Shown here: one piece after another, positions 1-64,000 of the stretch
How the letters are laid out: the number at the start of each line of letters is the position of its first letter
Position numbering within the stretch: position 1 is the stretch's first letter
Translations under genes and position numbers: made by a program
Origin: Candidatus Latescibacterota bacterium
Lineage (GTDB): Bacteria > Latescibacterota > UBA2968 > UBA8231
Assembly: GCA_965217585.1 (NCBI GenBank)
Contig: OZ244561.1
Coordinates: 2,592,001 to 2,656,000 of the forward strand
Direction: 5' to 3'
DNA: 64,000 nucleotides
The notes under the pieces: model-generated
The model's database searches: none
What the model saw: the letters and a program-made list of their open reading frames with translations, nothing else
What the model was told of the DNA's origin: nothing

Positions 1-714
1 CACGAACGTATACGGCTCGTTCCACACAACCAGGCTGACATAGCGGCCGTGCGTCCGCAACCGGTCCGTCCAGTACCGATAGGTCCCGTACTGGGCAGCG
101 CGCTGCTCGTTGAGATCGCGGAGGATTCTCGCGCGCAGTTCGGGGGTGACCTCCTTTCCCGGGTACCGGTCCCGGTGGCGGTCGAAATGGTCATATATCT
201 CCGCATCGTTGAAGCGCATGCCTTCCCGGGCCCACATGGCATCGCTCGCCTTCGTCGGTATGAGCGGACCGTGTTGTTCTGCGCTCAACTGCACCAAGTC
301 CCCGATTTCATGGAATTCCCTGTCTTCACCCGCCACGAGGATGCGGATCGTCAGCGGCCACCTCACGTCCGCAAAACCCGCCGCCGTGTGGAACGACACC
401 CCTCGTATCGGTTTCACCGCACCCAAGTCCAGCGTCAGGATCGAGGGCTTCTTGTCCTGCCAGCCCACGGTCGACAGCTGCGCCCAGAAATAGCCCTCCG
501 TGTAGACCCCATCCGTCAGTTGCTCGTGATCACCGGGGTCCGAGCAAAGCCCGTAATTCGGCCCCGGCTCTATCGTGTAGGTCGCCCCCAGCGCGATGTT
601 CTCGTTCGGACGGTCCGTCGGAATTGTCCCGGGTGCATTTGGCACCACCGCTGTGTCTTGAGCCCACGCCAGTGCCACCATCAACAACGCCACCGCTGCC
701 AAAGTCCATTTCAT
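1..714 (-). CDS. Secreted protein with a discoidin/F5-8-type (galactose-binding-like) N-terminal domain; runs off the window edge
   Basis: Not in the ORF track. Manual translation MKWTLAAVALLMVALAWAQD...NIALGATYT...QLTDGVY...TVGW...LTLDLGAVKPIRGV is open to base 1, with a signal peptide and GAGGG RBS. Confidence 0.7.
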   Translation of the reverse strand, partial: MKWTLAAVALLMVALAWAQDTAVVPNAPGTIPTDRPNENIALGATYTIEPGPNYGLCSDPGDHEQLTDGVYTEGYFWAQLSTVGWQDKKPSILTLDLGAVKPIRGVSFHTAAGFADVRWPLTIRILVAGEDREFHEIGDLVQLSAEQHGPLIPTKASDAMWAREGMRFNDAEIYDHFDRHRDRYPGKEVTPELRARILRDLNEQRAAQYGTYRYWTDRLRTHGRYVSLVVWNEPYTFV

Positions 715-727
715 CGCTTGTCCCTCG

Positions 728-1784
728 CTATCCGATGAGTACTTCTTCCTCGAGATTCTGACCGGCCAAAAAACCAGGCTGGAAGGGGGTGTTGATTCGC
801 TCGCGTTCTGCCACCTCATCCAGCGCCTGGAGCAACTCGGCCGGCTCTCCTTGCCATTCCGGTCGCCTGACCATCAAGCCCATAATGGCGGCGGCCACCG
901 GATGCCCTTCTAGCACCTCGGCATTTTGGGTCCGCCGGTTGCCTTCGTAAGCATTGAGAAAGTCCACTTCGTTGTAGCCCAGTGCTCGGGCAATGGCACA
1001 GCCCCAGCAAGCAAAGGATCGAACGATCCAGCAAATCCGCCCGGGTCGCCACGATATTGATGCCATTCAACCCCAAGCACCGTTGGAAGTGGTAAATCTG
1101 ATCCTCGTCGTCGGTGTAGAGAGCACGCTTGCTAAACCCCTCCCCTGTCACCGCTCGACAGAGCGCATCCGAAAGCCACAACGGCAACGTAGTTGCGCTA
1201 TCGAACAGTGGGGCCCAGTGATGGGAGAGTTTCTGCACCAGTCCGAAAGATGATCGGGCCAGGTGAGGGCCCCAGTCGTCGCGGTAATGGCAGGGATGCC
1301 GTAAGAAATACAGGCCAGCGCGTCGAGTTCACCCTCGACCAAGACCACGACATCATGTTCAAGCTGATCGATAGGAAAGAGTCGGGCCCCGCCGTAGCCT
1401 TGGGTCCAATGCAGCATTTTCGCGGTCCCCTGCCGCCGCTTTTCGATCGGGAGCCAACGACGGACGTCGCGATAGACGCCCTTGGCATCGGCGACCGGGA
1501 TGGGAACTCGATCCCCACCGCCCTGCTCATCCATCCCCAGACAGTAGCGATCTATAACCTCATCCGACAGCATCCGCTGTTCGCGCAGGTAGGCCGGTGC
1601 TCGGAGGTGAGGGCGGCATGCATCTGTTCGACCATCGACCCGGCGATGGGTGCCGGCTTGGATTGCGGGCAGGGCGGCCTAGACGGCAGCTGTCGTTTAG
1701 AAGTCCCGGAGCTAGATCAGTTCGCGCAAGCCAATAAATACTCTTTTTACTCTGCGCGGTAGAGTCCCTCCCAAAAATCCCCAC
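728..1784 (-). pseudogene. Fragmented phage/plasmid-type TOPRIM primase-helicase
   Basis: Overlapping frameshifted pieces: VVLVEGELDALAC..IPAIT (TOPRIM, 1148-1573), LSDALCRAVTGEGFSKRALYTD..LNGIN..DLLDRSI (helicase-like, 816-1238), and a C-terminal WQGEPAELL piece (728-1066). Confidence 0.7.
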
Positions 1785-1879
1785 TCCTCGTTAAAACGTT
1801 TCTTGCTGCCTTGAACATCGTCTTCGTTGAAGGCGATCTCATTTTCTTGAGCCCATTGCTTAAATGGGAAATTTGTCAT
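1712..1879 (-). CDS. Small hypothetical ORF (55 aa), possibly a truncated foreign gene
   Basis: MTNFPFKQWAQENEIAF...GLRELI*, preceded by GAGAGGA RBS, in low-GC DNA. Confidence 0.35.
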   Translation of the reverse strand: MTNFPFKQWAQENEIAFNEDDVQGSKKRFNEEWGFLGGTLPRRVKRVFIGLRELI

Positions 1880-2097
1880 ACTTAGTTCCTCTCAAATTTC
1901 CTTATCAGATCAATCGAACAGTTGTATACCCAATTTACTTGAACCACTTTAAACGTAATTTAACAAAGTAGGAAACCAATTCTATGGAGAATAGAATGGA
2001 GAGTCTGCTTTTCGAAGGGAAATCTCAAAACAAAAAAGGCTGCTCCAAAACAATAAACCAATCGGCGCAACCTCTTTTTTTACAGCTATTTAAAATC

Positions 2098-2196
2098 TGG
2101 CGGGAACGTGTGGGAATCGAACCCACCCAGCGCAACTTTCGCTACGCCGCAACGGATTTGAAGTCCGCGACAGCCACCAGGCACGCATCCGCTCCC
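2098..2196 (-). tRNA. selC: tRNA-Sec (UCA)
   Basis: Reverse complement GGGAGCGG...GCGGA-CTTCAAA-TCCGT, long variable arm, GTGGG-TTCGATT-CCCAC, ending GCCA. Confidence 0.95.
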
Positions 2197-2265
2197 GCAA
2201 TATTCTCGTCTGAGTACGCAGAAATATAGGATGACTTCCCAGTAACACCAACAAGATCTACGGTA

Positions 2266-3195
2266 CTACTTTTTTCGCGCTGCTTCGGCCCGCGCCTCGC
2301 GCTCGGCCCGCTCGGCCGCCTTGCGCTCGGCCACCTCGGCCTCCGTCGGCAAGCGGCGCGCAGGCATCTCTGGATACGCGAGAGGCAGCTCCCAGCGCAG
2401 GGTTCGCAAGGGGACATCGCCCAAATTCTCGATCTGCAGCTCAAGATAGTCGTCGTCGCGCCGGACAATAGGCGTCTTTTCGTCTGTCCTGCGATTGGGG
2501 AAGAAGACTCGGTAGTAGGTCTTGCCGTCGAGCACTTCTCCTTCGGGCCGGTCGCTCTTGTAAGGATAGGAACCAAACGTCCCGCTGGGCTGGAAGCGCG
2601 TACCTCGCTGATTGACCAAGAAGGTGCGCGCACCAATATCGGCAATATATGGCTTGAGCTGGGACTCTCCGCTCGACAGATAAACGGTAAAGACTAGGCG
2701 ACTGTAGAGAGTCAAGCCCCAACGGTCGTCGTACTGGTCGCGCAGGATGGGAAACTTGGGGTCGTAGATGGCATTGACGGCTCGGCGGATGTATTCGGCC
2801 CTCCAGATGTTAAAGGCGCGTCTTTGCAGGGGATTGCGCGCGTCGAAGGACGGATTTACGTAGATCAGATACTGCAAGTAGAGGCTGTTGATGTCCGTGC
2901 CGTCTTCGGCCGGATAGGTGCCATCGACGTAGGAGTAGAGTAGCTGCTTGATGCGAAATTCGAGCTGCTCCTGCCCCAAGTCCTCGCGCTCAGCACGCGC
3001 GTAGGCGCGGGCGATCTCATAGGCGAAGGTGTGCAAGGCCGCCTGCACCAAGACGCCGTCAGCACCCCGGTGGCTTCTGTTTACGGTGCGCCATACTTCC
3101 TGCCCAACGCGCGCGAAGGGGCCTTCCGAATGTTCCGGGCCGCAGCCGGTGGCCGCTGCACACATCCAGCAAAGGAACAAGACCCTGCTTGGCAT
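2266..3195 (-). CDS. Hypothetical lipoprotein
   Basis: 309-aa ORF with RBS, lipobox-like ATGC and a charged coiled-coil tail; directly downstream of rplI. Confidence 0.7.
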   Translation of the reverse strand: MPSRVLFLCWMCAAATGCGPEHSEGPFARVGQEVWRTVNRSHRGADGVLVQAALHTFAYEIARAYARAEREDLGQEQLEFRIKQLLYSYVDGTYPAEDGTDINSLYLQYLIYVNPSFDARNPLQRRAFNIWRAEYIRRAVNAIYDPKFPILRDQYDDRWGLTLYSRLVFTVYLSSGESQLKPYIADIGARTFLVNQRGTRFQPSGTFGSYPYKSDRPEGEVLDGKTYYRVFFPNRRTDEKTPIVRRDDDYLELQIENLGDVPLRTLRWELPLAYPEMPARRLPTEAEVAERKAAERAEREARAEAARKK

Positions 3196-3235
3196 GAATT
3201 ACCTCCGTTGAGGAGGGAGAGTGCCTAGCGTCGCG

Positions 3236-3679
3236 CTATTCCTTGACGACCCAGAGCTTGACCGCTGCTGCTACCTCCGGGTGGAGGCGCATTTCGACAT
3301 TGTAAACACCCAATTCGCGTATGGGATCTTCGAGAAGGATGGCACGGCGATCTATCTCATAGCCCTTTTCATCGAGCAATTCGGCGATATTCTGGGCGGT
3401 TACCGAACCGAAGAGGCGATCCTCCTCGCCGACCTTGACCTGCGCGGTGACAGACTCCGTCTCCAGCTTCTTGGCGAGGGTCTCGGCGGCGCGGCGGTCG
3501 CGCTCGGCTAGGGTCTCTTGCTGTTTGCGCCTAGACTCGAACTGGGCCATGTTGGCGGTGGTGGCGACCAATGCCTCGTTGCGAGGGATCAAGAAGTTGC
3601 GACCATACCCGTTCTTTATTTCCACGACCTCGCCGGCCGAACCCAAGGCTTCAATGTCCTTTAACAGAATTACTTTCAC
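3236..3679 (-). CDS. rplI: 50S ribosomal protein L9
   Basis: MKVILLKDIEALG...GYGRNFLIP...LFGSVT. Confidence 0.98.
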   Translation of the reverse strand: MKVILLKDIEALGSAGEVVEIKNGYGRNFLIPRNEALVATTANMAQFESRRKQQETLAERDRRAAETLAKKLETESVTAQVKVGEEDRLFGSVTAQNIAELLDEKGYEIDRRAILLEDPIRELGVYNVEMRLHPEVAAAVKLWVVKE

Positions 3680-3713
3680 GACTTGTCCTCCACTTCATAG
3701 AAATGTTTGGGCC

Positions 3714-4526
3714 TTACGCTTCTTCCTCTGTGGGGGCTGGGCGCAGCCGACGCCAATCGAACCAAGTATCCAAAAGCCCCAATCCTGCTAGGAGCAGAAA
3801 CGCCAACCCTGCGACAAAAAAAAGCCCTACGTAAAAAAATAGCTCAACCAAAATCGGCACCCTTTGGCGCTGGGCGAAAAAGCGCAGCACGGCCAATCCT
3901 TGAACCCCGTAGATAATCCCCATCAACACGACCAGATTGAGGCCCAAATCGGCCAACAACCCATCGCTCAAAAGACTTAGGCCCAAGGCCGCGATCAATA
4001 CCCAGATCAGCTCTTCCCAAGGCCGCCACAAGGACAGAGGCAGGGGAGCGGGGAGCGATAGCCCCAGCCATGAGGCCAAGCCCTGGCTCAACCGATATGC
4101 TACGACAAAAGTCAAGAGCAGGGTCGCCATCTCGATGGCCGGCTGCACCCGCAGGACCGCGTCGATCATCGCGCTTAGCGTCTGGCCGCCTTCCTCAACG
4201 GCCATCCCCAAGGCTTGGAACTGCTCCAAGACAGCGGCGGCTTGCTCTTGGCGATGTATGCCATCGCGCGCCTGAATGAGCTGCCAGAGACACAAGCCCG
4301 CCGCTGGCGTGCAGGCCATGGCCATGACGCGACCATAGGTCTGCTGACGCTCTATTTGCAAAACGGCGAGCAACCCCATAATGGGCACTAGTCCCAGCGT
4401 GGCACCTAGCAGCACGGCGGTGCCCAAGCAAAGTAGGCCGATCAAGGGCAGGGCACCACGCGAGCCGTAGCGCAAGCTGGCCAAAAGCGAAACGACCGCC
4501 AGCGCTATGCCCAGCAGAATCAGCAT
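3714..4526 (-). CDS. DUF2232/YybS-family membrane protein
   Basis: Multi-pass membrane protein with QGLAV and LGLLDTWFDWRR motifs, in the usual position upstream of rplI. Confidence 0.85.
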   Translation of the reverse strand: MLILLGIALAVVSLLASLRYGSRGALPLIGLLCLGTAVLLGATLGLVPIMGLLAVLQIERQQTYGRVMAMACTPAAGLCLWQLIQARDGIHRQEQAAAVLEQFQALGMAVEEGGQTLSAMIDAVLRVQPAIEMATLLLTFVVAYRLSQGLASWLGLSLPAPLPLSLWRPWEELIWVLIAALGLSLLSDGLLADLGLNLVVLMGIIYGVQGLAVLRFFAQRQRVPILVELFFYVGLFFVAGLAFLLLAGLGLLDTWFDWRRLRPAPTEEEA

Positions 4527-4541
4527 CGGCGCATGCCGATT

Positions 4542-5057
4542 CTAAGAGTCGTCGGACTCTTGGACGACGGCCTCTTGTGGTGCAGCATCTACCGCCTCAT
4601 TAGGTTTCTCGTCTTCAGAGGCCGTATTGCGGACTCCATCGCGGTCCCTCGGGCCGCGGGAGTCGCGGTGCGGGCCGCCTCGGTCCCTCGGGCCGCGGGC
4701 CGGTCGGGCAAAGGCTTCTTCAAGGAAATTGTCGGCGGCTAGCTGGGGCACGTGGATAAACTCGCCTTCGACAGCGGTGATGAGATAGCGCAGCACCGCT
4801 TCGTCGAGCTTGAGCGTCTGCTCCAGCCCTTCGATCGCCGTCGGCTCGGCGGAAAACTGATAGAGCACGTAGTAGCCTTGGTGCCGATTCTTCAGGCTAG
4901 CCGAGGTATAGGCCAGACGCCGCAGGCCCCAATTGTCGATCCGGGCGACTTGCCCGCCGTTTTCCTCGAGCTGTGCCTCGTATTTTTCGACGACTTGCTC
5001 ATATTGGCCCTCGCCGACTTGGGGATCCAAGATACATACGAGTTCGTAGTTTCTCAT
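4542..5057 (-). CDS. rpsF: 30S ribosomal protein S6 with a long charged C-terminal tail
   Basis: MRNYELVCILDP...WGLRRLAY...GYYVL...VLRYL. Confidence 0.95.
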   Translation of the reverse strand: MRNYELVCILDPQVGEGQYEQVVEKYEAQLEENGGQVARIDNWGLRRLAYTSASLKNRHQGYYVLYQFSAEPTAIEGLEQTLKLDEAVLRYLITAVEGEFIHVPQLAADNFLEEAFARPARGPRDRGGPHRDSRGPRDRDGVRNTASEDEKPNEAVDAAPQEAVVQESDDS

Positions 5058-5096
5058 TGTATTGCGCTTTCTTGGTTCTAGTCTGAGGGATGTGCC

Positions 5097-7154
5097 TCAG
5101 ACGGCGAAAAGCGGTGCCAGGACAAGAGATATCACCGACATCAGCTTGATGAGTATGTTCAGAGACGGCCCCGAGGTGTCCTTGAATGGGTCGCCGACCG
5201 TATCGCCGACGACAGCGGCTTTGTGGGGGTCAGAGCCCTTGCCCCCCAAGTTGCCCTCTTCGATCCACTTTTTGGCGTTGTCCCAAGCGCCGCCGCTATT
5301 GGCCATCATCAGCGCCAGCAGTACGCCGCTGACCGTCGCCCCGGCGAGCATCCCGCCTAAGGCGACGGGACCGAGACCGAAACCAACAGCGACCGGAGCC
5401 AACACCGCCAAAAGGCCCGGTAGAATCATCTCGCGCAGCGCCGCCGTCGTGCTGATCTCCACGCAGCGCCGGGTATCGGGCTTGGCCTTGCCCTCCATCA
5501 GCCCTTCAATCCCGCGGAACTGACGCCGGACTTCTTCGACCATCTCGAAGGCGGCCTTGCCGACCGACGTCATGGTGATGGAAGCAGCCAAATAAGGAAT
5601 GAGCGCACCTATGAAAAGCCCACCGACTACGATCGGCGTAGTCACGTCAATGACCACCGGCTCACCCGTTTCGGCTTCAATGGCCGAAGTATACGCCGAG
5701 AAAAGCGCCAATGCCGTCAACGCCGCCGAACCAATGGCAAACCCCTTACCCATGGCGGCGGTAGTGTTGCCGAGTGAGTCGAGACCATCGGTGATCTTGC
5801 GAGTGTCTTCGCCCAAGCCCGCCATTTCGGTAATGCCGCCGGCGTTGTCGGCTATGGGACCATAGGCGTCGACCGACATGGTGATACCCACTGTGGCCAG
5901 CATACCGACGGCGGCGATGCCAATCCCAAAAAGCCCGGCAAAGTGGAAGGCCAAGCCAATGGCGGCGACGATCCCCAAGGTCGGCAGGGCGACGCTTTCC
6001 ATGCCCACGGCCAGACCTGAGATGATATTGGTCGCCGAGCCGGTCTTAGACGCTTCGGCGATGGTGCGAATGGGTTTGCCACCTGTGTAGTACTCGGTGA
6101 GAAGGCCGATGACAATTCCGGCCAAACAGCCCGCGCACAGTGCCCACACCGGCTGATTGGACAGGCCGATCGCCCCGGCGGCCCACCAAGCCCCTAAAAG
6201 CATCAGCGCAGCAGAGACCCACGTCGAATACCGCAGTGCAGCACTCGGGTCGGCATTCTGCAAGACCCGCACCATCAACACGCCCAAGAGCGAGGCAACC
6301 ATGCCGACCGTGATGACGATCAGCGGAAAGCTCATAGACGCGAGCCTAGCTTGGTTTGGATCGGAGACGCCGGGGGCTAAGACACCGATCATGGAAGCGG
6401 ACGCTGTCGCGGCAATGGCAATGGTGGCAATGACCGAGCCGACATACGATTCAAAAATGTCGGCCCCCATACCAGCCACGTCGCCGACATTGTCGCCGAC
6501 ATTGTCGGCGATGCTAGCGGGGTTGCGCGGATCGTCTTCGGGGATGCCGGCCTCGACTTTGCCGACTAGGTCGGCACCGACATCGGCGGCCTTAGTGAAG
6601 ATCCCGCCGCCAATACGCGCGAAGAGAGCGATCGAAGAGGCTCCCATGGCAAAGCCGTTAATGGTAGCGGCCTCGCTCAAATTGCTCCAGACGTCAAAGG
6701 CACTCGCCAGCGCCCCAACGCCGAAAAGCCCCAAGCCAGCGACCGCGAGCCCCATCACTGCGCCTCCCGAAAAGGCAATATTCAACGCTGGCCCTTGGCC
6801 GTGCTGATTGGCGGCTTGGGCGGTACGCACGTTGGCGTGACAGGCGGCCTTCATGCCAGTATAGCCGGCCAAGATCGAACAAACGGCACCTGACAGAAAC
6901 GCGTACGCCGTATTGGCACTGATAAAAGCGAACAGCAAGACAAAGACAATGGAGATAAAGCCGGCGAGGATGGTGTATTCGCGTTTGAGAAAGGCCATGG
7001 CCCCTTCGTGGATGGCCTCGGAGATCTCTACCATTTTTGGGCTGCCGGTCGGCGACTTTTTGATATACAAGTACAGCAAGAGCGAACAGACCATGCCGCC
7101 CAAGCCCACAAATGGTGCTGCTGTTATCCAGCTTTTCCAGATTTCCATGTACAC
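5097..7154 (-). CDS. hppA: Membrane-bound pyrophosphatase, K+-dependent type (probably Na+-translocating)
   Basis: [35 protein letters not shown] (Ala determinant of K+ dependence), [14 protein letters not shown]. Confidence 0.95.
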
Positions 7155-7181
7155 CTTGTCCTCCCTCGGCTACTTTACTTT

Positions 7182-7739
7182 TTAACCGTTAAACCTGTTC
7201 ATGGCCGCCTCAATGCCTTCGGCGTAGTACACTTCAAGCGCCGCATTCCCGCGCTCGATCAAATTTTCTACCTCGTCTTCTGGGGAAAACGGATCCAGTA
7301 CGTAGTTGATAATGTCCGCGCCTACGGGCGGGATGCCGATTCCTAGGCGCAGGCGCGGTACAGCCTCCGTGTCGAGCGCTTCGAGTACCGAAGCCAAACC
7401 GTTGTGCCCGCCATCACTCCCTCCACGGCGAAAGCGCAAGCGTCCGAAGTCGAAGAGGACGTCGTCGAAGATGACCAGTACGTCCTCGGGAAACACCTCC
7501 CATTGGGCGCAAAGGGCCGCTGCGGTCCGGCCGCTACGATTCATATAGGTCTGGGGCTTGGCCAAGAGTACTTCCTGGCCGCCCAGTACTACTCGGACAA
7601 CTTGGCCCTGTACATCCGCTTGATGCTGCCAGTCAACACCACAGCGGGCCGCTAGGTGATCTACCACCATAAAGCCTATGTTGTGCCGTGTCGACGCGTA
7701 GCGCGCACCGGGATTACCCAGCCCTAGGGCGATCTGCAA
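7182..7739 (-). CDS. pth: Peptidyl-tRNA hydrolase
   Basis: GLGNPG..Y..TRHNIGF, KPQTYMNRSG, GGHNGL. Confidence 0.97.
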   Translation of the reverse strand: MQIALGLGNPGARYASTRHNIGFMVVDHLAARCGVDWQHQADVQGQVVRVVLGGQEVLLAKPQTYMNRSGRTAAALCAQWEVFPEDVLVIFDDVLFDFGRLRFRRGGSDGGHNGLASVLEALDTEAVPRLRLGIGIPPVGADIINYVLDPFSPEDEVENLIERGNAALEVYYAEGIEAAMNRFNG

Positions 7740-7741
7740 GG

Positions 7742-8434
7742 CTACTCTTCGCCGCCCTCTTCGCCTTCGGCGGCGCCTTCTTCGCCCTCTTCGCCCTCCT
7801 CAGCCTCTTCGCCCTCCTCAGCCTCTTCGTCCTCAGTGATCAAGCGCGGCGCCAGCACATTGACAATCGTGCGCACCGGCTCGCTGGTGATACGCGGCTC
7901 TTGTTCGAGGAGGTCGCTCACATGCAGGCTATCGCCGATGACCAGCGAAGAGATGTCGATTACCATCGCGGAGGGCATTTCCGAGACGACGCATTCCATT
8001 TCGATTGAGGTCAGCGTCTGCTGCAAGGCCCCACCCTCGTTGCGGACCCCTTCGGACACTCCTTCAGTCAGGAGCGGGACATTGGCGCGCAGCGTCTCGC
8101 TCGGATCAATGCGCAAGAGGTCTAAGTGCAGCACATCGCCGCGGACCTTGTGGTATTGGATGTCGCGGATCAAGGTCTGCTCGGAGGCTTTGTCGGGCTC
8201 TTCGTGCTCAACCAAGATGATCGCGTTTTGCCCGCCCTTGCTCAGGATGTACTCCAGGTCATGGGCATCCGTCTTGAAGGACTCAGAGGGCTGATTATGG
8301 CCGTAGATCACCCCGGGCAACTGGCCCTGTAGGCGACGCATTTGGCCCACGGGGCCCTTGCCCTGCTCCCGGCGGGACTGGACTTTGAGCGCGACCTGTT
8401 CGCGCGCTTGGATCTGTAGTGGAACTTGCGGCAT
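7742..8434 (-). CDS. rplY: 50S ribosomal protein L25/Ctc
   Basis: LPGVIYG, RDIQYH..HLD, GVRNEGG, acidic tail. Confidence 0.95.
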   Translation of the reverse strand: MPQVPLQIQAREQVALKVQSRREQGKGPVGQMRRLQGQLPGVIYGHNQPSESFKTDAHDLEYILSKGGQNAIILVEHEEPDKASEQTLIRDIQYHKVRGDVLHLDLLRIDPSETLRANVPLLTEGVSEGVRNEGGALQQTLTSIEMECVVSEMPSAMVIDISSLVIGDSLHVSDLLEQEPRITSEPVRTIVNVLAPRLITEDEEAEEGEEAEEGEEGEEGAAEGEEGGEE

Positions 8435-8478
8435 CAGGACATCTCCTCAAAAAACTCAGTCAAATATCAATGGCATAA

Positions 8479-8553
8479 TGGCAGCCCGGCGAGGACTCGA
8501 ACCTCGATAAACGGAACCAAAATCCGTTGTCCTACCAGTTGAACGACCGGGCT
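8479..8553 (-). tRNA. tRNA-Gln (UUG)
   Basis: AGCCCGG/CCGGGCT acceptor, ACGGA-TTTTGGT-TCCGT anticodon arm, CGAGG-TTCGAGT-CCTCG, GCCA end. Confidence 0.95.
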
Positions 8554-8583
8554 ACCTATCTCTATGCCTCGTACTACCTTGAG

Positions 8584-9441
8584 CTAGACCGGCTGACATA
8601 AAAAAGACCGGCAACCTTGCCTTTGCAGTGCGCTCTGCGCCTGAGAGGCCGTCTTCCGGTCGTCGAAGATACCGTAAACAGTGGAGCCGCTGCCCGACAT
8701 TGACGTGGCGCGAGCACCAACTCGGTCCAGTTGAGAACGAAGTTCTGCGACGATGGGATAGGTGCGATCTACCGCGGTCGTGAAGTCGTTTTCCAGCACT
8801 TCAAATAACCTGTCGTGGTCAACGCACCCGCCGCTCAGGGAAACAACAAAGCTAAAATAGGGAGTGTTTTCTGTCAAGATGGAGCCAAGTTGGTTATAAG
8901 CCCACGCCGTGCCGACTTCGATCTCGGGGTACGCCAGCACGTAAAAGACCGCGCCCTCCCAGCTCAGATCTTCGAGTATCTCGCCTCGGCCTCTCAGTAG
9001 AGCGGTGCCGCCTTCCACTAGGAAGGGAATGTCCGAGCCAAGGGTGGCGGCGATCTGACGGAGATCTGCGTTCGAGAATGGCTGGTCATAGAAGCGATTG
9101 AGTGCTCGCAGGGCCGCTGCCGCGTCGGCACTGCCCCCGCCTAGGCCTGCGCCTATGGGTATGTTCTTTTTTAGGTGGATGTGGAACGACTGAGCCGGGC
9201 GGTCGAGCCGAGTGTGAAAGGCATCAACTGCGCGGCACACCAAATTGTTCGGCCCCGTCAATAGACTATCGAGGTTACAGGTCAACTGGTCGGAGGAAGC
9301 TGATTCAAAGTACAAGACGTCCACTAAATCCACGCATTGGGCCACGCTGAGGATCTCGTGGTAGCCATCAGGGCGGCAGCCGAGAACCTTAAGCCCTAAG
9401 TTTATTTTTGCATATGCTTTTTCGACCAGCAGACCCTCCAT
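8584..9441 (-). CDS. ispE: 4-diphosphocytidyl-2-C-methyl-D-erythritol kinase
   Basis: AKINLGL, KNIPIGAGLGGGSADAA, LGSDIPF, MSGSGST; start placed at the second Met. Confidence 0.96.
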   Translation of the reverse strand: MEGLLVEKAYAKINLGLKVLGCRPDGYHEILSVAQCVDLVDVLYFESASSDQLTCNLDSLLTGPNNLVCRAVDAFHTRLDRPAQSFHIHLKKNIPIGAGLGGGSADAAAALRALNRFYDQPFSNADLRQIAATLGSDIPFLVEGGTALLRGRGEILEDLSWEGAVFYVLAYPEIEVGTAWAYNQLGSILTENTPYFSFVVSLSGGCVDHDRLFEVLENDFTTAVDRTYPIVAELRSQLDRVGARATSMSGSGSTVYGIFDDRKTASQAQSALQRQGCRSFLCQPV

Positions 9442-9510
9442 AGCTACATACCTTGACCGCATTTTACTATACAATATTATATATTAGTTAAGTGTCAGAT
9501 TGGCATACTC

Positions 9511-12500
9511 TTGAGAATGGATATGTTCCCAAAGTTGACATTAGTGCTTCTCCTCTGCCTAAGCACCCAGAGTTGGGCGCAAACGAGCGCAGAGGATGAC
9601 TTCAAACTGGCCCGCAACCTCTTCCGGGACGCCGGCGACTATGCCACGGCCGCCGCGTTATTCGCCGAGTTTATTCACAACTATCCCGATTATCCGCAAC
9701 TGGCCGAGGCCCGCTTGATGCTAGCGCGTGCGTACCGCCAGAGCGGCCGTTGCGACTTAGCGGTGCCAGCCTACGAGACGTTTTATCTCGAACATCCCGA
9801 TCACTTGAGCACCGCCGACGCACGGCGCGAGCGAGCGGCCTGTTTGGCCGAACAAGGTGAATACTTGCTAGCTGCCCGGTCATACGAAGAGGTACAGCGT
9901 CGTTTCAGTGCCAGCAAATTCGCCGCCAGTGCCCTGATTGACGCAGCGGTTAATTATACCCGCGTCGAAAACTTGCGGCAAGCCGAAGCGGCTTATGGAC
10001 GCCTGCTGACCGACTACGCGACTTCTGCCCAAGTGCATTTGGCGCGCTATCGGATGGCCCAGTTGCGCTTTGCCGCTGGTCGAGCCGAAGAAGCTCAACA
10101 GCTCCTTGGACAAATCGCCGCCACTACACCGCCGCCGCCTGAGGCCCCGAGCGCCCTGCTCCTCGGAGGGCGCATCGCGCTCTTTATGGGCAACAGGGAA
10201 ACCGCTGAGAAGCGATTCAAATCGCTGGAGCGGCGCTTTCCCTCGGCGGCGCAGACCGACAGTGCCTATCTAGATCGCGCAGGCTATCTCTATAGATCGC
10301 GCCTCTTTCGCCAAGCCGGGGACGCCTATCAGCGGGCCTTTAACAAAATTGACGACCGCTCCCTCAAAGAACACGCGCTTCTAGGGCTAGCCGATGCCCG
10401 GCGCCAGAGTCGGCAGACGCGCCAAGCAATCGCCCATTACAACGAGCTAAGCGCCACTCTCCAACCCGACCATCCCGCGTACCTCAAGGCGCGGCTAGGC
10501 AGAGCCATCGCTCTAGGCCAAGCCGGACAATTCGCCCTCGCGGTAGGTCTGTTTCAAGGATTGATCCAGACCGGCGACAGCCCCGAAGCCATCAGTGCCC
10601 TGAGAGAACTGGGCGTCCTCTATAAGCGGCGCGGCGACCATAGCCGCGCGATAACTTGGTATCGCCGCTACCTACAGGAAGCCGATGCGGCCGCCGACGC
10701 CGACGCCGTGCGCTTTGAGCTCGCCGCACTCTATGACTCAACCGGCTACTACGAAGAAGCCATCGCTCTCTATCGCCGGCTAGCGTCGGGCCAAGACGAG
10801 GTAGCAACCAACGCGCAATTCGCCCTCGCCCAAACCTTTGAGCAAAGTGGACAGCCGCGTACGGCGCTGCGCGAATACGTAGCCTTTCTCGAACTCTTTC
10901 CCGCCGACCGCCAGAGTGAGGAGGTGCGCCAGCGAATCGAATATCTGCGCGAGTTCACCGTCTTGGACCCGGCCGGCCTCAACCGGGCCTTACAAAAAGC
11001 CTGGATCGACGAGTTGAGCGGCAAGTCGCGCCAGATAGTGCAGCTAGATGTCGCCCGGGTGCTATTCTCGCACCACGATTTTGTAGCTGCCGCCCAATCT
11101 TTCAAACACTACGCCACGGCCTATCCAGACGACCACAATAGCAACGAGGCACAGTACTTTCTGGCCGAAAGTCTGCTCCGGCTCGCTCGCCAACGTCAGC
11201 TAGAGGTGCAGCTTGCCAGCGCGGACTCGCTGCGGGCTCTAGCCCTACGGGAATACCGCATTCTCGCCGAGCAATCCCCCACCGACAGCACTATTCTCGC
11301 CGAGCAATCCCCCACCGACAGCACTATTCTCGCCGAGCAATCCCCCACCGACAGCACTATTCTCGCCGAGCAATCCCCCACCGACAGCACTTGGGCCCGG
11401 CGCGCACGACTGCGCCTTATTAAAATCGAAGCCGAGGACAGCCCCGATTCGCTGCGGTTATCCATTCTCGAAGAGGGGATTGCCGCTTTTGTCGCCGAGT
11501 TTTCCGAGAGCCGAGGGACCGACCTAGAACAAGCCCTTTTGCAGCTAGGCGATGCCCGCCGCCAACTCGGAGAGACCGACAGCACTTGGCTCGACGGGGC
11601 CATTGCAGCCTACGACCAGCTCCGCCGGCTCTCTTCTGACAGTCCACTCGTACCCCACGCTCTATATGGCAAGAGTCTTTGCCTAGTGCAAAAAGGCCAA
11701 CACAAAGCAGCGGCCGACTTGCTTGATCGCGTTTTGCAAGACTATCCCGACAGTCCGCTGACGGCACCGGTGCTCTTTGAGTTGGGCCATATCCGCTTGG
11801 CGCAGGAGCGGCCCCAAGAAGCCATCGCCCGACTGCAAGAGTTGCGCTGGGGCTACCCGGCCTTTCCCCAGCGCCGCGCCGCGCAGAAACTGTTGGGCGA
11901 CACCTATTTTCAGCTCGGCCAATACGCCGCTGCCATCGAGTTGTACCAACCGCTGGTCTCCAGCTCGACGATCACCGACGACAGAGGGCCGATCCTCCGA
12001 CGAATGGGCCGCGCGTACCATCACCTCAACCGCTATGGCGAGGCCATGGCGACCTATAGGCAAGTACTCGCCGAAGAGCCAAACCCGGCTGGGCTAGACA
12101 GCATTTACTTCGCCCAAGCGGTACTGCAACTGAGGTTAGGGCAAGAAGACGAGGCATCTCGGCTCTTCCAAAAGGTAGGCCGAGAGTTTGCATCCGGGGG
12201 ATTGGCGACCGAAGCCTCGGCGCGGGCCGGCCACATCGCCTTTGCCCGACAGAAATACAAAAAGGCCTACCAACTCTATCAGCCACTGCTGGAGCAGAGC
12301 GAGGATATCCTGATCCACGGACAAGCCGTCCTCTCCCTGCTCCGACTCAAGCGCCTAGAGGAAGGGCGCAAAGCAGCCAAGCGCTTTGCCAAGCGCTTCA
12401 AGGAGGAGACGGAGTGGCGTCAACACTTCCGGGTTGAGGAAGGGAAATACTATTTGCAGGCTGGTAACTACAAGAAGGCGTACGAGCTGTTTCAAGCGGT

Positions 12501-13284
12501 GGAAAAGCAAGGAGGTACGTGGGCCGACGACGGGGCCTATTGGATGGCCGTGACCCTGTGGAAGCGAAACAAGGTGACGCCCAGCGAGGAAGAGGCGGCG
12601 TACGCGTTAGAGGCCATATCGCGCTTTGTGCGGGAATATCCGACGAGTCCCCATGTAGCCGATGCCTACTTGCGCCTAGGCGGCTACCACTTTTCGCTGC
12701 ACAACTTCCTGCAAGCGGCAGGGGCCTACAAACACGCCTTGGACGCGCCAGAAGTCAGCCGCCAACAGGCCCAAGATGCGATGTGGAACCTCCTCAAGAG
12801 CTACCAAAGCGCCCACGAGTACGAGGCCGCCCACCAAGTGGCCAATCAGCTACTGAGCCAGTACCCCGAGCACCCCAAAGCCGTCGAGGTCCAACTCGAA
12901 CTGGGTATCATCCTCAAGAGTAAGGGCCAATACGCCCAAGCCGTTGAACAGCTAGACGACCTGCTCTCCCAACAGCTACTCGATGGCAATAGTGCTTCCG
13001 AAGCCCGGTTTTACATCGGCGAATCCTATCAGAATATGGGCGAGTATCGCAAAGCTATCCAAGCCTATTACAAGGTCAGCTACCACGGTGCCGAAGGACT
13101 CAGCATGTGGATCACCTCGGCGGATTTCCAGCGCGCCCGCTGCCACGAATCGCTGGGCGAACACGCCACGGCTATGACCATCTACGAGCGCATCGCACGT
13201 CGCGAAGGGGGCCAGAGTCCACAGGGGCAGCTAGCCCGCGAGCGGATCGAGACCCTGCGCCGCAAGCTGGAAACCCTCAACTGA
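9511..13284 (+). CDS. Large periplasmic TPR-repeat protein (CpoB/BamD-like repeats)
   Basis: Signal peptide followed by about 1230 aa of TPR-like helices with recurring YPDS/FP motifs. Confidence 0.9.
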   Translation: MRMDMFPKLTLVLLLCLSTQSWAQTSAEDDFKLARNLFRDAGDYATAAALFAEFIHNYPDYPQLAEARLMLARAYRQSGRCDLAVPAYETFYLEHPDHLSTADARRERAACLAEQGEYLLAARSYEEVQRRFSASKFAASALIDAAVNYTRVENLRQAEAAYGRLLTDYATSAQVHLARYRMAQLRFAAGRAEEAQQLLGQIAATTPPPPEAPSALLLGGRIALFMGNRETAEKRFKSLERRFPSAAQTDSAYLDRAGYLYRSRLFRQAGDAYQRAFNKIDDRSLKEHALLGLADARRQSRQTRQAIAHYNELSATLQPDHPAYLKARLGRAIALGQAGQFALAVGLFQGLIQTGDSPEAISALRELGVLYKRRGDHSRAITWYRRYLQEADAAADADAVRFELAALYDSTGYYEEAIALYRRLASGQDEVATNAQFALAQTFEQSGQPRTALREYVAFLELFPADRQSEEVRQRIEYLREFTVLDPAGLNRALQKAWIDELSGKSRQIVQLDVARVLFSHHDFVAAAQSFKHYATAYPDDHNSNEAQYFLAESLLRLARQRQLEVQLASADSLRALALREYRILAEQSPTDSTILAEQSPTDSTILAEQSPTDSTILAEQSPTDSTWARRARLRLIKIEAEDSPDSLRLSILEEGIAAFVAEFSESRGTDLEQALLQLGDARRQLGETDSTWLDGAIAAYDQLRRLSSDSPLVPHALYGKSLCLVQKGQHKAAADLLDRVLQDYPDSPLTAPVLFELGHIRLAQERPQEAIARLQELRWGYPAFPQRRAAQKLLGDTYFQLGQYAAAIELYQPLVSSSTITDDRGPILRRMGRAYHHLNRYGEAMATYRQVLAEEPNPAGLDSIYFAQAVLQLRLGQEDEASRLFQKVGREFASGGLATEASARAGHIAFARQKYKKAYQLYQPLLEQSEDILIHGQAVLSLLRLKRLEEGRKAAKRFAKRFKEETEWRQHFRVEEGKYYLQAGNYKKAYELFQAVEKQGGTWADDGAYWMAVTLWKRNKVTPSEEEAAYALEAISRFVREYPTSPHVADAYLRLGGYHFSLHNFLQAAGAYKHALDAPEVSRQQAQDAMWNLLKSYQSAHEYEAAHQVANQLLSQYPEHPKAVEVQLELGIILKSKGQYAQAVEQLDDLLSQQLLDGNSASEARFYIGESYQNMGEYRKAIQAYYKVSYHGAEGLSMWITSADFQRARCHESLGEHATAMTIYERIARREGGQSPQGQLARERIETLRRKLETLN
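11260..11391 (+). repeat. Perfect in-frame tandem repeat, 33 bp x4 (ILAEQSPTDST)
   Basis: ATTCTCGCCGAGCAATCCCCCACCGACAGCACT four times with no spacers. Confidence 0.98.
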
Positions 13285-13306
13285 GGATACGCCAGCAGGG
13301 AGTTCC

Positions 13307-14881
13307 ATGGTCCCGACTCAACGTCACATTTTGCTCCTGACCCAGCGAGCAGAACTGGAAGCGGACTTCAAGTCCGCGGTCCATAACGCGCGGCTACGCG
13401 TAATCAACTCGGCTAATGGCGATGCGCTTGGGCCACTGCTGCGGCGCGGGGTGGATCTGGTCGCCTTTGATATGGAACTCCCGCCCGCCGTCCTAGCAGA
13501 GGGTGTCGCCGCACTCGACCAGCACCGCGATGTGCCCGTACTAGGCTTGGGCAACGCCGATGAGAACTGGGACCGACTTTTGTGGGGCTCGCCTCTCAAA
13601 GACCAAGTCGCCGTGCCCTTTGAGGCCGAAGTCTTGCGCCAACATCTGGACCAGCTACTAGAGCGAGGCGACTTTTTGCAAGGGGTCGAGCTGGTGGGTC
13701 AGTCGCCCTTAATGCGCCAATTGCGCGAACGCATCTTAATCGTGGCACCGACGCCGGTTTCCTCTATCCTTCTGACGGGCGAAAGCGGCACCGGCAAGGA
13801 CCTAGTCGCCGAAGCGCTACATCGCTACAGTAGCCGGTGCGAACATCCTTTCCGCCCGCTCAACTGCGGTGCCATTCCGGAGAATCTGCTGGAAAACGAA
13901 CTCTTCGGGCACGAGAAAGGGGCCTTCACCGACGCCCGCGCCCAATACCAAGGCATCTTTGAACAAGCGAACCGCGGAACGGTCTTCCTAGACGAAATCG
14001 GCGAGATGTCGCTGGCGGCGCAAGTGCGCCTCTTGCGGGTCCTCGAACAGCGCGAGGTTGCCCGCATCGGCGGCAGCGCGCCTATCTCGGTGGATATTCG
14101 CGTCATTGCCGCGACCAACCGCGACCTACAAAAGGCGGTTGACCAGCGCGAGTTCCGCCTCGACCTATACCACCGGCTCAAGGTCGTCGAACTCGACATC
14201 CCCCCGCTGCGCCGCCGGGCCGAAGACATTCCCCTCTTGATCGAGCACTTCACCGGCGAGTTTACCCAGGGGAACAAGAGCCGCCTAGAGGGGTTCTCGT
14301 CCGCGGCGATGGACCTTTTGCAAAACTATGCTTGGCCTGGCAATGTGCGCGAGTTGCGCAACCTAATCGAGCACTTGGTCTTCCTCGCCCCGCGTGCCCT
14401 CGTCGAACCCGAAGACCTATTGCTCCACCTCGGGATCCAGCCCACGCGCCATTTGCCAGTACCAACCAACAAGACGCCGGATCAATCCGAGCGCGAGTTG
14501 ATCTACTTTGCTCTATTGGATCTCAAGCGCGAGGTCGCCGAGCTAAGAGCCTCGGTCGAGCGCAATGCCCCCATGATGCCGTCCTCTACGCCTCCCGTAG
14601 CACCAGCGGTCGTTCAGCCGATCGCGTCAGAGGAACCAAGCCAACCCATCTACCCGGTTGAGGACGCCCCATACAACCCCGCAGACCCCCAAAGGTCCGC
14701 GGCAATACGCATCTCCGAAAACGCAGCTATTGAGCCTTTGCGCACACTCAAAGACAGGGAGCGGGAAGCCATCGAACAGGCACTCGGCCGCGTCGGCGGC
14801 AATCGCCGGAAGGCAGCGGCAATCCTCGGCATCAGCGCCCGCACTCTCTACCGGAAGTTGAAGGAATACGACCTCGAATGA
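13307..14881 (+). CDS. Sigma-54-dependent Fis-family activator with a degenerate receiver domain
   Basis: GESGTGKD, GAFTDA, FLDEIGE, WPGNVREL, C-terminal HTH. Confidence 0.95.
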   Translation: MVPTQRHILLLTQRAELEADFKSAVHNARLRVINSANGDALGPLLRRGVDLVAFDMELPPAVLAEGVAALDQHRDVPVLGLGNADENWDRLLWGSPLKDQVAVPFEAEVLRQHLDQLLERGDFLQGVELVGQSPLMRQLRERILIVAPTPVSSILLTGESGTGKDLVAEALHRYSSRCEHPFRPLNCGAIPENLLENELFGHEKGAFTDARAQYQGIFEQANRGTVFLDEIGEMSLAAQVRLLRVLEQREVARIGGSAPISVDIRVIAATNRDLQKAVDQREFRLDLYHRLKVVELDIPPLRRRAEDIPLLIEHFTGEFTQGNKSRLEGFSSAAMDLLQNYAWPGNVRELRNLIEHLVFLAPRALVEPEDLLLHLGIQPTRHLPVPTNKTPDQSERELIYFALLDLKREVAELRASVERNAPMMPSSTPPVAPAVVQPIASEEPSQPIYPVEDAPYNPADPQRSAAIRISENAAIEPLRTLKDREREAIEQALGRVGGNRRKAAAILGISARTLYRKLKEYDLE

Positions 14882-16362
14882 GGTGGCGAGACTCGCTAAA
14901 TCCCTCCGCCCTGTTCAGCACGTGTCGCCCGTGGGTGGGCATCGCCTTTGCCGCGTTGCTCGCGGGCGCGCGCCCGGTCGGGGCGCAAATGCCGGTGGAG
15001 AGCACCCAGCCACTAGCGGATCTCAGCAGAGCTTTCCGCCAAGCTTATGAACAAGTGCGCCCGGCCGTGGTTTTAATCGCGGCGACGACCCGACCTCGGC
15101 CGAAGCGCGCATTGCCCCCCTTCCACCCGGAAATTCCCGACGAAGACTTTCGCGGCATCGGTTCGGGTACTATCGTCAGCGACGACGGCTACATTCTGAG
15201 CAATTACCACGTCGTCGCCGGTGCCGACTCCATCCAAGTCACTCTCGCTGACCGCCGCACCTATCAGGCCGAGGTCATCGGTTTCGATTCGCTGATTGAC
15301 ATAGCCCTACTCAAAGTCGAGGCACAAGGGCTACCTACTGTGCAGTTCGCCGACTCAGACCGGTTGCAAATCGGCGACTGGGTGCTGGCCATTGGCCATC
15401 CCTTAGGTATGGGGTCAACGCTGACGCACGGCATCGTCAGTGCCCTAGGGCGCCAAGCAGGCATTTTCGTCAACCCCAGAAGCGACGAAGAAAATCGCTA
15501 CGCCATCGAGAGTTTCATCCAGACCAATGCAGTGATTAACCCCGGTAACTCAGGCGGCCCTCTACTCGACCTACAGGGCAGAGTCGTAGGAATCAACACG
15601 GCCATTTCAACGCGCACCGGTTACTACATCGGCTATGGGCTTGCCGTGCCGATCAACTTGGCACGTGAAGTGGTAGATGATCTACTAGTCCATGGACGGA
15701 TCGTACGCGGCCATTTGGGTGTGGCCATGGCCCCAGAAATGACCCAAGAGCTAATCCGCGAGCACGGTCTCGGCATGGAACGGCCGCGGGGCGTCTACCT
15801 CATCCAAGTGCAGCCCAACAGCCCCGCCGAGCGCGGTGGCCTGCTCGTCGGGGACGTCATACTGTCGCTCGATGGTATCGCGGTGAACCACTTCAACCAC
15901 CTGCAGACACTGATCTACGGCCGCGATCCGGGCGAGACGGTCAACCTGCAAATCATGCGCCAGAACCAACTCCACCAAGTCGCCGTGGTGCTCGGCGAGC
16001 GCGAAGACGATCGGCTCCTCTCTGAGGGCCATCAGCGGCTAGCACAACTAGGGTTCTCAGTTGAATCCCTGCCCGCCGACTTGGCCACCGAGTTGGGCTT
16101 TGTCGGCGAGTTGGCGGCTGAACTGGGTTTTACACAAGGACAGGAGCCGGTGGTGGTAGTTGGCGTGGATCCGGACGGGCTGGCAGCGGACAAAGGCATC
16201 CAAGTGCGCGATGTGATTACCGAAGTGGATCAGGAGCGCGTTACCTCACTGGAGCAATTTGTGCGCTTTGTTTCCGAACTGGAAGAGGGACAGTCTGCGT
16301 TGTTTTGGCTTTGGCGGCCCGAGAACGGAATCGATGTCCGGGCGCTGAGGATTCCGGAGTAG
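14878..16362 (+). CDS. DegP/HtrA serine protease with two PDZ domains
   Basis: SNYHVV, DIALLK, INPGNSGGPL catalytic motifs. Confidence 0.95.
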   Translation: MRWRDSLNPSALFSTCRPWVGIAFAALLAGARPVGAQMPVESTQPLADLSRAFRQAYEQVRPAVVLIAATTRPRPKRALPPFHPEIPDEDFRGIGSGTIVSDDGYILSNYHVVAGADSIQVTLADRRTYQAEVIGFDSLIDIALLKVEAQGLPTVQFADSDRLQIGDWVLAIGHPLGMGSTLTHGIVSALGRQAGIFVNPRSDEENRYAIESFIQTNAVINPGNSGGPLLDLQGRVVGINTAISTRTGYYIGYGLAVPINLAREVVDDLLVHGRIVRGHLGVAMAPEMTQELIREHGLGMERPRGVYLIQVQPNSPAERGGLLVGDVILSLDGIAVNHFNHLQTLIYGRDPGETVNLQIMRQNQLHQVAVVLGEREDDRLLSEGHQRLAQLGFSVESLPADLATELGFVGELAAELGFTQGQEPVVVVGVDPDGLAADKGIQVRDVITEVDQERVTSLEQFVRFVSELEEGQSALFWLWRPENGIDVRALRIPE

Positions 16363-16366
16363 AAAC

Positions 16367-17506
16367 ATGACCCACGACCTAAAAGGCACCGATGCCCTGC
16401 TGATGATCGGCAGTAGCGAACGCTGCGCCAATCTGTTCTACGCCACTCGCTTTCGTGCCCCCGATCCCTTCGTCTTTCTGTGGACCCCCAGCGAAAAAAT
16501 CATGCTCGCCCACAACCTCGAAATCGACCGTGCGCACGACCAAGCCTGCGTAAACCGGGTATTGCCTTACGCCCAGTACGAGAAGCGGGCCAAGGAAAGA
16601 GGCCAGGAGCGGCCCAACAGCAACGCCGTCTTGTTGGAACTTTTGCGTGACCTCGGCTTAGAGAAACTGCAAGTACCCGCTGATTTTCCCCTTGGTACGG
16701 CCGATTTTCTGCGGGGGGAGGGCATTGAACTCGCCATTGCGGCCGAGCCGCTCTTTCCCCAGCGTAAGATCAAGGACTCCGGAGAGATCGAGGTCATGCG
16801 CCGGGCGATGAGAGCCGCCGAAGCGGGCATGGAAACGGCGATTGAGGGGCTGCGAGCCGCCGATGTGCGCGACGGCGTGCTCTTCCTCAACGGTGCCGTA
16901 CTCACTTCAGAGCGATTGCGGCGCATGGTGCATCAGACGCTAATGGACTGCGACAGCATTGGCGAACACACCATCATCGCCGGCGGCGACCAAGGCTGCG
17001 ACCCACATCAAGTGGGCTTTGGGCCTTTGCGCGCCAGTGAGACCATCATCATCGACATTTTTCCACGCGACGAGGCCAGCGGCTACTACGGAGATCTGAC
17101 GCGGACCGTTTGTAAGGGGCAGGCATCCAAGCCGATGCAGCACCTATACGAAACCGTGCTGGAGGCGCAACAATTGGGCTTAGACCACATCCGCCCGGGT
17201 GCTGAAGGCCACCTTATTCACGAATCAATCCAACGGTTTTTCGGCGATGCCGGCTACGAGACGGGAGAAAAAGATGGCTATATGCAGGGCTACATCCACA
17301 GCACTGGTCATGGGTTAGGTCTGGAGATCCACGAGGAGCCGAGGATCGGCCCGCACGGCGATGTGCTTGAGTCAGGCCATGTCGTGACGATGGAACCGGG
17401 ACTCTACTACCGAGGCTTAGGGGGCGTGCGGATCGAAGATACGGTCGTCGTTTGCCAAGGCGGCTATGAAAACCTATCCAGCCTGCCCAAGGTGCTCGAA
17501 GTGTGA
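16367..17506 (+). CDS. Xaa-Pro aminopeptidase (M24B)
   Basis: DLTRT, HSTGHGLGLEIHEEP, EPGLY, GVRIED. Confidence 0.95.
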   Translation: MTHDLKGTDALLMIGSSERCANLFYATRFRAPDPFVFLWTPSEKIMLAHNLEIDRAHDQACVNRVLPYAQYEKRAKERGQERPNSNAVLLELLRDLGLEKLQVPADFPLGTADFLRGEGIELAIAAEPLFPQRKIKDSGEIEVMRRAMRAAEAGMETAIEGLRAADVRDGVLFLNGAVLTSERLRRMVHQTLMDCDSIGEHTIIAGGDQGCDPHQVGFGPLRASETIIIDIFPRDEASGYYGDLTRTVCKGQASKPMQHLYETVLEAQQLGLDHIRPGAEGHLIHESIQRFFGDAGYETGEKDGYMQGYIHSTGHGLGLEIHEEPRIGPHGDVLESGHVVTMEPGLYYRGLGGVRIEDTVVVCQGGYENLSSLPKVLEV

Positions 17507-17571
17507 ACGCGGTCCTTTCGCCAACAGGAGTACTCGTTGACAAGAAAGGGAAATTGAGCAGATTTACTCTT

Positions 17572-18006
17572 ATGCGACGACACAAATTCACCCTCGGCTC
17601 CCTAGTCATTGCCGCTGGCTTGATTTACCTTTTTGCGGCCGGCTTCCAACAGTCGACGGCGACTCACATGACGCTGCAAACCCTGATGAACGGAGCTATC
17701 GACGCGGGCCAGCGCATCCAGCTAGGCGGCAGCACCGTGGTACCTGGTTCGATTGAGTGGGACCGGTATCGCTCGCGTCCCGAATTTGTGATTACCGACG
17801 GGCAACACACGCTGCGGGTGCGCTACATCGGACACGCAGTGCTGCCCGATACCTTCAAAGACGAGGCACTGGTAGTTCTCGAAGGCGAATACCAGCCAGC
17901 CGACCGGATCTTTGACGCTGAGATCGTCTTTGCCAAGTGCCCCTCCAAATACGAGGGGCAAAGCTATGAAGGCCACGTGCAGGCGATGAATAGCCCGAGC
18001 GGCTAG
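17572..18006 (+). CDS. ccmE: Heme chaperone CcmE, CxxxY variant
   Basis: LPDTFK..VVLEG..AKCPSKY; N-terminal membrane anchor; start placed at MRRHK. Confidence 0.9.
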   Translation: MRRHKFTLGSLVIAAGLIYLFAAGFQQSTATHMTLQTLMNGAIDAGQRIQLGGSTVVPGSIEWDRYRSRPEFVITDGQHTLRVRYIGHAVLPDTFKDEALVVLEGEYQPADRIFDAEIVFAKCPSKYEGQSYEGHVQAMNSPSG

Positions 18007-18039
18007 CCCGCAGCACCTTTTGGCTTTTCCCGACATTTT

Positions 18040-20496
18040 ATGATTGATATCGGCTATTTTGCCTTGTGCCTAGCGCTCCTAGCGTCCGGCTATGGGGTGC
18101 TGGCGTCGGCCCTCGGGGCAAGGCGTGGCCACTTGGGTCTGGTGCGCTCGGGCGAAAACGGGGTCTTGGCGACCTGCGCCCTGCTGACGCTAGCGGTTCT
18201 CGCCCTGTGGCACGCTCTCCTCTCTCACGACTTCCAAGTCGAGTACGTGGCCGAAAACAGCAACCGCGCCATGCCTTTGTTCTATTTAATGACGGCGCTG
18301 TGGGGTGGGCAGAACGGGTCGCTGTTGTTTTGGGGCTGGATCCTATCCATCTACTCAGCGGGCTTAGCGGCACTCTACCGCCAGCGCTATCGCGAATTGA
18401 TGCCCTATGCGCTGGCGACCCTATCCTTGACCAGCTTCTTCTTTTGCATCGTGCATCTGTTTGCCGCCGACCCGTTCCAGCGCCTGCCTTTCACGCCAGA
18501 GGACGGCCGCGGGCTCAACCCGATTCTACAACACCCCGTCATGGCCATTCACCCACCAATGCTTTACTTGGGGATGGTGGGCATGGTCGTACCCTTTGCC
18601 TTTGCCATCGCCGCGCTCTTGACCGGCAAATTGGACGCTACTTGGCTCCGCGCTTCGCGCCGCTGGATGCTCATTCCTTGGACCTTTCTCGGCTTCGGTC
18701 TCCTGCTAGGCGGCAAATGGGCCTATGTCGAACTGGGGTGGGGTGGATATTGGGGTTGGGATCCGGTAGAGAATTCCTCGCTGATGCCTTGGCTGGTCGC
18801 CACCGCGTTTCTGCACTCAATTATGATTCAAGAGCGCAAGGGCATGCTCAAGGTATGGAACGTGGCGCTGGCGATTCTCACCTACGCGCTGTGCATCTTC
18901 GGCACCTTTATGACCCGCAGCGGCATCATCTCCTCGGTTCACGCCTTTGCCCAATCCAATATCGGCCCTTTTTTTGGCACGTTCCTAGTCCTGACGCTGG
19001 TTTTTTCTTTTGGGCTTTTGTGGCTGCGGCGGCCCCTGCTCAAGGCCGAGAACCGCTTGGAATCTTTTGCCTCGCGCGAAACGGCTTTCTTGCTCAACAA
19101 CTGGATTCTCTTGGGGATGCTCTTCGCCGTTTTCTGGGGCACGGTCTTCCCTCTGGTCTCCGAAGCCTTGACCGACGAGCAAATCACGGTCGGCCCCCCC
19201 TTTTTCAACCAAGTCACGATTCCCATCGGCCTAGTGCTCTTGCTATTGACGGGCGCTGGTCCGCTTTTCGCTTGGCGCCGCACTTCAAGCGAAAGCCTGC
19301 GCAAAAACTTCATCCGCCCGGTGACGGCGAGCATACTTTCTTGCGGCGTCTTTTTTGCTCTCGGCGTGCGCGATCCCTATGTCGTGATGTCATTCGGGCT
19401 GTGCGTTTTCGTTCTCGTCGCGCTCACTTCCGAGTTCCACGCTGGCGCGCGGGCGCGGATGCACAGTACGGGCGAGCCTTATCCGGTGGCATTGTATCGC
19501 CTCTGCGCCAAGAGCCGGCGGCGTTACGGCGGGTATTTGACTCACCTCGGGCTGGTATTGCTCTTTGCTGGCTTCACCGGCAAAGCCTTTACCCAAGAAA
19601 CCGAAGTCGTCCTCGACCAGGGGGCTTCGCGTCAAGTCGGCGAATACCGGATGACCTTCGCGTCGCTGGCCTTCGCCGAAAACGCCAACCACAGCACGAC
19701 CGCCGCGGCCTTGGCTCTGCACCGCGGCGATCAATTCCTCGGCACACTGCTGCCGGAGCGACGCTACTACCCGGCTTTTGACCAAGGTACCACTGAAGTC
19801 TCCATTTACTCGACATGGCGCGAAGACTTTTATGTGATTCTGGTGGGATCTGCCGAGGACCAGAGCGCCAAATTCCAAATCTACATCAACCCGCTAATCA
19901 ACTTCGTATGGCTCGGTGCTGTCGTCCTAGTGCTTGGCGCACTGTGGGCGATGTGGCCCACGCCGCGAGACCGGCGGCTAGCCCGGGTCGATCGGGAAAC
20001 CGCAATGGACTCGGCCATCGCACGGAGGCCTCGTGCTTACGTGTCCGTGCTCGCTGCGTTGGCACTGGGCTTCTCGCCGGTAGGGGCGGCAACAACGGCG
20101 GAAATCAAAGGCGTGGCTGAGGAGTTGGTCTGTCTCTGCGGTAATTGTAACCGAGAGTCCCTAGCCACCTGTCTTTGTACCGACTTCGCTGTCCCCGAAC
20201 GAGAGGCGATTGGCTCAGCCCTAGACCAAGGCCAGACTCGGCAGCAGATCGTCGATGACTATGTAGCACGTTTTGGCCTGATGGTCTTAGCCACCCCCCC
20301 GCACGAGGGCTTTAACTTGCTAGCTTGGGTCGCGCCCTTTTTGGTTCTTTTGTTTGGCGTCGCCTTAGTACGCACACTGCTAGTTCGCTGGAAGAACCCA
20401 AGCCAAGCACCTCTACAATCCAAGCCCTTGCCGGCCAACCGCAGCCAAGACGCGGATCGCCTGAGACGAGAGTTGAATCACTACGGCGATGATTAG
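18040..20496 (+). CDS. ccmF: Heme lyase CcmF fused to a C-terminal CcmH-like domain
   Basis: WGGQNGSLLFW, HPPMLY, WAYVELGWGGYWGWDPVEN, SVHAF, then LVCLCGNC..YVARFG..LAWVAP. Confidence 0.93.
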   Translation: MIDIGYFALCLALLASGYGVLASALGARRGHLGLVRSGENGVLATCALLTLAVLALWHALLSHDFQVEYVAENSNRAMPLFYLMTALWGGQNGSLLFWGWILSIYSAGLAALYRQRYRELMPYALATLSLTSFFFCIVHLFAADPFQRLPFTPEDGRGLNPILQHPVMAIHPPMLYLGMVGMVVPFAFAIAALLTGKLDATWLRASRRWMLIPWTFLGFGLLLGGKWAYVELGWGGYWGWDPVENSSLMPWLVATAFLHSIMIQERKGMLKVWNVALAILTYALCIFGTFMTRSGIISSVHAFAQSNIGPFFGTFLVLTLVFSFGLLWLRRPLLKAENRLESFASRETAFLLNNWILLGMLFAVFWGTVFPLVSEALTDEQITVGPPFFNQVTIPIGLVLLLLTGAGPLFAWRRTSSESLRKNFIRPVTASILSCGVFFALGVRDPYVVMSFGLCVFVLVALTSEFHAGARARMHSTGEPYPVALYRLCAKSRRRYGGYLTHLGLVLLFAGFTGKAFTQETEVVLDQGASRQVGEYRMTFASLAFAENANHSTTAAALALHRGDQFLGTLLPERRYYPAFDQGTTEVSIYSTWREDFYVILVGSAEDQSAKFQIYINPLINFVWLGAVVLVLGALWAMWPTPRDRRLARVDRETAMDSAIARRPRAYVSVLAALALGFSPVGAATTAEIKGVAEELVCLCGNCNRESLATCLCTDFAVPEREAIGSALDQGQTRQQIVDDYVARFGLMVLATPPHEGFNLLAWVAPFLVLLFGVALVRTLLVRWKNPSQAPLQSKPLPANRSQDADRLRRELNHYGDD

Positions 20497-20535
20497 TTCG
20501 ACCGAACCGGTGCGGGCAGGCAAGGGCTATGTGTA

Positions 20536-20973
20536 ATGAACGCGATGGGACTCTTACCCATATTATGTTCACTTGTCCTGCTGTTGGGGCTGTTGCTCTA
20601 TCTAGGATATCCCCTCTTAACGAGCGGGCGAGTGGGCGCGGCGAGCGGGCAGACGCGACAACTCTTTGAGCGCAAGGAGCAGCTCTTGGGCGAAATCGTC
20701 GAGCTGGAATTTGACCACGAGCTCGGGAAAGTATCCGCAGAGGATTTTCAACGCCTCTTCGCCGAGTTGGAGGCCGAGACGCTGGCGGTTATAGACGAGT
20801 TGGATCGGCTCAACGGCGCGAGTAGCTATCAACGCGAACGACGCATAGAGGAGGAGGTCGCGGCTCTGCGCCAAAAGACCGCCGTTCCCCGTTGCCGCGG
20901 CTGCGGGACTGTGCGCCGCGAGGGCGATCTGTTCTGTCCTCAATGCGGGGCCTCTTTAGTGGAATATAGCTGA
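20536..20973 (+). CDS. Membrane-anchored coiled-coil / zinc-ribbon protein (CcmI N-terminus-like)
   Basis: TM helix, ELEFDHELGKVSAEDF, CRGCG..FCPQCG. Confidence 0.75.
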   Translation: MNAMGLLPILCSLVLLLGLLLYLGYPLLTSGRVGAASGQTRQLFERKEQLLGEIVELEFDHELGKVSAEDFQRLFAELEAETLAVIDELDRLNGASSYQRERRIEEEVAALRQKTAVPRCRGCGTVRREGDLFCPQCGASLVEYS

Positions 20974-20976
20974 GCC

Positions 20977-22050
20977 ATGGTCCTGCGCTTGCTTTGCGCG
21001 GCAATCGTCCTTTGCGCTTCCGATCTGTGGGGCGCGGAGATCAACGGTTATGTACTCAACCCCTTCACCCAAGCGCGAATCCCAAGCATTCCCGTGGCCT
21101 TCTACGTCCGCCAAGACGGACAGATCCTCGAGATGCTACGCAAGGAGACCGACGCCGAGGGGCGCTTCTCTTTTGCCGGCCCCTTTCTGCAGAGCGGACT
21201 CCACTTCGGGCTGGCTGCCTTCTACGATGGCATCCCTTACTTCTCTGCGACCCTTGAGGCCGGCGCGCAACAACAGATCATCCTCGAGGTTTACGAAAAA
21301 ACCGATGATCCCTCCGGCATCCGAATCGGTACCCATCATCTCTTTTTTTCTGTACGCGAGGACGCGATTGAGTGTGTCCAGCTCCTGCAAATTCACAATA
21401 CGCTAGAGCGCACTTATTCAGGTAGCGGCGACGGGCGTGAGCGTCGAGTGACCGAACTTGCCTTGCCAACGGGCATCTTCAACCTCCAAAGCCACTCGGG
21501 TCTGCTCCACCAAGCCGGAGAAGGCAGTTTCTTCGACAACCAGCCTCTGCCTCCAGGCCGCTCGCAGCGGAGTTTTTCTTTTAATCTCGACCCACGGAAC
21601 TTCGCCAGTCCCTATGTGCATCAGGCGATCTATCCTACCGACCGCTTGGAGGTTTTTCTCGACCCTCCTTCCATTGAGATCAAACCACCCTTTATCGACC
21701 TAGGTGTTATCGAGCAGCACGGCCGCCAGTACCGGAAGATTGCCATAGAAAATATACAGCCAAGCCAGCAGGTGGCGATCCCCTTACCCCTCACTCCCTC
21801 GCTGCGTTGGTCGCTCAAGTGGGCCGCGCTGGCGGGCGCATTCCTCGTCGGCGGTGTCGCGCTGGCATTGAGCCGCCAACACTCAAGCTCCGATCACACC
21901 CACGCACTGGAACGGCGACAGCATTTCATTGAGGAACTCGCTCGGATCGACGACGCTTTTGCCGGTCGGCCCGAAGATCCGCATTACATTGACCAGCGGG
22001 CGCGTCTAATGCGCGAAGCTGTTGCCCTGACTCAAGCACTTGAAGTGTGA
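20977..22050 (+). CDS. Secreted/membrane protein with a carboxypeptidase-regulatory-like domain, ccm-associated
   Basis: Signal peptide, TDAEGRFSF motif, C-terminal TM helix and helical tail; lies inside the ccm operon. Confidence 0.7.
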   Translation: MVLRLLCAAIVLCASDLWGAEINGYVLNPFTQARIPSIPVAFYVRQDGQILEMLRKETDAEGRFSFAGPFLQSGLHFGLAAFYDGIPYFSATLEAGAQQQIILEVYEKTDDPSGIRIGTHHLFFSVREDAIECVQLLQIHNTLERTYSGSGDGRERRVTELALPTGIFNLQSHSGLLHQAGEGSFFDNQPLPPGRSQRSFSFNLDPRNFASPYVHQAIYPTDRLEVFLDPPSIEIKPPFIDLGVIEQHGRQYRKIAIENIQPSQQVAIPLPLTPSLRWSLKWAALAGAFLVGGVALALSRQHSSSDHTHALERRQHFIEELARIDDAFAGRPEDPHYIDQRARLMREAVALTQALEV

Positions 22051-22763
22051 TGGATGGAGACGGCACCATCGTCCTAGCGGGTGCTGCCAAGCGCTTCGGC
22101 ACCCACACAGCCCTGCATCCCACCAATCTGGTCATCCCGCGAGGCCAAGCGGTGCTGCTCGTTGGTGCCAATGGCGCGGGCAAGAGTACTCTGCTGCGGC
22201 TGATGGCCGGCCTCTGCCGACCTTCGGAGGGGAGCGTGAGGATCAACGGTCGCGATCCCCAACGCATTCCCGCAGCACGGGCTGAGATCGGCCTACTCTC
22301 GCATCAGACTTTGCTCTATGACGAACTGACGGCGAGAGAGAACTTGCTCTTCTTCGCCCAGCTCTATGGATTGGACAACCCGGACGAAAGGCTCACTGCG
22401 GCCTTAGAGGCTGTTGGCCTGAACGAGCAGCTCAACCAGCGCGTAGGTTCGTTCTCTCGCGGTATGAAGCAACGTCTGGCTATTGCCCGTGCTATCCTGC
22501 ATTGCCCCTCTATCCTCCTGCTTGACGAGCCGTTTACCGGCCTCGACATCGGTGCCAGCGCTGCATTACACCGCCTCTTGCGCCGCCTTCGGCAAGAGGG
22601 GCGTACCTGCATCTTGGTAACTCATCGCCTCGACGAGGCCGATGGCCTAGTGGATCGCCTGCTGGTGATCGAACGCGGGCAATGGCGCTTGGACCAAACC
22701 CTGACGGATGATCTGGACCAGCTGCGCAAGCTCTGCGCGCCCTATCTCGACGCCGACTCATGA
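22047..22763 (+). CDS. ccmA: Heme exporter ATPase CcmA
   Basis: GANGAGKST, FSRGMKQR, LLDEP; operon context. Confidence 0.92.
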   Translation: MMDGDGTIVLAGAAKRFGTHTALHPTNLVIPRGQAVLLVGANGAGKSTLLRLMAGLCRPSEGSVRINGRDPQRIPAARAEIGLLSHQTLLYDELTARENLLFFAQLYGLDNPDERLTAALEAVGLNEQLNQRVGSFSRGMKQRLAIARAILHCPSILLLDEPFTGLDIGASAALHRLLRRLRQEGRTCILVTHRLDEADGLVDRLLVIERGQWRLDQTLTDDLDQLRKLCAPYLDADS

Positions 22764-23437
22764 ACTTTTTAGGACGAGCACTGGCGATACTGCGCAAGGA
22801 CCTGAAGGCCGAGTGGCGTACTAAGGCACGTCTCAGCCCGATGGTCTTCTTTATACTGTTAATGTTGTTGGTATTCAACTTCTCCTTCGATCTAGGCGGG
22901 GCCGCTCTGCGCGAGATTGGGCCTGGTACACTCTGGTCGTCTTATGTCTTCGCCAGCCTGCTGAGTCTGGGCCGCTCTTTTGCTGACGAACGCGAAAACG
23001 ACGCGCTCGACGCGCTACTGTTAGCACCAGGGGACCGCGGTTCCATCTACCTAGGTAAAATGCTGGGCAATTTTGTTTTTCTTCTAGCGATCGAATTGCT
23101 GAGTTTGCCCTTTTTCGCCCTCTTCTTTAATCTGTCCCTGAGCTTCTTCTTGCTCCCCCTGCTGGCCGTCTTCGTCCTAGGATCGGCTTGTATGGCATCG
23201 GTGGGCACGCTCTTTGCGGCACTGTCGAACAACATGCGGTTGCGCGAGCTACTGCTGCCTCTCCTGCTCTTGCCCATGATCTTGCCGGCGCTGATTTCCT
23301 GCGTGGAGGCGACGGGGCTAGTGCTAGCCAATGACTGCTGCGAAAAGCTCTTCCCGCACCTGCAAATGTTGGGGGTATACGCGGTAGTTTTCACGGTGCT
23401 CTCGCTAATGCTCTTTGAATACACAATCGAGGAATGA
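22760..23437 (+). CDS. ccmB: Heme exporter permease CcmB
   Basis: KDLKAEWR, FADERENDALD, RELLLPLLLLP. Confidence 0.92.
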   Translation: MNFLGRALAILRKDLKAEWRTKARLSPMVFFILLMLLVFNFSFDLGGAALREIGPGTLWSSYVFASLLSLGRSFADERENDALDALLLAPGDRGSIYLGKMLGNFVFLLAIELLSLPFFALFFNLSLSFFLLPLLAVFVLGSACMASVGTLFAALSNNMRLRELLLPLLLLPMILPALISCVEATGLVLANDCCEKLFPHLQMLGVYAVVFTVLSLMLFEYTIEE

Positions 23438-24105
23438 TGCGTTCGGTCCCATCCCCCTGTTTGGTTTTCGTGGTCATGCTCGTCGCCTTGGGCGCAGTTT
23501 TTCTGTGGGTACCCACGGAAAAAGAAATGGGAATCGTCCAGCGAATCTTTTATTTTCACGTGCCGGCAGCGTTTTCTTCGTTTCTGGCCTTTTTTTTGGT
23601 ATTCGTCGGCAGTGTACAGTATCTGCGCACCCGTGAGGACAAGTGGGATCGCCTAGCGCTATGCTCCGCCGAATTGGGCGTGATCTTTGCGTTGATCGTG
23701 CTGATCACTGGGCCCTTATGGGCCAAACCGATCTGGGGGGTTTACTGGCGATGGGAGCCGCGCCTGACCTCAATGCTGATTACTTTCACCATCTACGTGG
23801 CCTACCTAATGGTGCGAGGATACGGGGCTCACTCTACCTCAGTACAACGCACCAGTGCTGTACTGGGCATTCTCGCCTTCGCCAATGTTCCATTGGTATA
23901 CTATGCTGTCGATCTGTGGGCCGCCGACCAACAGCTACACCCGCCGCGCAACGTAGAACTCGAGCCGACGATGCAATACACCAAGTGGATCTGCTGCGCA
24001 GCTTTCTTCCTGCTGCTCTTTTGCCTCCTAGCGCAACGCATGGAACTAGCCCGCATCGAAAAAGCCGTGGCACTCCTGCGGCAAAAACTAATTGACGAAA
24101 CATAA
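23434..24105 (+). CDS. ccmC: Heme exporter CcmC
   Basis: RIFYFHVP, WAKPIWGVYWRWEPRLT, LHP. Confidence 0.93.
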   Translation: MMRSVPSPCLVFVVMLVALGAVFLWVPTEKEMGIVQRIFYFHVPAAFSSFLAFFLVFVGSVQYLRTREDKWDRLALCSAELGVIFALIVLITGPLWAKPIWGVYWRWEPRLTSMLITFTIYVAYLMVRGYGAHSTSVQRTSAVLGILAFANVPLVYYAVDLWAADQQLHPPRNVELEPTMQYTKWICCAAFFLLLFCLLAQRMELARIEKAVALLRQKLIDET

Positions 24106-24111
24106 GAGACT

Positions 24112-24291
24112 ATGGACAATCTCCACTACTTGTTTGCCGCCTTTGCTGCCGTGTGGATCGTGCTTTTTGCCTATTTGGCTCGCTTAAGCCGGCGCACCGG
24201 GGAACTAGGCCGCCAACTCGCAGAACTTGAGCTGAAGCTGAGGAACAAAGAGGGCGATTTGCCGGATGGGCAAGAGACACAAGTTGGTTGA
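24112..24291 (+). CDS. ccmD: CcmD-family small membrane protein (59 aa)
   Basis: Below the ORF-track cutoff: MDNLHYLFAAFAAVWIVLFAYLARLSRR..., immediately after ccmC. Confidence 0.85.
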   Translation: MDNLHYLFAAFAAVWIVLFAYLARLSRRTGELGRQLAELELKLRNKEGDLPDGQETQVG

Positions 24292-24317
24292 CACCTGCTT
24301 TGAGGTCGTATTATATT
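24288..24317 (+). promoter_or_regulatory. Putative sigma-70 promoter for the DUF151 pair
   Basis: TTGACA-N18-TATATT. Confidence 0.55.
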
Positions 24318-24362
24318 TCACAGGTCAATTGGCAATCGCCTATTAAACCGCAGTGTACCGCT

Positions 24363-24977
24363 ATGGTTCTGATGGAAGTCAAGGGGGTCTTAAGCAGCAA
24401 ATCTCAATCTTTATACCCTGAAGTAGTACTCAAAGAAGTCGAAGGCAACTATTACCTGCGCATTGTCATCGGCCGCTTCGAGGCAGCAGCCATTTCTATG
24501 GCCCACAGCAAGCGACAACCCGCGCGACCCATCAGTTATGACCTAGCCCATCAGATTCTCGCCGACGTCGACGCCCGGGTAGTCCGGGTCGAAATCACTG
24601 ACTTTAACTTACGCGAAAGAACGTACTACGCAGAGATTCACCTCGTCGACGACGAGGGCAAGACTCATACGCTCGACGCACGTCCAAGCGATGCAATTGC
24701 CCTAGCTTTGCGCTTTCGAGCGCCGATCTACGCCGACGTCGAGATCCTCAAAGAAGTGGGCTGCGTTCGCTCTGACGACGAGGAATGGGTTAAGGCTGAC
24801 GTTGAAGCCATCACCAAACCCGTGGCCGCACCGCGGGAAGAGCATCCTACCATCGCCGCACCAGCCATCAATCAGCTAGAACAACTCAAAAGACGCATGC
24901 GCCAAGCCGTTGCCGAAGAAGTTTACGAGGAGGCGGCGCGGCTTCGCGACGAGATTAGTCGTTTCCAACAGGGATGA
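24363..24977 (+). CDS. Bifunctional nuclease (DUF151) with C-terminal UVR motif, paralog 1
   Basis: IGRFEAAAI, RPISYDL, DARPSDAIALAL, YEEAARLRDEI. Confidence 0.9.
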   Translation: MVLMEVKGVLSSKSQSLYPEVVLKEVEGNYYLRIVIGRFEAAAISMAHSKRQPARPISYDLAHQILADVDARVVRVEITDFNLRERTYYAEIHLVDDEGKTHTLDARPSDAIALALRFRAPIYADVEILKEVGCVRSDDEEWVKADVEAITKPVAAPREEHPTIAAPAINQLEQLKRRMRQAVAEEVYEEAARLRDEISRFQQG

Positions 24978-24980
24978 TTA

Positions 24981-25676
24981 ATGGGAACTTCCTCTTTAGT
25001 CGAGATGACCGTAGTCAAGGTTAGCCCCTATTTGCGCGAGGACAGGCCCTTGGTATGGTTGAGCGAGAAGAAAGGTAAACTCCCACGGCTCCTGCCCATT
25101 CCCATTGGCGAATTTGAAGCGGCCGCCATTAGGATGCGGCTAGAAAACGATGGGCCTATACGCCCGATTTCCTACGACTTGCTCTCTTCTATGGTCAACT
25201 ACCTTGCGATAAGTGTGCGCCAAGTTGTCATTCACAACGTGCACCGCTCAATTTACTACGCGAGGGTCGTCATTGAGAAGAATCACACAATAAAAGACAT
25301 CGACGCACGTCCCAGCGACGCAATCGCTTTGGCCTTGCGCACTGATTCGCCTATCTACGTTTCTCATACGTTGCTTGACGAGGTGGGCTTGGAGCCTTTG
25401 GAGACTGACTTGGACGTTGAACACACACTGAACCGCTTCTATGAGTTTGAAGCGCAGATTTCTAAATCGTTCAAGATAGAAGCAGAGACAGCCAACATCC
25501 GTCCACCGAAGCGGAAAGCCGAAGATGCCGAAGCTCAACTGCCCCCCAAAAGAGAGAAAGACGAACTCAGCCTGCTTCAGCACCAGCTACAGCAGGCCGT
25601 TATCTGCGAAGAATACGAAGAAGCTGCCCGGCTACGCGACGCCATCGAATTGCTCGTTAATAAAGCCAAGCGCTGA
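24981..25676 (+). CDS. Bifunctional nuclease (DUF151) with C-terminal UVR motif, paralog 2
   Basis: LPIPIGEFEAAAI, RPISYDL, DARPSDAIALAL, EEYEEAARLRD. Confidence 0.9.
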   Translation: MGTSSLVEMTVVKVSPYLREDRPLVWLSEKKGKLPRLLPIPIGEFEAAAIRMRLENDGPIRPISYDLLSSMVNYLAISVRQVVIHNVHRSIYYARVVIEKNHTIKDIDARPSDAIALALRTDSPIYVSHTLLDEVGLEPLETDLDVEHTLNRFYEFEAQISKSFKIEAETANIRPPKRKAEDAEAQLPPKREKDELSLLQHQLQQAVICEEYEEAARLRDAIELLVNKAKR

Positions 25677-25757
25677 AGCCCTATCTGAGTGGACGCAGAC
25701 GTAGTTCCTACCAAGTAGTTGAAGTTGCTCAAGATACTGATCCGTGCGCTGGACACT

Positions 25758-26213
25758 ATGGCCCTACAACCCTTCCTTTGTCTCGCCCTTTTCATCCTTC
25801 ACGGCTGCCATAGCGAAGAAGTAGATCAACGCTTCTCCCATCCGGCCCAGACCTTCCAGACCTATAAGTACGCGCTAGAAGACAGCGACTTTGACCTGCT
25901 TTGGGAATGTTTCAATTCTTCGCAAATGGAGGGAGAAGATCGTCAGGGCTTTGTCGAACGATGGCGGCAAAAGACGCCAGCCGAGATAACGGCTCAACTG
26001 CGGCGAGAAATCGCCGAAGAGCGCATCATCAACGAGCGCATAGGTTACTTACTCTTCGATTCCTCTACGCTAGGCGATGAGCGCGCGTCTCCATTCTTTT
26101 ATTTTCTTCGCGATTCCAGTGGTTGGAAAATTACTTCCCACTTAGACAGCACCTTCCATCAAGAGTTAGAGCAAGCCATTGAGCGCGGCGAGTACAAATT
26201 ACCCGACTTCTAA
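25758..26213 (+). CDS. Hypothetical lipoprotein
   Basis: Lipobox LHGC; GWKI motif typical of NTF2-like folds. Confidence 0.65.
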   Translation: MALQPFLCLALFILHGCHSEEVDQRFSHPAQTFQTYKYALEDSDFDLLWECFNSSQMEGEDRQGFVERWRQKTPAEITAQLRREIAEERIINERIGYLLFDSSTLGDERASPFFYFLRDSSGWKITSHLDSTFHQELEQAIERGEYKLPDF

Positions 26214-26247
26214 CTCCTTCCCTTCCCTTCAGACATTAACTCTTTTA

Positions 26248-27819
26248 GAGCTGGTTTCAAAACTCTCATAGGGGTTACGGTTGAATATATCGGTGGGTTA
26301 GGCGTATTTTTCGATCATCGAAAAGGAGCGGTGCGATGGTCGAGTATACCGGTGAAGTCACCGAGGCCCAATGGGCCAAAATTGAGCCTTTGTTGCCCCA
26401 ACGACCCCGTTCGCCGAAAGGGGGCCGTACCCGCATCCCCGATCGCGCGGTGTTGGAAGGGATTTTATGGGTCTTATACCGTTTTGCTAATCGTATGTCC
26501 TAATGTTGGCTGTGGCCTCTCGCCACCAAGAGAATCGGGTGAGTTGTACCAATCGCTGGGTGTGTTCCCAGTAGGGTTGCAATAGCCTGGGTCAAGGCTT
26601 GGTCCAGCGCGTCGATGGTGGCAAAGAGCTGATTGGATAACGTGGCTCGCAAGGCTTCAAACCACCGCTCGACCGGATTCAACTCGGGACTATAGGGCGG
26701 CAAGAGCAGGGCTGTATATGCTCCGGCCATACCATGGTTTGGCTGAGATGACTGCCGGCCTGATCCATAACCAAGAGGAGGCAATCATCGGCATAGCTCC
26801 GACTCAATTCATCGATAAACCGTTGAAAACAGACGGTATCCAGATACGGCAGATATAGACAGCAACTGGCCTCGGTGTCCGGCTCGACGGCGGCATACCG
26901 CCACAACCATTCATAGCGATCCTGGACGATCCAAGGCGGACGATATCCACAGGGACCCCAGCGTCGTCGAGGCCCGCTTTTCAAGCCGAAACGCGCTTCA
27001 TCCAAGGCGAAGACTCGCAGGGGCGATCCCCCACCGACGTGGCCGTCTGGCGGAGGTGAGGACCGAAGTTATTTTTTAAACGCGCCCTGCGCTTTCGCCG
27101 AAGCGTGGGCGTGCTGACGGCGACCCGTTTTGAGCTTGATGCGATGGCGTTTACACCAGCGCGACAGCCCGCTGACGCCCTGATAGACGATACCAAACTG
27201 CTGCTGCAGGAAGCTACGGGCCTCTTCCAAGGTGGCAATCTGTCCGGCTTGCATCGCCGTTTCCAGTCCCTGGCGTGCTTCGGCGGTAATGGACTCACGG
27301 CGTCCGCCCCTACCTTGATCCGCTAGCAGACCGGCCAAGCCCTGCTGCTGATACCGCTGCCACCACCGACGTAAGGTCCGATCACTATGGCCCAGAAGGG
27401 GTGCCAATTGGGTCTGGCTGCGATAGCGACCACTTTTGAGCAAGACGCAGCATTTTAACGCGATCCGCTACGGCGGACGTGCGCAGGCGTCTCTCCTGGG
27501 CAAGGAGGGTATCTACGCTTTCTTGAATCCGATCAGGATAATGAATCCACATAAGTCGCTCCCAACAAAAAGGGGGGATTGCGATTGCGGTGCCGCGCAA
27601 CGGGCCGGGCCGACCGCGCAGTCGCGGACAGAGCCTTAGCGGCAGGACGGTCGAAAGCTGCGGCGATACAAACGGCGATACCGCATTGAGCGTACTATCG
27701 GGTGGCTGAGTAGCTTCCGCCGATTGGTCACTCGGTATGAGCGGAAAAGCTCGATGTTGCGCGCCTTTGTTCATCTCGCTTGTATGCTTATCACCGTAAG
27801 GCAGTTTTGAAACCAGCTT
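26248..27819 (+). mobile_element. Degenerate IS5-family element, interrupted by IS630 and internally deleted
   Basis: 16-bp inverted repeats AGCTGGTTTCAAAACT (26249-26264 and 27803-27818) flanked by TA. N-terminal MVEYTGEVTEAQWAKIEPLLP..ILWVL from 26336; C-terminal RYKRRYRIERTIGWL..RYERK ending at 27810. Confidence 0.88.
26477..27570 (-). mobile_element. IS630-family element, frameshifted, with one end lost
   Basis: HTH orfA from 27552 with TTTAAAAAA slippery site; DEARFG, DQAGSH and LPPYSPELNPVE catalytic motifs; inserted after a TA in the IS5 ORF. Confidence 0.88.
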
Positions 27820-27842
27820 TAGTCGATGGCTCCCCTAATCCA

Positions 27843-28819
27843 ACGTGAGTTCGGGTTAAGCGGCCTCTACTTGGCGTGGTCCATCGTTTTTTAGGGCTGG
27901 TTTTTTGGGTTGGTGGCAATAGGCAATTAATCCGCCGATGAGATGGACCATAAAATTGACCGGGCTGCGATGTCTGGTGTGTTCAATCTGGGCGATATTT
28001 TTGAGTTGATCGATGATGGTTTCGATCAGGGCTCGTTTGCGCAGCAGGAGCTTGTCCGCCATCGGCATGAGTTGATTTTTCATGTTGGATCGCAGCTTGG
28101 TAATCAACTGGAGGTCGAATAGCTCTTTCAATTGTTTGCCCAGCTTGTTGGAAAGGTATCCTCGGTCGGCAACCAGCTTGCCAAACAGGTCGCGCACCAA
28201 GCCGGGTACGGGTTTGCGATCATCGACGTTGGCTGGGGTTAGCGCCAAGTTGAGCAATTGACCTCGATTATTGAAGACCAGATGCAGCTTGAACCCGAAA
28301 AACCAACCGGTCGAACTTCGGCCCCATTGGGCTAGCCCCGCAAAGAGTCGGTGCTGGTGTCTACGATGGGGATTACATATGGCCAACGGCGTCGAGTCAA
28401 TAAACGAAATACCCGTGCAGGCTCCTTGGCATTGACGTAGATAGGCGCATAACGGAATAAGCGCCGAAGGGATTAACTCGACAAAGCGTCCATAACTGAC
28501 TAACCGGGGAAAAGCACCGCGTAGGTGCCTACAGACACGATGCTGGTAGAAGGCTTTGAACGTGCGGTACTGGGACTGGTGAAACCAAATAAACAGCGTC
28601 ATGATCTCGCTCAAACAGAGTTGACCAGCACGACGACGACGGTGACCGGTCGTTACTTGGTGGCGTATCCACTGGGCCTCAAAGGCTTGGCAAAAGTCAT
28701 CGACGTGGCAAAACAATTCGACTAAATTCATCGCGAGGGCTCCTCGATGGCTGAGCTTTATGGTCGGCATACCTAAGTTTAGCCAAAAAGGAGTCCCTCA
28801 CCTTAACCCGAACTCACGT
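27843..28819 (-). mobile_element. Intact IS982-family insertion sequence (977 bp)
   Basis: Perfect 18-bp inverted repeats ACGTGAGTTCGGGTTAAG; 7-bp target duplication TAATCCA at 27836-27842 and 28820-28826. Confidence 0.95.
27856..28731 (-). CDS. IS982-family transposase
   Basis: LFCHVDDF, FIDSTPL, GWFFGFKLH, ADRGY, RALIET, IEHTRHRS. Confidence 0.95.
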   Translation of the reverse strand: MNLVELFCHVDDFCQAFEAQWIRHQVTTGHRRRRAGQLCLSEIMTLFIWFHQSQYRTFKAFYQHRVCRHLRGAFPRLVSYGRFVELIPSALIPLCAYLRQCQGACTGISFIDSTPLAICNPHRRHQHRLFAGLAQWGRSSTGWFFGFKLHLVFNNRGQLLNLALTPANVDDRKPVPGLVRDLFGKLVADRGYLSNKLGKQLKELFDLQLITKLRSNMKNQLMPMADKLLLRKRALIETIIDQLKNIAQIEHTRHRSPVNFMVHLIGGLIAYCHQPKKPALKNDGPRQVEAA

Positions 28820-28844
28820 TAATCCACTAAGCGAATCTGCCTCC

Positions 28845-29378
28845 TCAATTAGGCGGCTTTAAATCCCAAGTCGCTATAATGCCCATTATCGTATTCCACT
28901 GTGTGTCGTTCATCGCCTCTACTAGAGAGAGTAGGCCCAACACATCGCGTTCCTTCTGTTTCTTGCGCGCCCGGGCAACTGCCTCTAACCACGATTGATC
29001 CCCGAGCAGAGCCAAGATTTCTGGATTGGAGAGTACCCCCAAGAGGGCTGGGTCCAAAGGCTCTTCGCTAGACAGGAGCTTATTGACCACCGGATCCGAC
29101 AGCGAGCGCATCATCTTGCCATAGAGCGCGCGTCCTTCCTCCGAGCTCGCCTTGGCCTCATAAGCAGCAAGCAACACCCTGTTAGAGTCGAGTTCCAATA
29201 CCTCGGCCAGCTTGATACATACTTCGTCGGAAGGAACCTTCTCCCCCTTTTCAATTTGTCCTATATAGGTTGCCCATACGCCCTTGGGCCTTCGCGCCGT
29301 CACAAGTTGCGTGGCCAAGCCCTGCTGGCTCAGGTGAGCTTGTAGCCGGGCCTCCTTGATCATTTCTGCAAACTGCAT
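28845..29378 (-). CDS. XRE-family HTH transcriptional regulator
   Basis: IKEARLQAHLSQQGLA..YIGQIEKGEKVPS..KLAEVLE; GAGGG RBS. Confidence 0.88.
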   Translation of the reverse strand: MQFAEMIKEARLQAHLSQQGLATQLVTARRPKGVWATYIGQIEKGEKVPSDEVCIKLAEVLELDSNRVLLAAYEAKASSEEGRALYGKMMRSLSDPVVNKLLSSEEPLDPALLGVLSNPEILALLGDQSWLEAVARARKKQKERDVLGLLSLVEAMNDTQWNTIMGIIATWDLKPPN

Positions 29379-29419
29379 TCGCGGTCCCTCTGAAATATTT
29401 TCAGCCACCTTCTTTATTA

Positions 29420-29448
29420 AATATACACACACACCAGTAAGTGTGCAA
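29420..29448 (-). promoter_or_regulatory. Sigma-70 promoter for the XRE gene, overlapped by an ACAC-N8-GTGT palindrome
   Basis: Minus strand TTGCAC-N17-TATATT; palindrome at 29429-29444. Confidence 0.6.
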
Positions 29449-29485
29449 GAGTGTATTGTCTTTTTCTAAACGCATGTTTTTCTGC

Positions 29486-29514
29486 TTGACAACACAATCT
29501 AGCGTGTGTATTTT
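29486..29514 (+). promoter_or_regulatory. Sigma-70 promoter for the ncRNA, with an ACAC-N8-GTGT palindrome in the spacer
   Basis: TTGACA-N17-TATTTT; palindrome at 29492-29507. Confidence 0.7.
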
Positions 29515-29524
29515 AATTTCTAAA

Positions 29525-29694
29525 TAGAGTGTGGTGGTCCTCTGGTGTGGCCAATGTCCTGATCCGCGAAGCTCGGATTTCCCTTTTCGGGTCGTTGAGA
29601 TCTTCAAAACTACCTCCCCACACCGCCTCGTTTGAGGATCTCACTTGCGTTTCAAGATCACACCATTTGGCCGCCACATGGCCGCCACACTCTA
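29525..29694 (+). ncRNA. Candidate structured ncRNA of about 170 nt (novel sRNA or divergent 6S RNA)
   Basis: Terminal stem TAGAGTGTGGTGGTC/GGCCGCCACACTCTA; 13-bp apical stem 29596-29608/29631-29643; bounded by a promoter and terminator; no credible ORF. Confidence 0.65.
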
Positions 29695-29701
29695 AATGAG
29701 T

Positions 29702-29733
29702 AAGCAGTCCATTTCTATATGGGCTGCTTTTTT
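29702..29733 (+). terminator. Rho-independent terminator
   Basis: AAGCAGTCCAT-loop-ATGGGCTGCTT followed by a T run. Confidence 0.85.
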
Positions 29734-29771
29734 ATTTTTATTTTTTATACCGGTTCCTTTCTTTATACGCC

Positions 29772-30887
29772 ATGCGTATCTGTATGGTCGCCTTCACCGA
29801 CCTGAATTTCGACTACCGCATCTACCGAGAGGCATCTTCGCTGCGCCGTGATGGGCACCAAGTCGTCATTGTCGCCTCCTCGTTCAATTCAGCCCCTCTT
29901 AAGGGATGGGACGATTTTGAAATCTATCCGATTCCGCTAGACCGAAGCCGATCATTGCGCCTTCTCTATCCTTTGTTTTGGCAACGAGCCTATCCACTGA
30001 TGGTCGAGACCCAGCCGGATGCCTATCACGCCCACGACCTAGACTCTCTCTGGCCAGCAGTGCGAGCTGCACAGCGACTAAATCGGCCTATCGTCTACGA
30101 CGCGCACGAATTTTGGACCGAACAATCCTCACTGGTCAACAGACCGCTGATACGGTCCTGCTGGAGTTTGCTGGAGCGGCGGCTGATACGTCGGGTAGAT
30201 CGCATCATAACCGTCAGTGGGTCTATCGCCCAATCACTCAAGGAGCGTTACCGCCTTGACGAAGTTGTTGTTCTGCGCAATCTGCCGCTATTCCGCCATA
30301 AGGTCCAAAGCAACCTGATACGCGAAACGCTGGACCTGCCCGATGAGCGCCCTATTGTGCTCTACCAAGGAGGATTCCTCACCGAAAATGGCTTGCGAGA
30401 GCAAATTGAGGCCGCCGCTGGGTTTGCCGCCGCTTTAGTTCTGATTGGGGATGGGCCTAGCGAACAGGCCCTGCGGAACCAAGTCCGCGCTGAGAGGCTA
30501 GAGGATCGGGTCTATTTTATTCCCCGGGTGCCCTTTCACCAACTTCACAATTATACTTGCTCCGCCGACTTGGGGCTGTGTCTGATCAAAGGCACGGGCA
30601 AGAGCTTCTACTACTCTCTGCCCAACAAGCTCTTCGAATATATGATGGCCGGGCTACCGGTCCTAGCCAGCAACTTTCCTGAAATGCAGCGCGTCGTCCG
30701 CGAAACGCGTACCGGAGCTACGGTCGATCCAACCGATATAGCTGCCATTCGAGAGCAGATCACCACTTTTTTGGACAATGCAGAGCAGCGAGAGGCATGT
30801 GCCAAGGCGAGTTTGCAGGCGGCACGGCGCTATAACTGGGAACGGGAAGCCGCTCAACTCACCCAGCTTTACACAGCCCTAGCATGA
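29772..30887 (+). CDS. GT4-family glycosyltransferase
   Basis: HAHD, YDAHE, SLPNKLFEYMMAGLPV. Confidence 0.93.
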   Translation: MRICMVAFTDLNFDYRIYREASSLRRDGHQVVIVASSFNSAPLKGWDDFEIYPIPLDRSRSLRLLYPLFWQRAYPLMVETQPDAYHAHDLDSLWPAVRAAQRLNRPIVYDAHEFWTEQSSLVNRPLIRSCWSLLERRLIRRVDRIITVSGSIAQSLKERYRLDEVVVLRNLPLFRHKVQSNLIRETLDLPDERPIVLYQGGFLTENGLREQIEAAAGFAAALVLIGDGPSEQALRNQVRAERLEDRVYFIPRVPFHQLHNYTCSADLGLCLIKGTGKSFYYSLPNKLFEYMMAGLPVLASNFPEMQRVVRETRTGATVDPTDIAAIREQITTFLDNAEQREACAKASLQAARRYNWEREAAQLTQLYTALA

Positions 30888-31855
30888 GTACCCCGCTGGC
30901 GCTCTGCGTCGTAATGCCTACCTATGGCGAGCCTGAGCGCCTCGAAGCAGCACTTAAGAGCCTATCCCAGCAAGATTATCCTCACGAGGCGATCCAAATC
31001 ATCGTGGTGGACGACGCCTCCCCCCACTTGGACGCCGAGCGACTGCATGCGGCGGTCGCGCCTTTACAATTGCGGCTGCTTCGCAACGAACAGAATCAGG
31101 GACGCGCCCGGGCGCGCAACGCAGCACTTCGGGTTGCCAGCGGCGATCTCGTCGTCTTTCTCGACAGCGACATGACCGTCGGCACGAGTTTTCTCCGCGC
31201 TCATGCCCAACGGCATCAAAACCATGCGGAAGCCGTTTTTATCGGCAACATCCGCTTTGCCAGTGAAATTCCCACTACGTCCCTGACCCGCTATCTCGAA
31301 GGGAGGGGGGTCCACAGGCTTGACGCGGATAAGCCCATACCTTTCAAGTGCTTCGTCACCGGCAACTCCTCGGTTCGCCGGTCGTCCCTGCTCCGCGTGG
31401 GTTTTTTCGACGAAGATCTCACTGCTTATGGCGGCGAAGACCTAGAATTGGGGTACCGCCTCCATTTGGCGGGTATCCCGCTTTACTATGCCCCTGAAGC
31501 CCTATCCTACCACTATCACTTGCGTTCATTGGAGCCGCTCTGCCGTCTTATGCAAACCTATGGCAGCAAGTCCATCCCCATCCTTTTACACAAGCATCCC
31601 GAACTTGACGCCGTACTCCGGTTGGACTTTATCTGGGCCTCTGGACTTTCTCTTCGGCGGCTCGCGCTCCAGCTAGCCCTGTTGTCTCCGATTCACTATC
31701 CAATCCGCTGGTTGACCCGCTGGCTTGTGAAAAGCTATGTCCCGGATCTGGTCTTTAGTTATTTATTTTGGTCCAGCCGCACTCGGGGTTATCTACAGGC
31801 GATTGCCCATTCAAAGGCGATTGCTAATCACCTAGTAGCCTCTGTAAAAGAATAA
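30884..31855 (+). CDS. GT2-family glycosyltransferase
   Basis: VVMPTY, VVDDAS, FLDSD, GGEDLELGYRL. Confidence 0.93.
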   Translation: MSTPLALCVVMPTYGEPERLEAALKSLSQQDYPHEAIQIIVVDDASPHLDAERLHAAVAPLQLRLLRNEQNQGRARARNAALRVASGDLVVFLDSDMTVGTSFLRAHAQRHQNHAEAVFIGNIRFASEIPTTSLTRYLEGRGVHRLDADKPIPFKCFVTGNSSVRRSSLLRVGFFDEDLTAYGGEDLELGYRLHLAGIPLYYAPEALSYHYHLRSLEPLCRLMQTYGSKSIPILLHKHPELDAVLRLDFIWASGLSLRRLALQLALLSPIHYPIRWLTRWLVKSYVPDLVFSYLFWSSRTRGYLQAIAHSKAIANHLVASVKE

Positions 31856-31897
31856 CGACTCAAACTACATACAAATGCCGGAGAACTCCCTAGCCTT

Positions 31898-32728
31898 ATG
31901 CATGCTCACTATCCTCGATTCTCCCAGATTCTCCGCGTAGCCCTACCTGCTCTCCTGCTGGCCCACTTCGTGGTTTGGCCCGTCGTCGGCCTCTTGTCCC
32001 TACATGCTGGTATTATTGCCGCCGAATGTACCATTCTGTGGTTTGTGGCCCTTTATATCCGCCGTCACCACCTAATCGCCGAAGATCTGCTGCTGTTCAA
32101 CGCCACGCCAGCTAGGACCCTGTTGCTGACAATCCCGGTGACTATTTGCTGTAGCCTCGTAGTCGCCGAATTCGACTTGTATCTGGCCTATCTGCTCGGC
32201 CGGATAGACCTATCTATGCCGCTGTCCTTTCAGAAGAACTTGCTGGAGATTCAGATTCTCCACGAACTGGCGGACGTCCCGAAGGGACTGGTAACACTGG
32301 TGCTAGCCCCTGTGTTTTGCGAAGAGCCTCTCTTCCGCGGGCTTGTACTCACTAGTCTTTACGCCCATTATGGACCGCGCTGGGCACTAGGCGGTTCGGC
32401 CCTGCTCTTCGCCATTTCGCACTTCAACCCTTGGCAACTGATCCCCCTCTTCCTCTTTGGACTCTTCCTCGGTGCTTTAGTCTATTGGACTCACAGCGTC
32501 TATCCTGCCATGCTCGCCCACGCGGTCAACAACTTGGCTTCGATAACTGGGATCAACTTGCGCACTTACTTAGGCATAGATGGCATAGGCCCCTCCCAGC
32601 ATCTCCCCATGCCCTTGGCCCTGCTCGCCGGCCTAATCCTGATTGGCGGCCTCCTGCTTCTCAGCCGCCAACCCGCCATTATGCCGCTGCTGACTAAGAG
32701 GGAATGCTCGCCGTCCGATTATACTTAA
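31898..32728 (+). CDS. CPBP/Abi-family intramembrane glutamic endopeptidase
   Basis: EEPLFRG, FAISH, HAVNN. Confidence 0.9.
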   Translation: MHAHYPRFSQILRVALPALLLAHFVVWPVVGLLSLHAGIIAAECTILWFVALYIRRHHLIAEDLLLFNATPARTLLLTIPVTICCSLVVAEFDLYLAYLLGRIDLSMPLSFQKNLLEIQILHELADVPKGLVTLVLAPVFCEEPLFRGLVLTSLYAHYGPRWALGGSALLFAISHFNPWQLIPLFLFGLFLGALVYWTHSVYPAMLAHAVNNLASITGINLRTYLGIDGIGPSQHLPMPLALLAGLILIGGLLLLSRQPAIMPLLTKRECSPSDYT

Positions 32729-32765
32729 ACTGTTGGAGGCACTTGCGGAGAAAAACGTTCCCCAA

Positions 32766-33635
32766 TCAACTCAGCACCTTCTCTACCGTTTCCCCAATTT
32801 CCGCAGGACTCTCACAGATGTGAATCCCCGCCTCCTGCATCGCCGCCATCTTGTCCTCGGCCGTCCCCTTACCACCTGAAATAATAGCTCCTGCATGTCC
32901 CATCCGCCGCCCCGGAGGTGCCGTGCGCCCCGCAATAAAGCCAATGACAGGCTTGTCGTAGCATTCTTTGATATAGGCGGCCGCTTCTTCTTCAGCCGTG
33001 CCGCCGATCTCGCCGATCATCACTACCGCATCGGTCTCGGGATCGTCCTTAAAGAGTGCCAGTGCGTCCACGAAGCGCGTACCGATGATTGGGTCGCCAC
33101 CAATGCCGATGGCTGTGGACTGACCTAGGCCTCGCTCAGTAAGCTGCCCCACGGCTTCATAGGTCAGCGTTCCACTGCGCGAGATAATACCCACGCGACC
33201 TGGCTGGTGAATAAAATCGGGCATAATGCCGATCTTACACTTCCCCGGCGAGATGATGCCCGGGCAATTAGGCCCGATCAGCCGAGTAGAGCGCGCCTGT
33301 ACATAATGGTAGGCTTTAACCATGTCGCCCACGGGAATATTTTCGCTGATACAGATGACTAGCTCTATACCGACATCGGCCGCTTCCATGATCGCGTCGG
33401 CGGCAAAGGGAGCTGGCACAAAGATGATAGAAGCATTGGCACCGGAGGCCTTGACGCCTTCGGCGACCGTATTAAACACCGGAATGCCTTCAAATTCTTG
33501 GCCCCCCTTGCCAGGCGTTGCTCCTCCGACCACTTTCGTGCCGTACTCCAGCATTTGGCGAGTGTGAAAAGATCCCTCCGACCCAGTAATTGCCTGTACG
33601 AAGACCTTGGTGTTTTCGTCGACTAAAACGCTCAT
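32766..33635 (-). CDS. sucD: Succinyl-CoA synthetase alpha subunit
   Basis: [23 protein letters not shown]. Confidence 0.98.
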
Positions 33636-33648
33636 TTCTGTATTCCTC

Positions 33649-34806
33649 TTATCGAATGGCCGCCTCGACCATCTCCGCCGCATCTCTCAGCCCGTGCCCA
33701 ACGGCAAAGTCCATGTCGGAATTTTCCAGCATCTCGGCGGCTACATCCGCGTTGGTCCCGGCCAATCGTACGACAATCGGCACATTGACTTTGATATTTT
33801 TGCGTGCCTCAATCACACCCGCGGCCACGCGATCGCAGCGCACAATGCCTCCGAAGATATTGATGAGAATGGCCTTTACATTCGGGTCGGAAAGCAGAAT
33901 GCGGAAGCCATTCTCCACGGTCTCAGCACTGGCACTCCCGCCTACGTCCAGAAAATTGGCTGGCTCAGCACCGGAGAGCTTGATGATGTCCATGGTGGCC
34001 ATCGCCAGTCCGGCACCGTTGACCATACAACCGATATTGCCGTCGAGCTTGATGTAGTTCAGACCGTATTTGGCTGCCTCGACCTCCAGCTCCTCCTCTT
34101 CATCCAGATCGTGCATTTCCGCTAAGTCGGGATGGCGGAAGAGTGCGTTGTCGTCTATGTCTATTTTGGCATCCAATGCCAAAAGCTGCCCATCGGCGGT
34201 CGCCACCAAGGGATTGATCTCGACCAGCGAGCAGTCGGCATCGACATAGGCTCTGTAGAGGCTAAGGATAAAACCGGCGGCTTGGCGAACCTGCTTGCCC
34301 TCAAAGCCAAGCCCAAATGCCAAGCGCGTCGCCTGAAATGCCAGTAGCCCCACAGCGGGATCAACCGTTTCCTTGAGAATTTTTTCTGGGGTCGCAGCGG
34401 CGACCTCCTCAATCTCAACTCCGCCTTCTCGGCTGGCCATGACTACTGGCTTGCTCTGGGTCCGACCGAGAGTGATGCCCAGATAAAACTCGCGTTCTAT
34501 ATCCGAGGCCCTCTCCACTAGGACTTGCTTGACCTTTTGGCCTTCAGGGCCTGTCTGGTGGGTAACGAGCTGCATGCCGAGAATCTCACTGGCGGCTTGG
34601 CGAGCCTCTTCGGGATTAGCGACCAGTTTGACGCCTCCGCCCTTGCCTCGACCTCCGGCGTGGATTTGGGCCTTAACTACGACCTTTCCTCCCAATTCGG
34701 CAGCCGTATGTTCGGCTTGGTTTGCTGTCGTGGCCACGTTGCCGCTCGGTACGGCGACTTGGTACTGGCGCAAAATTTTTTTGGCTTGATATTCGTGAAT
34801 TTTCAT
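33649..34806 (-). CDS. sucC: Succinyl-CoA synthetase beta subunit
   Basis: [34 protein letters not shown]. Confidence 0.98.
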
Positions 34807-34973
34807 AAGCATTATCTATTCTGTTAGGTGGAACGTAAAAGAGTACAAAAAAACCCCTCTACCAGCAAAGCGATCTAGGACGCGACCAGCGCAAGTACCA
34901 AACTAGGGCTGTTGATCGTTGGGAAAGTCCCATAATATTCAGCCAATATCCCAAGCCCCAGAGGAGGTATCTC

Positions 34974-35726
34974 GTGAAAATCTTGTTAGTCGGCGGGGCC
35001 GGCCACGTCGGCACCTGCACTACTCCCTACCTTAAACGCCATCACGATTTGCGTGTATTGGACATAGCCAAGCCTCGGCATGAGGTCGAATACATCGAAG
35101 GCTCTATCGCCGACCCGGAGGCCCTCGCCTGTGCCCTAGACGGAGTGGATGCCTTCATCAACTTGACCATGAAGAGCGGCCAAGGTGGCCTCGACAGCCA
35201 CCAGACCGAGGCCCAGATCGTCGACAACTACACAGTCAACTGTCTGGGACTGCACCTGCTCCTGTACACAGCTTGGAGGCTAGGTGTCAAAAGAGGCGTC
35301 CACACTTCGACCATGAGCGTTCACTACCGCGCCCGCTCCTATTATCCGTCCGAGGAGGAAGCACCGCTCGATGGACCCAATGTGTACGGCTTCACTAAGG
35401 GGCTGGCCGAAGGCATTTGCCGCTACTTCGCTCGCCAATTTGACATGAACTTGGCGGTTCTTCGCATCACCGGCCCACGCTCTCGGGCACAATTCCTAGC
35501 ACAAGCCAAAAATCCACCACATTATCCCCCCGGCAGCCTTTATTTTACCGACGAGGAAGACTTGGCCAAAGCCTATCTAGCCGCTCTAGACTATGTGAGC
35601 ACAGGCCATGGCCGCTGCGACGTCTTCTTCATATCGGGCGACGCCGACCACCGCGAGATGAACATGTCCAAAGCACGAACGGTCTTGGGCTGGGAGCCTA
35701 AATCGCACTTGATGTTGGAGGAGTGA
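34974..35726 (+). CDS. NAD-dependent epimerase/dehydratase (extended SDR)
   Basis: GGAGHVG, YGFTK. Confidence 0.88.
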   Translation: MKILLVGGAGHVGTCTTPYLKRHHDLRVLDIAKPRHEVEYIEGSIADPEALACALDGVDAFINLTMKSGQGGLDSHQTEAQIVDNYTVNCLGLHLLLYTAWRLGVKRGVHTSTMSVHYRARSYYPSEEEAPLDGPNVYGFTKGLAEGICRYFARQFDMNLAVLRITGPRSRAQFLAQAKNPPHYPPGSLYFTDEEDLAKAYLAALDYVSTGHGRCDVFFISGDADHREMNMSKARTVLGWEPKSHLMLEE

Positions 35727-35919
35727 TAATCCCTAGCGGATACTATGTGCCCGATGGCTGCAAACTTCTGAACGAGGTCTGCCGGAGTCGCCAATCACCT
35801 TTAGGACAACAACGTCAAAAAAACAGGCCCAACCATTCTGGTGGAGCCTGCCTCAATTCCTATGGATTAGTGCGCGTTATGACAGCTTATGGCTTACGCG
35901 TACCGGTGAATTTTACTTA

Positions 35920-36186
35920 CTAACGCTCTTCTTCGGCCGCGTAGACGCTCACCCGCTTGCCTTTCTTACCAAAAGCCTCAAATTGCACTTGCCCGTCAAT
36001 TGTGGCGAAGAGCGTATCATCCCCGCCCTTCTTGACATTGACGCCCGGATGAATGCGCGTACCGCGTTGCCGCACAATAATCGTGCCTGCGCTGACCTTC
36101 TCTCCGCCAAAGCGCTTAACGCCTAGACGCTGGGCATTGCTATCGCGCCCGTTTTTAGAACTGCCAACGCCCTTTTTATGAGCCAT
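35920..36186 (-). CDS. rpmA: 50S ribosomal protein L27
   Basis: [16 protein letters not shown]. Confidence 0.98.
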
Positions 36187-36206
36187 AATACCTAGTCCTT
36201 TCGCAC

Positions 36207-36524
36207 TCAGTTCGGGAGAACGATGTCCTCGACCTGAATTTCGGTGTAGTCCTGACGGTGGCCGTTGCGCCGCCGGTACTTCTTGCGCCGCTTCTTCTTG
36301 AAAACGACGATCTTGTCGCCGCGACCATGGCCGACGATCGTCGCCGAAACACTGGCACCCTCGACCGTGGGGCTGCCAACCTTGGTCTCGCCATCATCGG
36401 AAACTAGCAGTACGTCGGTAAATTCCTGTGTGCTACCTTCTTCGGCCTGAAGCCGGGGTACGCGCAGACACTGACCTTTGTCTACTTTGACCTGATGGCC
36501 GGCGATATTGACAACTGCATACAT
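36207..36524 (-). CDS. rplU: 50S ribosomal protein L21
   Basis: [30 protein letters not shown]. Confidence 0.98.
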
Positions 36525-36600
36525 GAATTGCGCTCCTAAGCTAAGACTACTCCGCAATCAAATAAGAAATCGTTAAAGATATAGGCCTGGACTTTTTCTG

Positions 36601-38124
36601 TCAAACCCGGAACTCGGCCGTTACATCTAAGCTGCGCTTAGTCGAGAAGAAACGATAATCTTGGGGCCCTAAAGTGGTATCGGTCTCAATTTGGAGGCGA
36701 GCTTTGGTCGCCCTGCGCAATGACTTGAGCCGTTCTTCGCGGTTTTCTAGCATATAGGTGGCCACATCGGGATGGACCTTTAAGACATAGCGCCTTTCGC
36801 GGGTGGCAGCATAGGAACGCTGAAGCCAGCGTTCAATCCAAGTCAGGGTTGTGTCTGGCCCCATGATCCGGCCCGTGCCACTGCAAATGGGACACTGTTC
36901 GCTATGAGTGTGCAAAAGGTTTGGACGGACGCGCTGGCGAGTCATTTCGACCAAGCCAAACTCGCTGATGTGTGGGCTGATAGAGACCTTCGCCCGATCT
37001 CTTTTGAACTCCTCGACCAAGCAATCAACGACCTTTTTGCGGTTGCGCTCCTCATTCATATCGATAAAGTCGATGACGATAATGCCGCCAATGTCGCGGA
37101 GCTTGAGCTGGCGGGCAATCTCACGAGCTGCCTTCAGATTGGTATTAAGATTGTTTTCCTCCTGATCGTCCGAGCCGAGATAACGGGCTGAATTCACGTC
37201 GATAAAGGTCCCCGCCTCGGCGTAGTCGATAACCAAGGCTCCGCCCCTCCGCAGCCACACGGTGCGGTTGGTTGCCTTCTCGATATCCTCCTCAATGTTG
37301 AAGGCATCGAAAATGGGCCGACGATCTCGATAAAACTCAACCCTTTGGCGCAATTCAGGTGAAACTTGTCGCAAATAAGCCGTAATCTCCTTGTACAACT
37401 CTTTGCTATCGACGACTAGCCGTTCCACATTGTCTGTGAACAGGTCGCGTATTACGCTGGAGGTCATGCCCATTTCCTTGTACACTAAGGCAGGCACTCC
37501 AACCTTCCTACTATTCTTGATCAGACGCTCGTGGTTTTTTACTAGCTGCTTCATATCGCGTTTGAACTCGCGATCATTCTGATTCTGTCCTTCGGTCCGC
37601 ACGATTACCGAATAGCCATCGGGTTTGATCTTGAAGACCAGATCTCTCAATCTTTTGCGTTCGTTCCGACTGGTGATCTTGCGCGAGACACCAACCCAGT
37701 TGCCTCCCGGAACCAGCACCATAAAACGACCCGGAAGTGATAGCTGAGTTGTCACACGAGCACCTTTAGTGCCGATGGGCTCTTTGGTGATCTGCACCAG
37801 CACCTCTTCGCCCTTCTTGATCAGGTTTTGAATACAAGGATAACCGCGAAAGCGAGAGCGGCGCCCGTTACGCGCCCCATCGGTCTCGCCTCTATCAGCT
37901 TCCACCATATCGCGCACTTGGAGGAACGCGGTGCGGTCATGGCCTATCTCGACAAAGGCAGCCTGTAGCCCAGGCAAAACGGCCGTTACAATCCCTTTGT
38001 ATATGTCTCCTACCGTCCGCTCATTTTCGGGTCTTTCGATCCAGACTTCAGCTAGACGCCCCTCTTCCAAGATGGCAATACGGGATTCGTGAATGCCTTG
38101 GTTGATAAAAATCTCTGTTTGCAA
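36601..38124 (-). CDS. rng: Ribonuclease G (Rne/Rng family)
   Basis: S1 domain, KEPIGTKGA, IDVNS, IVIDFIDM, CPICSGTG; no long C-terminal scaffold. Confidence 0.93.
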   Translation of the reverse strand: MQTEIFINQGIHESRIAILEEGRLAEVWIERPENERTVGDIYKGIVTAVLPGLQAAFVEIGHDRTAFLQVRDMVEADRGETDGARNGRRSRFRGYPCIQNLIKKGEEVLVQITKEPIGTKGARVTTQLSLPGRFMVLVPGGNWVGVSRKITSRNERKRLRDLVFKIKPDGYSVIVRTEGQNQNDREFKRDMKQLVKNHERLIKNSRKVGVPALVYKEMGMTSSVIRDLFTDNVERLVVDSKELYKEITAYLRQVSPELRQRVEFYRDRRPIFDAFNIEEDIEKATNRTVWLRRGGALVIDYAEAGTFIDVNSARYLGSDDQEENNLNTNLKAAREIARQLKLRDIGGIIVIDFIDMNEERNRKKVVDCLVEEFKRDRAKVSISPHISEFGLVEMTRQRVRPNLLHTHSEQCPICSGTGRIMGPDTTLTWIERWLQRSYAATRERRYVLKVHPDVATYMLENREERLKSLRRATKARLQIETDTTLGPQDYRFFSTKRSLDVTAEFRV

Positions 38125-38192
38125 GATAAGCCCTCATACTTATTTAGCAGTCATATTAGTATCGATGATTTCAATGCCTTGCTTATAGCCGT

Positions 38193-40043
38193 TCACTTGG
38201 TTTCTTCCGGGGCCAATACCCCCCAATACATATCTTGGTCTCCGAGCACTTCTACAGCCTTCGCTAGCTGCACATCCTCCTGCAATTCTGCAAGGAGTTG
38301 GGCCTTTCTTCCCCTGAAACGCAAGACTAGTTCTCGACGTAAAGCACTCTTTATATAAGGCGATAACTTGCTGCTATACCGCTGCTCCCATTCCTGTCCC
38401 ACCGCTACTCGTAGTTGATGAAGCGACTCCTGTGCCGCCGTACCCCAATCCATTTCCTCCGCCAAGTCCTCAAGTTCTTCTATTTTACTCAACCCTTTCT
38501 GGCCTTGATTCAGACTTCCGTCCTTAGTGCGGACGAATTTCATAAAGCTATTAACCATCTCATCGCTGACGGTCAAGCCAGGATGTTCCGCTGCCCAAGA
38601 AGAGTCTGCTGATACATAATCTATGACAAAGTCAAAGAAGAGCCGGCGACGCTCTAATTCTTGTACGTAAGGGGGAAATGGCTCCGGATCAATACTAATA
38701 TCTGGCTTAATACCGCCGCCGCCGAAGACTTTGCGCCCTTGCTGAGTATAATAGGTTCGGTTTGCAATACTGTCCGGCAATCCGTCCGCTCCTATCTTGG
38801 ATTTACCCACCAAGTCGCCCAAACGGATCAAGAGTATGCTCTCTGCGGACTCAGAATTCATATCAAAGTGAGATTGGAGCGCAGAAAGGGCCTTAGCCCT
38901 ATTCCCTGAACGCAAAACGAGGTCCATCACTAGCTGATGAGGCAGTTCTCTATCGCCGAACAGAACGCGATGCACCGGCCTAGCTATATTCTGTTCGCGG
39001 TGAATACTACGCCCACTTGGCGCGTAGTAGAGTGCCGTCGTCAGCTTCAGAGCACTAGACGCCTCTTCGGGTAGGTCGAATATGGTCTGTACTGAACCTT
39101 TGCCAAATGATGCCCCTCCTACAATCACTCCTCGATCGTTGTCTTGGATGGCTCCAGCAACGATTTCGGATGCGCTGGCGCTCCCCTCGTCAATCAGAAC
39201 TACCAAGGGTATATCTCGCGCAATAGAGGGACGGTGGGAATACTTGATTTCTTCTCTCCGCCCTTCGCGTTCCTTAATAGAAACGATCGGCACCCCTTGG
39301 GGTAAAAACAAATCCGCAACTTGGGTGGCTTGACTAAACAAGCCCCCTGGATTTCCTCGCAGATCTAAAATTAGCCCTTCAACCCGAGGGAGGCTTTTTA
39401 GCGCCTCTTCTACTTCACTGGAGGTATGCTCGGAAAAACGCGTCCGGCGCATACTTATATAACCGATTTTGCCTCTGAGCTCCTCTACCAGCACAACGCT
39501 CTTGATCCTGATAATTTCCCTTTGAATCTCAACTTCGCGCGGCGTTGCTCCCAAGTGGGTGGCGACCGAGATTGCAACCTTTGTGCCAGGGTCCCCGCGC
39601 AGCGCATTGACCACACACTCAAGCTGCATATCCAAGGTACTTTTACCCTCGACGGCGACGATCAAGTCGCCCGGCCTCAGCCCCGCCCGAAAGGCAGGAG
39701 TATCCTCAATAGGGGAAATTACCACAGGGAAACGATCTTTTATGGCAACCGTAATCCCCAACCCCGCGAACTTGCCCGTCGTGTCTTGGCGCAACTGGCG
39801 CAAAGCTTCCTCGTCGAAGTACTCGCTGTATGGATCGAGTTGGCCGAGCAGGCCCTTGATGGCTGCGCTCATAACTTCCTCTTGGTCCAGACGGGCGTAA
39901 TAATTTTCCAGAATGCGCGAATACACTGCTCCGAAACGCTCCCAACTGGCATTTACCTCAGCATACGGATCTTCCGTAGTCACAGCATGGATTGCGCCCC
40001 CACTTGCAAACAAAAAAATCAATCCCACTAAGATGTGTCTCAT
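38193..40043 (-). CDS. S41A carboxy-terminal processing protease (PDZ) with a helical insert
   Basis: LDPYS, GLGI, DLRGNPGG, SASASEI, FGKGSVQ; signal peptide. Confidence 0.93.
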   Translation of the reverse strand: MRHILVGLIFLFASGGAIHAVTTEDPYAEVNASWERFGAVYSRILENYYARLDQEEVMSAAIKGLLGQLDPYSEYFDEEALRQLRQDTTGKFAGLGITVAIKDRFPVVISPIEDTPAFRAGLRPGDLIVAVEGKSTLDMQLECVVNALRGDPGTKVAISVATHLGATPREVEIQREIIRIKSVVLVEELRGKIGYISMRRTRFSEHTSSEVEEALKSLPRVEGLILDLRGNPGGLFSQATQVADLFLPQGVPIVSIKEREGRREEIKYSHRPSIARDIPLVVLIDEGSASASEIVAGAIQDNDRGVIVGGASFGKGSVQTIFDLPEEASSALKLTTALYYAPSGRSIHREQNIARPVHRVLFGDRELPHQLVMDLVLRSGNRAKALSALQSHFDMNSESAESILLIRLGDLVGKSKIGADGLPDSIANRTYYTQQGRKVFGGGGIKPDISIDPEPFPPYVQELERRRLFFDFVIDYVSADSSWAAEHPGLTVSDEMVNSFMKFVRTKDGSLNQGQKGLSKIEELEDLAEEMDWGTAAQESLHQLRVAVGQEWEQRYSSKLSPYIKSALRRELVLRFRGRKAQLLAELQEDVQLAKAVEVLGDQDMYWGVLAPEETK

Positions 40044-40045
40044 GG

Positions 40046-40726
40046 TTACTTTTTCTCCTCGGGAAACCACGGCAACCGCTCGCGGAGTGCGTTCCGAATC
40101 TCTTTGGCCAGTTGGTCTATTCCGAGCTGTGCGTCAAAAACCAAGGCTGCCTGGTCTTTCTTGGCGATCTTTTTGTAGCCTTGGGCGACTTTCCTTTGTA
40201 GTTGCTCTCCGCCGGCTTCCTCCAAGCGATCCTCGGCGCGAGGAGAGAATGAATCCCCCTGTCTAAATAAATCCCCCTGTCGATCTATCCGCGCCCAAGT
40301 CACTTCTACGGATAAGTCCAAATATACTGTCAATTCCGGCAAGCATTCCCCTACTGCTAGACTATTGACTTGCTCGACCATTTTTAGATTCAAGCCGCGC
40401 CCATAACCCTGATAAGCTAGCGATGATGCGATATAGCGATCACAAATAACTACCTTCCCTTGATCTAGCGACGGCTGAATTACCTCTTCTACATGCTGTG
40501 CACGGTCAGCCCCATAGAGGAAAAGCTCCGCCACATGGGAGATGGCCTCCTGTCTTGGGTCGAGAACAAGACGGCGAATCCGCTCTCCAATCGGCGTCCC
40601 GCCTGGCTCTCTGGTAAGTGTAACCGGAAGACCCGTTCCCCTTAAGTACGACGCCAGCAGGCGGGATTGGGTTGTAGTTCCACTCCCATCAATTCCTTCA
40701 AAAACAATGAAATGACCCTGGGACAC
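40046..40726 (-). CDS. tmk: Thymidylate kinase
   Basis: FEGIDGSGTTT, TREPGG, CDRY..SSLAYQG; GTG start inferred. Confidence 0.93.
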   Translation of the reverse strand: MSQGHFIVFEGIDGSGTTTQSRLLASYLRGTGLPVTLTREPGGTPIGERIRRLVLDPRQEAISHVAELFLYGADRAQHVEEVIQPSLDQGKVVICDRYIASSLAYQGYGRGLNLKMVEQVNSLAVGECLPELTVYLDLSVEVTWARIDRQGDLFRQGDSFSPRAEDRLEEAGGEQLQRKVAQGYKKIAKKDQAALVFDAQLGIDQLAKEIRNALRERLPWFPEEKK

Positions 40727-40772
40727 GACAGGAGGAGAATCGCAGTAAAGTCCGATTAGCCCCTTATCAGGA

Positions 40773-41477
40773 CTACTGGACTGAGGCGGGCGAATTGGCA
40801 CCAGATTTCAGCCTATTGCGGATATGAGCGAGGCGCTCAACAACCGTATAGTTGGTCGTAACGGCCAATAAAACCAGCACAAAAACCAACCCTTGATGGC
40901 CCATCAGGCTCCCCACGGCCAAGGCAATTAGACGTTCCGGGCGCTGCATAAAGCCCACCTTACAATCCTCGCCCAGCCCCTCTGCACGAGCCCTTACATA
41001 ACTAACCATCAGCGAACCAGTAATTGCAAAAAAGAGGATCCCCGAGGGAATCCACTCATCGCGGCCAATCAAATACGCGCCGATTCCAAAATAAATAAAT
41101 ATCTCAGAGTATCGATCTGTTGTCGAATCCAATAAGGCTCCGAACTTGGTCTCCTTGTGGCCTTCTCTTGCAACTTGTCCATCCAAGATATCGCAGAGAC
41201 CGGCAGCCATCATAATGAGAGCCCCCCATTGTAAATAACCTCGGGCAAAAGCCGCAGTGGCTCCCACGTTCATAACTAACCCCATCAGCGTCAGCCAATC
41301 AGGTCTGAAGCCCAAGCGAATAAACAAACGCGCCAACGGTCTAAGGATGACCAAACACCACTTTTTCAGATATTTATCTAGCAAAAAAGAACCTATTTGT
41401 AGAGGTAGGAGGCCATTGAGAGCCAGTATCCTCGATAACCAAGGGAAAATATACGTTGTTTTTTTAGTTTTTTCCAA
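40773..41477 (-). CDS. CDP-alcohol phosphatidyltransferase
   Basis: DILDGQVAR..FGALLDSTTDR, SYVRARAE; the true start is probably downstream of 41477. Confidence 0.9.
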   Translation of the reverse strand: MEKTKKTTYIFPWLSRILALNGLLPLQIGSFLLDKYLKKWCLVILRPLARLFIRLGFRPDWLTLMGLVMNVGATAAFARGYLQWGALIMMAAGLCDILDGQVAREGHKETKFGALLDSTTDRYSEIFIYFGIGAYLIGRDEWIPSGILFFAITGSLMVSYVRARAEGLGEDCKVGFMQRPERLIALAVGSLMGHQGLVFVLVLLAVTTNYTVVERLAHIRNRLKSGANSPASVQ

Positions 41478-41494
41478 AAGATTTTACCTTAGAG

Positions 41495-41652
41495 TTTTCC
41501 ACACTCTCACGAGCAAGTTTTCCACATTACACCTTATCGACTCTACTCAATACTTCCCTAAATCGAAACCTATCTATTGGCTAAAATTAGACATATAAGC
41601 CTAAAAAAGACCCTAAACCCCGTAGTTTCTTCTTATTGTGACTTGTGGATAA
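41495..41652. promoter_or_regulatory. Secondary DnaA-box cluster
   Basis: TTTTCCACA at 41495 and 41518; TGTGGATAA at 41644; AT-rich intergenic DNA. Confidence 0.7.
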
Positions 41653-41721
41653 GCGTGGGTAAAACTGATCTCGGAATGCCCAATCCCTTTGGACCTACGA
41701 GACCCTGCTGAGCTATCAATG

Positions 41722-42339
41722 CTAGCAATTAGTGGCGTGAAATAGCCCTAATGCACTCCCGACTCGATCCGTCCTCCATGCCAACAACCCCGAATGGGCA
41801 GCATCTTCTCCAAGTGTTGAAAGAATCCAACCGTGAGGAGACAAATGTCTTTGTACTAAATTAAGCAGTTTCTCTGGAGGGGCCACTGCTCTCGCAGTGA
41901 CCAAATCAGCTCCTACAGGACTCAAATTCTCTATCCGCTCGTTTACAACTTCGATGCGGTCAAGCTCCACGGACCTTACAACCTCCTTGAGAAAGTGAGC
42001 CCGCTTCCTCCTGCTTTCGACGAGAATAAAGTATGAATCGGGAAGAGCGATTTTCAATGGAATAGCTGGAAATCCAGCTCCTGATCCTAGATCCATAACC
42101 AGCCGACGAGGGATACTTGCTACAACCGGGACCATAGTCAACGCCTGTCTCAAGTGCTTGGTTGCTACGATGGACAAATCTCGCCGAGAGACAAGACTGA
42201 CTCTTCTCGACCACCGACTCAAGAGATATAGATATATTTCCAGCTTGGGCCAGACATCTTCAAAAGAACAAGATAGATCTCTTTTTCTTTTTAACCGCTC
42301 AAAGTCCTCACGAATCTCGGATGGCAGTTGAATTACCAT
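41722..42339 (-). CDS. rsmG: 16S rRNA m7G527 methyltransferase
   Basis: DLGSGAGFPAIPL, ESRRKR, TARAV. Confidence 0.93.
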   Translation of the reverse strand: MVIQLPSEIREDFERLKRKRDLSCSFEDVWPKLEIYLYLLSRWSRRVSLVSRRDLSIVATKHLRQALTMVPVVASIPRRLVMDLGSGAGFPAIPLKIALPDSYFILVESRRKRAHFLKEVVRSVELDRIEVVNERIENLSPVGADLVTARAVAPPEKLLNLVQRHLSPHGWILSTLGEDAAHSGLLAWRTDRVGSALGLFHATNC

Positions 42340-42348
42340 ATCAAAACA

Positions 42349-42364
42349 TGTTTCACGTGGAACA
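42349..42364. promoter_or_regulatory. parS site
   Basis: TGTTTCACGTGGAACA. Confidence 0.9.
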
Positions 42365-42421
42365 CTCGCGTTGTCTCAATACGGCACGGAAGATTTCATG
42401 GGCATCGTGATAAGACCTCCA

Positions 42422-42437
42422 TGTTTCACGTGAAACA
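42422..42437. promoter_or_regulatory. parS site (perfect palindrome)
   Basis: TGTTTCACGTGAAACA. Confidence 0.93.
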
Positions 42438-43799
42438 TTACTTGCCGATGCAAAATTGGGAGAAAATGGAATCAAGTACTTCCTCCTCTATTGTCTCTCC
42501 CAGCATCTCTCCTAGGGCATTCAAGGCGTCTTGGAGTTCGGCTACGACGCACTCATCGGGCTGGCTGGACCTCAGAAGCTCCTCTGCTACAGCACCGGAT
42601 TTAGCTACCCGCAAGAGGCAATCTTGGTGGCGTTGACGGGTGATCCCGATTCCATCTATTTCCCCTCTCTGGGGCAATAGGGCTGTCACTTCCCTCTTTA
42701 ACTCTTCAATACCGAACTCCCTAAGTGCTGATATTTCAACGGATACCGAGGCCCGTACTTCGATCTTAGATCTACTACTAATGACTGGCAAATCAACCTT
42801 GTTGAAGACAGCAATTGACTTCTTATCAGCCGGAAGCAGGTCCAACACAGCCATATCGTCCTCACACGACTCAGCCGAGCTGTCGAATACCGCTAAAACC
42901 ACGTCAGCTTCCCCAACCGCCTGAGACGCCCGTTCAATTCCCTCTTTTTCGATCAGGTTATGGCTTTGCCTAATCCCAGCCGTATCGACCAGTCGTATCG
43001 TCTCTCCTTCCCATGTGGTCCGACCTTCCACTAAATCTCGAGTCGTTCCTGGTAAGGGAGTGACTATTGCCCGGTCTTCACCGAGCAACACGTTGAGCAA
43101 TGTGGACTTACCTACGTTGGGACGCCCGATAAGCACTACTAAATATCCTTCTTGACGTCGCCTTGTTCCCTCGAATGTTTCGGCAAGCCGCAAAGAGGAC
43201 TCAACTACCTCACGCAGCGCGATCTGTATTTCTTGACGCCCAATACCATCGATGTCCTCGTCGGAAAAATCGAGCCCGATTTCGAGCAGTGATAGCATCT
43301 CAACCAATTTCCTCTTAAGCTCTTTCACCATCTTAGATAGACGGCCACTGGCCAAGCCATAGGCATTATCGAGATGCGCTTTAGAGCTGGCCTGGATGAG
43401 GTCGATTACAGCCTCAGCCTCTAATAAGTCCAACTGGCCATTGAGAAAAGCTCGACGGGTAAACTCACCTGGGGCGGCGGCGGCGGCACCCAAGCTAATC
43501 GCTTCCTCGACGACTGACTCTAATACGACTGTACTGCCGTGGCAGCTAATCTCGACTGTATCTTCACCGGTGTAAGAGTGAGGAGCTGCAAAGACCCAAG
43601 CGACTCCGGTGTCGATTTCCCGACCGCCAGCCCATATACGCCCGTATTCGACGTATCGGACTCGCTTACCGAGTGGTGGATGGGACCGAAAAATCTGCTG
43701 GCTAATAGACAAGGCTTCAGGCCCACTCAAACGCACTATCCCAATTCCCCCCTCCCCCCGTGGCGTAGAGATCGCGACAACAGTATCGGTCTGTATCAA
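42438..43799 (-). CDS. mnmE: tRNA modification GTPase MnmE
   Basis: DTVVAISTP, GEFTRRAFLNG, GRPNVGKS, DTAG, FCIGK. Confidence 0.97.
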   Translation of the reverse strand: MIQTDTVVAISTPRGEGGIGIVRLSGPEALSISQQIFRSHPPLGKRVRYVEYGRIWAGGREIDTGVAWVFAAPHSYTGEDTVEISCHGSTVVLESVVEEAISLGAAAAAPGEFTRRAFLNGQLDLLEAEAVIDLIQASSKAHLDNAYGLASGRLSKMVKELKRKLVEMLSLLEIGLDFSDEDIDGIGRQEIQIALREVVESSLRLAETFEGTRRRQEGYLVVLIGRPNVGKSTLLNVLLGEDRAIVTPLPGTTRDLVEGRTTWEGETIRLVDTAGIRQSHNLIEKEGIERASQAVGEADVVLAVFDSSAESCEDDMAVLDLLPADKKSIAVFNKVDLPVISSRSKIEVRASVSVEISALREFGIEELKREVTALLPQRGEIDGIGITRQRHQDCLLRVAKSGAVAEELLRSSQPDECVVAELQDALNALGEMLGETIEEEVLDSIFSQFCIGK

Positions 43800-43821
43800 G
43801 GAATCGAGATCCGGCTGAAAT

Positions 43822-45534
43822 TCAAGTGCTGGAAGGAGTGGCTTCTTTCTTAAAATGATTGACCAATAGCTGTTGGCCAATCGTCAGGACGTTGAAGATA
43901 GTCCAGTAGAGTACTAATCCCGATGACATGCTCCAAAAGATAAAAATCATCACTGCTGGCATCATGTAAACCAGAACGGCCTGTTTGGGATCCTTCATAG
44001 TCATCTTCTGTTGGATAAGCATGGAGACAGCCATTAATAATGGCAGAACATGAAGACCGAAACCGCCGATTAGCAACTCGTCAGGAAGGGAGAGATCTTG
44101 TATCCAAAGAGTAAAAGGCGCTTGGCGCAACTCGATTGTTTTGCCAAAAAGATTGTAGAGCGAAATGAAAATAGGCATTTGCAACAAGAGCGGCAGACAC
44201 CCCCCAAGAGGATTGACGCCTTCTTCTTTATAGAGCTTCATGGTTTCGCGGCTCAGGCGTTGGTTGTCGTTCTTGTACTTCTCGCGTAGTGCGGTAATTT
44301 TCGGCTGAATCGCCTGCATTTTCGCCGCAGACTCATACGTTTTGTGCGTGAGCGGATAGACGATAATTTTGATGACAACGGCGAAAAGGACGATGATCCA
44401 CCCATAGTTGGGGATGTATTGATGGGTCGCGATAAATAGAATGAGCAGAAAGCGGCTTATCTGACTTACGATTGGCCATCCGAAATCAATAGCCTGCTCT
44501 AGTTCGGCCTCATAGCCGATGAGCTCGTCGTAGTTGAGTGGGCCCAGATAAACCGTGTTGTGCCAAGAACCAGACCGTTCGAGCCGGCGACCTATCTGAA
44601 AAGAATAGTCGGGTAGCAAATTCGACCCTTGGTGGTTGCCCTGTAAGACGACGAGAGAACGCTGCTCTCTATCGGCGGGGACGCAGGAAATCAAGAAGTA
44701 CTTGTTGCGAATACCCGCCCATTTTAGCAACCCTTTGTCCTCCAACTCGTCCGATTCCCCATCGTCTACCTTGAGTTCGACCCGTTCTTCGTTGATATAG
44801 GCAAAAGCCCGCATTTCAGGTAGGTCAATTTCCGGCTCACGCTCGGTAAACGCTATGCCGTTTTCCCAAGTGAGTATGGCTTCGGTATCGTCGTCAAACC
44901 CTTCGTGGCGCACCTGGAGATCGAATCCATAACGATCCCCATTAAAGGTCAAGACCTTTTCCAGTCTCCTGCCGCCACCGAGTTGGGCTACCATGATTAG
45001 GGATTGCTCTTCCCCGGGTCCAACCTGCAGACTCGACAGGTTGGCAACAAACTCCGCCGAGGAGATATCCTCCCTGTAGTTTGCTCTTTGTAGATGAATT
45101 CCCAAGCCGCTGCCGGCTGGAGGCAGCAGTTCGATAGTACTTCCATCTACATCTCTGTATTTTAATAGTTTACACGATGTAATAGTGCCGCCCTTTGTAG
45201 AGATAACAAAGCTTTGAAGCGGAGTTTGTACTACAATTTCTTCCGAGATAAAGGACGGACTTTCGGCCGATTCGACCCTTTCAATGCCCTGAGACCGAAC
45301 GGGTGCTGGCCCTTCCGTATGGAGCTGTTCTGCAGGCTCGGGATCTCGTATGGGCTCGGCTTCAAATTGCTCTTCAGCAACAGGGTCCGTTTCAGGGCTC
45401 GGCTTTTGCGGCATGGATTCCTGAGACGGAGACTCGGGCTTAGGATTTAGCCCCATCCATTCATTATAATAGGGAAGCAAAAGGAAAATCAAGCCGATGA
45501 CGAGAAAGGCCAACAGGGTCCGCTTATCTTCCAT
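43822..45534 (-). CDS. yidC: Membrane protein insertase YidC
   Basis: NYGWII, GVNPLGGCLPLLLQMP, WIQDLS, GLVLYW. Confidence 0.97.
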   Translation of the reverse strand: MEDKRTLLAFLVIGLIFLLLPYYNEWMGLNPKPESPSQESMPQKPSPETDPVAEEQFEAEPIRDPEPAEQLHTEGPAPVRSQGIERVESAESPSFISEEIVVQTPLQSFVISTKGGTITSCKLLKYRDVDGSTIELLPPAGSGLGIHLQRANYREDISSAEFVANLSSLQVGPGEEQSLIMVAQLGGGRRLEKVLTFNGDRYGFDLQVRHEGFDDDTEAILTWENGIAFTEREPEIDLPEMRAFAYINEERVELKVDDGESDELEDKGLLKWAGIRNKYFLISCVPADREQRSLVVLQGNHQGSNLLPDYSFQIGRRLERSGSWHNTVYLGPLNYDELIGYEAELEQAIDFGWPIVSQISRFLLILFIATHQYIPNYGWIIVLFAVVIKIIVYPLTHKTYESAAKMQAIQPKITALREKYKNDNQRLSRETMKLYKEEGVNPLGGCLPLLLQMPIFISLYNLFGKTIELRQAPFTLWIQDLSLPDELLIGGFGLHVLPLLMAVSMLIQQKMTMKDPKQAVLVYMMPAVMIFIFWSMSSGLVLYWTIFNVLTIGQQLLVNHFKKEATPSST

Positions 45535-45579
45535 AGGTTTTACTTACCCTTTTATAAACAACGTGTTATTAACATGCTA

Positions 45580-45789
45580 CTAGCGCAAAGGATCGTACCC
45601 ATGCCCTCCCCAAGGATGGCAACGACTAATCCGCTTTAGCGCAAGCATCCCGCCTTTGAGTGTCCCGTACTTATCTAGTGCTTCTTCGGCATATTGGGAA
45701 CAAGTAGGTTGATAACGACAGGATGGAGGAAGGTATGGAGACAGGAGAAGACGGTAGGCTCGGACGACGAAAAGGACGATTTGCTTCAT
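45580..45789 (-). CDS. yidD: Membrane protein insertion efficiency factor
   Basis: CRYQPTCSQY..RISRCHPW..GYDP. Confidence 0.95.
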   Translation of the reverse strand: MKQIVLFVVRAYRLLLSPYLPPSCRYQPTCSQYAEEALDKYGTLKGGMLALKRISRCHPWGGHGYDPLR

Positions 45790-46046
45790 AGTGGGACGAG
45801 ATTTGCTACCAAGGAGTCCAGTTCCCTTTCCAAGTCAGCAAAGGGAGCTTCAACGGCTGACGGTTGGCAGAAAACGACCAGATTGCGAGGAAAGTACGGA
45901 TGGCTGCGGCAAATGCTGCGCAGGCGCCGCTTGAGTCGGTTGCGCTTTACAGCATTGCCCAGCTTGCGGCGGACGACAAATATTTGACCGCGATCTTCCC
46001 GACCGCAGCGGATCCAAAAGCAACGGCCTCTAACCCAGGCCATCAA
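45786..46046 (-). CDS. rnpA: RNase P protein, N-terminally short
   Basis: RKLGNAVKRNRLKRRLR; lies between rpmH and yidD. Confidence 0.88.
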   Translation of the reverse strand: MMAWVRGRCFWIRCGREDRGQIFVVRRKLGNAVKRNRLKRRLRSICRSHPYFPRNLVVFCQPSAVEAPFADLERELDSLVANLVPL

Positions 46047-46049
46047 ACG

Positions 46050-46184
46050 CTAGACTGCTAGCTGCTTGCGGCCCTTCCGACGACGACGATTGATTATATT
46101 GCGACCGGCTGGAGTGCTCATGCGCTTGCGAAAACCGTGCTTGTTGCGGCGGCGCCTGTTGCTAGGCTGAAAAGTGCGTTTCAA
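46050..46184 (-). CDS. rpmH: 50S ribosomal protein L34
   Basis: TTG start, [21 protein letters not shown]. Confidence 0.97.
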
Positions 46185-46320
46185 AATAAAATTTTCACCT
46201 CGCGTTAGTTTATGCGCAGTATACGCAAAATAGTTCAATTTAGTGGCTATTCTAATTGGTGTCAATACTTTTAACTCTTTGAACGCTAACGAATTTTAAC
46301 GGCAACCCCGAGGGAGACTC

Positions 46321-46349
46321 TTGACTGCCATACGCCTTCTTTATAGGTT
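46321..46349 (+). promoter_or_regulatory. Putative dnaA promoter, possibly giving a leaderless mRNA
   Basis: TTGACT-N17-TAGGTT, then 6 nt to the ATG; no SD. Confidence 0.55.
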
Positions 46350-46355
46350 GAAAAA

Positions 46356-47744
46356 ATGGCACTGAAAATACAAGATCCCCAAGAACTCTGGGCTCAATGT
46401 CTGCTCAATATCGAGCGTCAGGTTCGTCCCCAAAGTTTTGCTAATTGGTTTCTCCAGACTTCAGTAAACCACTTCGACGAAAACTCGTTGGTCATCCAAG
46501 TTCCCAGTGCATTTTCCGCCGCTTGGGTAGAGGAGCACTACTTGCAGATGATCCAATCAGTAGTACGGGAAGAGACAGCGCTGACTCCAAAGATCTCTTT
46601 TGTCGTTGCACAAGCACCCCAACCAGCTCTCGATCAAGTACTCCCTATCCCTGCTCCTGAAGAAGAATCCACAGAAGACGAACAAGAAGAAGTAGAAGCC
46701 GGTCCCGCTCAAATATCGCTCAACCAGCGCTATACCTTTGAAGAATTCATCATTGGCGATAGCAATCAAATTGCCCTTGCAACGGCCTTAGCCGTAGCTA
46801 ATGCCCCAGGTAAGACGGAATTTAATCCCCTCGTGATTTATGGCGGTGCCGGGCTAGGTAAAACACATCTGCTCCAAGCGATTGGGCATCACGCTCATAG
46901 CCTCAACCTAGCTAAGAAGGTCGTTTTCGTCACCTCGGAAAAATTTATGGGCGATTTCGTCCAAGCGCTCGCTCAAGGCCGCGATAAGACGAGTGAGTTT
47001 AAGAATTTCTACCGCAGCGCGGATATCCTCCTTGTCGACGACATCCAGTTTCTGCTCCACGGCGAACGGACCCAAAACGAATTTTTTCACACCTTTAATG
47101 CCTTGCACCAGTCCGAGAAGCAGATTGTCATGACCTGTGACAGTCCTCCTGGCCATCTTGATGGGTTAGAAGAAAGGCTGAAATCCCGCTTCATATGGGG
47201 TTTGGCCACCGCAATAAATCCGCCTGAGCTCGAGACTCGGATCGCCATCCTCCACAAAAAGGCCGAGCGCAACGGTATCCGGATTCCCAATGATGTGGCC
47301 GCTCTTTTGGGGAATTATATCCGATCGAATGTCCGCGAACTTGAAGGTACGTTGATTAGCTTGATGGCCTACTGCTCAATCCATAAGAAGGAACTCGACA
47401 TCGAGGCGGCCAAGCATATTCTAGATGAATTGGGGCCCAGCCCATCGGAACTGAGCATTGAGGCGATCCAGCAGCAGGTCGCTGACCACTTTAACCTGAC
47501 TCAGGAGCAACTCACTGGAAAAGGACGCAAGCAAGAAGTTGTAGCAGCACGGCACCTTGCTATGTTCCTAATCAAGCGTCTAATCGGCAGTCATTTCACT
47601 ACCATTGGCCTGCACTTCGGCAACCGCGATCACAGCTCAATCATCCACGCTGTACGCACTGTTGAGAAGAGGTGTAAAAACGATCCCGCCTTCGCCAGAC
47701 TAGCCGAGGATTTGTCCAATACCATCCGTCGGCAAAACCGCTAA
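46356..47744 (+). CDS. dnaA: Chromosomal replication initiator DnaA
   Basis: GGAGLGKTHL, DDIQF, SNVRELEG, RDHSSIIHA. Confidence 0.98.
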   Translation: MALKIQDPQELWAQCLLNIERQVRPQSFANWFLQTSVNHFDENSLVIQVPSAFSAAWVEEHYLQMIQSVVREETALTPKISFVVAQAPQPALDQVLPIPAPEEESTEDEQEEVEAGPAQISLNQRYTFEEFIIGDSNQIALATALAVANAPGKTEFNPLVIYGGAGLGKTHLLQAIGHHAHSLNLAKKVVFVTSEKFMGDFVQALAQGRDKTSEFKNFYRSADILLVDDIQFLLHGERTQNEFFHTFNALHQSEKQIVMTCDSPPGHLDGLEERLKSRFIWGLATAINPPELETRIAILHKKAERNGIRIPNDVAALLGNYIRSNVRELEGTLISLMAYCSIHKKELDIEAAKHILDELGPSPSELSIEAIQQQVADHFNLTQEQLTGKGRKQEVVAARHLAMFLIKRLIGSHFTTIGLHFGNRDHSSIIHAVRTVEKRCKNDPAFARLAEDLSNTIRRQNR

Positions 47745-48299
47745 CCCTAAGCCCAACCCCCATCTCTTAGACCTCTTTGTCTGTATTTTTCAGAACCATA
47801 GTGCCTATTTGGCAGTGGAAAACTATTAACACCTATCCCCGTCTAAGTATTGATTCAGTGTGGATAAGTCTATAAAAAAAAGAAAACCGTCATTTTTAAC
47901 TTTCCGACTGTGAAAAACTCAAGTTTTCCACTCCACAATCCACAGACGAACTCCTGCCGCTAAATCATCCCTCTTATTTATAAACATCTTATTAACAATA
48001 TGTTTTGTTGTTTAGGGATAAATCCCTAAGACAGTTATCCACATATCCACAGCATAACTAGAACTTCAAAAGTAAAAGAACACAAAAAAGTGTAGCCTTA
48101 TTAAAAAGATAGATGTGGATTGTCCCATCTCAAACACACACACCTTTTTGTTTTTTTACACACACCTACCCATATGTTCCCTTGTATTAAAAATGAGACA
48201 CTATAAATATAATGGAACTTGACATAAGTAGGCATGAAAGCTAAGTTTATTTAAGTCTTTGAAGGACGATATTCTCAGAAGGATAATCCGAGAAGCTTT
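47745..48299. other. Replication origin oriC (dnaA-dnaN intergenic region)
   Basis: Very AT-rich; DnaA boxes TGTGGATAA (47859), TTATCCACA (48035), ATATCCACA (48043) plus weaker boxes. Confidence 0.85.
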
Positions 48300-49463
48300 A
48301 TGAAGTTACGAGTAAATCGCAATGAGTTATGGCGGGGCATTGATACTGTATTAGAAGCCGTGTCTTCAAAGCCCTCCCTGCCGGTGTTGGCTAATATCTT
48401 GCTTGAAGCCGATGAGAAAACCCTATCCCTATCTGCGACGGATTTAGATTTGTCCATCCGGACTCAAGTCCCTGCTATAGTAGAAGAAAACGGGAGGACG
48501 ACTGTTTCGGCGCGCAAGCTGGCAGAAATCACCCGAGAATGGCCTGAGGCGGAACTGAGTATTGAGGTGCAAGACGATCGACTCAAGCTCTCAGGGCGGC
48601 TCGGGGACGCCGAGAGCAGCGAAGGAGCGTATAGCCTGTCGGGAATAGAGGCTGAAGAGTTTCCCAGTATGCCGACAGCACTTGACGGCGTAAGCCTGAG
48701 TTTGGGGGAGGACGAAGCCGAGACCCATGTTCTAGTAGGCATGATCAACAAGACGGCCTTTGCCGTCTCCGGGGATGATACGCGACCAGTGTTCAACGGG
48801 GTGCTCTGGCGCATCGATGCCCAGGGAATGGAGATGGTGGCTACCGACGGGTCGCGCTTAGCCTGTTGCAGACTAGCCATAGATTTGCAGGATCAGGTAC
48901 AGGCCGATCAAGAGACCGCGGTCATTGTTCCCCCTCAAGCGCTGATCCAGATCGTCAAATTGCTGGGTAGCCATAAAGGGCCAGTCAAGGTCACGCTAGG
49001 CGAGACGCAGATACTGTTTGATATAGGACATACGCATTTGCTGTCGCGTCTGATCGAGGGACCTTATGTCAACTATGCCCAAGTCATTCCTCAGAACAAC
49101 CAAAAAGAACTAAGAATAGCCAGCGAAGATCTTCTGCCGGCCGTACGCCGGGTATCCATCCTATCTAGTTCCTATACGCGTCAAGTGCGTTTTAAGCTAA
49201 ATAGTGGCCAGGTGGAGCTATCGGCCGCCAGCCCCGAAATCGGTGGTGAAGCGAGGGAGGTCGTGCCCGCCCAATATGCCTCTGAAGAGATAGAGGTTGG
49301 CTACAACGCCCAGTATTTGATCGAGATACTGCGCAGAATGGACGCGTCCGAGGTCCGTTTCGAGCTCAATGACCACGTCACAGCAGCTCTGTTGCGACCG
49401 ATGGAACAAAAGGAAGGTGAGGACTACTTCTGCTTGCTAATGCCCTTGCGGCCGACAGGATGA
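48300..49463 (+). CDS. dnaN: DNA polymerase III beta clamp
   Basis: SATDLDL, VATDGSRL, SRLIEGPY, LLMPLR. Confidence 0.97.
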   Translation: MKLRVNRNELWRGIDTVLEAVSSKPSLPVLANILLEADEKTLSLSATDLDLSIRTQVPAIVEENGRTTVSARKLAEITREWPEAELSIEVQDDRLKLSGRLGDAESSEGAYSLSGIEAEEFPSMPTALDGVSLSLGEDEAETHVLVGMINKTAFAVSGDDTRPVFNGVLWRIDAQGMEMVATDGSRLACCRLAIDLQDQVQADQETAVIVPPQALIQIVKLLGSHKGPVKVTLGETQILFDIGHTHLLSRLIEGPYVNYAQVIPQNNQKELRIASEDLLPAVRRVSILSSSYTRQVRFKLNSGQVELSAASPEIGGEAREVVPAQYASEEIEVGYNAQYLIEILRRMDASEVRFELNDHVTAALLRPMEQKEGEDYFCLLMPLRPTG

Positions 49464-49477
49464 GGTAAGCAGGCCTA

Positions 49478-50540
49478 GTGCGGATCCGTGAATTAACGCT
49501 TAGACCCTTCCGAAATTTTGCCGCGATTCGCTTGACCTTTGCAGCAGATCATGTGCTGATTTTTGGTCCAAACGGCCGTGGTAAAAGCAATATTCTAGAA
49601 GCGATTTCCTACCTATCTATCGGTAAGTCAGTGCGCGGGGCCAAGGATCAACACGTCGTGCCGCACGGCGAGGACTTCTTTGATATCCGAGCCTTGTGCA
49701 CTGATGGTCGCCACGACCAGCAATTACGCGTCTTTTACGGTAAAAAGGAGGGCAAGAAGGCATTTGCTGATGCCAGTGCCTTGCCCCGAGTATCGGAGTT
49801 GCTGGGCACCTTCCGCACCGTTCACTTCTCCCCTGAAGACATATCGCTGGTACTGCGCTTCCCGGCCCAGCGAAGGCGGCTCCTCGACATACTTATCGCG
49901 CAGTCTAGCGCAGCGTACTTACGATATATGCAGCGCTATTACCGCGTGTTAGCCCAGAGAAACCACTTGTTGCGCACCGCAAAAAAGTCGAGGCACGGGC
50001 TTGTCGACAGTCAAGTAATGGAACCGTGGAATGCCCAGTTAGTGGATTTGGGAGCCCAACTTCGACTCCATCGCTTGGACGCGCTGAATACGTTGAGGGC
50101 GCCCTTTGTCCGCTACTACGGTCGCTTCGCCTTGGCGGGCGAAGCCGCCGCCGTTGTCTATCAAGGTGCCAAGGAGCAGGATCTGGAGGCCCTTAGAGCT
50201 GAATTGCGCGAAGCACTTGGTCGCCGCAGGGAACAGGAGGCTCAAATAGGATATACGCTCTGTGGGCCACATCGAGACGATTTGAAATTCACATTGAACA
50301 AAGAACAGGCCGACCTCTATGCCTCCGAGGGGCAGCTAAGAACCGTACTCATATCGTGGAAACTAGCTGAGGCCTGCTATATGGAGGAGCAAACAGGCCG
50401 GCAGCCCGTACTGCTCTTAGATGATGCCTTTTCAGAGCTGGACCCTGGCCGGATTGGAGAACTATTGGACATAGTTGGTGAATTTGAACAGGTCATAGCG
50501 ACGACCCCCCAAGAGCCTAATACAAGGCAGGCAGCCCGTT

Positions 50541-50566
<26 letters not shown>
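49478..50566 (+). CDS. recF: DNA repair protein RecF
   Basis: GPNGRGKSNILEAI, GPHRDD, SEGQ, LLLDDAFSELD. Confidence 0.96.
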
Positions 50567-52875
<2,309 letters not shown>

Positions 52876-52903
52876 ATTAGACAACAAAGCTAGGATTTAA
52901 TTA

Positions 52904-55429
52904 ATGCTCGAACAGCAAGAAAGCCGGGTCATCCGGGTCAAAATTGAAGAGGAGCTCAAAACCTCCTTCCTCGACTATTCAATGAGCTTCATACTGTCGC
53001 GCGCCCTACCCGATGTCCGCGATGGTCTCAAGCCATCCCAGCGCCGCATCATGGTAGCGATGAACGACTTGAGCCTTTTTCCCAACCGCGGCTACCGCAA
53101 ATGCGCAAAAATCGCCGGCGATACCTCTGGCAACTACCACCCACACGGCGAAGCCATTGTCTATCCGACATTAGTGCATATGGCGCAGAATTTTCGCTTG
53201 CGTTATCCGCTGGTCCAGGGCCAAGGTAACTTCGGTTCAATTGATGGCTACCCTCCGGCGGCCATGCGCTACACGGAGGCGAGGCTGAGCTGGCCGGCGA
53301 TGGAGCTTCTAACGGATCTCGACAAGAATACCGTCGAATTCGCCAGCAACTACGACGAGACCCAACAAGAGCCGCTGGTTTTGCCGTCTAGGTTTCCCAA
53401 CCTGATCTGCAACGGCTCAATGGGCATTGCCGTCGGCATGGCCACCAAGATTCCGCCGCACAACCTGCGGGAAGTCGCCAGTGGCCTCAAGGCGCTGATC
53501 GATCATCCCGAGATTTCCATTGCCGAGTTGGTTGAGCATGTCAAAGCTCCAGATTTTCCCACCGGCGGAATCATCTACGGCATAAGCGGGGTGCAGCAGG
53601 CCTACGCAACGGGCAGGGGGCTGATCTATATCAGAGCGCGGGCGGATATTGAGACCCTCAAGAATGGCCGCGAGAACATCGTCGTCACCGAAATCCCCTT
53701 CTTAGTAAACAAGGCTAGCCTATTAGAGAAAATCGCCGATCTGGTGCGCGACAAAACCATCGACGGACTTGCCAATATTCGCGACGAATCGGGCCGCAAG
53801 GGTCTGCGCATTGTATTTGAGTGCAAGCGGGACGCCCAAGCCGAAGTCGTGCTCAACCAGCTCTATAGCCATAGCATGTTGCAGACTACCTATGGGGTCA
53901 TGATGCTGGCTATTGTCAATGGCCGTCCTGAGACGCTCAATCTCAAGCAGATGCTGCAGCACTACATCGATCACCGCCATGAGGTGATCGTGCGCCGCAC
54001 ACAATTCGACTTGGAGAAGGCCGAAGCTCGGGCGCACATCCTGGAAGGCCTGCGCTTCGCCTTGGACCACATTGACTTAGTAATTGAGACTATCCGCCGC
54101 TCGTCGAGTCCGGCAGATGCTCAGGAGCGGCTGGCGGTCATCCGTCCCACGACAGCAGACACGTTGAGTAAAGAAGCGACTGACGTGCAATTTGAGTTGA
54201 GCGAGCGACAGATCCAAGCCATCCTAAGCATGCCGTTGCAGCGCTTGACAGGCTTGGAGCGCGACAAAATTGAGGCCGAGTACAAGGGATTGGTAACGAC
54301 GGTTGAGGATCAGAGGGGCATTCTCGCCAGCCAAGAGCGGCAGATGCAGATCATCAAGGACGAGATCGATGAGATCACCGAGCGCTTCGGCGACGAGCGC
54401 CGCACCGAGATCGTCTATTCAGCCGAGGAATTTGACATTGAGGACTTGATTGCCGAAGAGGACATGGTCGTCACCATCTCGCGCAGTGGCTATATCAAGC
54501 GCCTACCCCCTAGGGCCTACCGAGTACAGAATCGCGGAGGGCGTGGGGTGACGGGTATGAAGACCAAGGAAGAGGACTTTGTCGAACACCTCTTCGTGGC
54601 TTCGACCCACTCCTATATCATGTTCTTGACTGCCAAGGGCAAGTGTTATTGGCTCAAGGTCTTTCGCATACCCGAAGGTGACCGCACGGCTCAGGGGCGG
54701 TCGATAGCCAACCTGTTGCCGCTTGGCCAAGACGACCAGATATGCGCCATCGTACCAGTCCAAGAGTTCTCTGACGATCGGTACTTGTTCACGGCTACGC
54801 GCAACGGCATTGTCAAGAAGACTAGGCTTTCGGCCTACCAGAACATCCGCCGCGACGGGATCATCGCCCTGAAGATCCAAGACGACGACGACCTGATTGG
54901 GGCGGCCATCACCGACGGACGGCAGGATATTTCCCTGTTGACGCGCAACGGCCAAGCCATGCGCTTTAGCGAAGGCGAAGTCCGCGCTATGGGCCGGGTT
55001 TCTACGGGCGTTAAAGGAATTAGCTTACGCCAAGGGGATGAGGTTGTGGACATGGTCGTGGTGCGCGAAAGCAGTACCTTGCTAACCATTTGCGAAAACG
55101 GCTATGGCAAGCGCACGAGCCAGACCGAGTACCCCTGCAAGCACCGCGGCGGTCGGGGCGTCATCGACATCAAGACCACCCCACGCAATGGCCCCGTAGT
55201 CGCCTGTAGGGAGATCGAAGCCGAAGAGGAGGTCATGGTGGTGACCCAAAACGGTATTATGATCCGCATTTCCGTACAAGGGCTATCCACCATTGGGCGC
55301 AATACCCAAGGAGTTAGGGTGATCAATCTGGACGAGGGTGACCGAGTTATCGACATGGCCCCGCTGCCTGGCAGCGAGGAAGAGAGTGGCTGGGAAAACG
55401 GCGCGGTCGATGAGGAGGCATCGGGTTGA
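52904..55429 (+). CDS. gyrA: DNA gyrase subunit A
   Basis: [19 protein letters not shown], GyrA box QNRGGRG, C-terminal pinwheel repeats. Confidence 0.97.
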
Positions 55430-55454
55430 CCTACGATAGGGCCTCGTGTATATT
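55426..55454 (+). promoter_or_regulatory. Promoter of the tRNA cluster
   Basis: TTGACC-N17-TATATT. Confidence 0.65.
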
Positions 55455-55470
55455 TCTCTCCTTGAGAAAA

Positions 55471-55557
55471 GGAGGGTTAGACCTAATTGGTAAGGCAGCG
55501 GTCTTGAAAACCGCCGGGCTCACGCCCTTGAGGGTTCGAGTCCCTCACCCTCCGCCA
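55471..55557 (+). tRNA. tRNA-Ser (UGA)
   Basis: GCGGT-CTTGAAA-ACCGC anticodon arm, long variable arm, GCCA end. Confidence 0.95.
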
Positions 55558-55635
55558 GTTTACCATTTGATACCGCCACAATCCCATCCTTTTTAGCGGT
55601 GGGAGCACGTCAAAAGTTTATTTTGCAATGGTCGC

Positions 55636-55729
<94 letters not shown>

Positions 55730-55741
55730 ATCTGCGTTAGT

Positions 55742-55817
55742 TGCCCTCTAGCACAATTGGGAGTGCGCCTGACTCTGGATCAGGAGGTTCTAGGTTCGAG
55801 CCCTAGGAGGGCAGCCA
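55742..55817 (+). tRNA. tRNA-Gln (CUG)
   Basis: TGCCCTC/GAGGGCA acceptor, CCTGA-CTCTGGA-TCAGG anticodon arm. Confidence 0.95.
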
Positions 55818-55822
55818 ATACC

Positions 55823-55862
55823 GGCTCCTGAAGGGAATGCTTCAGGAGCCTTCTTCTTTTTG
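55823..55862 (+). terminator. Rho-independent terminator after the tRNA cluster
   Basis: GGCTCCTGAAG/CTTCAGGAGCC hairpin followed by a T-rich tail. Confidence 0.85.
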
Positions 55863-55922
55863 CCTAGATCCTTCCAAATTCTCCGCGCATTCAGTCTCTC
55901 GTCTCTGCATTATCCCACGCCG

Positions 55923-57062
55923 ATGAGTACCCGCATCAGAGAACAACAGATTGCTTGGGGCCTCCTTGCGCCAGCACTTGTCGTGCTGGGCGCGTTTGGA
56001 CTCTTCCCTATTGGCTATGCCTTGTACGTCAGCCTGCACAAGTGGCGGATCAAGAAGGAAGCGGTGGTTGGATTCGACCACTATGTCCGCGCCTTGGGCG
56101 ACTCGCAGTACCTGCTGCCCTTCGTCGCCGGGATCGGCCTCGTCTGGGCGGCCTATCACCTGCGCACCAAGTTATCCGCGCGCGGTCTGCCTCCCCTTTA
56201 TGTCTGCACCGCTTGGGGTGTAGTCGCACTATCGGGGTTTTGGGTGGGGTTGGCTCAGGGCTTGGGTAGCTTAGTCGAGACGGGCGATCCAACGCTGTAC
56301 AACGGCTTCAAGGTCACGTTTTTCTACGCGGTCGGGACGATCCCGTGCCAACTGAGCTTGGCCACCGGACTGGCGTATTTGCTCTTCAAGATCGCACGGG
56401 CTAGAGGCGCGTTTCGCACGCTATTCTTTCTGCCGTATGTCACGCCGATTATCGCCTCGGCCGTGGTTTTCCGCACCATCTTTAGCCCCCACCCGTCCTC
56501 GCTGGCCAACCGCTTCTGGAGCGTTTGGGGGCTGGAGAATCAGCGCTGGTTGCACGAGAGCAAGTCCATCGTCGCCCTGTTACTAAAGGGGGTCGGTTTT
56601 GCTTCTTACCCCGCGTGGGTGGACAGCTTCTTCCCGAGCCTAGCCCTGACCTCGATCATCCTCTACAATATTTGGGTCTATGTCGGCTACGACACGGTGA
56701 TTTTACTGGCCGGCCTCAGTGCTATCCCCAAGCAATACTATGAGGCCGCCGAGATGGACGGGGCTGGCGAGTGGCAAGTCTTCCGCCACATTACCCTGCC
56801 TTTGGTCTCACCAACCCTGTTCTTTTTGTCGATGGTGGCCGTCATTGGGACCTTCAAAGCCTTTAACCATGTGTATATCATGCGGACTGCGGGTGCCCGC
56901 GACTCCGTTGATGTGCTCAGTATTGCCATTTTCGACCAAGTCTTTGAGTACCACAACGCAGGCTACGCCTCGGCGATGGCCTTTGTGCTCTTCGTCGCGA
57001 TCTTGGCGCTGACGCTGCTGCAAAACCGGGTGCTCGGCAGGCGGGTGTTTTATGGCGACTAG
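55923..57062 (+). CDS. Carbohydrate ABC transporter permease (MalF/UgpA-like)
   Basis: YYEAAEMDGA..FRHITLPL EAA loop. Confidence 0.92.
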   Translation: MSTRIREQQIAWGLLAPALVVLGAFGLFPIGYALYVSLHKWRIKKEAVVGFDHYVRALGDSQYLLPFVAGIGLVWAAYHLRTKLSARGLPPLYVCTAWGVVALSGFWVGLAQGLGSLVETGDPTLYNGFKVTFFYAVGTIPCQLSLATGLAYLLFKIARARGAFRTLFFLPYVTPIIASAVVFRTIFSPHPSSLANRFWSVWGLENQRWLHESKSIVALLLKGVGFASYPAWVDSFFPSLALTSIILYNIWVYVGYDTVILLAGLSAIPKQYYEAAEMDGAGEWQVFRHITLPLVSPTLFFLSMVAVIGTFKAFNHVYIMRTAGARDSVDVLSIAIFDQVFEYHNAGYASAMAFVLFVAILALTLLQNRVLGRRVFYGD

Positions 57063-57888
57063 GGACGGCAAAGCTAGGCTGGTTTACTGTGGCCTGAGCT
57101 TGGGGGGGCTGGCTGCCAGCTTTCCGTTCGCGTGGATGCTTGTGGCCTCTTTTATGAGCCGCGGCGAATCGCTGCGGCGGGTCTTGCTGCCCGAGCGCGT
57201 CCAATGGGACAATTATATCGAAGCGTGGCAAGAGGCGGACTTTGGTCTCTATTTTGAGAATTCGCTGATCATCGCCGTCCTACAGGTCAGCGGGACCCTG
57301 CTTTTTTCGCTGATGGCGGCATACCCGCTGGCGCGAATGCAGTTCCGCGGACGAGATGTGGTATTTACCGGCGTCTTGGCTACGCTGATGATCCCCGAGG
57401 CCGTGACCATCGTGCCGAATTTTCTCGTCGTGACTTGGCTGCACCGCAATACGCCGTTTGCTTGGCTCAATAGCTGGCCTGCCCTGACCATTCCCTTTAT
57501 GGCTAGTGCTTTTAGCATTTTTCTTTTGCGTCAGTTTATGCGTGGTCTGCCCAACGAGTTGTGGGATGCAGCTAGGATTGAGGGAGCCGGCCATGTGCGC
57601 TTTCTGTTTCGGATCGCGGTACCCCTGTGCCGGGCACCACTCTTGACGGTCGGCATGTTTACGTTTATTGGTTCCTGGAACGCCTTGGCTTGGCCCTTAC
57701 TAGTGACCAATACGCCGGATTGGCGTCCGATCGCCGTGGGTTTGCAGCAGTTTGCCAGTGAGGCCGGGATCGAGATCCACCTACAAATGGCTGGGGCCGT
57801 CATTGCGACCGCTCCCGTACTCTTGGCATATTTTCTTATCCAGCGAGAATTCACGGAAGGCATTTCCATATCTGGACTCAAAGGATAA
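57052..57888 (+). CDS. Carbohydrate ABC transporter permease (MalG/UgpE-like)
   Basis: FLLRQF..LWDAARIEGA, WNALAWPL. Confidence 0.92.
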   Translation: MATRDGKARLVYCGLSLGGLAASFPFAWMLVASFMSRGESLRRVLLPERVQWDNYIEAWQEADFGLYFENSLIIAVLQVSGTLLFSLMAAYPLARMQFRGRDVVFTGVLATLMIPEAVTIVPNFLVVTWLHRNTPFAWLNSWPALTIPFMASAFSIFLLRQFMRGLPNELWDAARIEGAGHVRFLFRIAVPLCRAPLLTVGMFTFIGSWNALAWPLLVTNTPDWRPIAVGLQQFASEAGIEIHLQMAGAVIATAPVLLAYFLIQREFTEGISISGLKG

Positions 57889-57892
57889 CGCG

Positions 57893-59218
57893 ATGAAACC
57901 GAAAAGTGTGCTGACGTTGGTTTGGTGTGCATCATTCTTGTGGGCCTGTGGCGGCCAGCAAGAAGCCGTCTACGAGCAGCAGACCAGTCTCGAAAACCTC
58001 GACCCGCAAGGACAGAAAATCGTCTTTTGGTATCAACACACCGGCCAGCGCGAAGAGGCCCTGCAAGCGCTGATTGCCGACTTTAACCAGACGAACCGCT
58101 ATGGGATTGAGGTTCGCGGCGAGTACATGGGTCGTTATGGGGACATCTACAACAAGATGAACGTGGGTATCCAGAGCGGTTCACTGGCCGCCAGCTTGGT
58201 CGTAGCCTACCAAAACCAAGCCCGAGCCTACTACCAAGCCGATGGCATCGTGGATATAACGCCCTATATGGATTCGCCCAAATGGGGATTGTCGCCAGAA
58301 CAGCGCAGCGACTACGTCCAAGCGTTTCTGGAGCAGGACAATCTCGGCGGAGTGCAGGTTGGCTTCCCGCCGAATCGCGCGATGGAGTTGCTCTACTACA
58401 ATGTTGATTGGTTGCGCGAGCTGGGCTACGATGGGCCACCGGCGACGTGGGACGATTTTGCCGCGATGTGCCGCCTAGCCAAAGAGCAACCCTTCAGCAA
58501 AAATGAAAATCCAGCGCGCAGTTTAGGTTTTTTGCTCGATGTTGACGCCAGCCGATTCGCCGCGATGGTCTTCAGTCGCGGTGGCGACCTAGTAGATGCA
58601 ACCGGCACCGCCTATGCGCTGGACTCGCCAGAAGTTAAAGCGGTACTGGAGTTGATACAGGAGCTAGCACGAGACGGCGCAATAGACATCGCAGGCGAAC
58701 GGGATGTCGAGCTAAACGAGTTCGTCACCGGTCAGATTCTCTTTTCTCAGGATTCTTCCTCTGGGCTGCCCTTTTACAAGAGTGGCATTGAGGACTCTGG
58801 GCTGGCCTTCGAATGGGGAGTAACCCACCCGCCGCAGACTGGCTCGAGGCCGGTCGTTGACGTGTACGGGGCCAGCGTGTCGATCTGCGCAAGCACGCCC
58901 GAAAAACAGCTAGCGGCTTGGCTTTTCCTCAAGTGGTTTACTGCGCCGAAGCAACAAGCGCGGTGGGTGCGGGCAAGCAATTACTTTCCGGTGCGCAAGA
59001 GTACGGCGCGGGAGTTGGAAAGCTACTTCGAGGAAAACCCGCACTATGGAGTGGCGTTTGGCATGTTGGACTACGGGAAATCAGAGCCGACAATGGCAGG
59101 CTATCGACAGGTGCGGCGGTTGATTCAAGAGGCGATGGTAGGGGCGATAGAAGGCGAGGACGTCGAACAGGTGGCAGCGGAGTTGCAGCGCGCAGCGAAT
59201 CAGACGATTGAGCCGTAG
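57893..59218 (+). CDS. ABC transporter substrate-binding lipoprotein (UgpB-like)
   Basis: Lipobox LWAC, LYYNVD..PATWDDF, AAWLFLKWF. Confidence 0.9.
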   Translation: MKPKSVLTLVWCASFLWACGGQQEAVYEQQTSLENLDPQGQKIVFWYQHTGQREEALQALIADFNQTNRYGIEVRGEYMGRYGDIYNKMNVGIQSGSLAASLVVAYQNQARAYYQADGIVDITPYMDSPKWGLSPEQRSDYVQAFLEQDNLGGVQVGFPPNRAMELLYYNVDWLRELGYDGPPATWDDFAAMCRLAKEQPFSKNENPARSLGFLLDVDASRFAAMVFSRGGDLVDATGTAYALDSPEVKAVLELIQELARDGAIDIAGERDVELNEFVTGQILFSQDSSSGLPFYKSGIEDSGLAFEWGVTHPPQTGSRPVVDVYGASVSICASTPEKQLAAWLFLKWFTAPKQQARWVRASNYFPVRKSTARELESYFEENPHYGVAFGMLDYGKSEPTMAGYRQVRRLIQEAMVGAIEGEDVEQVAAELQRAANQTIEP

Positions 59219-59242
59219 GCGAAAAAGGAGAATCAGTGTAAA

Positions 59243-60601
59243 ATGACTGGAAATAATAAAAGACCAAACGTTATCGTCTTTTTTACCGATCAACAGCGCT
59301 GGGATACAACGGGGCTACACGGCAATCCGATGGGCCTTACGCTGCATCTTGATCGCTTGGCTCGCGAGTACACCCACGCAGCGCATTCCTTTACGTGCCA
59401 ACCCGTCTGCGGCCCGGCGCGCTCTTGTCTGCAAACGGGTCTCTACGCCACGACCACAGGCTGTTATCGCAACGGCATTCCCTTGCCCGCGGACAGCCAG
59501 ACCCTCGCCCACTACTTTGCCGCGGCTGGCTACGACACCGGATATATAGGCAAGTGGCATCTACACGAGCGAGGGACTACCGGTCCGGTGCCGGCATCGG
59601 ACCGCTTTGGCTACCAGTATTGGTTGGCGTCGAATGTTCTCGAGTTTACTTCCGACGCCTATAGTACGGTTCTCTACGATAATGATGATCAACCCGTCCG
59701 CTTACCTGGTTATCGAGTGGATGCGGTCACGGATGCCGCAATCCGCTACGTGGATGCGCACCAAGATCGTCCCTTTTTCCTTTTCATCTCCTACATTGAA
59801 CCTCATCACCAGAACCACTTGGACGACTATCCGCCCCCCGATGGCTACCGGGAGACCTATACCGGAGGCTGGATCCCGCCCGATCTAGCAGCACTAGCCG
59901 GCTCGACTCACCAGCACTTAGGTGGCTATTACGGGATGGTCAAGCGGCTCGATGAAGCGTATGGCCGCCTGCACGACGCGCTCAAGAGTCTGGAGCTGGC
60001 CGACGACACCATCGTGCTCTTTACTTCGGATCATGGCTGTCATTTCAAGACGCGCAACAACGAGTACAAGCGCTCTTGCCACGAAAGCTCGATCCGCGTG
60101 CCGACGGTCTTGACCGGACCCGGTTTTCGCGGCGGCCAATTGCAAGAGCTGGTTAGCTTAATCGACCTGCCGCCAACTCTTTTGGATGCGGCCGGCTTGG
60201 AAATACCCGATCAGATGCAGGGGCGCTCGCTCATGCCGCTTTTGCGCGGTGGAGTAGCCGATTGGCCCGCAGAGGTCTTCGTGCAGATCAGCGAAGCCCA
60301 AGTGGGGCGGGCCGTTCGCACTCGTCGGTGGAAGTACGGGGTGGATGCTCCAAATGGGCAAGGAAGAGACATGGCAGGAGCCGATCACTACGAGGAGCAG
60401 TATCTCTACGATCTACAGGTTGACCCCTACGAGCTGAACAACCTAGTCGGCCTTGAGTCGCATCGAGAAGTGGCCCAAGTAATGCGGGAACGGCTCTTGA
60501 GACGCATGGAAGAAGCCGGAGAGACTCGCCCCCACGTCAAAGAGGCCCCTCCGCGCCGCTCTGGCCAGCGGAAGGTCAGCCCTGAGGAAGCGCGCTCCTA
60601 G
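59243..60601 (+). CDS. Formylglycine-dependent sulfatase (Cys type)
   Basis: PNVIVFFTDQQR, CGPARS..TG, GKWH, SDHG, LYDL..DPYE. Confidence 0.93.
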   Translation: MTGNNKRPNVIVFFTDQQRWDTTGLHGNPMGLTLHLDRLAREYTHAAHSFTCQPVCGPARSCLQTGLYATTTGCYRNGIPLPADSQTLAHYFAAAGYDTGYIGKWHLHERGTTGPVPASDRFGYQYWLASNVLEFTSDAYSTVLYDNDDQPVRLPGYRVDAVTDAAIRYVDAHQDRPFFLFISYIEPHHQNHLDDYPPPDGYRETYTGGWIPPDLAALAGSTHQHLGGYYGMVKRLDEAYGRLHDALKSLELADDTIVLFTSDHGCHFKTRNNEYKRSCHESSIRVPTVLTGPGFRGGQLQELVSLIDLPPTLLDAAGLEIPDQMQGRSLMPLLRGGVADWPAEVFVQISEAQVGRAVRTRRWKYGVDAPNGQGRDMAGADHYEEQYLYDLQVDPYELNNLVGLESHREVAQVMRERLLRRMEEAGETRPHVKEAPPRRSGQRKVSPEEARS

Positions 60602-60646
60602 CCTTAGAAGCTACCTGCAAATCCCTAGCCGCCGCGGTTGCACCGC

Positions 60647-61738
60647 CTAAAGGGAGCCTCGGTCGTCCAGCTTTTCACGCAGCGATTGAAGCTCAAACAA
60701 CCGCTTGACAACTAAAGAGATAGAGCGGGCGAACTCACTCAATATGGTCGCTAGCTGTTCGGGGTGGCCAGGTCCGCTCATGGGCAGCCCCAGACCTAGC
60801 ATGCCCTGTGCAAAGGGCACGTCGATCAGCAGTCCGGGGCGATATATCGAGTCCGAGAAGACTTTTTGGGCCATCTGGCGAAAATCCTCGTCGGCCTCGT
60901 GCTCCCAGACCTTGCCGCGGTTCCAGTAGCTAACCAACCTCCGCAGGGAGGCAAAGTGACCGAGCGATTCTTGGAGATTTACCACGTTCTGTAAGGAGCG
61001 GTAACCACGCGCTGCGGAATAGGCGCGATAGCAAGCCAAGAGGTTTCTTTGTTCGTCGAAGACCTGTAGGTCAACCGCCTCGAATTGGGCTCCCATCGCC
61101 TCTAATTCGTCGCCGAGAATGCGCACGACCTTGCCGATATCGCGCACCTTTTCAGCTTCGCAACCAGCCTGCAAGACGCGGAAGGCCCCTTGCTGACAGC
61201 AATGAGCGGTAATGTCGCGCGCAATGGCCAAGCGCACTTTTTCGCTGATGTTGACGTTGGTGATCTCGACGGGAAGAAAGCTGCCATCACTGCGCACCAT
61301 GAGTGCCTCATAGGCATTGGACGAGCCGCTGGCAACCATGTGCCGAGTTGTGGGACGGGACTGGGGAGCGAACATTAGCTCAATGCCGTCTTTGGCTAGC
61401 AATTCTTCCCCGCAATAACCCAATAAGTCGGCCAAGGTCTGGCTGATGAAGAGCAAGTGTCCGTTTTCGTGGATGACAAAGGCGTTGAGGGTCTCGGCGA
61501 TTTGATGCAAGCGGTCTTTGTGGACTCGGGCCAAGCGTGCTTTATCGTCCATTAGGGAGTCGGTCGAGACGCCGAGGGCGTCAGCCAAACTTTTTAGACC
61601 TGACGAACCCGGCTGGCGCACTCGGCCGGTTTCAATGCGGGAGATAGTGGGTTGGGAGACCCCGGAGCGATCTGAGAGGTCTTTCTGGTTGAGCGATTGT
61701 TTCTGTCGCAGTTCTTTCAGGTTGCGTCCTAAGGACAT
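60647..61738 (-). CDS. XRE-HTH + PAS + GAF-like transcriptional regulator
   Basis: GVSQPTISRIETG HTH; PAS signature LLGY..EEL..RSDGSFLPVEI..ARDIT. Confidence 0.85.
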   Translation of the reverse strand: MSLGRNLKELRQKQSLNQKDLSDRSGVSQPTISRIETGRVRQPGSSGLKSLADALGVSTDSLMDDKARLARVHKDRLHQIAETLNAFVIHENGHLLFISQTLADLLGYCGEELLAKDGIELMFAPQSRPTTRHMVASGSSNAYEALMVRSDGSFLPVEITNVNISEKVRLAIARDITAHCCQQGAFRVLQAGCEAEKVRDIGKVVRILGDELEAMGAQFEAVDLQVFDEQRNLLACYRAYSAARGYRSLQNVVNLQESLGHFASLRRLVSYWNRGKVWEHEADEDFRQMAQKVFSDSIYRPGLLIDVPFAQGMLGLGLPMSGPGHPEQLATILSEFARSISLVVKRLFELQSLREKLDDRGSL

Positions 61739-61859
61739 GGGCTGTTCCTATAATGGGGATCTAAAATACAAGGTGTTTGATATGTAAATAATATGACACG
61801 AAGCGGCTGATTACCAAAACGGAAGGCGATTAAAACAAAATGTACACAAGGGTTTACGC

Positions 61860-62912
61860 ATGAAAATAACCGAAGTGCGGTCGATCTATCCCCGCTATCG
61901 CGTCGCGCCCGCGGCTTGGCGCCGGCACTTCTGGCAGATGGTTGTGCGCATAGATACAGATGTCGGCGTCAGCGGCTGGGGAGCGGGTGGCGGCGGGATT
62001 GCTGCTGTAGAGGTGATCAACCGCCACCTGCGCGAGTTGCTGGTGGGGCGCAGCATCAACAGCATTGAAGATGTCGCCCGGCTCTGGGACGACCAATACA
62101 AGGCCAGCTTGCCCTATGGTCGCAGCGGGATCGCCGTCATGGCCATCAGCGGCGTGGACTTGGCGCTGTGGGATGTCTTGGGCCGAGCGGAAGAGAAGTC
62201 CGTCTGCGACTTGCTGGGCGGTCGGCGGCGGGACGAGGTGTGCGCCTACGCCACAGGCCCAGATTGCGCTTGGTATCGCGACTTGGGTTTTGATGCCCAT
62301 AAGTCTTCGCAGACGCGACGCGCAAGCCAAGCCGAAGATGCGGCGCGCATATTTGAGTGGGCCCAGCGGGCGCGCCAGACCTTGGGCGAAGACGCGCTCT
62401 TGATGATCGACGCCTATATGTCGTGGTCCCCCGACTTCACCCTGGCCGTAGCGCAGCAACTCGCGCCATTCAACATATACTGGTTTGAAGACGTGCTGCT
62501 GCCCGACGATCTGGACGGCTTGGCGGCGTTGCGTCCGCAGATCCAACCCATTTTGTTAGCTGGCGGCGAACACGAATTCACCGCACGGGATTTCGGCTAT
62601 ATCGCCAGAGTGCGGGCGCTGGATTTGTGGCAACCAGACGTCACTTGGTGCGGCGGTTTGACGGCGGCGCTGCGCATTGACAAGCTCGCCCAAGCTCACG
62701 GCATCCCCTTGGTGCCTCACCGCGGCGGCGAGATTTGGGGTCTGCACTTTTTGGCGGCTGGCTACGGCGACAATTTGGCCGAAATAGTCATGGGTAGGCG
62801 CGGTGCGGTGCGCGACAAGCTATGGCTGGGTGAGCCGCAACCGCAGGAGGGGCACTTAGTTCTGCCTGAAGGCCCGGGATTTGGCGTCGAGGTAAACGAG
62901 GAGTTGCTATAA
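61860..62912 (+). CDS. Mandelate racemase/enolase-superfamily acid-sugar dehydratase (rhamnonate dehydratase-like)
   Basis: AISGVDLALWD, MIDAY, WFED, GGEHE, QPDVTWCGG, PH. Confidence 0.88.
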   Translation: MKITEVRSIYPRYRVAPAAWRRHFWQMVVRIDTDVGVSGWGAGGGGIAAVEVINRHLRELLVGRSINSIEDVARLWDDQYKASLPYGRSGIAVMAISGVDLALWDVLGRAEEKSVCDLLGGRRRDEVCAYATGPDCAWYRDLGFDAHKSSQTRRASQAEDAARIFEWAQRARQTLGEDALLMIDAYMSWSPDFTLAVAQQLAPFNIYWFEDVLLPDDLDGLAALRPQIQPILLAGGEHEFTARDFGYIARVRALDLWQPDVTWCGGLTAALRIDKLAQAHGIPLVPHRGGEIWGLHFLAAGYGDNLAEIVMGRRGAVRDKLWLGEPQPQEGHLVLPEGPGFGVEVNEELL

Positions 62913-62934
62913 GTTTCTCTAAGCAGCCGAGGCC

Positions 62935-63522
62935 CTACTCTTTAACTGCCAAAGATAATAGGTACGTCCCCCGCTGTTTGATCTTCTTGTAATTGCCGAA
63001 GACTTCCTTGAAATTGCGCTTGATGTACTCCTTTAGCCCGGCAATGGTGACGACCCACAGGTGTCCGCCCGGCTCGAGGCGGGCGCAGGCGTCGTGCATG
63101 ATGAGCGTCAGGAGTTCGTTGCCTGTTTTCGCGGGTAGATTGGAGGCAATAGTGTCAAAGCGCACGTGGGCGGGCACGTGGCTGAAGGCATTACTCAAAT
63201 AGGCGCGACAATTGGTTAGCCCGTTGCGTTCGGCGTTTTGCGCCGCATAGTCGACGGCGACGAAGTCCTTGTCGATTAGATGGACCTCGCCCTCGGGGCA
63301 GAGATAGCCCAAAGCCAAGCCGATTGGACCATATCCGCATCCTAAGTCGAGGCAGCGGTCGGCAGGCCCGGCTTTGATATGCTCGATGAGCAGCCGCGTA
63401 CCGGGGTCAATGCGTTTGGGGTTGAAAAGGCCCCAAGTGGAGTGAAAGGTAAAAGCGCGCCCCCTGAGGGTCTCTGCAAATACAATGTCTTCGCACAGGC
63501 GGCTTATATCTCTAGCAGGCAT
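62935..63522 (-). CDS. Small class I SAM methyltransferase (RsmC/MTS-like)
   Basis: GLF..IDPGTRLL, LDLGCGYGPIG, SNLP. Confidence 0.88.
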   Translation of the reverse strand: MPARDISRLCEDIVFAETLRGRAFTFHSTWGLFNPKRIDPGTRLLIEHIKAGPADRCLDLGCGYGPIGLALGYLCPEGEVHLIDKDFVAVDYAAQNAERNGLTNCRAYLSNAFSHVPAHVRFDTIASNLPAKTGNELLTLIMHDACARLEPGGHLWVVTIAGLKEYIKRNFKEVFGNYKKIKQRGTYLLSLAVKE

Positions 63523-63629
63523 TGAAAAAGGTGCGTCAGGGTCAATTTTCGCTTAACCTAATAAGGCTCGTATCTCAAACTCAAGCGGGCCGGCGATATA
63601 GAAGGTACACGCAACCGTCCATTTTGCAC

Positions 63630-64000
63630 ATGACCAATAAAACAACACGCGGGCCTCTGAGGTGGCTCCGCGGCGATATGCACAACCACTGCGAAGATCA
63701 CTCCTTGGTCGCCGAGCATTTGGAAGGGGTATGCAACACTCTTGATTTTATAGCCCTGACCAACCACGCGCAAAAACCCGTCTTCTTTGAACAGCACCGC
63801 ATGATTGAGCAAGCGCGCCGCATCCTGCCGGGGTTCCCCATCTTCTTCGGACTAGAGTGGAACGCGCCTAGGGGGGGCCACGCCGGGCTCGTCTTTCCGA
63901 TAGGCGAGCGCGAGGCCGAAAACGCCTACGCCTTCGCCGCAGCCCATGACCGGCTGGGCGCGTCGGCTCCTGTTGGCGTAGAAGCGGCCCTAGAACATCT
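63630..64000 (+). CDS. PHP-domain metallo-hydrolase; runs off the window edge
   Basis: Not in the ORF track. MTNK..WLRGDMHNHC..DFIALTNH..GLEWN..GGH. Confidence 0.8.
   Translation, partial: MTNKTTRGPLRWLRGDMHNHCEDHSLVAEHLEGVCNTLDFIALTNHAQKPVFFEQHRMIEQARRILPGFPIFFGLEWNAPRGGHAGLVFPIGEREAENAYAFAAAHDRLGASAPVGVEAALEH

Follow-up and report, generated by a model that had tools for sequence, protein, structure and literature searches.

A gene for an XRE-family regulator and a gene for a structured RNA of approximately 215 nt stand back to back in a 64-kb stretch of DNA (the window, in its entirety) from Candidatus Latescibacterota, and the two are proposed, with about even confidence, to form a regulator-plus-regulatory-RNA module that is conserved in these bacteria and whose RNA would act mainly in trans. 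The RNA constitutes a new family with strong covariation support and without a match in Rfam. An earlier note on this DNA had placed an XRE repressor gene and a non-coding unit back to back and had read them as an autoregulated switch with an RNA as its output; the features were found where that note had located them, the unit being approximately 215 nt in length, and its overall interpretation was supported. The regulator gene, the promoters, the palindromes and their conservation, the fold and covariation of the RNA, its linkage to the XRE gene and the predicted dimer of the regulator were all obtained by computation.

The XRE-Family Regulator

The open reading frame of the regulator occupies positions 28845–29432 of the minus strand, and the ATG at 29378 is its likely start, which gives a protein of 177 aa (28845–29378). 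The protein matched the Pfam family HTH_3 (PF01381; 34.1 bits with a cut-off of 23, E = 2.8e-8) as well as HTH_31 (29.8 bits, cut-off 27), and a search for relatives returned 123 at E ≤ 0.001, most of them near 177 aa in length, with identities down to 39% among the 120 listed. An N-terminal helix-turn-helix (HTH) domain joined to a C-terminal helical domain that would provide the dimer interface is the predicted architecture; in the AF2 model, pLDDT values exceeded 90 for residues 1–70 and reached only 57–75, a moderate confidence, in the C-terminal domain. Searches with Foldseek matched the HTH domain alone, for example to the c2 repressor of P22 (3jxb; TM 0.86–0.88, rmsd 1.0 Å) and further to the 434 repressor, SinR, C-proteins and DdrO, with E-values that were all above 1e-3 because just 68 or so of the 177 residues align. 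No PDB entry was matched by Foldseek outside this domain. The model and these matches thus identify the five-helix, lambda-repressor-like DNA-binding fold, and the recognition-helix residues T37, Y38, G40, Q41, E43, K44, and G45 are invariant across 21 sequences. A homodimer was predicted with a score of 0.63 against 0.01 for the best control; in the calibration, the mark was reached by 20 of 30 solved homodimers and by 1 of 23 single chains. The runs agreed in at least 91% of contacts, and the pLDDT of the partner was at least 82.

Divergent Promoters and Putative Operators

The promoter of the RNA (29486–29514, plus strand) is TTGACA-N17-TATTTT, as had been described, and agrees with the sigma-70 consensus at 10 of 12 positions. 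Its CTTGACA is invariant in all 32 aligned sequences, and T, A, T, and T of the -10 box are invariant or nearly so. For the XRE promoter on the minus strand (29420–29448), the -10 box TATATT (29425–29420) was likewise recovered, but the -35 region TGCACA/TTGCAC (29448–29442) was read differently: the earlier note had called the promoter good and set it in a TTGCAC-N17 register, and the scan, which covered sigma-70-type sites only, preferred TGCACA with a 16-nt spacer (9/12), so that this promoter is fair rather than strong. Within it, the block AAATATAC.CACAC...GTGTGCAAG is conserved among the close loci of alignment A2.

Each promoter carries the same palindrome, ACAC-N8-GTGT, between its -35 and -10 boxes, in agreement with the earlier description. 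The putative operator O_X of the XRE promoter extends to CACAC-N8-GTGTG (29428–29445, with the core at 29429–29444), and the putative operator O_R of the RNA promoter lies at 29492–29507, 63 bp from O_X. These two are the only matches in the window, where 0.39 were expected, and two or more matches arose in 5 of 100 shuffled windows. That the palindromes be conserved had been set as a check on which the proposal could fail, and conserved they are: 56 of 62 related loci carry ACAC-N4-8-GTGT within the 330 nt that precede the XRE gene, and, counting overlapping matches, 132 fell in the 20.4 kb of XRE-upstream sequence vs. 5 in the other 486 kb of the loci, i.e., 6.5 vs. 0.010 per kb or an enrichment of approximately 630-fold. 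All 32 aligned sequences share the half-sites CAC and GTG of O_R but differ in its spacer letters, and O_X is likewise kept, with variable spacer letters, both in the alignment and in the scan of the 62 loci. The distance between the two operators is 62–63 bp in 24 close loci and 62–68 bp in loci with a third site; 63 bp amounts to about six helical turns, and hence both would lie on the same face of the DNA. Each operator is situated inside a promoter spacer of optimal length, which is the usual site for a repressor. The enriched palindromes and the predicted dimer are consistent with a palindromic operator bound by a dimer, and neither demonstrates DNA binding.

A Structured RNA of a New Family

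The RNA (29521–29740, plus strand, with the -10 box taken to set its 5′ end and the terminator its 3′ end) had been recognized as a structured non-coding unit, and this was borne out by its predicted stability. Folding of 29520–29740 gave a minimum free energy of -92 kcal/mol (z = -8.78), which was equaled by none of 200 shuffles; the opposite strand gave z = -4.97. A covariance model, R1, scored 163 bits at the locus and found a single copy in the window. In the alignment of 32 sequences, the consensus fold comprises 45 pairs, 16 of which show compensatory change, and 98.0% of its cells are paired compared to 38–45% when partners are slid; none of 500 shuffles attained any of these measures.

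A long helix, P1, closes the consensus structure, in which two hairpins branch from a three-way junction. The 5′ strand of P1 (GAGUGUGGUGGUC, 29527–29539) pairs with 29669–29679 or with a duplicated copy at approximately 29681–29695, and its 11 pairs (99.7% of cells paired) include two with compensatory change. P2 (29565–29649, formed by 29565–29569 with 29645–29649) has five pairs, three of them compensated, and encloses the P3 and P4 hairpins. P3 (29571–29592; six pairs, 97.9% of cells paired) presents the C-rich loop AUUUCCCUUU, with GAUUCCCCUUU in most distant relatives; the loop reads UUUCCCUU or UUCCCCUU and is unpaired in the consensus. P4 (29596–29643) consists of a 12-bp stem, all cells of which are paired and five pairs of which are compensated, and a loop of approximately 24 nt. 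Its block ACCUCCCCACACCGCCUCGUUUGA (29612–29635) is nearly invariant, the last four bases being part of the 3′ strand of the stem, and the loop, CCUCCCCACACCGCC, is unpaired in the consensus, with columns that are invariant or nearly so in the 32 sequences; two loci, L034 and L056, have CCUUCCCAC in place of the CCUCC core. An A/U-rich linker, variable in both sequence and length, leads from P1 to the strong terminator that had been seen at the end of the unit (29702–29740), an 11-pair stem (29702–29729) followed by a T run, of which eight pairs appear in the consensus, five with compensatory change.

At gathering score, Rfam returned only tRNAs and tRNA-Sec from the whole window; in the region of the RNA (29350–29800), matches at E up to 10 were weak and terminator-like, the best with E = 0.19, and nothing relevant was returned from four other loci. 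A reading as 6S RNA, suggested by the long closing helix, was rejected on the absence of a 6S match in Rfam and on the architecture, a three-way junction with two hairpins and no central bubble.

Conservation and Genomic Neighborhood

The comparison set consisted of 62 related loci of approximately 8.5 kb each, nearly all labeled Candidatus Latescibacterota. The same RNA is present in 43 of them, in one copy each and always divergent from the XRE gene, and nine more distant loci (variant B) carry a variant structured RNA at this place; an unrelated divergent neighbor in the orthologs, which the earlier note had named as grounds for refutation, was not the outcome. The chromosomal gene order orf164-XRE-RNA-GT4-GT2-CAAX-sucD is conserved, with its downstream GT4-GT2-CAAX part the same in 36–41 loci, and this upholds the assignment of the locus to core DNA. 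Of the statement that no phage genes lie nearby, the wording itself stood, to which should be added that two IS elements (26500–28770) directly adjoin the XRE gene on its downstream side and are absent from that place in the relatives. A mobile-element origin was considered and rejected: blastn matched the locus neither to 50,697 phage records nor to a plasmid collection.

The variant-B loci keep the promoter and operator of the RNA (CTTGACA-operator-TATATTTT), and their RNAs, although folded differently and followed by another gene, retain the C-rich motifs: GAUUCCCCUUU is common to them, and CUCCCCAC of the P4 block is the invariant loop of their hairpin 1. The downstream gene encodes a coiled-coil-like protein of 118–146 aa rather than the glycosyltransferases of variant A. 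Model R1 did not detect the variant-B RNAs, its best hit being one of E = 0.27 in locus L041, and homology between the two variants, judged from sequences that have only short motifs and the promoter in common, is not established. No palindrome was seen by eye in the XRE gene's own promoter in variant-B loci, and therefore autoregulation may not be universal. Three loci (L044, L041, and L048) keep the RNA and the XRE gene with the downstream gene different or lost; the linkage of the RNA to the XRE gene is tighter than that to the genes downstream.

The Operon Beyond the Terminator

Three genes, GT4, GT2, and CAAX protease (29772–32728, plus strand; Pfam), follow the RNA as a probable read-through operon and a possible second output. 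The co-oriented GT4 gene starts some 35–50 nt past the terminator in 40 of the 43 RNA-bearing loci, so that a conserved structured element stands in the 5′ leader directly upstream of a gene. No sigma-70-like promoter was found between the 3′ part of the RNA and the GT4 ATG in any of 40 loci or in the window, nor was a Shine-Dalgarno sequence of GT4 found. With the operon lacking a recognizable promoter, read-through or a cis-leader role of the RNA is therefore possible. The earlier claim that the output is an RNA and not a protein accordingly held as far as the unit itself, which is non-coding, and may be incomplete with respect to the operon that adjoins it.

These same observations on gene order, promoter and ribosome binding favor a reading to which a minor though appreciable probability is given, namely that the RNA serves solely as a cis-acting leader for the operon, and that the XRE protein would do no more than gate the promoter. 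Such a leader might attenuate transcription in response to a ligand or a protein, or might work by processive antitermination and so govern the passage of polymerase beyond the terminator into GT4-GT2-CAAX. Covarying stems together with invariant loops and junctions would fit an aptamer-like element, whether a riboswitch or another leader; the differing downstream genes of L044 still include a GT4-family enzyme, and most variant-B loci have a co-oriented gene 50–200 nt downstream. Against this reading, pairing between the terminator arms and the RNA core in 32 sequences did not exceed that of shuffled arms (mean z of -0.13 for the left arm and -0.79 for the right), so that mutually exclusive terminator and antiterminator forms were not found, and the variability of the linker between P1 and the terminator leaves no visible switching platform. 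Furthermore, the family of the downstream gene differs between variants A and B while the C-rich motifs stay, two loci in which that gene is reduced or absent, L041 and L048, still have the RNA, and no riboswitch or leader family of Rfam matches.

Proposed Mechanism and Mode of Action of the RNA

We infer a course of events in five parts: binding of the XRE protein, repression, a signal, trans action of the RNA and read-through. A dimer of the XRE protein would bind the CACAC-N8-GTGTG palindromes that lie between the -35 and -10 boxes of its own promoter and of the RNA promoter, and occupancy of these operators would shut both promoters, resulting in negative autoregulation and repression of the RNA. 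A signal would release the protein from the operators, and the derepressed promoter would then yield the RNA of approximately 215 nt, with its P1-closed three-way junction, two C-rich-loop hairpins (UUCCCCUU and CCUCCCCACACCGCC), A/U-rich linker and terminator. The C-rich loops would pair in trans with G-rich (Shine-Dalgarno-like) stretches of mRNAs, and polymerase passing the terminator would express GT4-GT2-CAAX, thereby placing envelope glycosylation under the same switch.

Action in trans through the C-rich loops is considered the most likely function by analogy with known riboregulators. It is favored by the strong promoter and the terminator that the RNA has of its own, by the variable linker before that terminator, by the lack of antiterminator pairing in the 32 sequences, by the loci (L044, L041, and L048) that keep the RNA and the XRE gene without the usual downstream gene, and by the survival of the C-rich loop motifs in variant B despite another scaffold and another downstream gene. 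Pairing of the loops with the beginnings of the mRNAs for XRE (32 sequences) and GT4 (31 sequences) did not exceed that of shuffled controls (mean z of +0.34, -0.14, +0.63, and +0.65), in target scans that were confined to the 64 kb of the window and approximately 8.5 kb per locus and therefore had little power. Among candidate targets, the best non-self duplex of the P4 loop on both strands of the window (-32.8 kcal/mol; 1121–1170, minus strand) was rejected, as it lies inside overlapping open reading frames and away from any start, and so were complements of the loop core (up to two mismatches; 62 loci and the window), the recurrent ones of which, the RNA gene aside, are antisense to coding sequence of CAAX or GT2.

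The near-invariance of the 24-nt block across loci whose XRE proteins are 45–94% identical exceeds what most seed regions need, and this, along with the failure to find an mRNA target nearby, speaks for another, unlikely possibility: that the partner of the RNA is not an mRNA start site but a protein or some other abundant RNA, and that the RNA may serve as a sponge or decoy. It might titrate a C-rich-RNA-binding protein, mimic the 3′ end of 16S rRNA or act back on the XRE protein. The P4 loop contains CCUCC, the core of the anti-Shine-Dalgarno sequence, but this core is lost in L034 and L056 (CCUUCCCAC), and no candidate partner is encoded in the conserved neighborhood. Binding to single-stranded C-rich loops would also be unexpected of an HTH protein that recognizes B-form palindromes. 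In a related and similarly improbable proposal, held slightly more doubtful still, CCUCCCCACACCGCC and the second C-rich loop would together be an anti-Shine-Dalgarno mimic of 16S rRNA, or the sensing core of a new leader class, and not an ordinary seed. If so, the RNA would serve the whole phylum as a repressor-gated device, either by capturing mRNAs with Shine-Dalgarno sequences on a global scale or by allowing polymerase past a strong terminator into envelope-glycosylation genes, and in the terminator-passing form a single transcript would be both a trans regulator and a cis gate.

That the unit encodes a small protein (a 56-aa frame at 29529–29699), with coding as the cause of its conservation, is highly improbable. 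A stop-free frame of 37–68 codons does span the region in each of the 32 sequences and a GTG stands at the start of P1, but C-rich sequence is poor in stops by composition. The frame is shifted by indels of 1 and 2 nt that distinguish close relatives (L015, L021, L013, L019, and L016), and in 5 of the 32 sequences the invariant block falls into a different frame of the longest open stretch; a start codon is absent from the second frame in 27 of 32. The substitutions are compensatory for helices, and there is neither a conserved start codon nor a ribosome-binding site, the earlier note having likewise seen no open reading frame led by such a site.

Significance

No description of a regulatory RNA of Latescibacterota was found in the literature, and searches for an XRE gene paired with a divergent small RNA, or for a structured-RNA motif with XRE, returned nothing relevant as judged by title or by the start of the abstract. 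Candidatus Latescibacterota has no cultured model, and the locus offers a regulator whose operator motif and phasing are defined, as well as a testable circuit made up of a repressor, two operators, an RNA and possibly an envelope-glycosylation operon reached by read-through; every one of these parts could be rebuilt in a laboratory host. If the trans-acting mechanism is true, a type of control that Firmicutes and Actinobacteria are known to exert through C-rich-loop RNAs would be extended to the FCB superphylum, to which Latescibacterota belongs, and the locus would be one of the rare instances in which a chromosomal RNA gene has a dedicated repressor of the XRE/cI type. The same loop motifs stand on different scaffolds in the two structural variants, a natural experiment that can show which parts of the RNA are important.

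Comparison with Known Systems

Divergent promoter switches of the cI/Cro type are known from the phages lambda, 434, and P22. The locus resembles them in having an XRE-fold HTH repressor that is predicted to dimerize, palindromes that overlap two back-to-back promoters, and likely autoregulation. It differs in that two operators lie 63 bp apart rather than three adjacent to one another, and in that the opposing transcript is a structured RNA: no second HTH open reading frame was found in the intergenic region, so that there is no pair of antagonistic divergent repressors, and the chromosomal gene order and the blastn searches of phages and plasmids gave no phage context. The cI/cro-like switch of the earlier note consequently serves as an analogy, and evidence for two stable states was not found.

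The EAR element of the Bacillus eps operons is a processive-antitermination leader of a polysaccharide operon. Like it and like riboswitch leaders, the present RNA has covarying stems and invariant loops, and stands directly upstream of glycosyltransferase genes with a terminator after it. Unlike them, it shows no competing antiterminator pairing and no match in Rfam, and its motifs recur upstream of unrelated genes in variant-B loci.

The C-rich loops of the 6C sRNA of Actinobacteria bind mRNA targets directly by G-C pairing without a chaperone (PMC6486639), and RoxS/RsaE and IsrR are C-rich-loop riboregulators of Firmicutes (PMC5419742, PMC8216469, PMC9410917). The RNA reported here resembles them in carrying at least two unpaired C-rich motifs in hairpin loops of a stable RNA, i.e., the loops of P3 and P4, and differs in being about twice as long and in having a closing helix with a three-way junction and a near-invariant 24-nt loop block. 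The covariance models of 6C, RsaE/RoxS, and IsrR gave no match at E up to 10 in 29350–29800 and none at gathering score in the window.

Lastly, enterobacteria possess divergent pairs of a transcription factor and a small RNA, namely OxyR-OxyS, GcvA-GcvB, and SgrR-SgrS. Unlike the regulators of these pairs, which are of the LysR or SgrR type, the present one is an HTH protein of the XRE/cI type with a new C-terminal domain, and its sites, being in promoter spacers, suggest that it represses rather than activates; the RNA has greater length and more structure, a promoter-less operon follows its terminator, and the phylum is uncultured. Like these pairs, the genes of the regulator and of the RNA, the latter with its own intrinsic terminator, lie back to back in 43 of the 62 loci, sharing one intergenic region that holds the putative sites of the regulator.

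Conserved Structured RNA Divergent From the XRE Gene

On the plus strand, 29520-29740 is predicted to fold at -92 kcal/mol (z = -8.78; opposite strand, z = -4.97), and this unit is very probably a real structured RNA. A profile scan of genome contigs with an alignment of 21 XRE protein relatives (A1) yielded 62 loci with XRE identities of 94% to 32%, nearly all labeled Candidatus Latescibacterota and a few Gemmatimonadota or other names. By blastn, the RNA unit matched 42 of the 62, in each case upstream of the XRE gene and divergent from it. An intergenic alignment was built of 32 regions (the window and 31 loci), leaving out 12 RNA-bearing loci: those near-identical to included ones (L003, L004, L009, L011, L012, L017, L018, L022, and L035), L038, L027, where the contig end cuts the RNA, and L046, which was found later. 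RNAalifold applied to the RNA part predicted 45 pairs, and in 16 of these at least one compensatory double change was present. Standard pairs filled 98.0% of cells versus 38.0-45.1% with the 3' partners slid by 1-3 columns, double-change cells numbered 41 against a shuffle mean of 8.9, and none of five pairing measures was attained by the shuffles (0/500).

The plus-strand fold comprises a closing helix, P1 (29527-29539 with 29669-29679 or the adjoining duplicated copy), a second helix, P2 (29565-29569 with 29645-29649), the hairpin P3 (29571-29592; loop AUUUCCCUUU), and the hairpin P4 (29596-29643), whose 12-bp stem carries a ~24-nt loop. At 29612-29635, the block ACCUCCCCACACCGCCUCGUUUGA shows little or no variation across all 32 sequences. 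An A/U-rich linker, variable in length and sequence, precedes the terminator, an 11-pair stem (29702-29729) with a T run behind it. The 3' strand of P1 contains an 11-nt tandem duplication (GGCCGCCACAT / GGCCGCCACAC; 29669-29690) common only to the window and L001 (94% XRE identity), which provides two alternative P1 registers.

A covariance model of the RNA core (R1; 160 positions, 37 pairs) scored 163 bits at its single copy in the window and found one copy in 43 of the 62 loci, always divergent from the XRE gene; 41 of these are full-length at 123-186 bits, the copy in L027 is ended by the contig end, and that in L046, a homologue of 72% G+C, scored 53.8 bits. Second copies were found neither in the window nor in the 62 loci, and no Rfam family matches the RNA. 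A coding reading of the unit was rejected, given the 1- and 2-nt indels that shift frame among close relatives, a longest open frame that crosses the invariant block in another frame in 5/32 sequences, and an alternative frame without a start codon in 27/32. The earlier note had described a non-coding unit ended by a strong terminator and had asked after a divergent RNA beside XRE orthologs; the terminator, the want of a credible ORF, and the 43 divergent copies all agree with it.

Promoters and Operators

A consensus scan of 28700-29900 identified exactly two promoter-like sites, TTGACA-N17-TATTTT for the RNA (29486-29514, plus; 10/12 matches) and TGCACA-N16-TATATT for the XRE gene (29447-29420, minus; 9/12 matches). 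Of the two good divergent promoters claimed previously, the plus one deserves the description and the minus one is only fair, the sole adjustment that the otherwise confirmed observation needs. The same palindrome was said to occur in both, and the spacer of each promoter does hold one ACAC-N8-GTGT (29429-29444 and 29492-29507). These are the only copies in the 64-kb window, where 0.39 matches would be expected by chance and two or more arose in 5/100 shuffles. Across the 32-sequence alignment, CTTGACA never changes, nor do the CAC and GTG of the operator after it or positions T/A/T/T within the -10 box; the 8-nt stretch separating the half-sites varies by clade (AATCTAGC, AAAGTAGC, AGCCCAGT, ACATCAGT, and others). 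Constant half-sites around a changing spacer are the pattern expected of a protein-binding site. The conservation among XRE orthologs that the earlier note looked to extends further: 56/62 loci have ACAC-N4-8-GTGT in the 330 nt that precede the XRE gene, and this upstream sequence (20,375 nt in all) holds 132 overlapping matches versus 5 in the remaining 485,784 nt, a density ~630-fold higher. XRE operators are very probably present in both promoters.

Spacing between the two operators is 63 bp in the window and 62-63 bp in 24 close loci. A third palindrome, carried by a ~90-nt insertion between the conserved promoter and P1, occurs in L023, L025, L026, L028-L031, L033, L034, L036, L037, L039, L044, and L056, 62-68 bp from the second, and the same 62-68 bp separates successive operators in these loci. 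Such spacings correspond to ~six helical turns, and bound dimers would share one DNA face. In several loci the third site has -35-like and -10-like hexamers beside it (TATAAT 7 nt before P1 in L036), and by eye it looks like a tandem duplicate of the promoter-operator unit; transcription would then have two start sites.

The sole other ACAC-N6-GTGT match in the window (48080) and CACAC-rich runs (48134-48175) lie between dnaA (46356-47744) and dnaN (48300-49463, then recF), and are probably chance occurrences in A/T-rich DNA. With its TTATCCACA-type boxes, this intergenic region (47745-48299) looks like the replication origin.

The XRE Protein

The XRE ORF (28845-29432, minus) has a plausible ATG start at 29378, which gives a protein of 177 aa matched by Pfam HTH_3 (34.1 bits; cut-off 23) and also by HTH_31. 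With an E limit of 0.001, a protein search returned 123 relatives; among the 120 of these that were listed, identity falls to 39% and most are ~177 aa long. The recognition-helix residues T37, Y38, G40, Q41, E43, K44, and G45 are invariant among the 21 sequences of A1. The AF2 model is confident at residues 1-70 (pLDDT above 90) and moderate over the C-terminal helices (57-75). Foldseek searches of the PDB matched the HTH domain only, in the P22 c2 repressor (TM 0.86-0.88, rmsd 1.0) and also in the 434 repressor, SinR, controller proteins, DdrO, and HigA; none of the matches reached an E of 1e-3, and no solved structure there resembled the C-terminal domain.

Prediction of a two-copy complex scored 0.63 versus 0.01 for the best control, with contact agreement of at least 91% and partner pLDDT of at least 82 across runs, and supports a dimer with its predicted interface in the C-terminal domain (roughly residues 77-176). 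The homodimer mark was reached in the tool's calibration by 20/30 solved homodimers and 1/23 single chains, counts that are only rough here because a custom alignment was used. Solved structures are rich in HTH repressor dimers, and hence the pass may partly reflect likeness to them.

Genomic Neighborhood

Searches by tblastn with the window's neighboring proteins revealed a conserved order of orf164, XRE, the RNA, GT4, GT2, and a CAAX protease gene, then convergent sucD. Among the 62 loci, GT4 was found in 41 at identities of at least 54%, together with a weak match in L044, GT2 in 40, CAAX in 36, and orf164 in 39. The locus is core chromosome, as had been proposed, and the intergenic region had no blastn match in phage and plasmid collections. 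In the window, orf164 (25719-26213) is separated from the XRE stop by ~2.6 kb (26214-28844) holding two IS elements: an IS630-like one with a split transposase (HTH_33 ORF, 27069-27443; DDE_3 fragments, 26500-27005) and one with a 304-aa DDE_Tnp_1_3 transposase (27856-28770). Since only some tens of bases separate the two genes in relatives, both elements are insertions in the window's genome. In L056 (4013-4863 and 2402-2950), only an 80-aa fragment of the XRE gene is left, beside a transposase-like ORF, and GT4 is parted from the RNA by a second IS fragment; the RNA is intact (123 bits).

Elsewhere in the window, a tRNA-Sec gene (2102-2196, minus; 70.1 bits) indicates that the organism probably uses selenocysteine; other tRNA genes form a cluster of three at 55471-55814, with one more at 8482-8553.

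A Second RNA Scaffold

Direct inspection of the 19 loci without an R1 match identified nine (L040, L041, L042, L045, L047, L048, L050, L057, and L059) in which a CTTGACA-ACACACACTTGAGAGCGT-ATATTTT promoter with operator, divergent from XRE, is followed on the strand opposite the XRE gene by a different RNA of ~250 nt (variant B). Its elements are a hairpin that covaries and has CUCCCCAC as its invariant loop, a CACACA...TGTGTG palindrome ~62 bp beyond the first operator, two more hairpins, and a long terminal hairpin displaying GAUUCCCCUUUCUCCCC before a T-rich run; RNAalifold (nine sequences) gave 48 pairs, 21 with compensatory change. R1 did not detect variant B (best match, E = 0.27). The scaffold differs from that of the window's RNA (variant A), and the two have in common the promoter, the operator, and two C-rich motifs, CUCCCCAC and GAUUCCCCUUU, in their loops. 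The gene downstream of variant B does not encode a glycosyltransferase but usually a coiled-coil-like protein of 118-146 aa with no Pfam match above cut-off; it is a remnant in L041 and absent in L048. Among the remaining ten loci, same-type palindromes lie upstream of XRE in four (L049, L058, L060, and L061) and were absent in six (L043, L051, L052, L054, L055, and L062).

Proposed Function

An XRE dimer would repress both promoters, the main product would be a trans-acting RNA with C-rich loops, and read-through of its terminator would be the likely route to expression of the promoter-less GT4-GT2-CAAX operon; this joint reading is given an even chance of being correct. In favor of trans action, the RNA has a strong promoter to itself and ends, after the variable A/U-rich linker, at a strong, U-tailed terminator. 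A competing antiterminator was not found when the terminator arms were compared with the core (mean z, -0.13 and -0.79; 32 sequences), and two exposed C-rich loops are kept on two different scaffolds. Further, linkage of the RNA is with the XRE gene and with no single downstream gene: in L044 it is followed by a gene for a 567-aa protein and by a further member of the GT4 family, L056 retains it despite a broken XRE gene and an IS before GT4, and variant-B loci have another downstream gene or none.

That the RNA is instead a purely cis-acting leader is rather unlikely, although several observations favor it. The GT4 start lies ~35-50 nt past the terminator in 40/43 loci, and, by the promoter-tool criteria, neither the window nor any of 40 loci (0/40; L044, L056, and L027, without an adjacent GT4, were omitted) has a promoter-like site between the 3' part of the RNA and the ATG of GT4. 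GT4 is also without a Shine-Dalgarno sequence, and aptamers too are invariant loops on covarying stems. As to targets of the proposed trans-acting RNA, pairing of its loops with the XRE and GT4 start regions was no better than that of shuffled versions, and scans of the window and loci, a tiny part of the ~6.5-Mb genome, found no sites other than those within coding sequence or antisense to it. The GT4 start itself (29772-29786 and homologous loci) reads ATG-N9-ATG, and in every locus examined the leader before it contains almost no G, a pattern suggestive of Shine-Dalgarno-independent initiation for this gene.

Comparison With Known Systems

In open-access papers and preprints, nothing relevant was found on Latescibacteria RNAs or XRE-linked RNAs; a description elsewhere is possible. 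Membership of the tested Rfam families was rejected, none of them matching the RNA. OxyR-OxyS, GcvA-GcvB, and SgrR-SgrS are divergent regulator/sRNA pairs, and the XRE-RNA locus resembles them in layout. In protein fold and operator placement, XRE is like a cI-type repressor; a cI/Cro switch was rejected, as the locus has neither a second repressor nor a phage context. In its loops, the RNA is like the C-rich-loop riboregulators of Gram-positive bacteria. The 6C sRNA works through C-rich loops that pair with G-rich stretches of mRNA (PMC6486639), and C-rich loops also feature in RoxS/RsaE and IsrR (PMC5419742, PMC8216469, PMC9410917). What is new is the RNA family, together with the regulator subfamily; the design principle is familiar.

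Follow-up and report, generated by a model that had tools for sequence, protein, structure and literature searches.

Transcription attenuation controlled by an antisense RNA operates in the replication genes of plasmids of the pT181 and pIP501 type. RoxS-RosA of Bacillus and RsaE/RsaG-RsaI of Staphylococcus are pairs of an sRNA and a sponge, made up of C-rich and G-rich partners. EAR is a processive-antitermination leader of polysaccharide operons. Candidatus Latescibacterota, from which the DNA studied here comes, is without cultured members; the titles and abstract openings of the literature searched mention no regulatory RNAs of this group, and a supplementary table may hold a description.

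The locus reported here lies in a stretch of 64,000 nt of a Candidatus Latescibacterota genome, referred to below as the window, and it resembles each of these systems in part. As in pT181 and pIP501, a small RNA is predicted to pair with the loop of a leader through a long, near-perfect contact, and an intrinsic terminator precedes the gene; unlike in those plasmids, the small RNA comes from a distant locus with its own predicted promoter and is not a countertranscript, the target would be a chromosomal operon of polysaccharide type, and no pre-emptor helix could be demonstrated. With RoxS-RosA and RsaE/RsaG-RsaI it shares two independently transcribed RNAs (predicted in our case), C-rich loops that face a G-rich stretch, and extended conserved complementarity, whereas there is no sequence or Rfam relationship, and the C-rich RNA is here larger, more structured and locked to an operon, with an invariant loop of 22-24 nt. 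Like riboswitches and other leader attenuators, EAR included, the locus places a structured element and a terminator 5' of glycosyltransferase genes, but it has no Rfam match, no supported antiterminator, and a predicted RNA partner instead of a known ligand or protein. In its size, closing stem, internal loop and abundance the RNA recalls 6S RNA (RF00013, RF01685), whereas the tests of model, distribution and architecture failed for that assignment. Features of a cis leader were found, namely a 5' position on the same strand with no intervening conserved promoter and an intrinsic terminator before the gene, and so were those of an RNA pair, namely two predicted independent units with extended complementarity in accessible regions.

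A structured RNA gene and its transcription signals

An earlier note on this DNA had proposed a novel non-coding RNA at positions 29525-29694, folded into a 15-bp closing stem, an inner GUGGCCAA/UUGGCCGC helix, a side hairpin and a 13-bp apical stem closing a 22-nt loop. All of these elements were reproduced at the same coordinates by minimum free energy (MFE) prediction. The MFE calculated by ViennaRNA for this segment on the plus strand was -71.1 kcal/mol (z = -6.42), and none of 200 dinucleotide-shuffled sequences was as stable; the fold of the minus strand was weaker (z = -3.81). The feature extends beyond this segment on both sides, with a promoter 5' and a terminator 3' of it (Table 1). 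Since promoter and terminator flank the fold, it represents a complete transcription unit of about 215 nt; relatives have a unit of about 205 nt. The host genome contains one copy of the element.

The promoter ends about 7-10 nt before the closing stem, and the terminator begins 8 nt past it. The promoter box is kept among the homologues; a script that could place 37 distinct upstream regions detected it in 26 of these. An ACAC-N-GTGT palindrome between both promoter hexamers was likewise present in 26 of the 37 placed regions, and the 11 misses all belong to divergent lineages; 58 loci were supplied for this count, and the script was unable to place 16 more.

Table 1. Predicted and annotated features of the locus; positions refer to the window except where the genome is named
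Feature	Position	Strand	Basis
XRE-type helix-turn-helix regulator gene, divergent from the RNA	28845..29378	-	Pfam HTH_3/HTH_31; start codon from tblastn alignments
Promoter-like site of the XRE gene, overlapping CACAC...GTGTG palindrome 29428-29445	29420..29447	-	consensus scan and sequence
Sigma-70-like promoter of the RNA, TTGACA-17 nt-TATTTT	29486..29514	+	consensus scan
Operator-like palindrome ACAC-N-GTGT within the promoter spacer	29492..29509	.	sequence and regex count
Whole RNA (predicted ends)	29521..29735	+	promoter and terminator positions, match of covariance model R1, RNA-library contigs 29529-29714
P1, 5' strand	29525..29539	+	MFE; GUGUGG invariant in 53 distinct sequences
Internal loop, 5' strand, variable, with GCGUG(G/A)C motif	29540..29564	+	alignment of homologues
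P2, 5' strand (partner 29645-29649)	29565..29569	+	both partners changed in 4 of 5 pairs
P3 side hairpin with conserved C-rich loop UUYCCCUUUU	29571..29592	+	MFE and alignment
P4 apical stem (12-13 bp) with loop	29596..29643	+	both partners changed in 10 of 12 pairs
Apical loop, proposed docking site of the small RNA	29609..29630	+	core identical in 41 of 53 distinct sequences
P2, 3' strand	29645..29649	+	covariation
Internal loop, 3' strand, with conserved GAUC(A/G)CACC at 29656-29664	29650..29667	+	alignment
11-nt tandem duplication, two copies of TGGCCGCCACA (29668-29678 and 29679-29689)	29668..29689	+	2 of 31 aligned homologues
P1, 3' strand	29680..29694	+	MFE and covariation
Intrinsic terminator, 11-bp stem (29702-29729) and T run	29702..29735	+	terminator scan; both partners changed in 9 of 10 pairs
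GT4-family glycosyltransferase gene, 36 nt past the T run	29772..30887	+	Pfam
GT2-family glycosyltransferase gene, overlapping the GT4 stop	30884..31855	+	Pfam
CPBP/CAAX-type intramembrane protease gene, final gene before the strand change	31898..32728	+	Pfam Rce1-like; ORF map
Partner small RNA (predicted), ~55 nt, beyond the window	~1,586,150-1,586,208 of the genome		unit bounded by promoter and terminator

The architecture conserved among the homologues consists of the closing stem P1, the junction helix P2, the side hairpin P3 and the apical stem P4 with its loop. The tandem occurrence of TGGCCGCCACA, to which the earlier note had also drawn attention, is indeed present and proved to be lineage-specific: the tandem copy, together with the inner helix that uses it, occurs only in this genome and in G001. 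In homologues that lack the tandem copy, the closing stem has 11-13 bp and the region of the inner helix is an internal loop.

An RNAalifold consensus was computed from a structure-blind MAFFT alignment of 39 sequences, drawn from the 41 distinct ones at that stage, and it contained six helices, namely P1, a short 3-bp hairpin, P2, P3, P4 and the terminator. In this alignment 98.3% of the cells pair, compared with 38-44% when the 3' partners were slid by 1-3 columns, and 19 pairs change on both sides, compared with 5.2±1.7 after shuffling (0 of 500 shuffles reached 19) and 3-8 in the slid controls. A model-guided alignment of 53 distinct sequences that included the most divergent genera, and that is biased toward its model, showed pairing in 96.4% of the cells and changes on both sides in 30 of 48 pairs, against 13.4±2.3 after shuffling (0 of 500) and 8-17 in slid controls. 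The GUGUGG of the P1 5' strand, the core of the apical loop, the P3 loop UUYCCCUUUU and the GAUC(A/G)CACC of the 3' internal-loop strand are conserved by sequence and not by pairing, and three conserved unpaired segments of the RNA are C-rich. By eye, both strands of the internal loop look complementary in the lineages L067/L118 and L115.

A 56-codon ORF at 29529-29699 overlaps the RNA. As a coding reading, two short ORFs over the region were considered; they have no Pfam match, and a coding frame is excluded by the 1-nt indels that distinguish the homologues. When the whole window was compared with Rfam 15 at gathering thresholds, only five matches were obtained, all to tRNA or tRNA-Sec. A permissive Rfam scan at the locus returned eight chance-level matches, none of them to 6S RNA, the best of which scored 19.8 bits against a threshold of 80. 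Lack of an Rfam family, covariation above that of shuffled alignments and RNA-library contigs over the core all agree with the novel structured RNA that had been proposed, and we concluded that 29521-29735 on the plus strand is a real, expressed and structured gene for a non-coding RNA of a new family. It is called the big RNA below.

A switch between two conformations had been proposed as well, and this proposal held only in part. The alternative pairings are possible: the 5' GUGUGG can pair with CCACAC of the loop or with UCACAC of the 3' internal-loop strand in at least 85% of 53 distinct sequences, for which sequence conservation alone suffices, and candidate alternative or antiterminator helices pair in about 90% of cells. 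Covariation did not support them, as 64, 86, 11, 217 and 384 of 500 shuffles reached the five observed measures; the helices formed by the 5' GUGUGG and the loop, by the 3' strands of P3 and P4, and by the P3 5' strand and the 3' arm of the terminator were rejected as no better than shuffles. A transition bias in the loop hexamer, where about 13 of 17 substitutions keep the GUGUGG pairing, was not clearly above the normal transition excess and was not used as evidence.

Sixteen RNA runs contained part of the stretch, and four of them were examined as Logan contigs. In run X1 (study P1) the summed word depth was 317-468 over 29529-29714 and 0 in the flanks, and in run X4 of the same study it was 506-1,046 over the RNA core and 0-2 in the flanks; the uncovered stretches in these two runs carry no evidential weight. 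In run X2 (study P2) the depth over the core rose to 166,050, with 34-35 on the XRE side and 51-72 on the glycosyltransferase (GT) side, and one contig of 483 nt bridged 29658-30139, thus joining the 3' part of the RNA, the terminator and the GT4 gene. Run X7, from a coral, gave even, low cover throughout, core and flanks alike, which could be DNA or read-through. Contig depths sum over organisms and cannot rank genes, and RNA libraries may hold DNA; because of this summing, the evidence for abundance is a hint and not proof. Read in this way, the contigs hint at an abundant discrete RNA with some read-through. Abundance of this order would be expected of a stable trans-acting RNA no less than of a leader.

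Genomic neighbourhood and distribution

The big RNA lies between a divergent gene for an XRE-type regulator and a GT operon. With 400-nt flanks, the divergent XRE gene was seen upstream of the RNA at 31 of 40 homologous loci, and with 1500-nt flanks at all 8; among 15 divergent loci with about 650-700 nt of flank, only three showed it. The palindrome at the XRE promoter is kept within the genus, and the XRE protein probably binds the ACAC...GTGT palindromes.

On the same strand, the next gene downstream is GT4 at 39 of 40 homologous loci and at 22 of 23 loci found with covariance model R1, which include the most divergent genera; these two sets overlap. The gap between terminator and GT4 gene varies from 35 to 125 nt. 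The sequence upstream of the GT4 start is pyrimidine-rich, and neither a Shine-Dalgarno (SD) sequence nor a conserved promoter-like sequence was found there. This synteny persists between genera at only about 50% protein identity. Exceptions occur in both directions. G101 and G139 have a GT4 orthologue (54-56% identity) without a detectable RNA, and model R1 found no match at E<=1 upstream of these orthologues; G116 and G126 have neither the RNA nor a GT4 orthologue. In G098 the RNA, the XRE gene and the small RNA described below are present and the RNA is followed by an unrelated gene without a Pfam match, this genome containing only GT paralogues of 32% identity and no GT4 orthologue. The GT operon probably shapes the cell surface.

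By blastn, the element was detected in 28 of 30 congeneric genomes, the remaining two being 58% and 77% complete, and weaker matches to its core were obtained in two sister genera. Weak blastn matches were also seen in other families (G040, G050), of which that in G040 is spurious and falls within GC-rich coding sequence. When 185,579 species-representative genomes were scanned for the exact motif, 42 matches were obtained, comprising 40 true homologues and two chance matches in coding DNA (L040, L068); almost all of the matching records are titled as Candidatus Latescibacterota/Latescibacteria or Gemmatimonadota MAGs. Searched through 150 genomes across the phylum, model R1 matched 45 of 63 genomes of one family (f1) and 1 of 87 genomes of 13 other families. 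The single match outside f1, in G066, is a 78-nt terminator-like fragment without a GT gene and was judged spurious. Within f1, the model did not find the RNA in the closed or nearly closed genomes G101, G116, G139 and G126, stricter filters having been used in that search. Such a patchy, family-restricted spread is a poor fit to a housekeeping RNA, and the big RNA is specific to one family of Candidatus Latescibacterota.

A predicted small RNA complementary to the apical loop

The host genome has a GC content of 59.5%, a canonical CCUCC anti-SD tail and a moderate usage of SD sequences; an SD-like tetramer precedes 37% of the first ATGs compared with 11% of internal ATGs. As one of two readings, the earlier note had suggested an sRNA that targets ribosome-binding sites (RBSs), and it had proposed to predict targets from the loop. 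The SD usage and the anti-SD tail of the genome fit this idea, but the sole long complement of the loop proved to be a small RNA and not an RBS. In the genome-wide scan, this was the only match of at least 14 nt outside the locus; it spans 16 contiguous bases at about 1,586,162, where the composition-adjusted expectation of a 16-nt complement is 0.10 per whole genome. Loop complements of 12 nt numbered 25 against about 15 expected and were mostly inside ORFs, and long complements were not enriched near gene starts. The loop-based target search also failed at the linked genes, since the start regions of the XRE and GT4 genes matched the loop no better than shuffles did.

The predicted small RNA is intergenic, flanked on one side by a gene for a sugar epimerase/dehydratase and on the other by one for glucose-6-phosphate dehydrogenase. 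The loop complement begins about 10 nt past a TATATT box, is followed directly by a 13-pair terminator with a T run, and sits in the single-stranded 5' part of the small RNA; this seed includes the SD-like sequences GGGAGG/GGGGGG. No Rfam family matched the locus, the best E value (0.13) being below threshold. The 5' part of the small RNA can form a hairpin (CUCACAC/GUGUGGG) in the genera g1 and g20, but this is not kept in g24, g18 or g3; for this reason, a kissing-loop start is not claimed.

The unit is kept in all 24 genomes of the genus that were sampled. In a divergent subgroup of the genus the promoter and the neighbour genes of the small RNA differ, while the transcribed part is kept. 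A covariance model of the small RNA (R2), built from 21 of 25 sequences, gave strong matches in 30 of 30 genomes of the genus. Thirty-three candidates from other genera were examined by eye, and 18 of these were genuine, with a TTGACA-17-TAnnnT promoter, the seed and the terminator, and 15 were spurious (in the first batch, 7 of 20 were spurious). The genuine ones belong to g20 (7), g24 (4), g18 (2), g3 (2), g4, g17 and g7, so that the small RNA occurs in eight genera in total. It was not found in g19, g6 and other genera whose big RNA has a diverged loop, the divergence being greatest in g19 and g6; all eight weak candidates examined from these two genera turned out to be coding sequence or unrelated terminators.

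A duplex of 17-20 bp between seed and loop was predicted in each of the 19 genomes tabulated, five of the genus and 14 others. Its free energy was -33.8 to -42.7 kcal/mol, compared with means of -15.0 to -22.4 kcal/mol for shuffled loops, the best shuffle reaching -35.3, and it takes in 1-3 bases of the P4 3' strand at the A/U-rich top of that stem. The two genomes of genus g3 carry CGUCUCG in the loop in place of CGCCUCG and GAGACGG in the small RNA in place of GAGGCGG, which replaces a C-G pair with a U-A pair; this covariation across the two loci is a single evolutionary event. Single changes compatible with G-U wobble pairing were seen in the loop of G118 (A>G) and in the seed of G098 (C>U), and the seed of genus g18 carries a U>A change that puts one A-A mismatch into the duplex. 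From these sequence comparisons we infer that the big RNA and the small RNA pair inside the cell, and we propose that the apical loop is the docking site of a dedicated small RNA and not a general anti-SD element.

Possible roles of the RNA pair

The best reading of the locus, which we hold tentatively and at a little below an even chance, is that the big RNA is a leader or attenuator controlled by the dedicated small RNA, or titrating it. Transcription of the big RNA would start at a sigma-70-type promoter of its own, the palindrome in the spacer probably serving as a binding site for the XRE protein encoded divergently, and most transcripts would stop at the intrinsic terminator. The GT4-GT2-CPBP operon would probably obtain its mRNA by read-through, as suggested by the missing promoter and by the one bridging contig. 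The 5' seed of the small RNA would pair with 17-20 nt comprising the loop and the first bases of the P4 3' strand; this pairing may open the A/U-rich top of P4 and refold the leader, and the refolding would set how many polymerases pass the terminator into the operon. Such a mechanism would be a trans-encoded analogue of antisense-RNA-controlled attenuation, in which the terminated leader may double as a sink for the small RNA.

We ranked the attenuator reading first because the big RNA keeps its neighbours across genera, whereas the small RNA does not do so even within the genus, and because no promoter was found between the terminator and the GT4 gene. Against it stand the GT4 orthologues without the RNA in G101 and G139, the RNA without a GT4 orthologue in G098, the genera (g19 and g6 among them) in which the big RNA but no small RNA was found, the mismatch in g18, the limitation of the cross-locus covariation to one event, and the unsupported antiterminator. 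The locus may further be pictured as an 'RNA-sensing riboswitch', that is, a large, tertiary-structured leader whose ligand is a dedicated trans-encoded small RNA and whose receptor is the 22-nt loop, with the XRE repressor as a third input. This three-part circuit would decide the expression of an envelope glycosylation operon in sponge symbionts, and the terminated leader would buffer the small RNA; we regard this picture as possible and rather doubtful.

The apparent abundance of the big RNA and its persistence in G098 make a trans-acting function a close second to attenuation. Here the big RNA would resemble RsaE/RoxS of Firmicutes and use the C-rich loops of P3 and the apical stem to pair with G-rich RBSs, with the small RNA serving as its decoy or sponge or vice versa, and the link to the GT genes would reflect only shared transcription or regulation by XRE. 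A strong promoter and terminator of its own, a contig depth far above that of the neighbouring genes and the three conserved C-rich unpaired segments all suit a trans-acting RNA, as do the use of SD sequences in a genome with a CCUCC anti-SD tail, the SD-like GGGAGG/GGGGGG in the small-RNA seed, and the company of XRE and the small RNA that the big RNA keeps in G098, where GT4 is missing. However, long loop complements are not enriched near starts and the sole match of at least 14 nt is the small RNA; the start regions of the XRE and GT genes match the loops no better than shuffles; GT synteny at about 50% protein identity is unusual for an unlinked function; and 22 invariant loop bases exceed the need of an SD-targeting seed. 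We therefore consider this function possible, with the weight of probability against it. A cis leader of the riboswitch or protein-binding sort, which would sense a metabolite or a protein and control the terminator, is an unlikely reading; the complementarity to the small RNA would then be incidental or secondary. A promoter, then a multi-helix element whose junction and loop bases are conserved, then a terminator and the gene make up the layout that is classic for such leaders, and the same GT4 gene nearly always follows, but no antiterminator is supported, the terminated form is unusually abundant (a hint from contig depths), and a complement of 17-20 bp kept in eight genera, with one compensatory change, is hardly incidental.

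A divergent 6S RNA, an open-promoter mimic that sequesters RNA polymerase, had been the other suggestion of the earlier note, and we now regard it as very improbable. A length of about 200 nt, a closing stem, a large internal loop in most members and high abundance in RNA libraries would agree with 6S, as would the lack of any recognisable 6S RNA in the host genome. But the 6S and 6S-Flavo models (RF00013 and RF01685) gave no match at E<=10, either locally or in the whole genome of 7.3 Mb, while the same searches on 14 control genomes matched 7 and 4 of them, respectively. The consensus of the big RNA is not a rod, since its apical half contains a three-way junction (P2/P3/P4) and a 22-24-nt invariant apical loop, and L067/L118 and L115 have internal-loop strands that seem, by eye, to be complementary. 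The RNA is also tied to the GT operon, and its spread within a single family, with one spurious match beyond it and no match in the closed genomes G101 and G116, contrasts with the near-universal distribution of a housekeeping RNA. Least credible of all, to the point of being nearly dismissed, is the reading that no RNA is made and that the CACAC/GTGTG motifs are DNA sites for XRE or the ORF at 29529-29699 encodes a small protein. ACAC...GTGT palindromes do occur at both divergent promoters, similar half-sites recur within the RNA gene, and the 56-codon ORF exists; yet the compensatory changes are specific to helices, the homologues differ by 1-nt indels, Pfam gave no match, and the RNA-library contigs are confined to the core.

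The locus provides a well-supported new family of structured RNA together with a covariance model that is able to find its members, and contig depths hint that the big RNA is among the more abundant transcripts of sponge and coral symbionts. The two RNAs, their promoters and the terminator are short, so that the system could be rebuilt in vitro or in E. coli with no need to grow the source bacterium. If it is true that the small RNA docks on the apical loop and so controls termination in trans, attenuation of the antisense type would extend from plasmids to chromosomal, trans-encoded regulation. The predicted RNA-RNA pair is specific and tied to a GT operon, whose probable role in shaping the cell surface matters for the recognition between symbiont and host.

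5' extension of the big RNA and an RNA-library contig

The big RNA, the structured RNA whose gene lies upstream of the glycosyltransferase operon, does not have the same 5' portion at all of its homologous loci. In loci beyond the genus's main group the promoter is conserved, and the distance from it to the closing stem P1 is 46-104 nt, giving a 5' extension at loci L026-L029, L031, L034, L039, L046, L047, L060 and L198. By eye, an ACACAC...GUGUGU hairpin was often observed inside this extension; a similar palindrome is found in the window, where it is located upstream of the big RNA promoter and not between the promoter and P1. The first record of the RNA run X1, examined as Logan contigs, is an RNA-library contig of 1,932 nt which carries the big RNA core at its extreme end, and the 1,760 nt joined to the core have no match to the window. 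This contig could be an assembly chimera, or it could represent a different context of the big RNA in a relative.

Base composition and neighbouring genes

The GC content drops to 49% in window positions 40001-48000, compared with 59.5% for the genome, and is 50-56% in the region of the big RNA and the glycosyltransferase operon. Foreign genes, or genes for surface polysaccharides, could form an island in the 40001-48000 stretch. The transposase and tRNA genes of the window are listed in the table, together with the small RNA, whose 5' seed is complementary to the apical loop of the big RNA. Since a tRNA-Sec gene is present, the organism probably uses selenocysteine.

Location of the transposase, tRNA and small RNA genes
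Feature	Position	Strand	Remark
DDE transposase gene, just past the divergent XRE regulator gene	window 27856-28770	-	DDE_Tnp_1_3, E 2e-68
tRNA-Sec gene	window 2102-2196	-	70.1 bits
Lone tRNA gene	window 8482-8553	-	
Cluster of three tRNA genes	window 55471-55814	+	
Small RNA	G000 (genome of the window) about 1,586,150-1,586,208		outside window; locus L122 1551-1609

Surroundings of the small RNA gene

In genus g20 and a subgroup of g1, the genus of G000 (loci L143-L147, L177 and L208-L211), the -35 box (TTGACA) of the small RNA promoter is directly preceded by a conserved AACGCATTATGCGTT-type palindrome, which may be a binding site of a different regulator. Genera g24, g18, g3 and g17 (loci L181-L187, L189 and L207) share a TTGCTCGGAACCGG-like motif, which is conserved just 3' of the small RNA terminator. 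In G000 and most of its genus, the end of this terminator is only about 15 nt upstream of the start of a glucose-6-phosphate dehydrogenase gene; therefore, the small RNA could there serve additionally as a leader of this gene.
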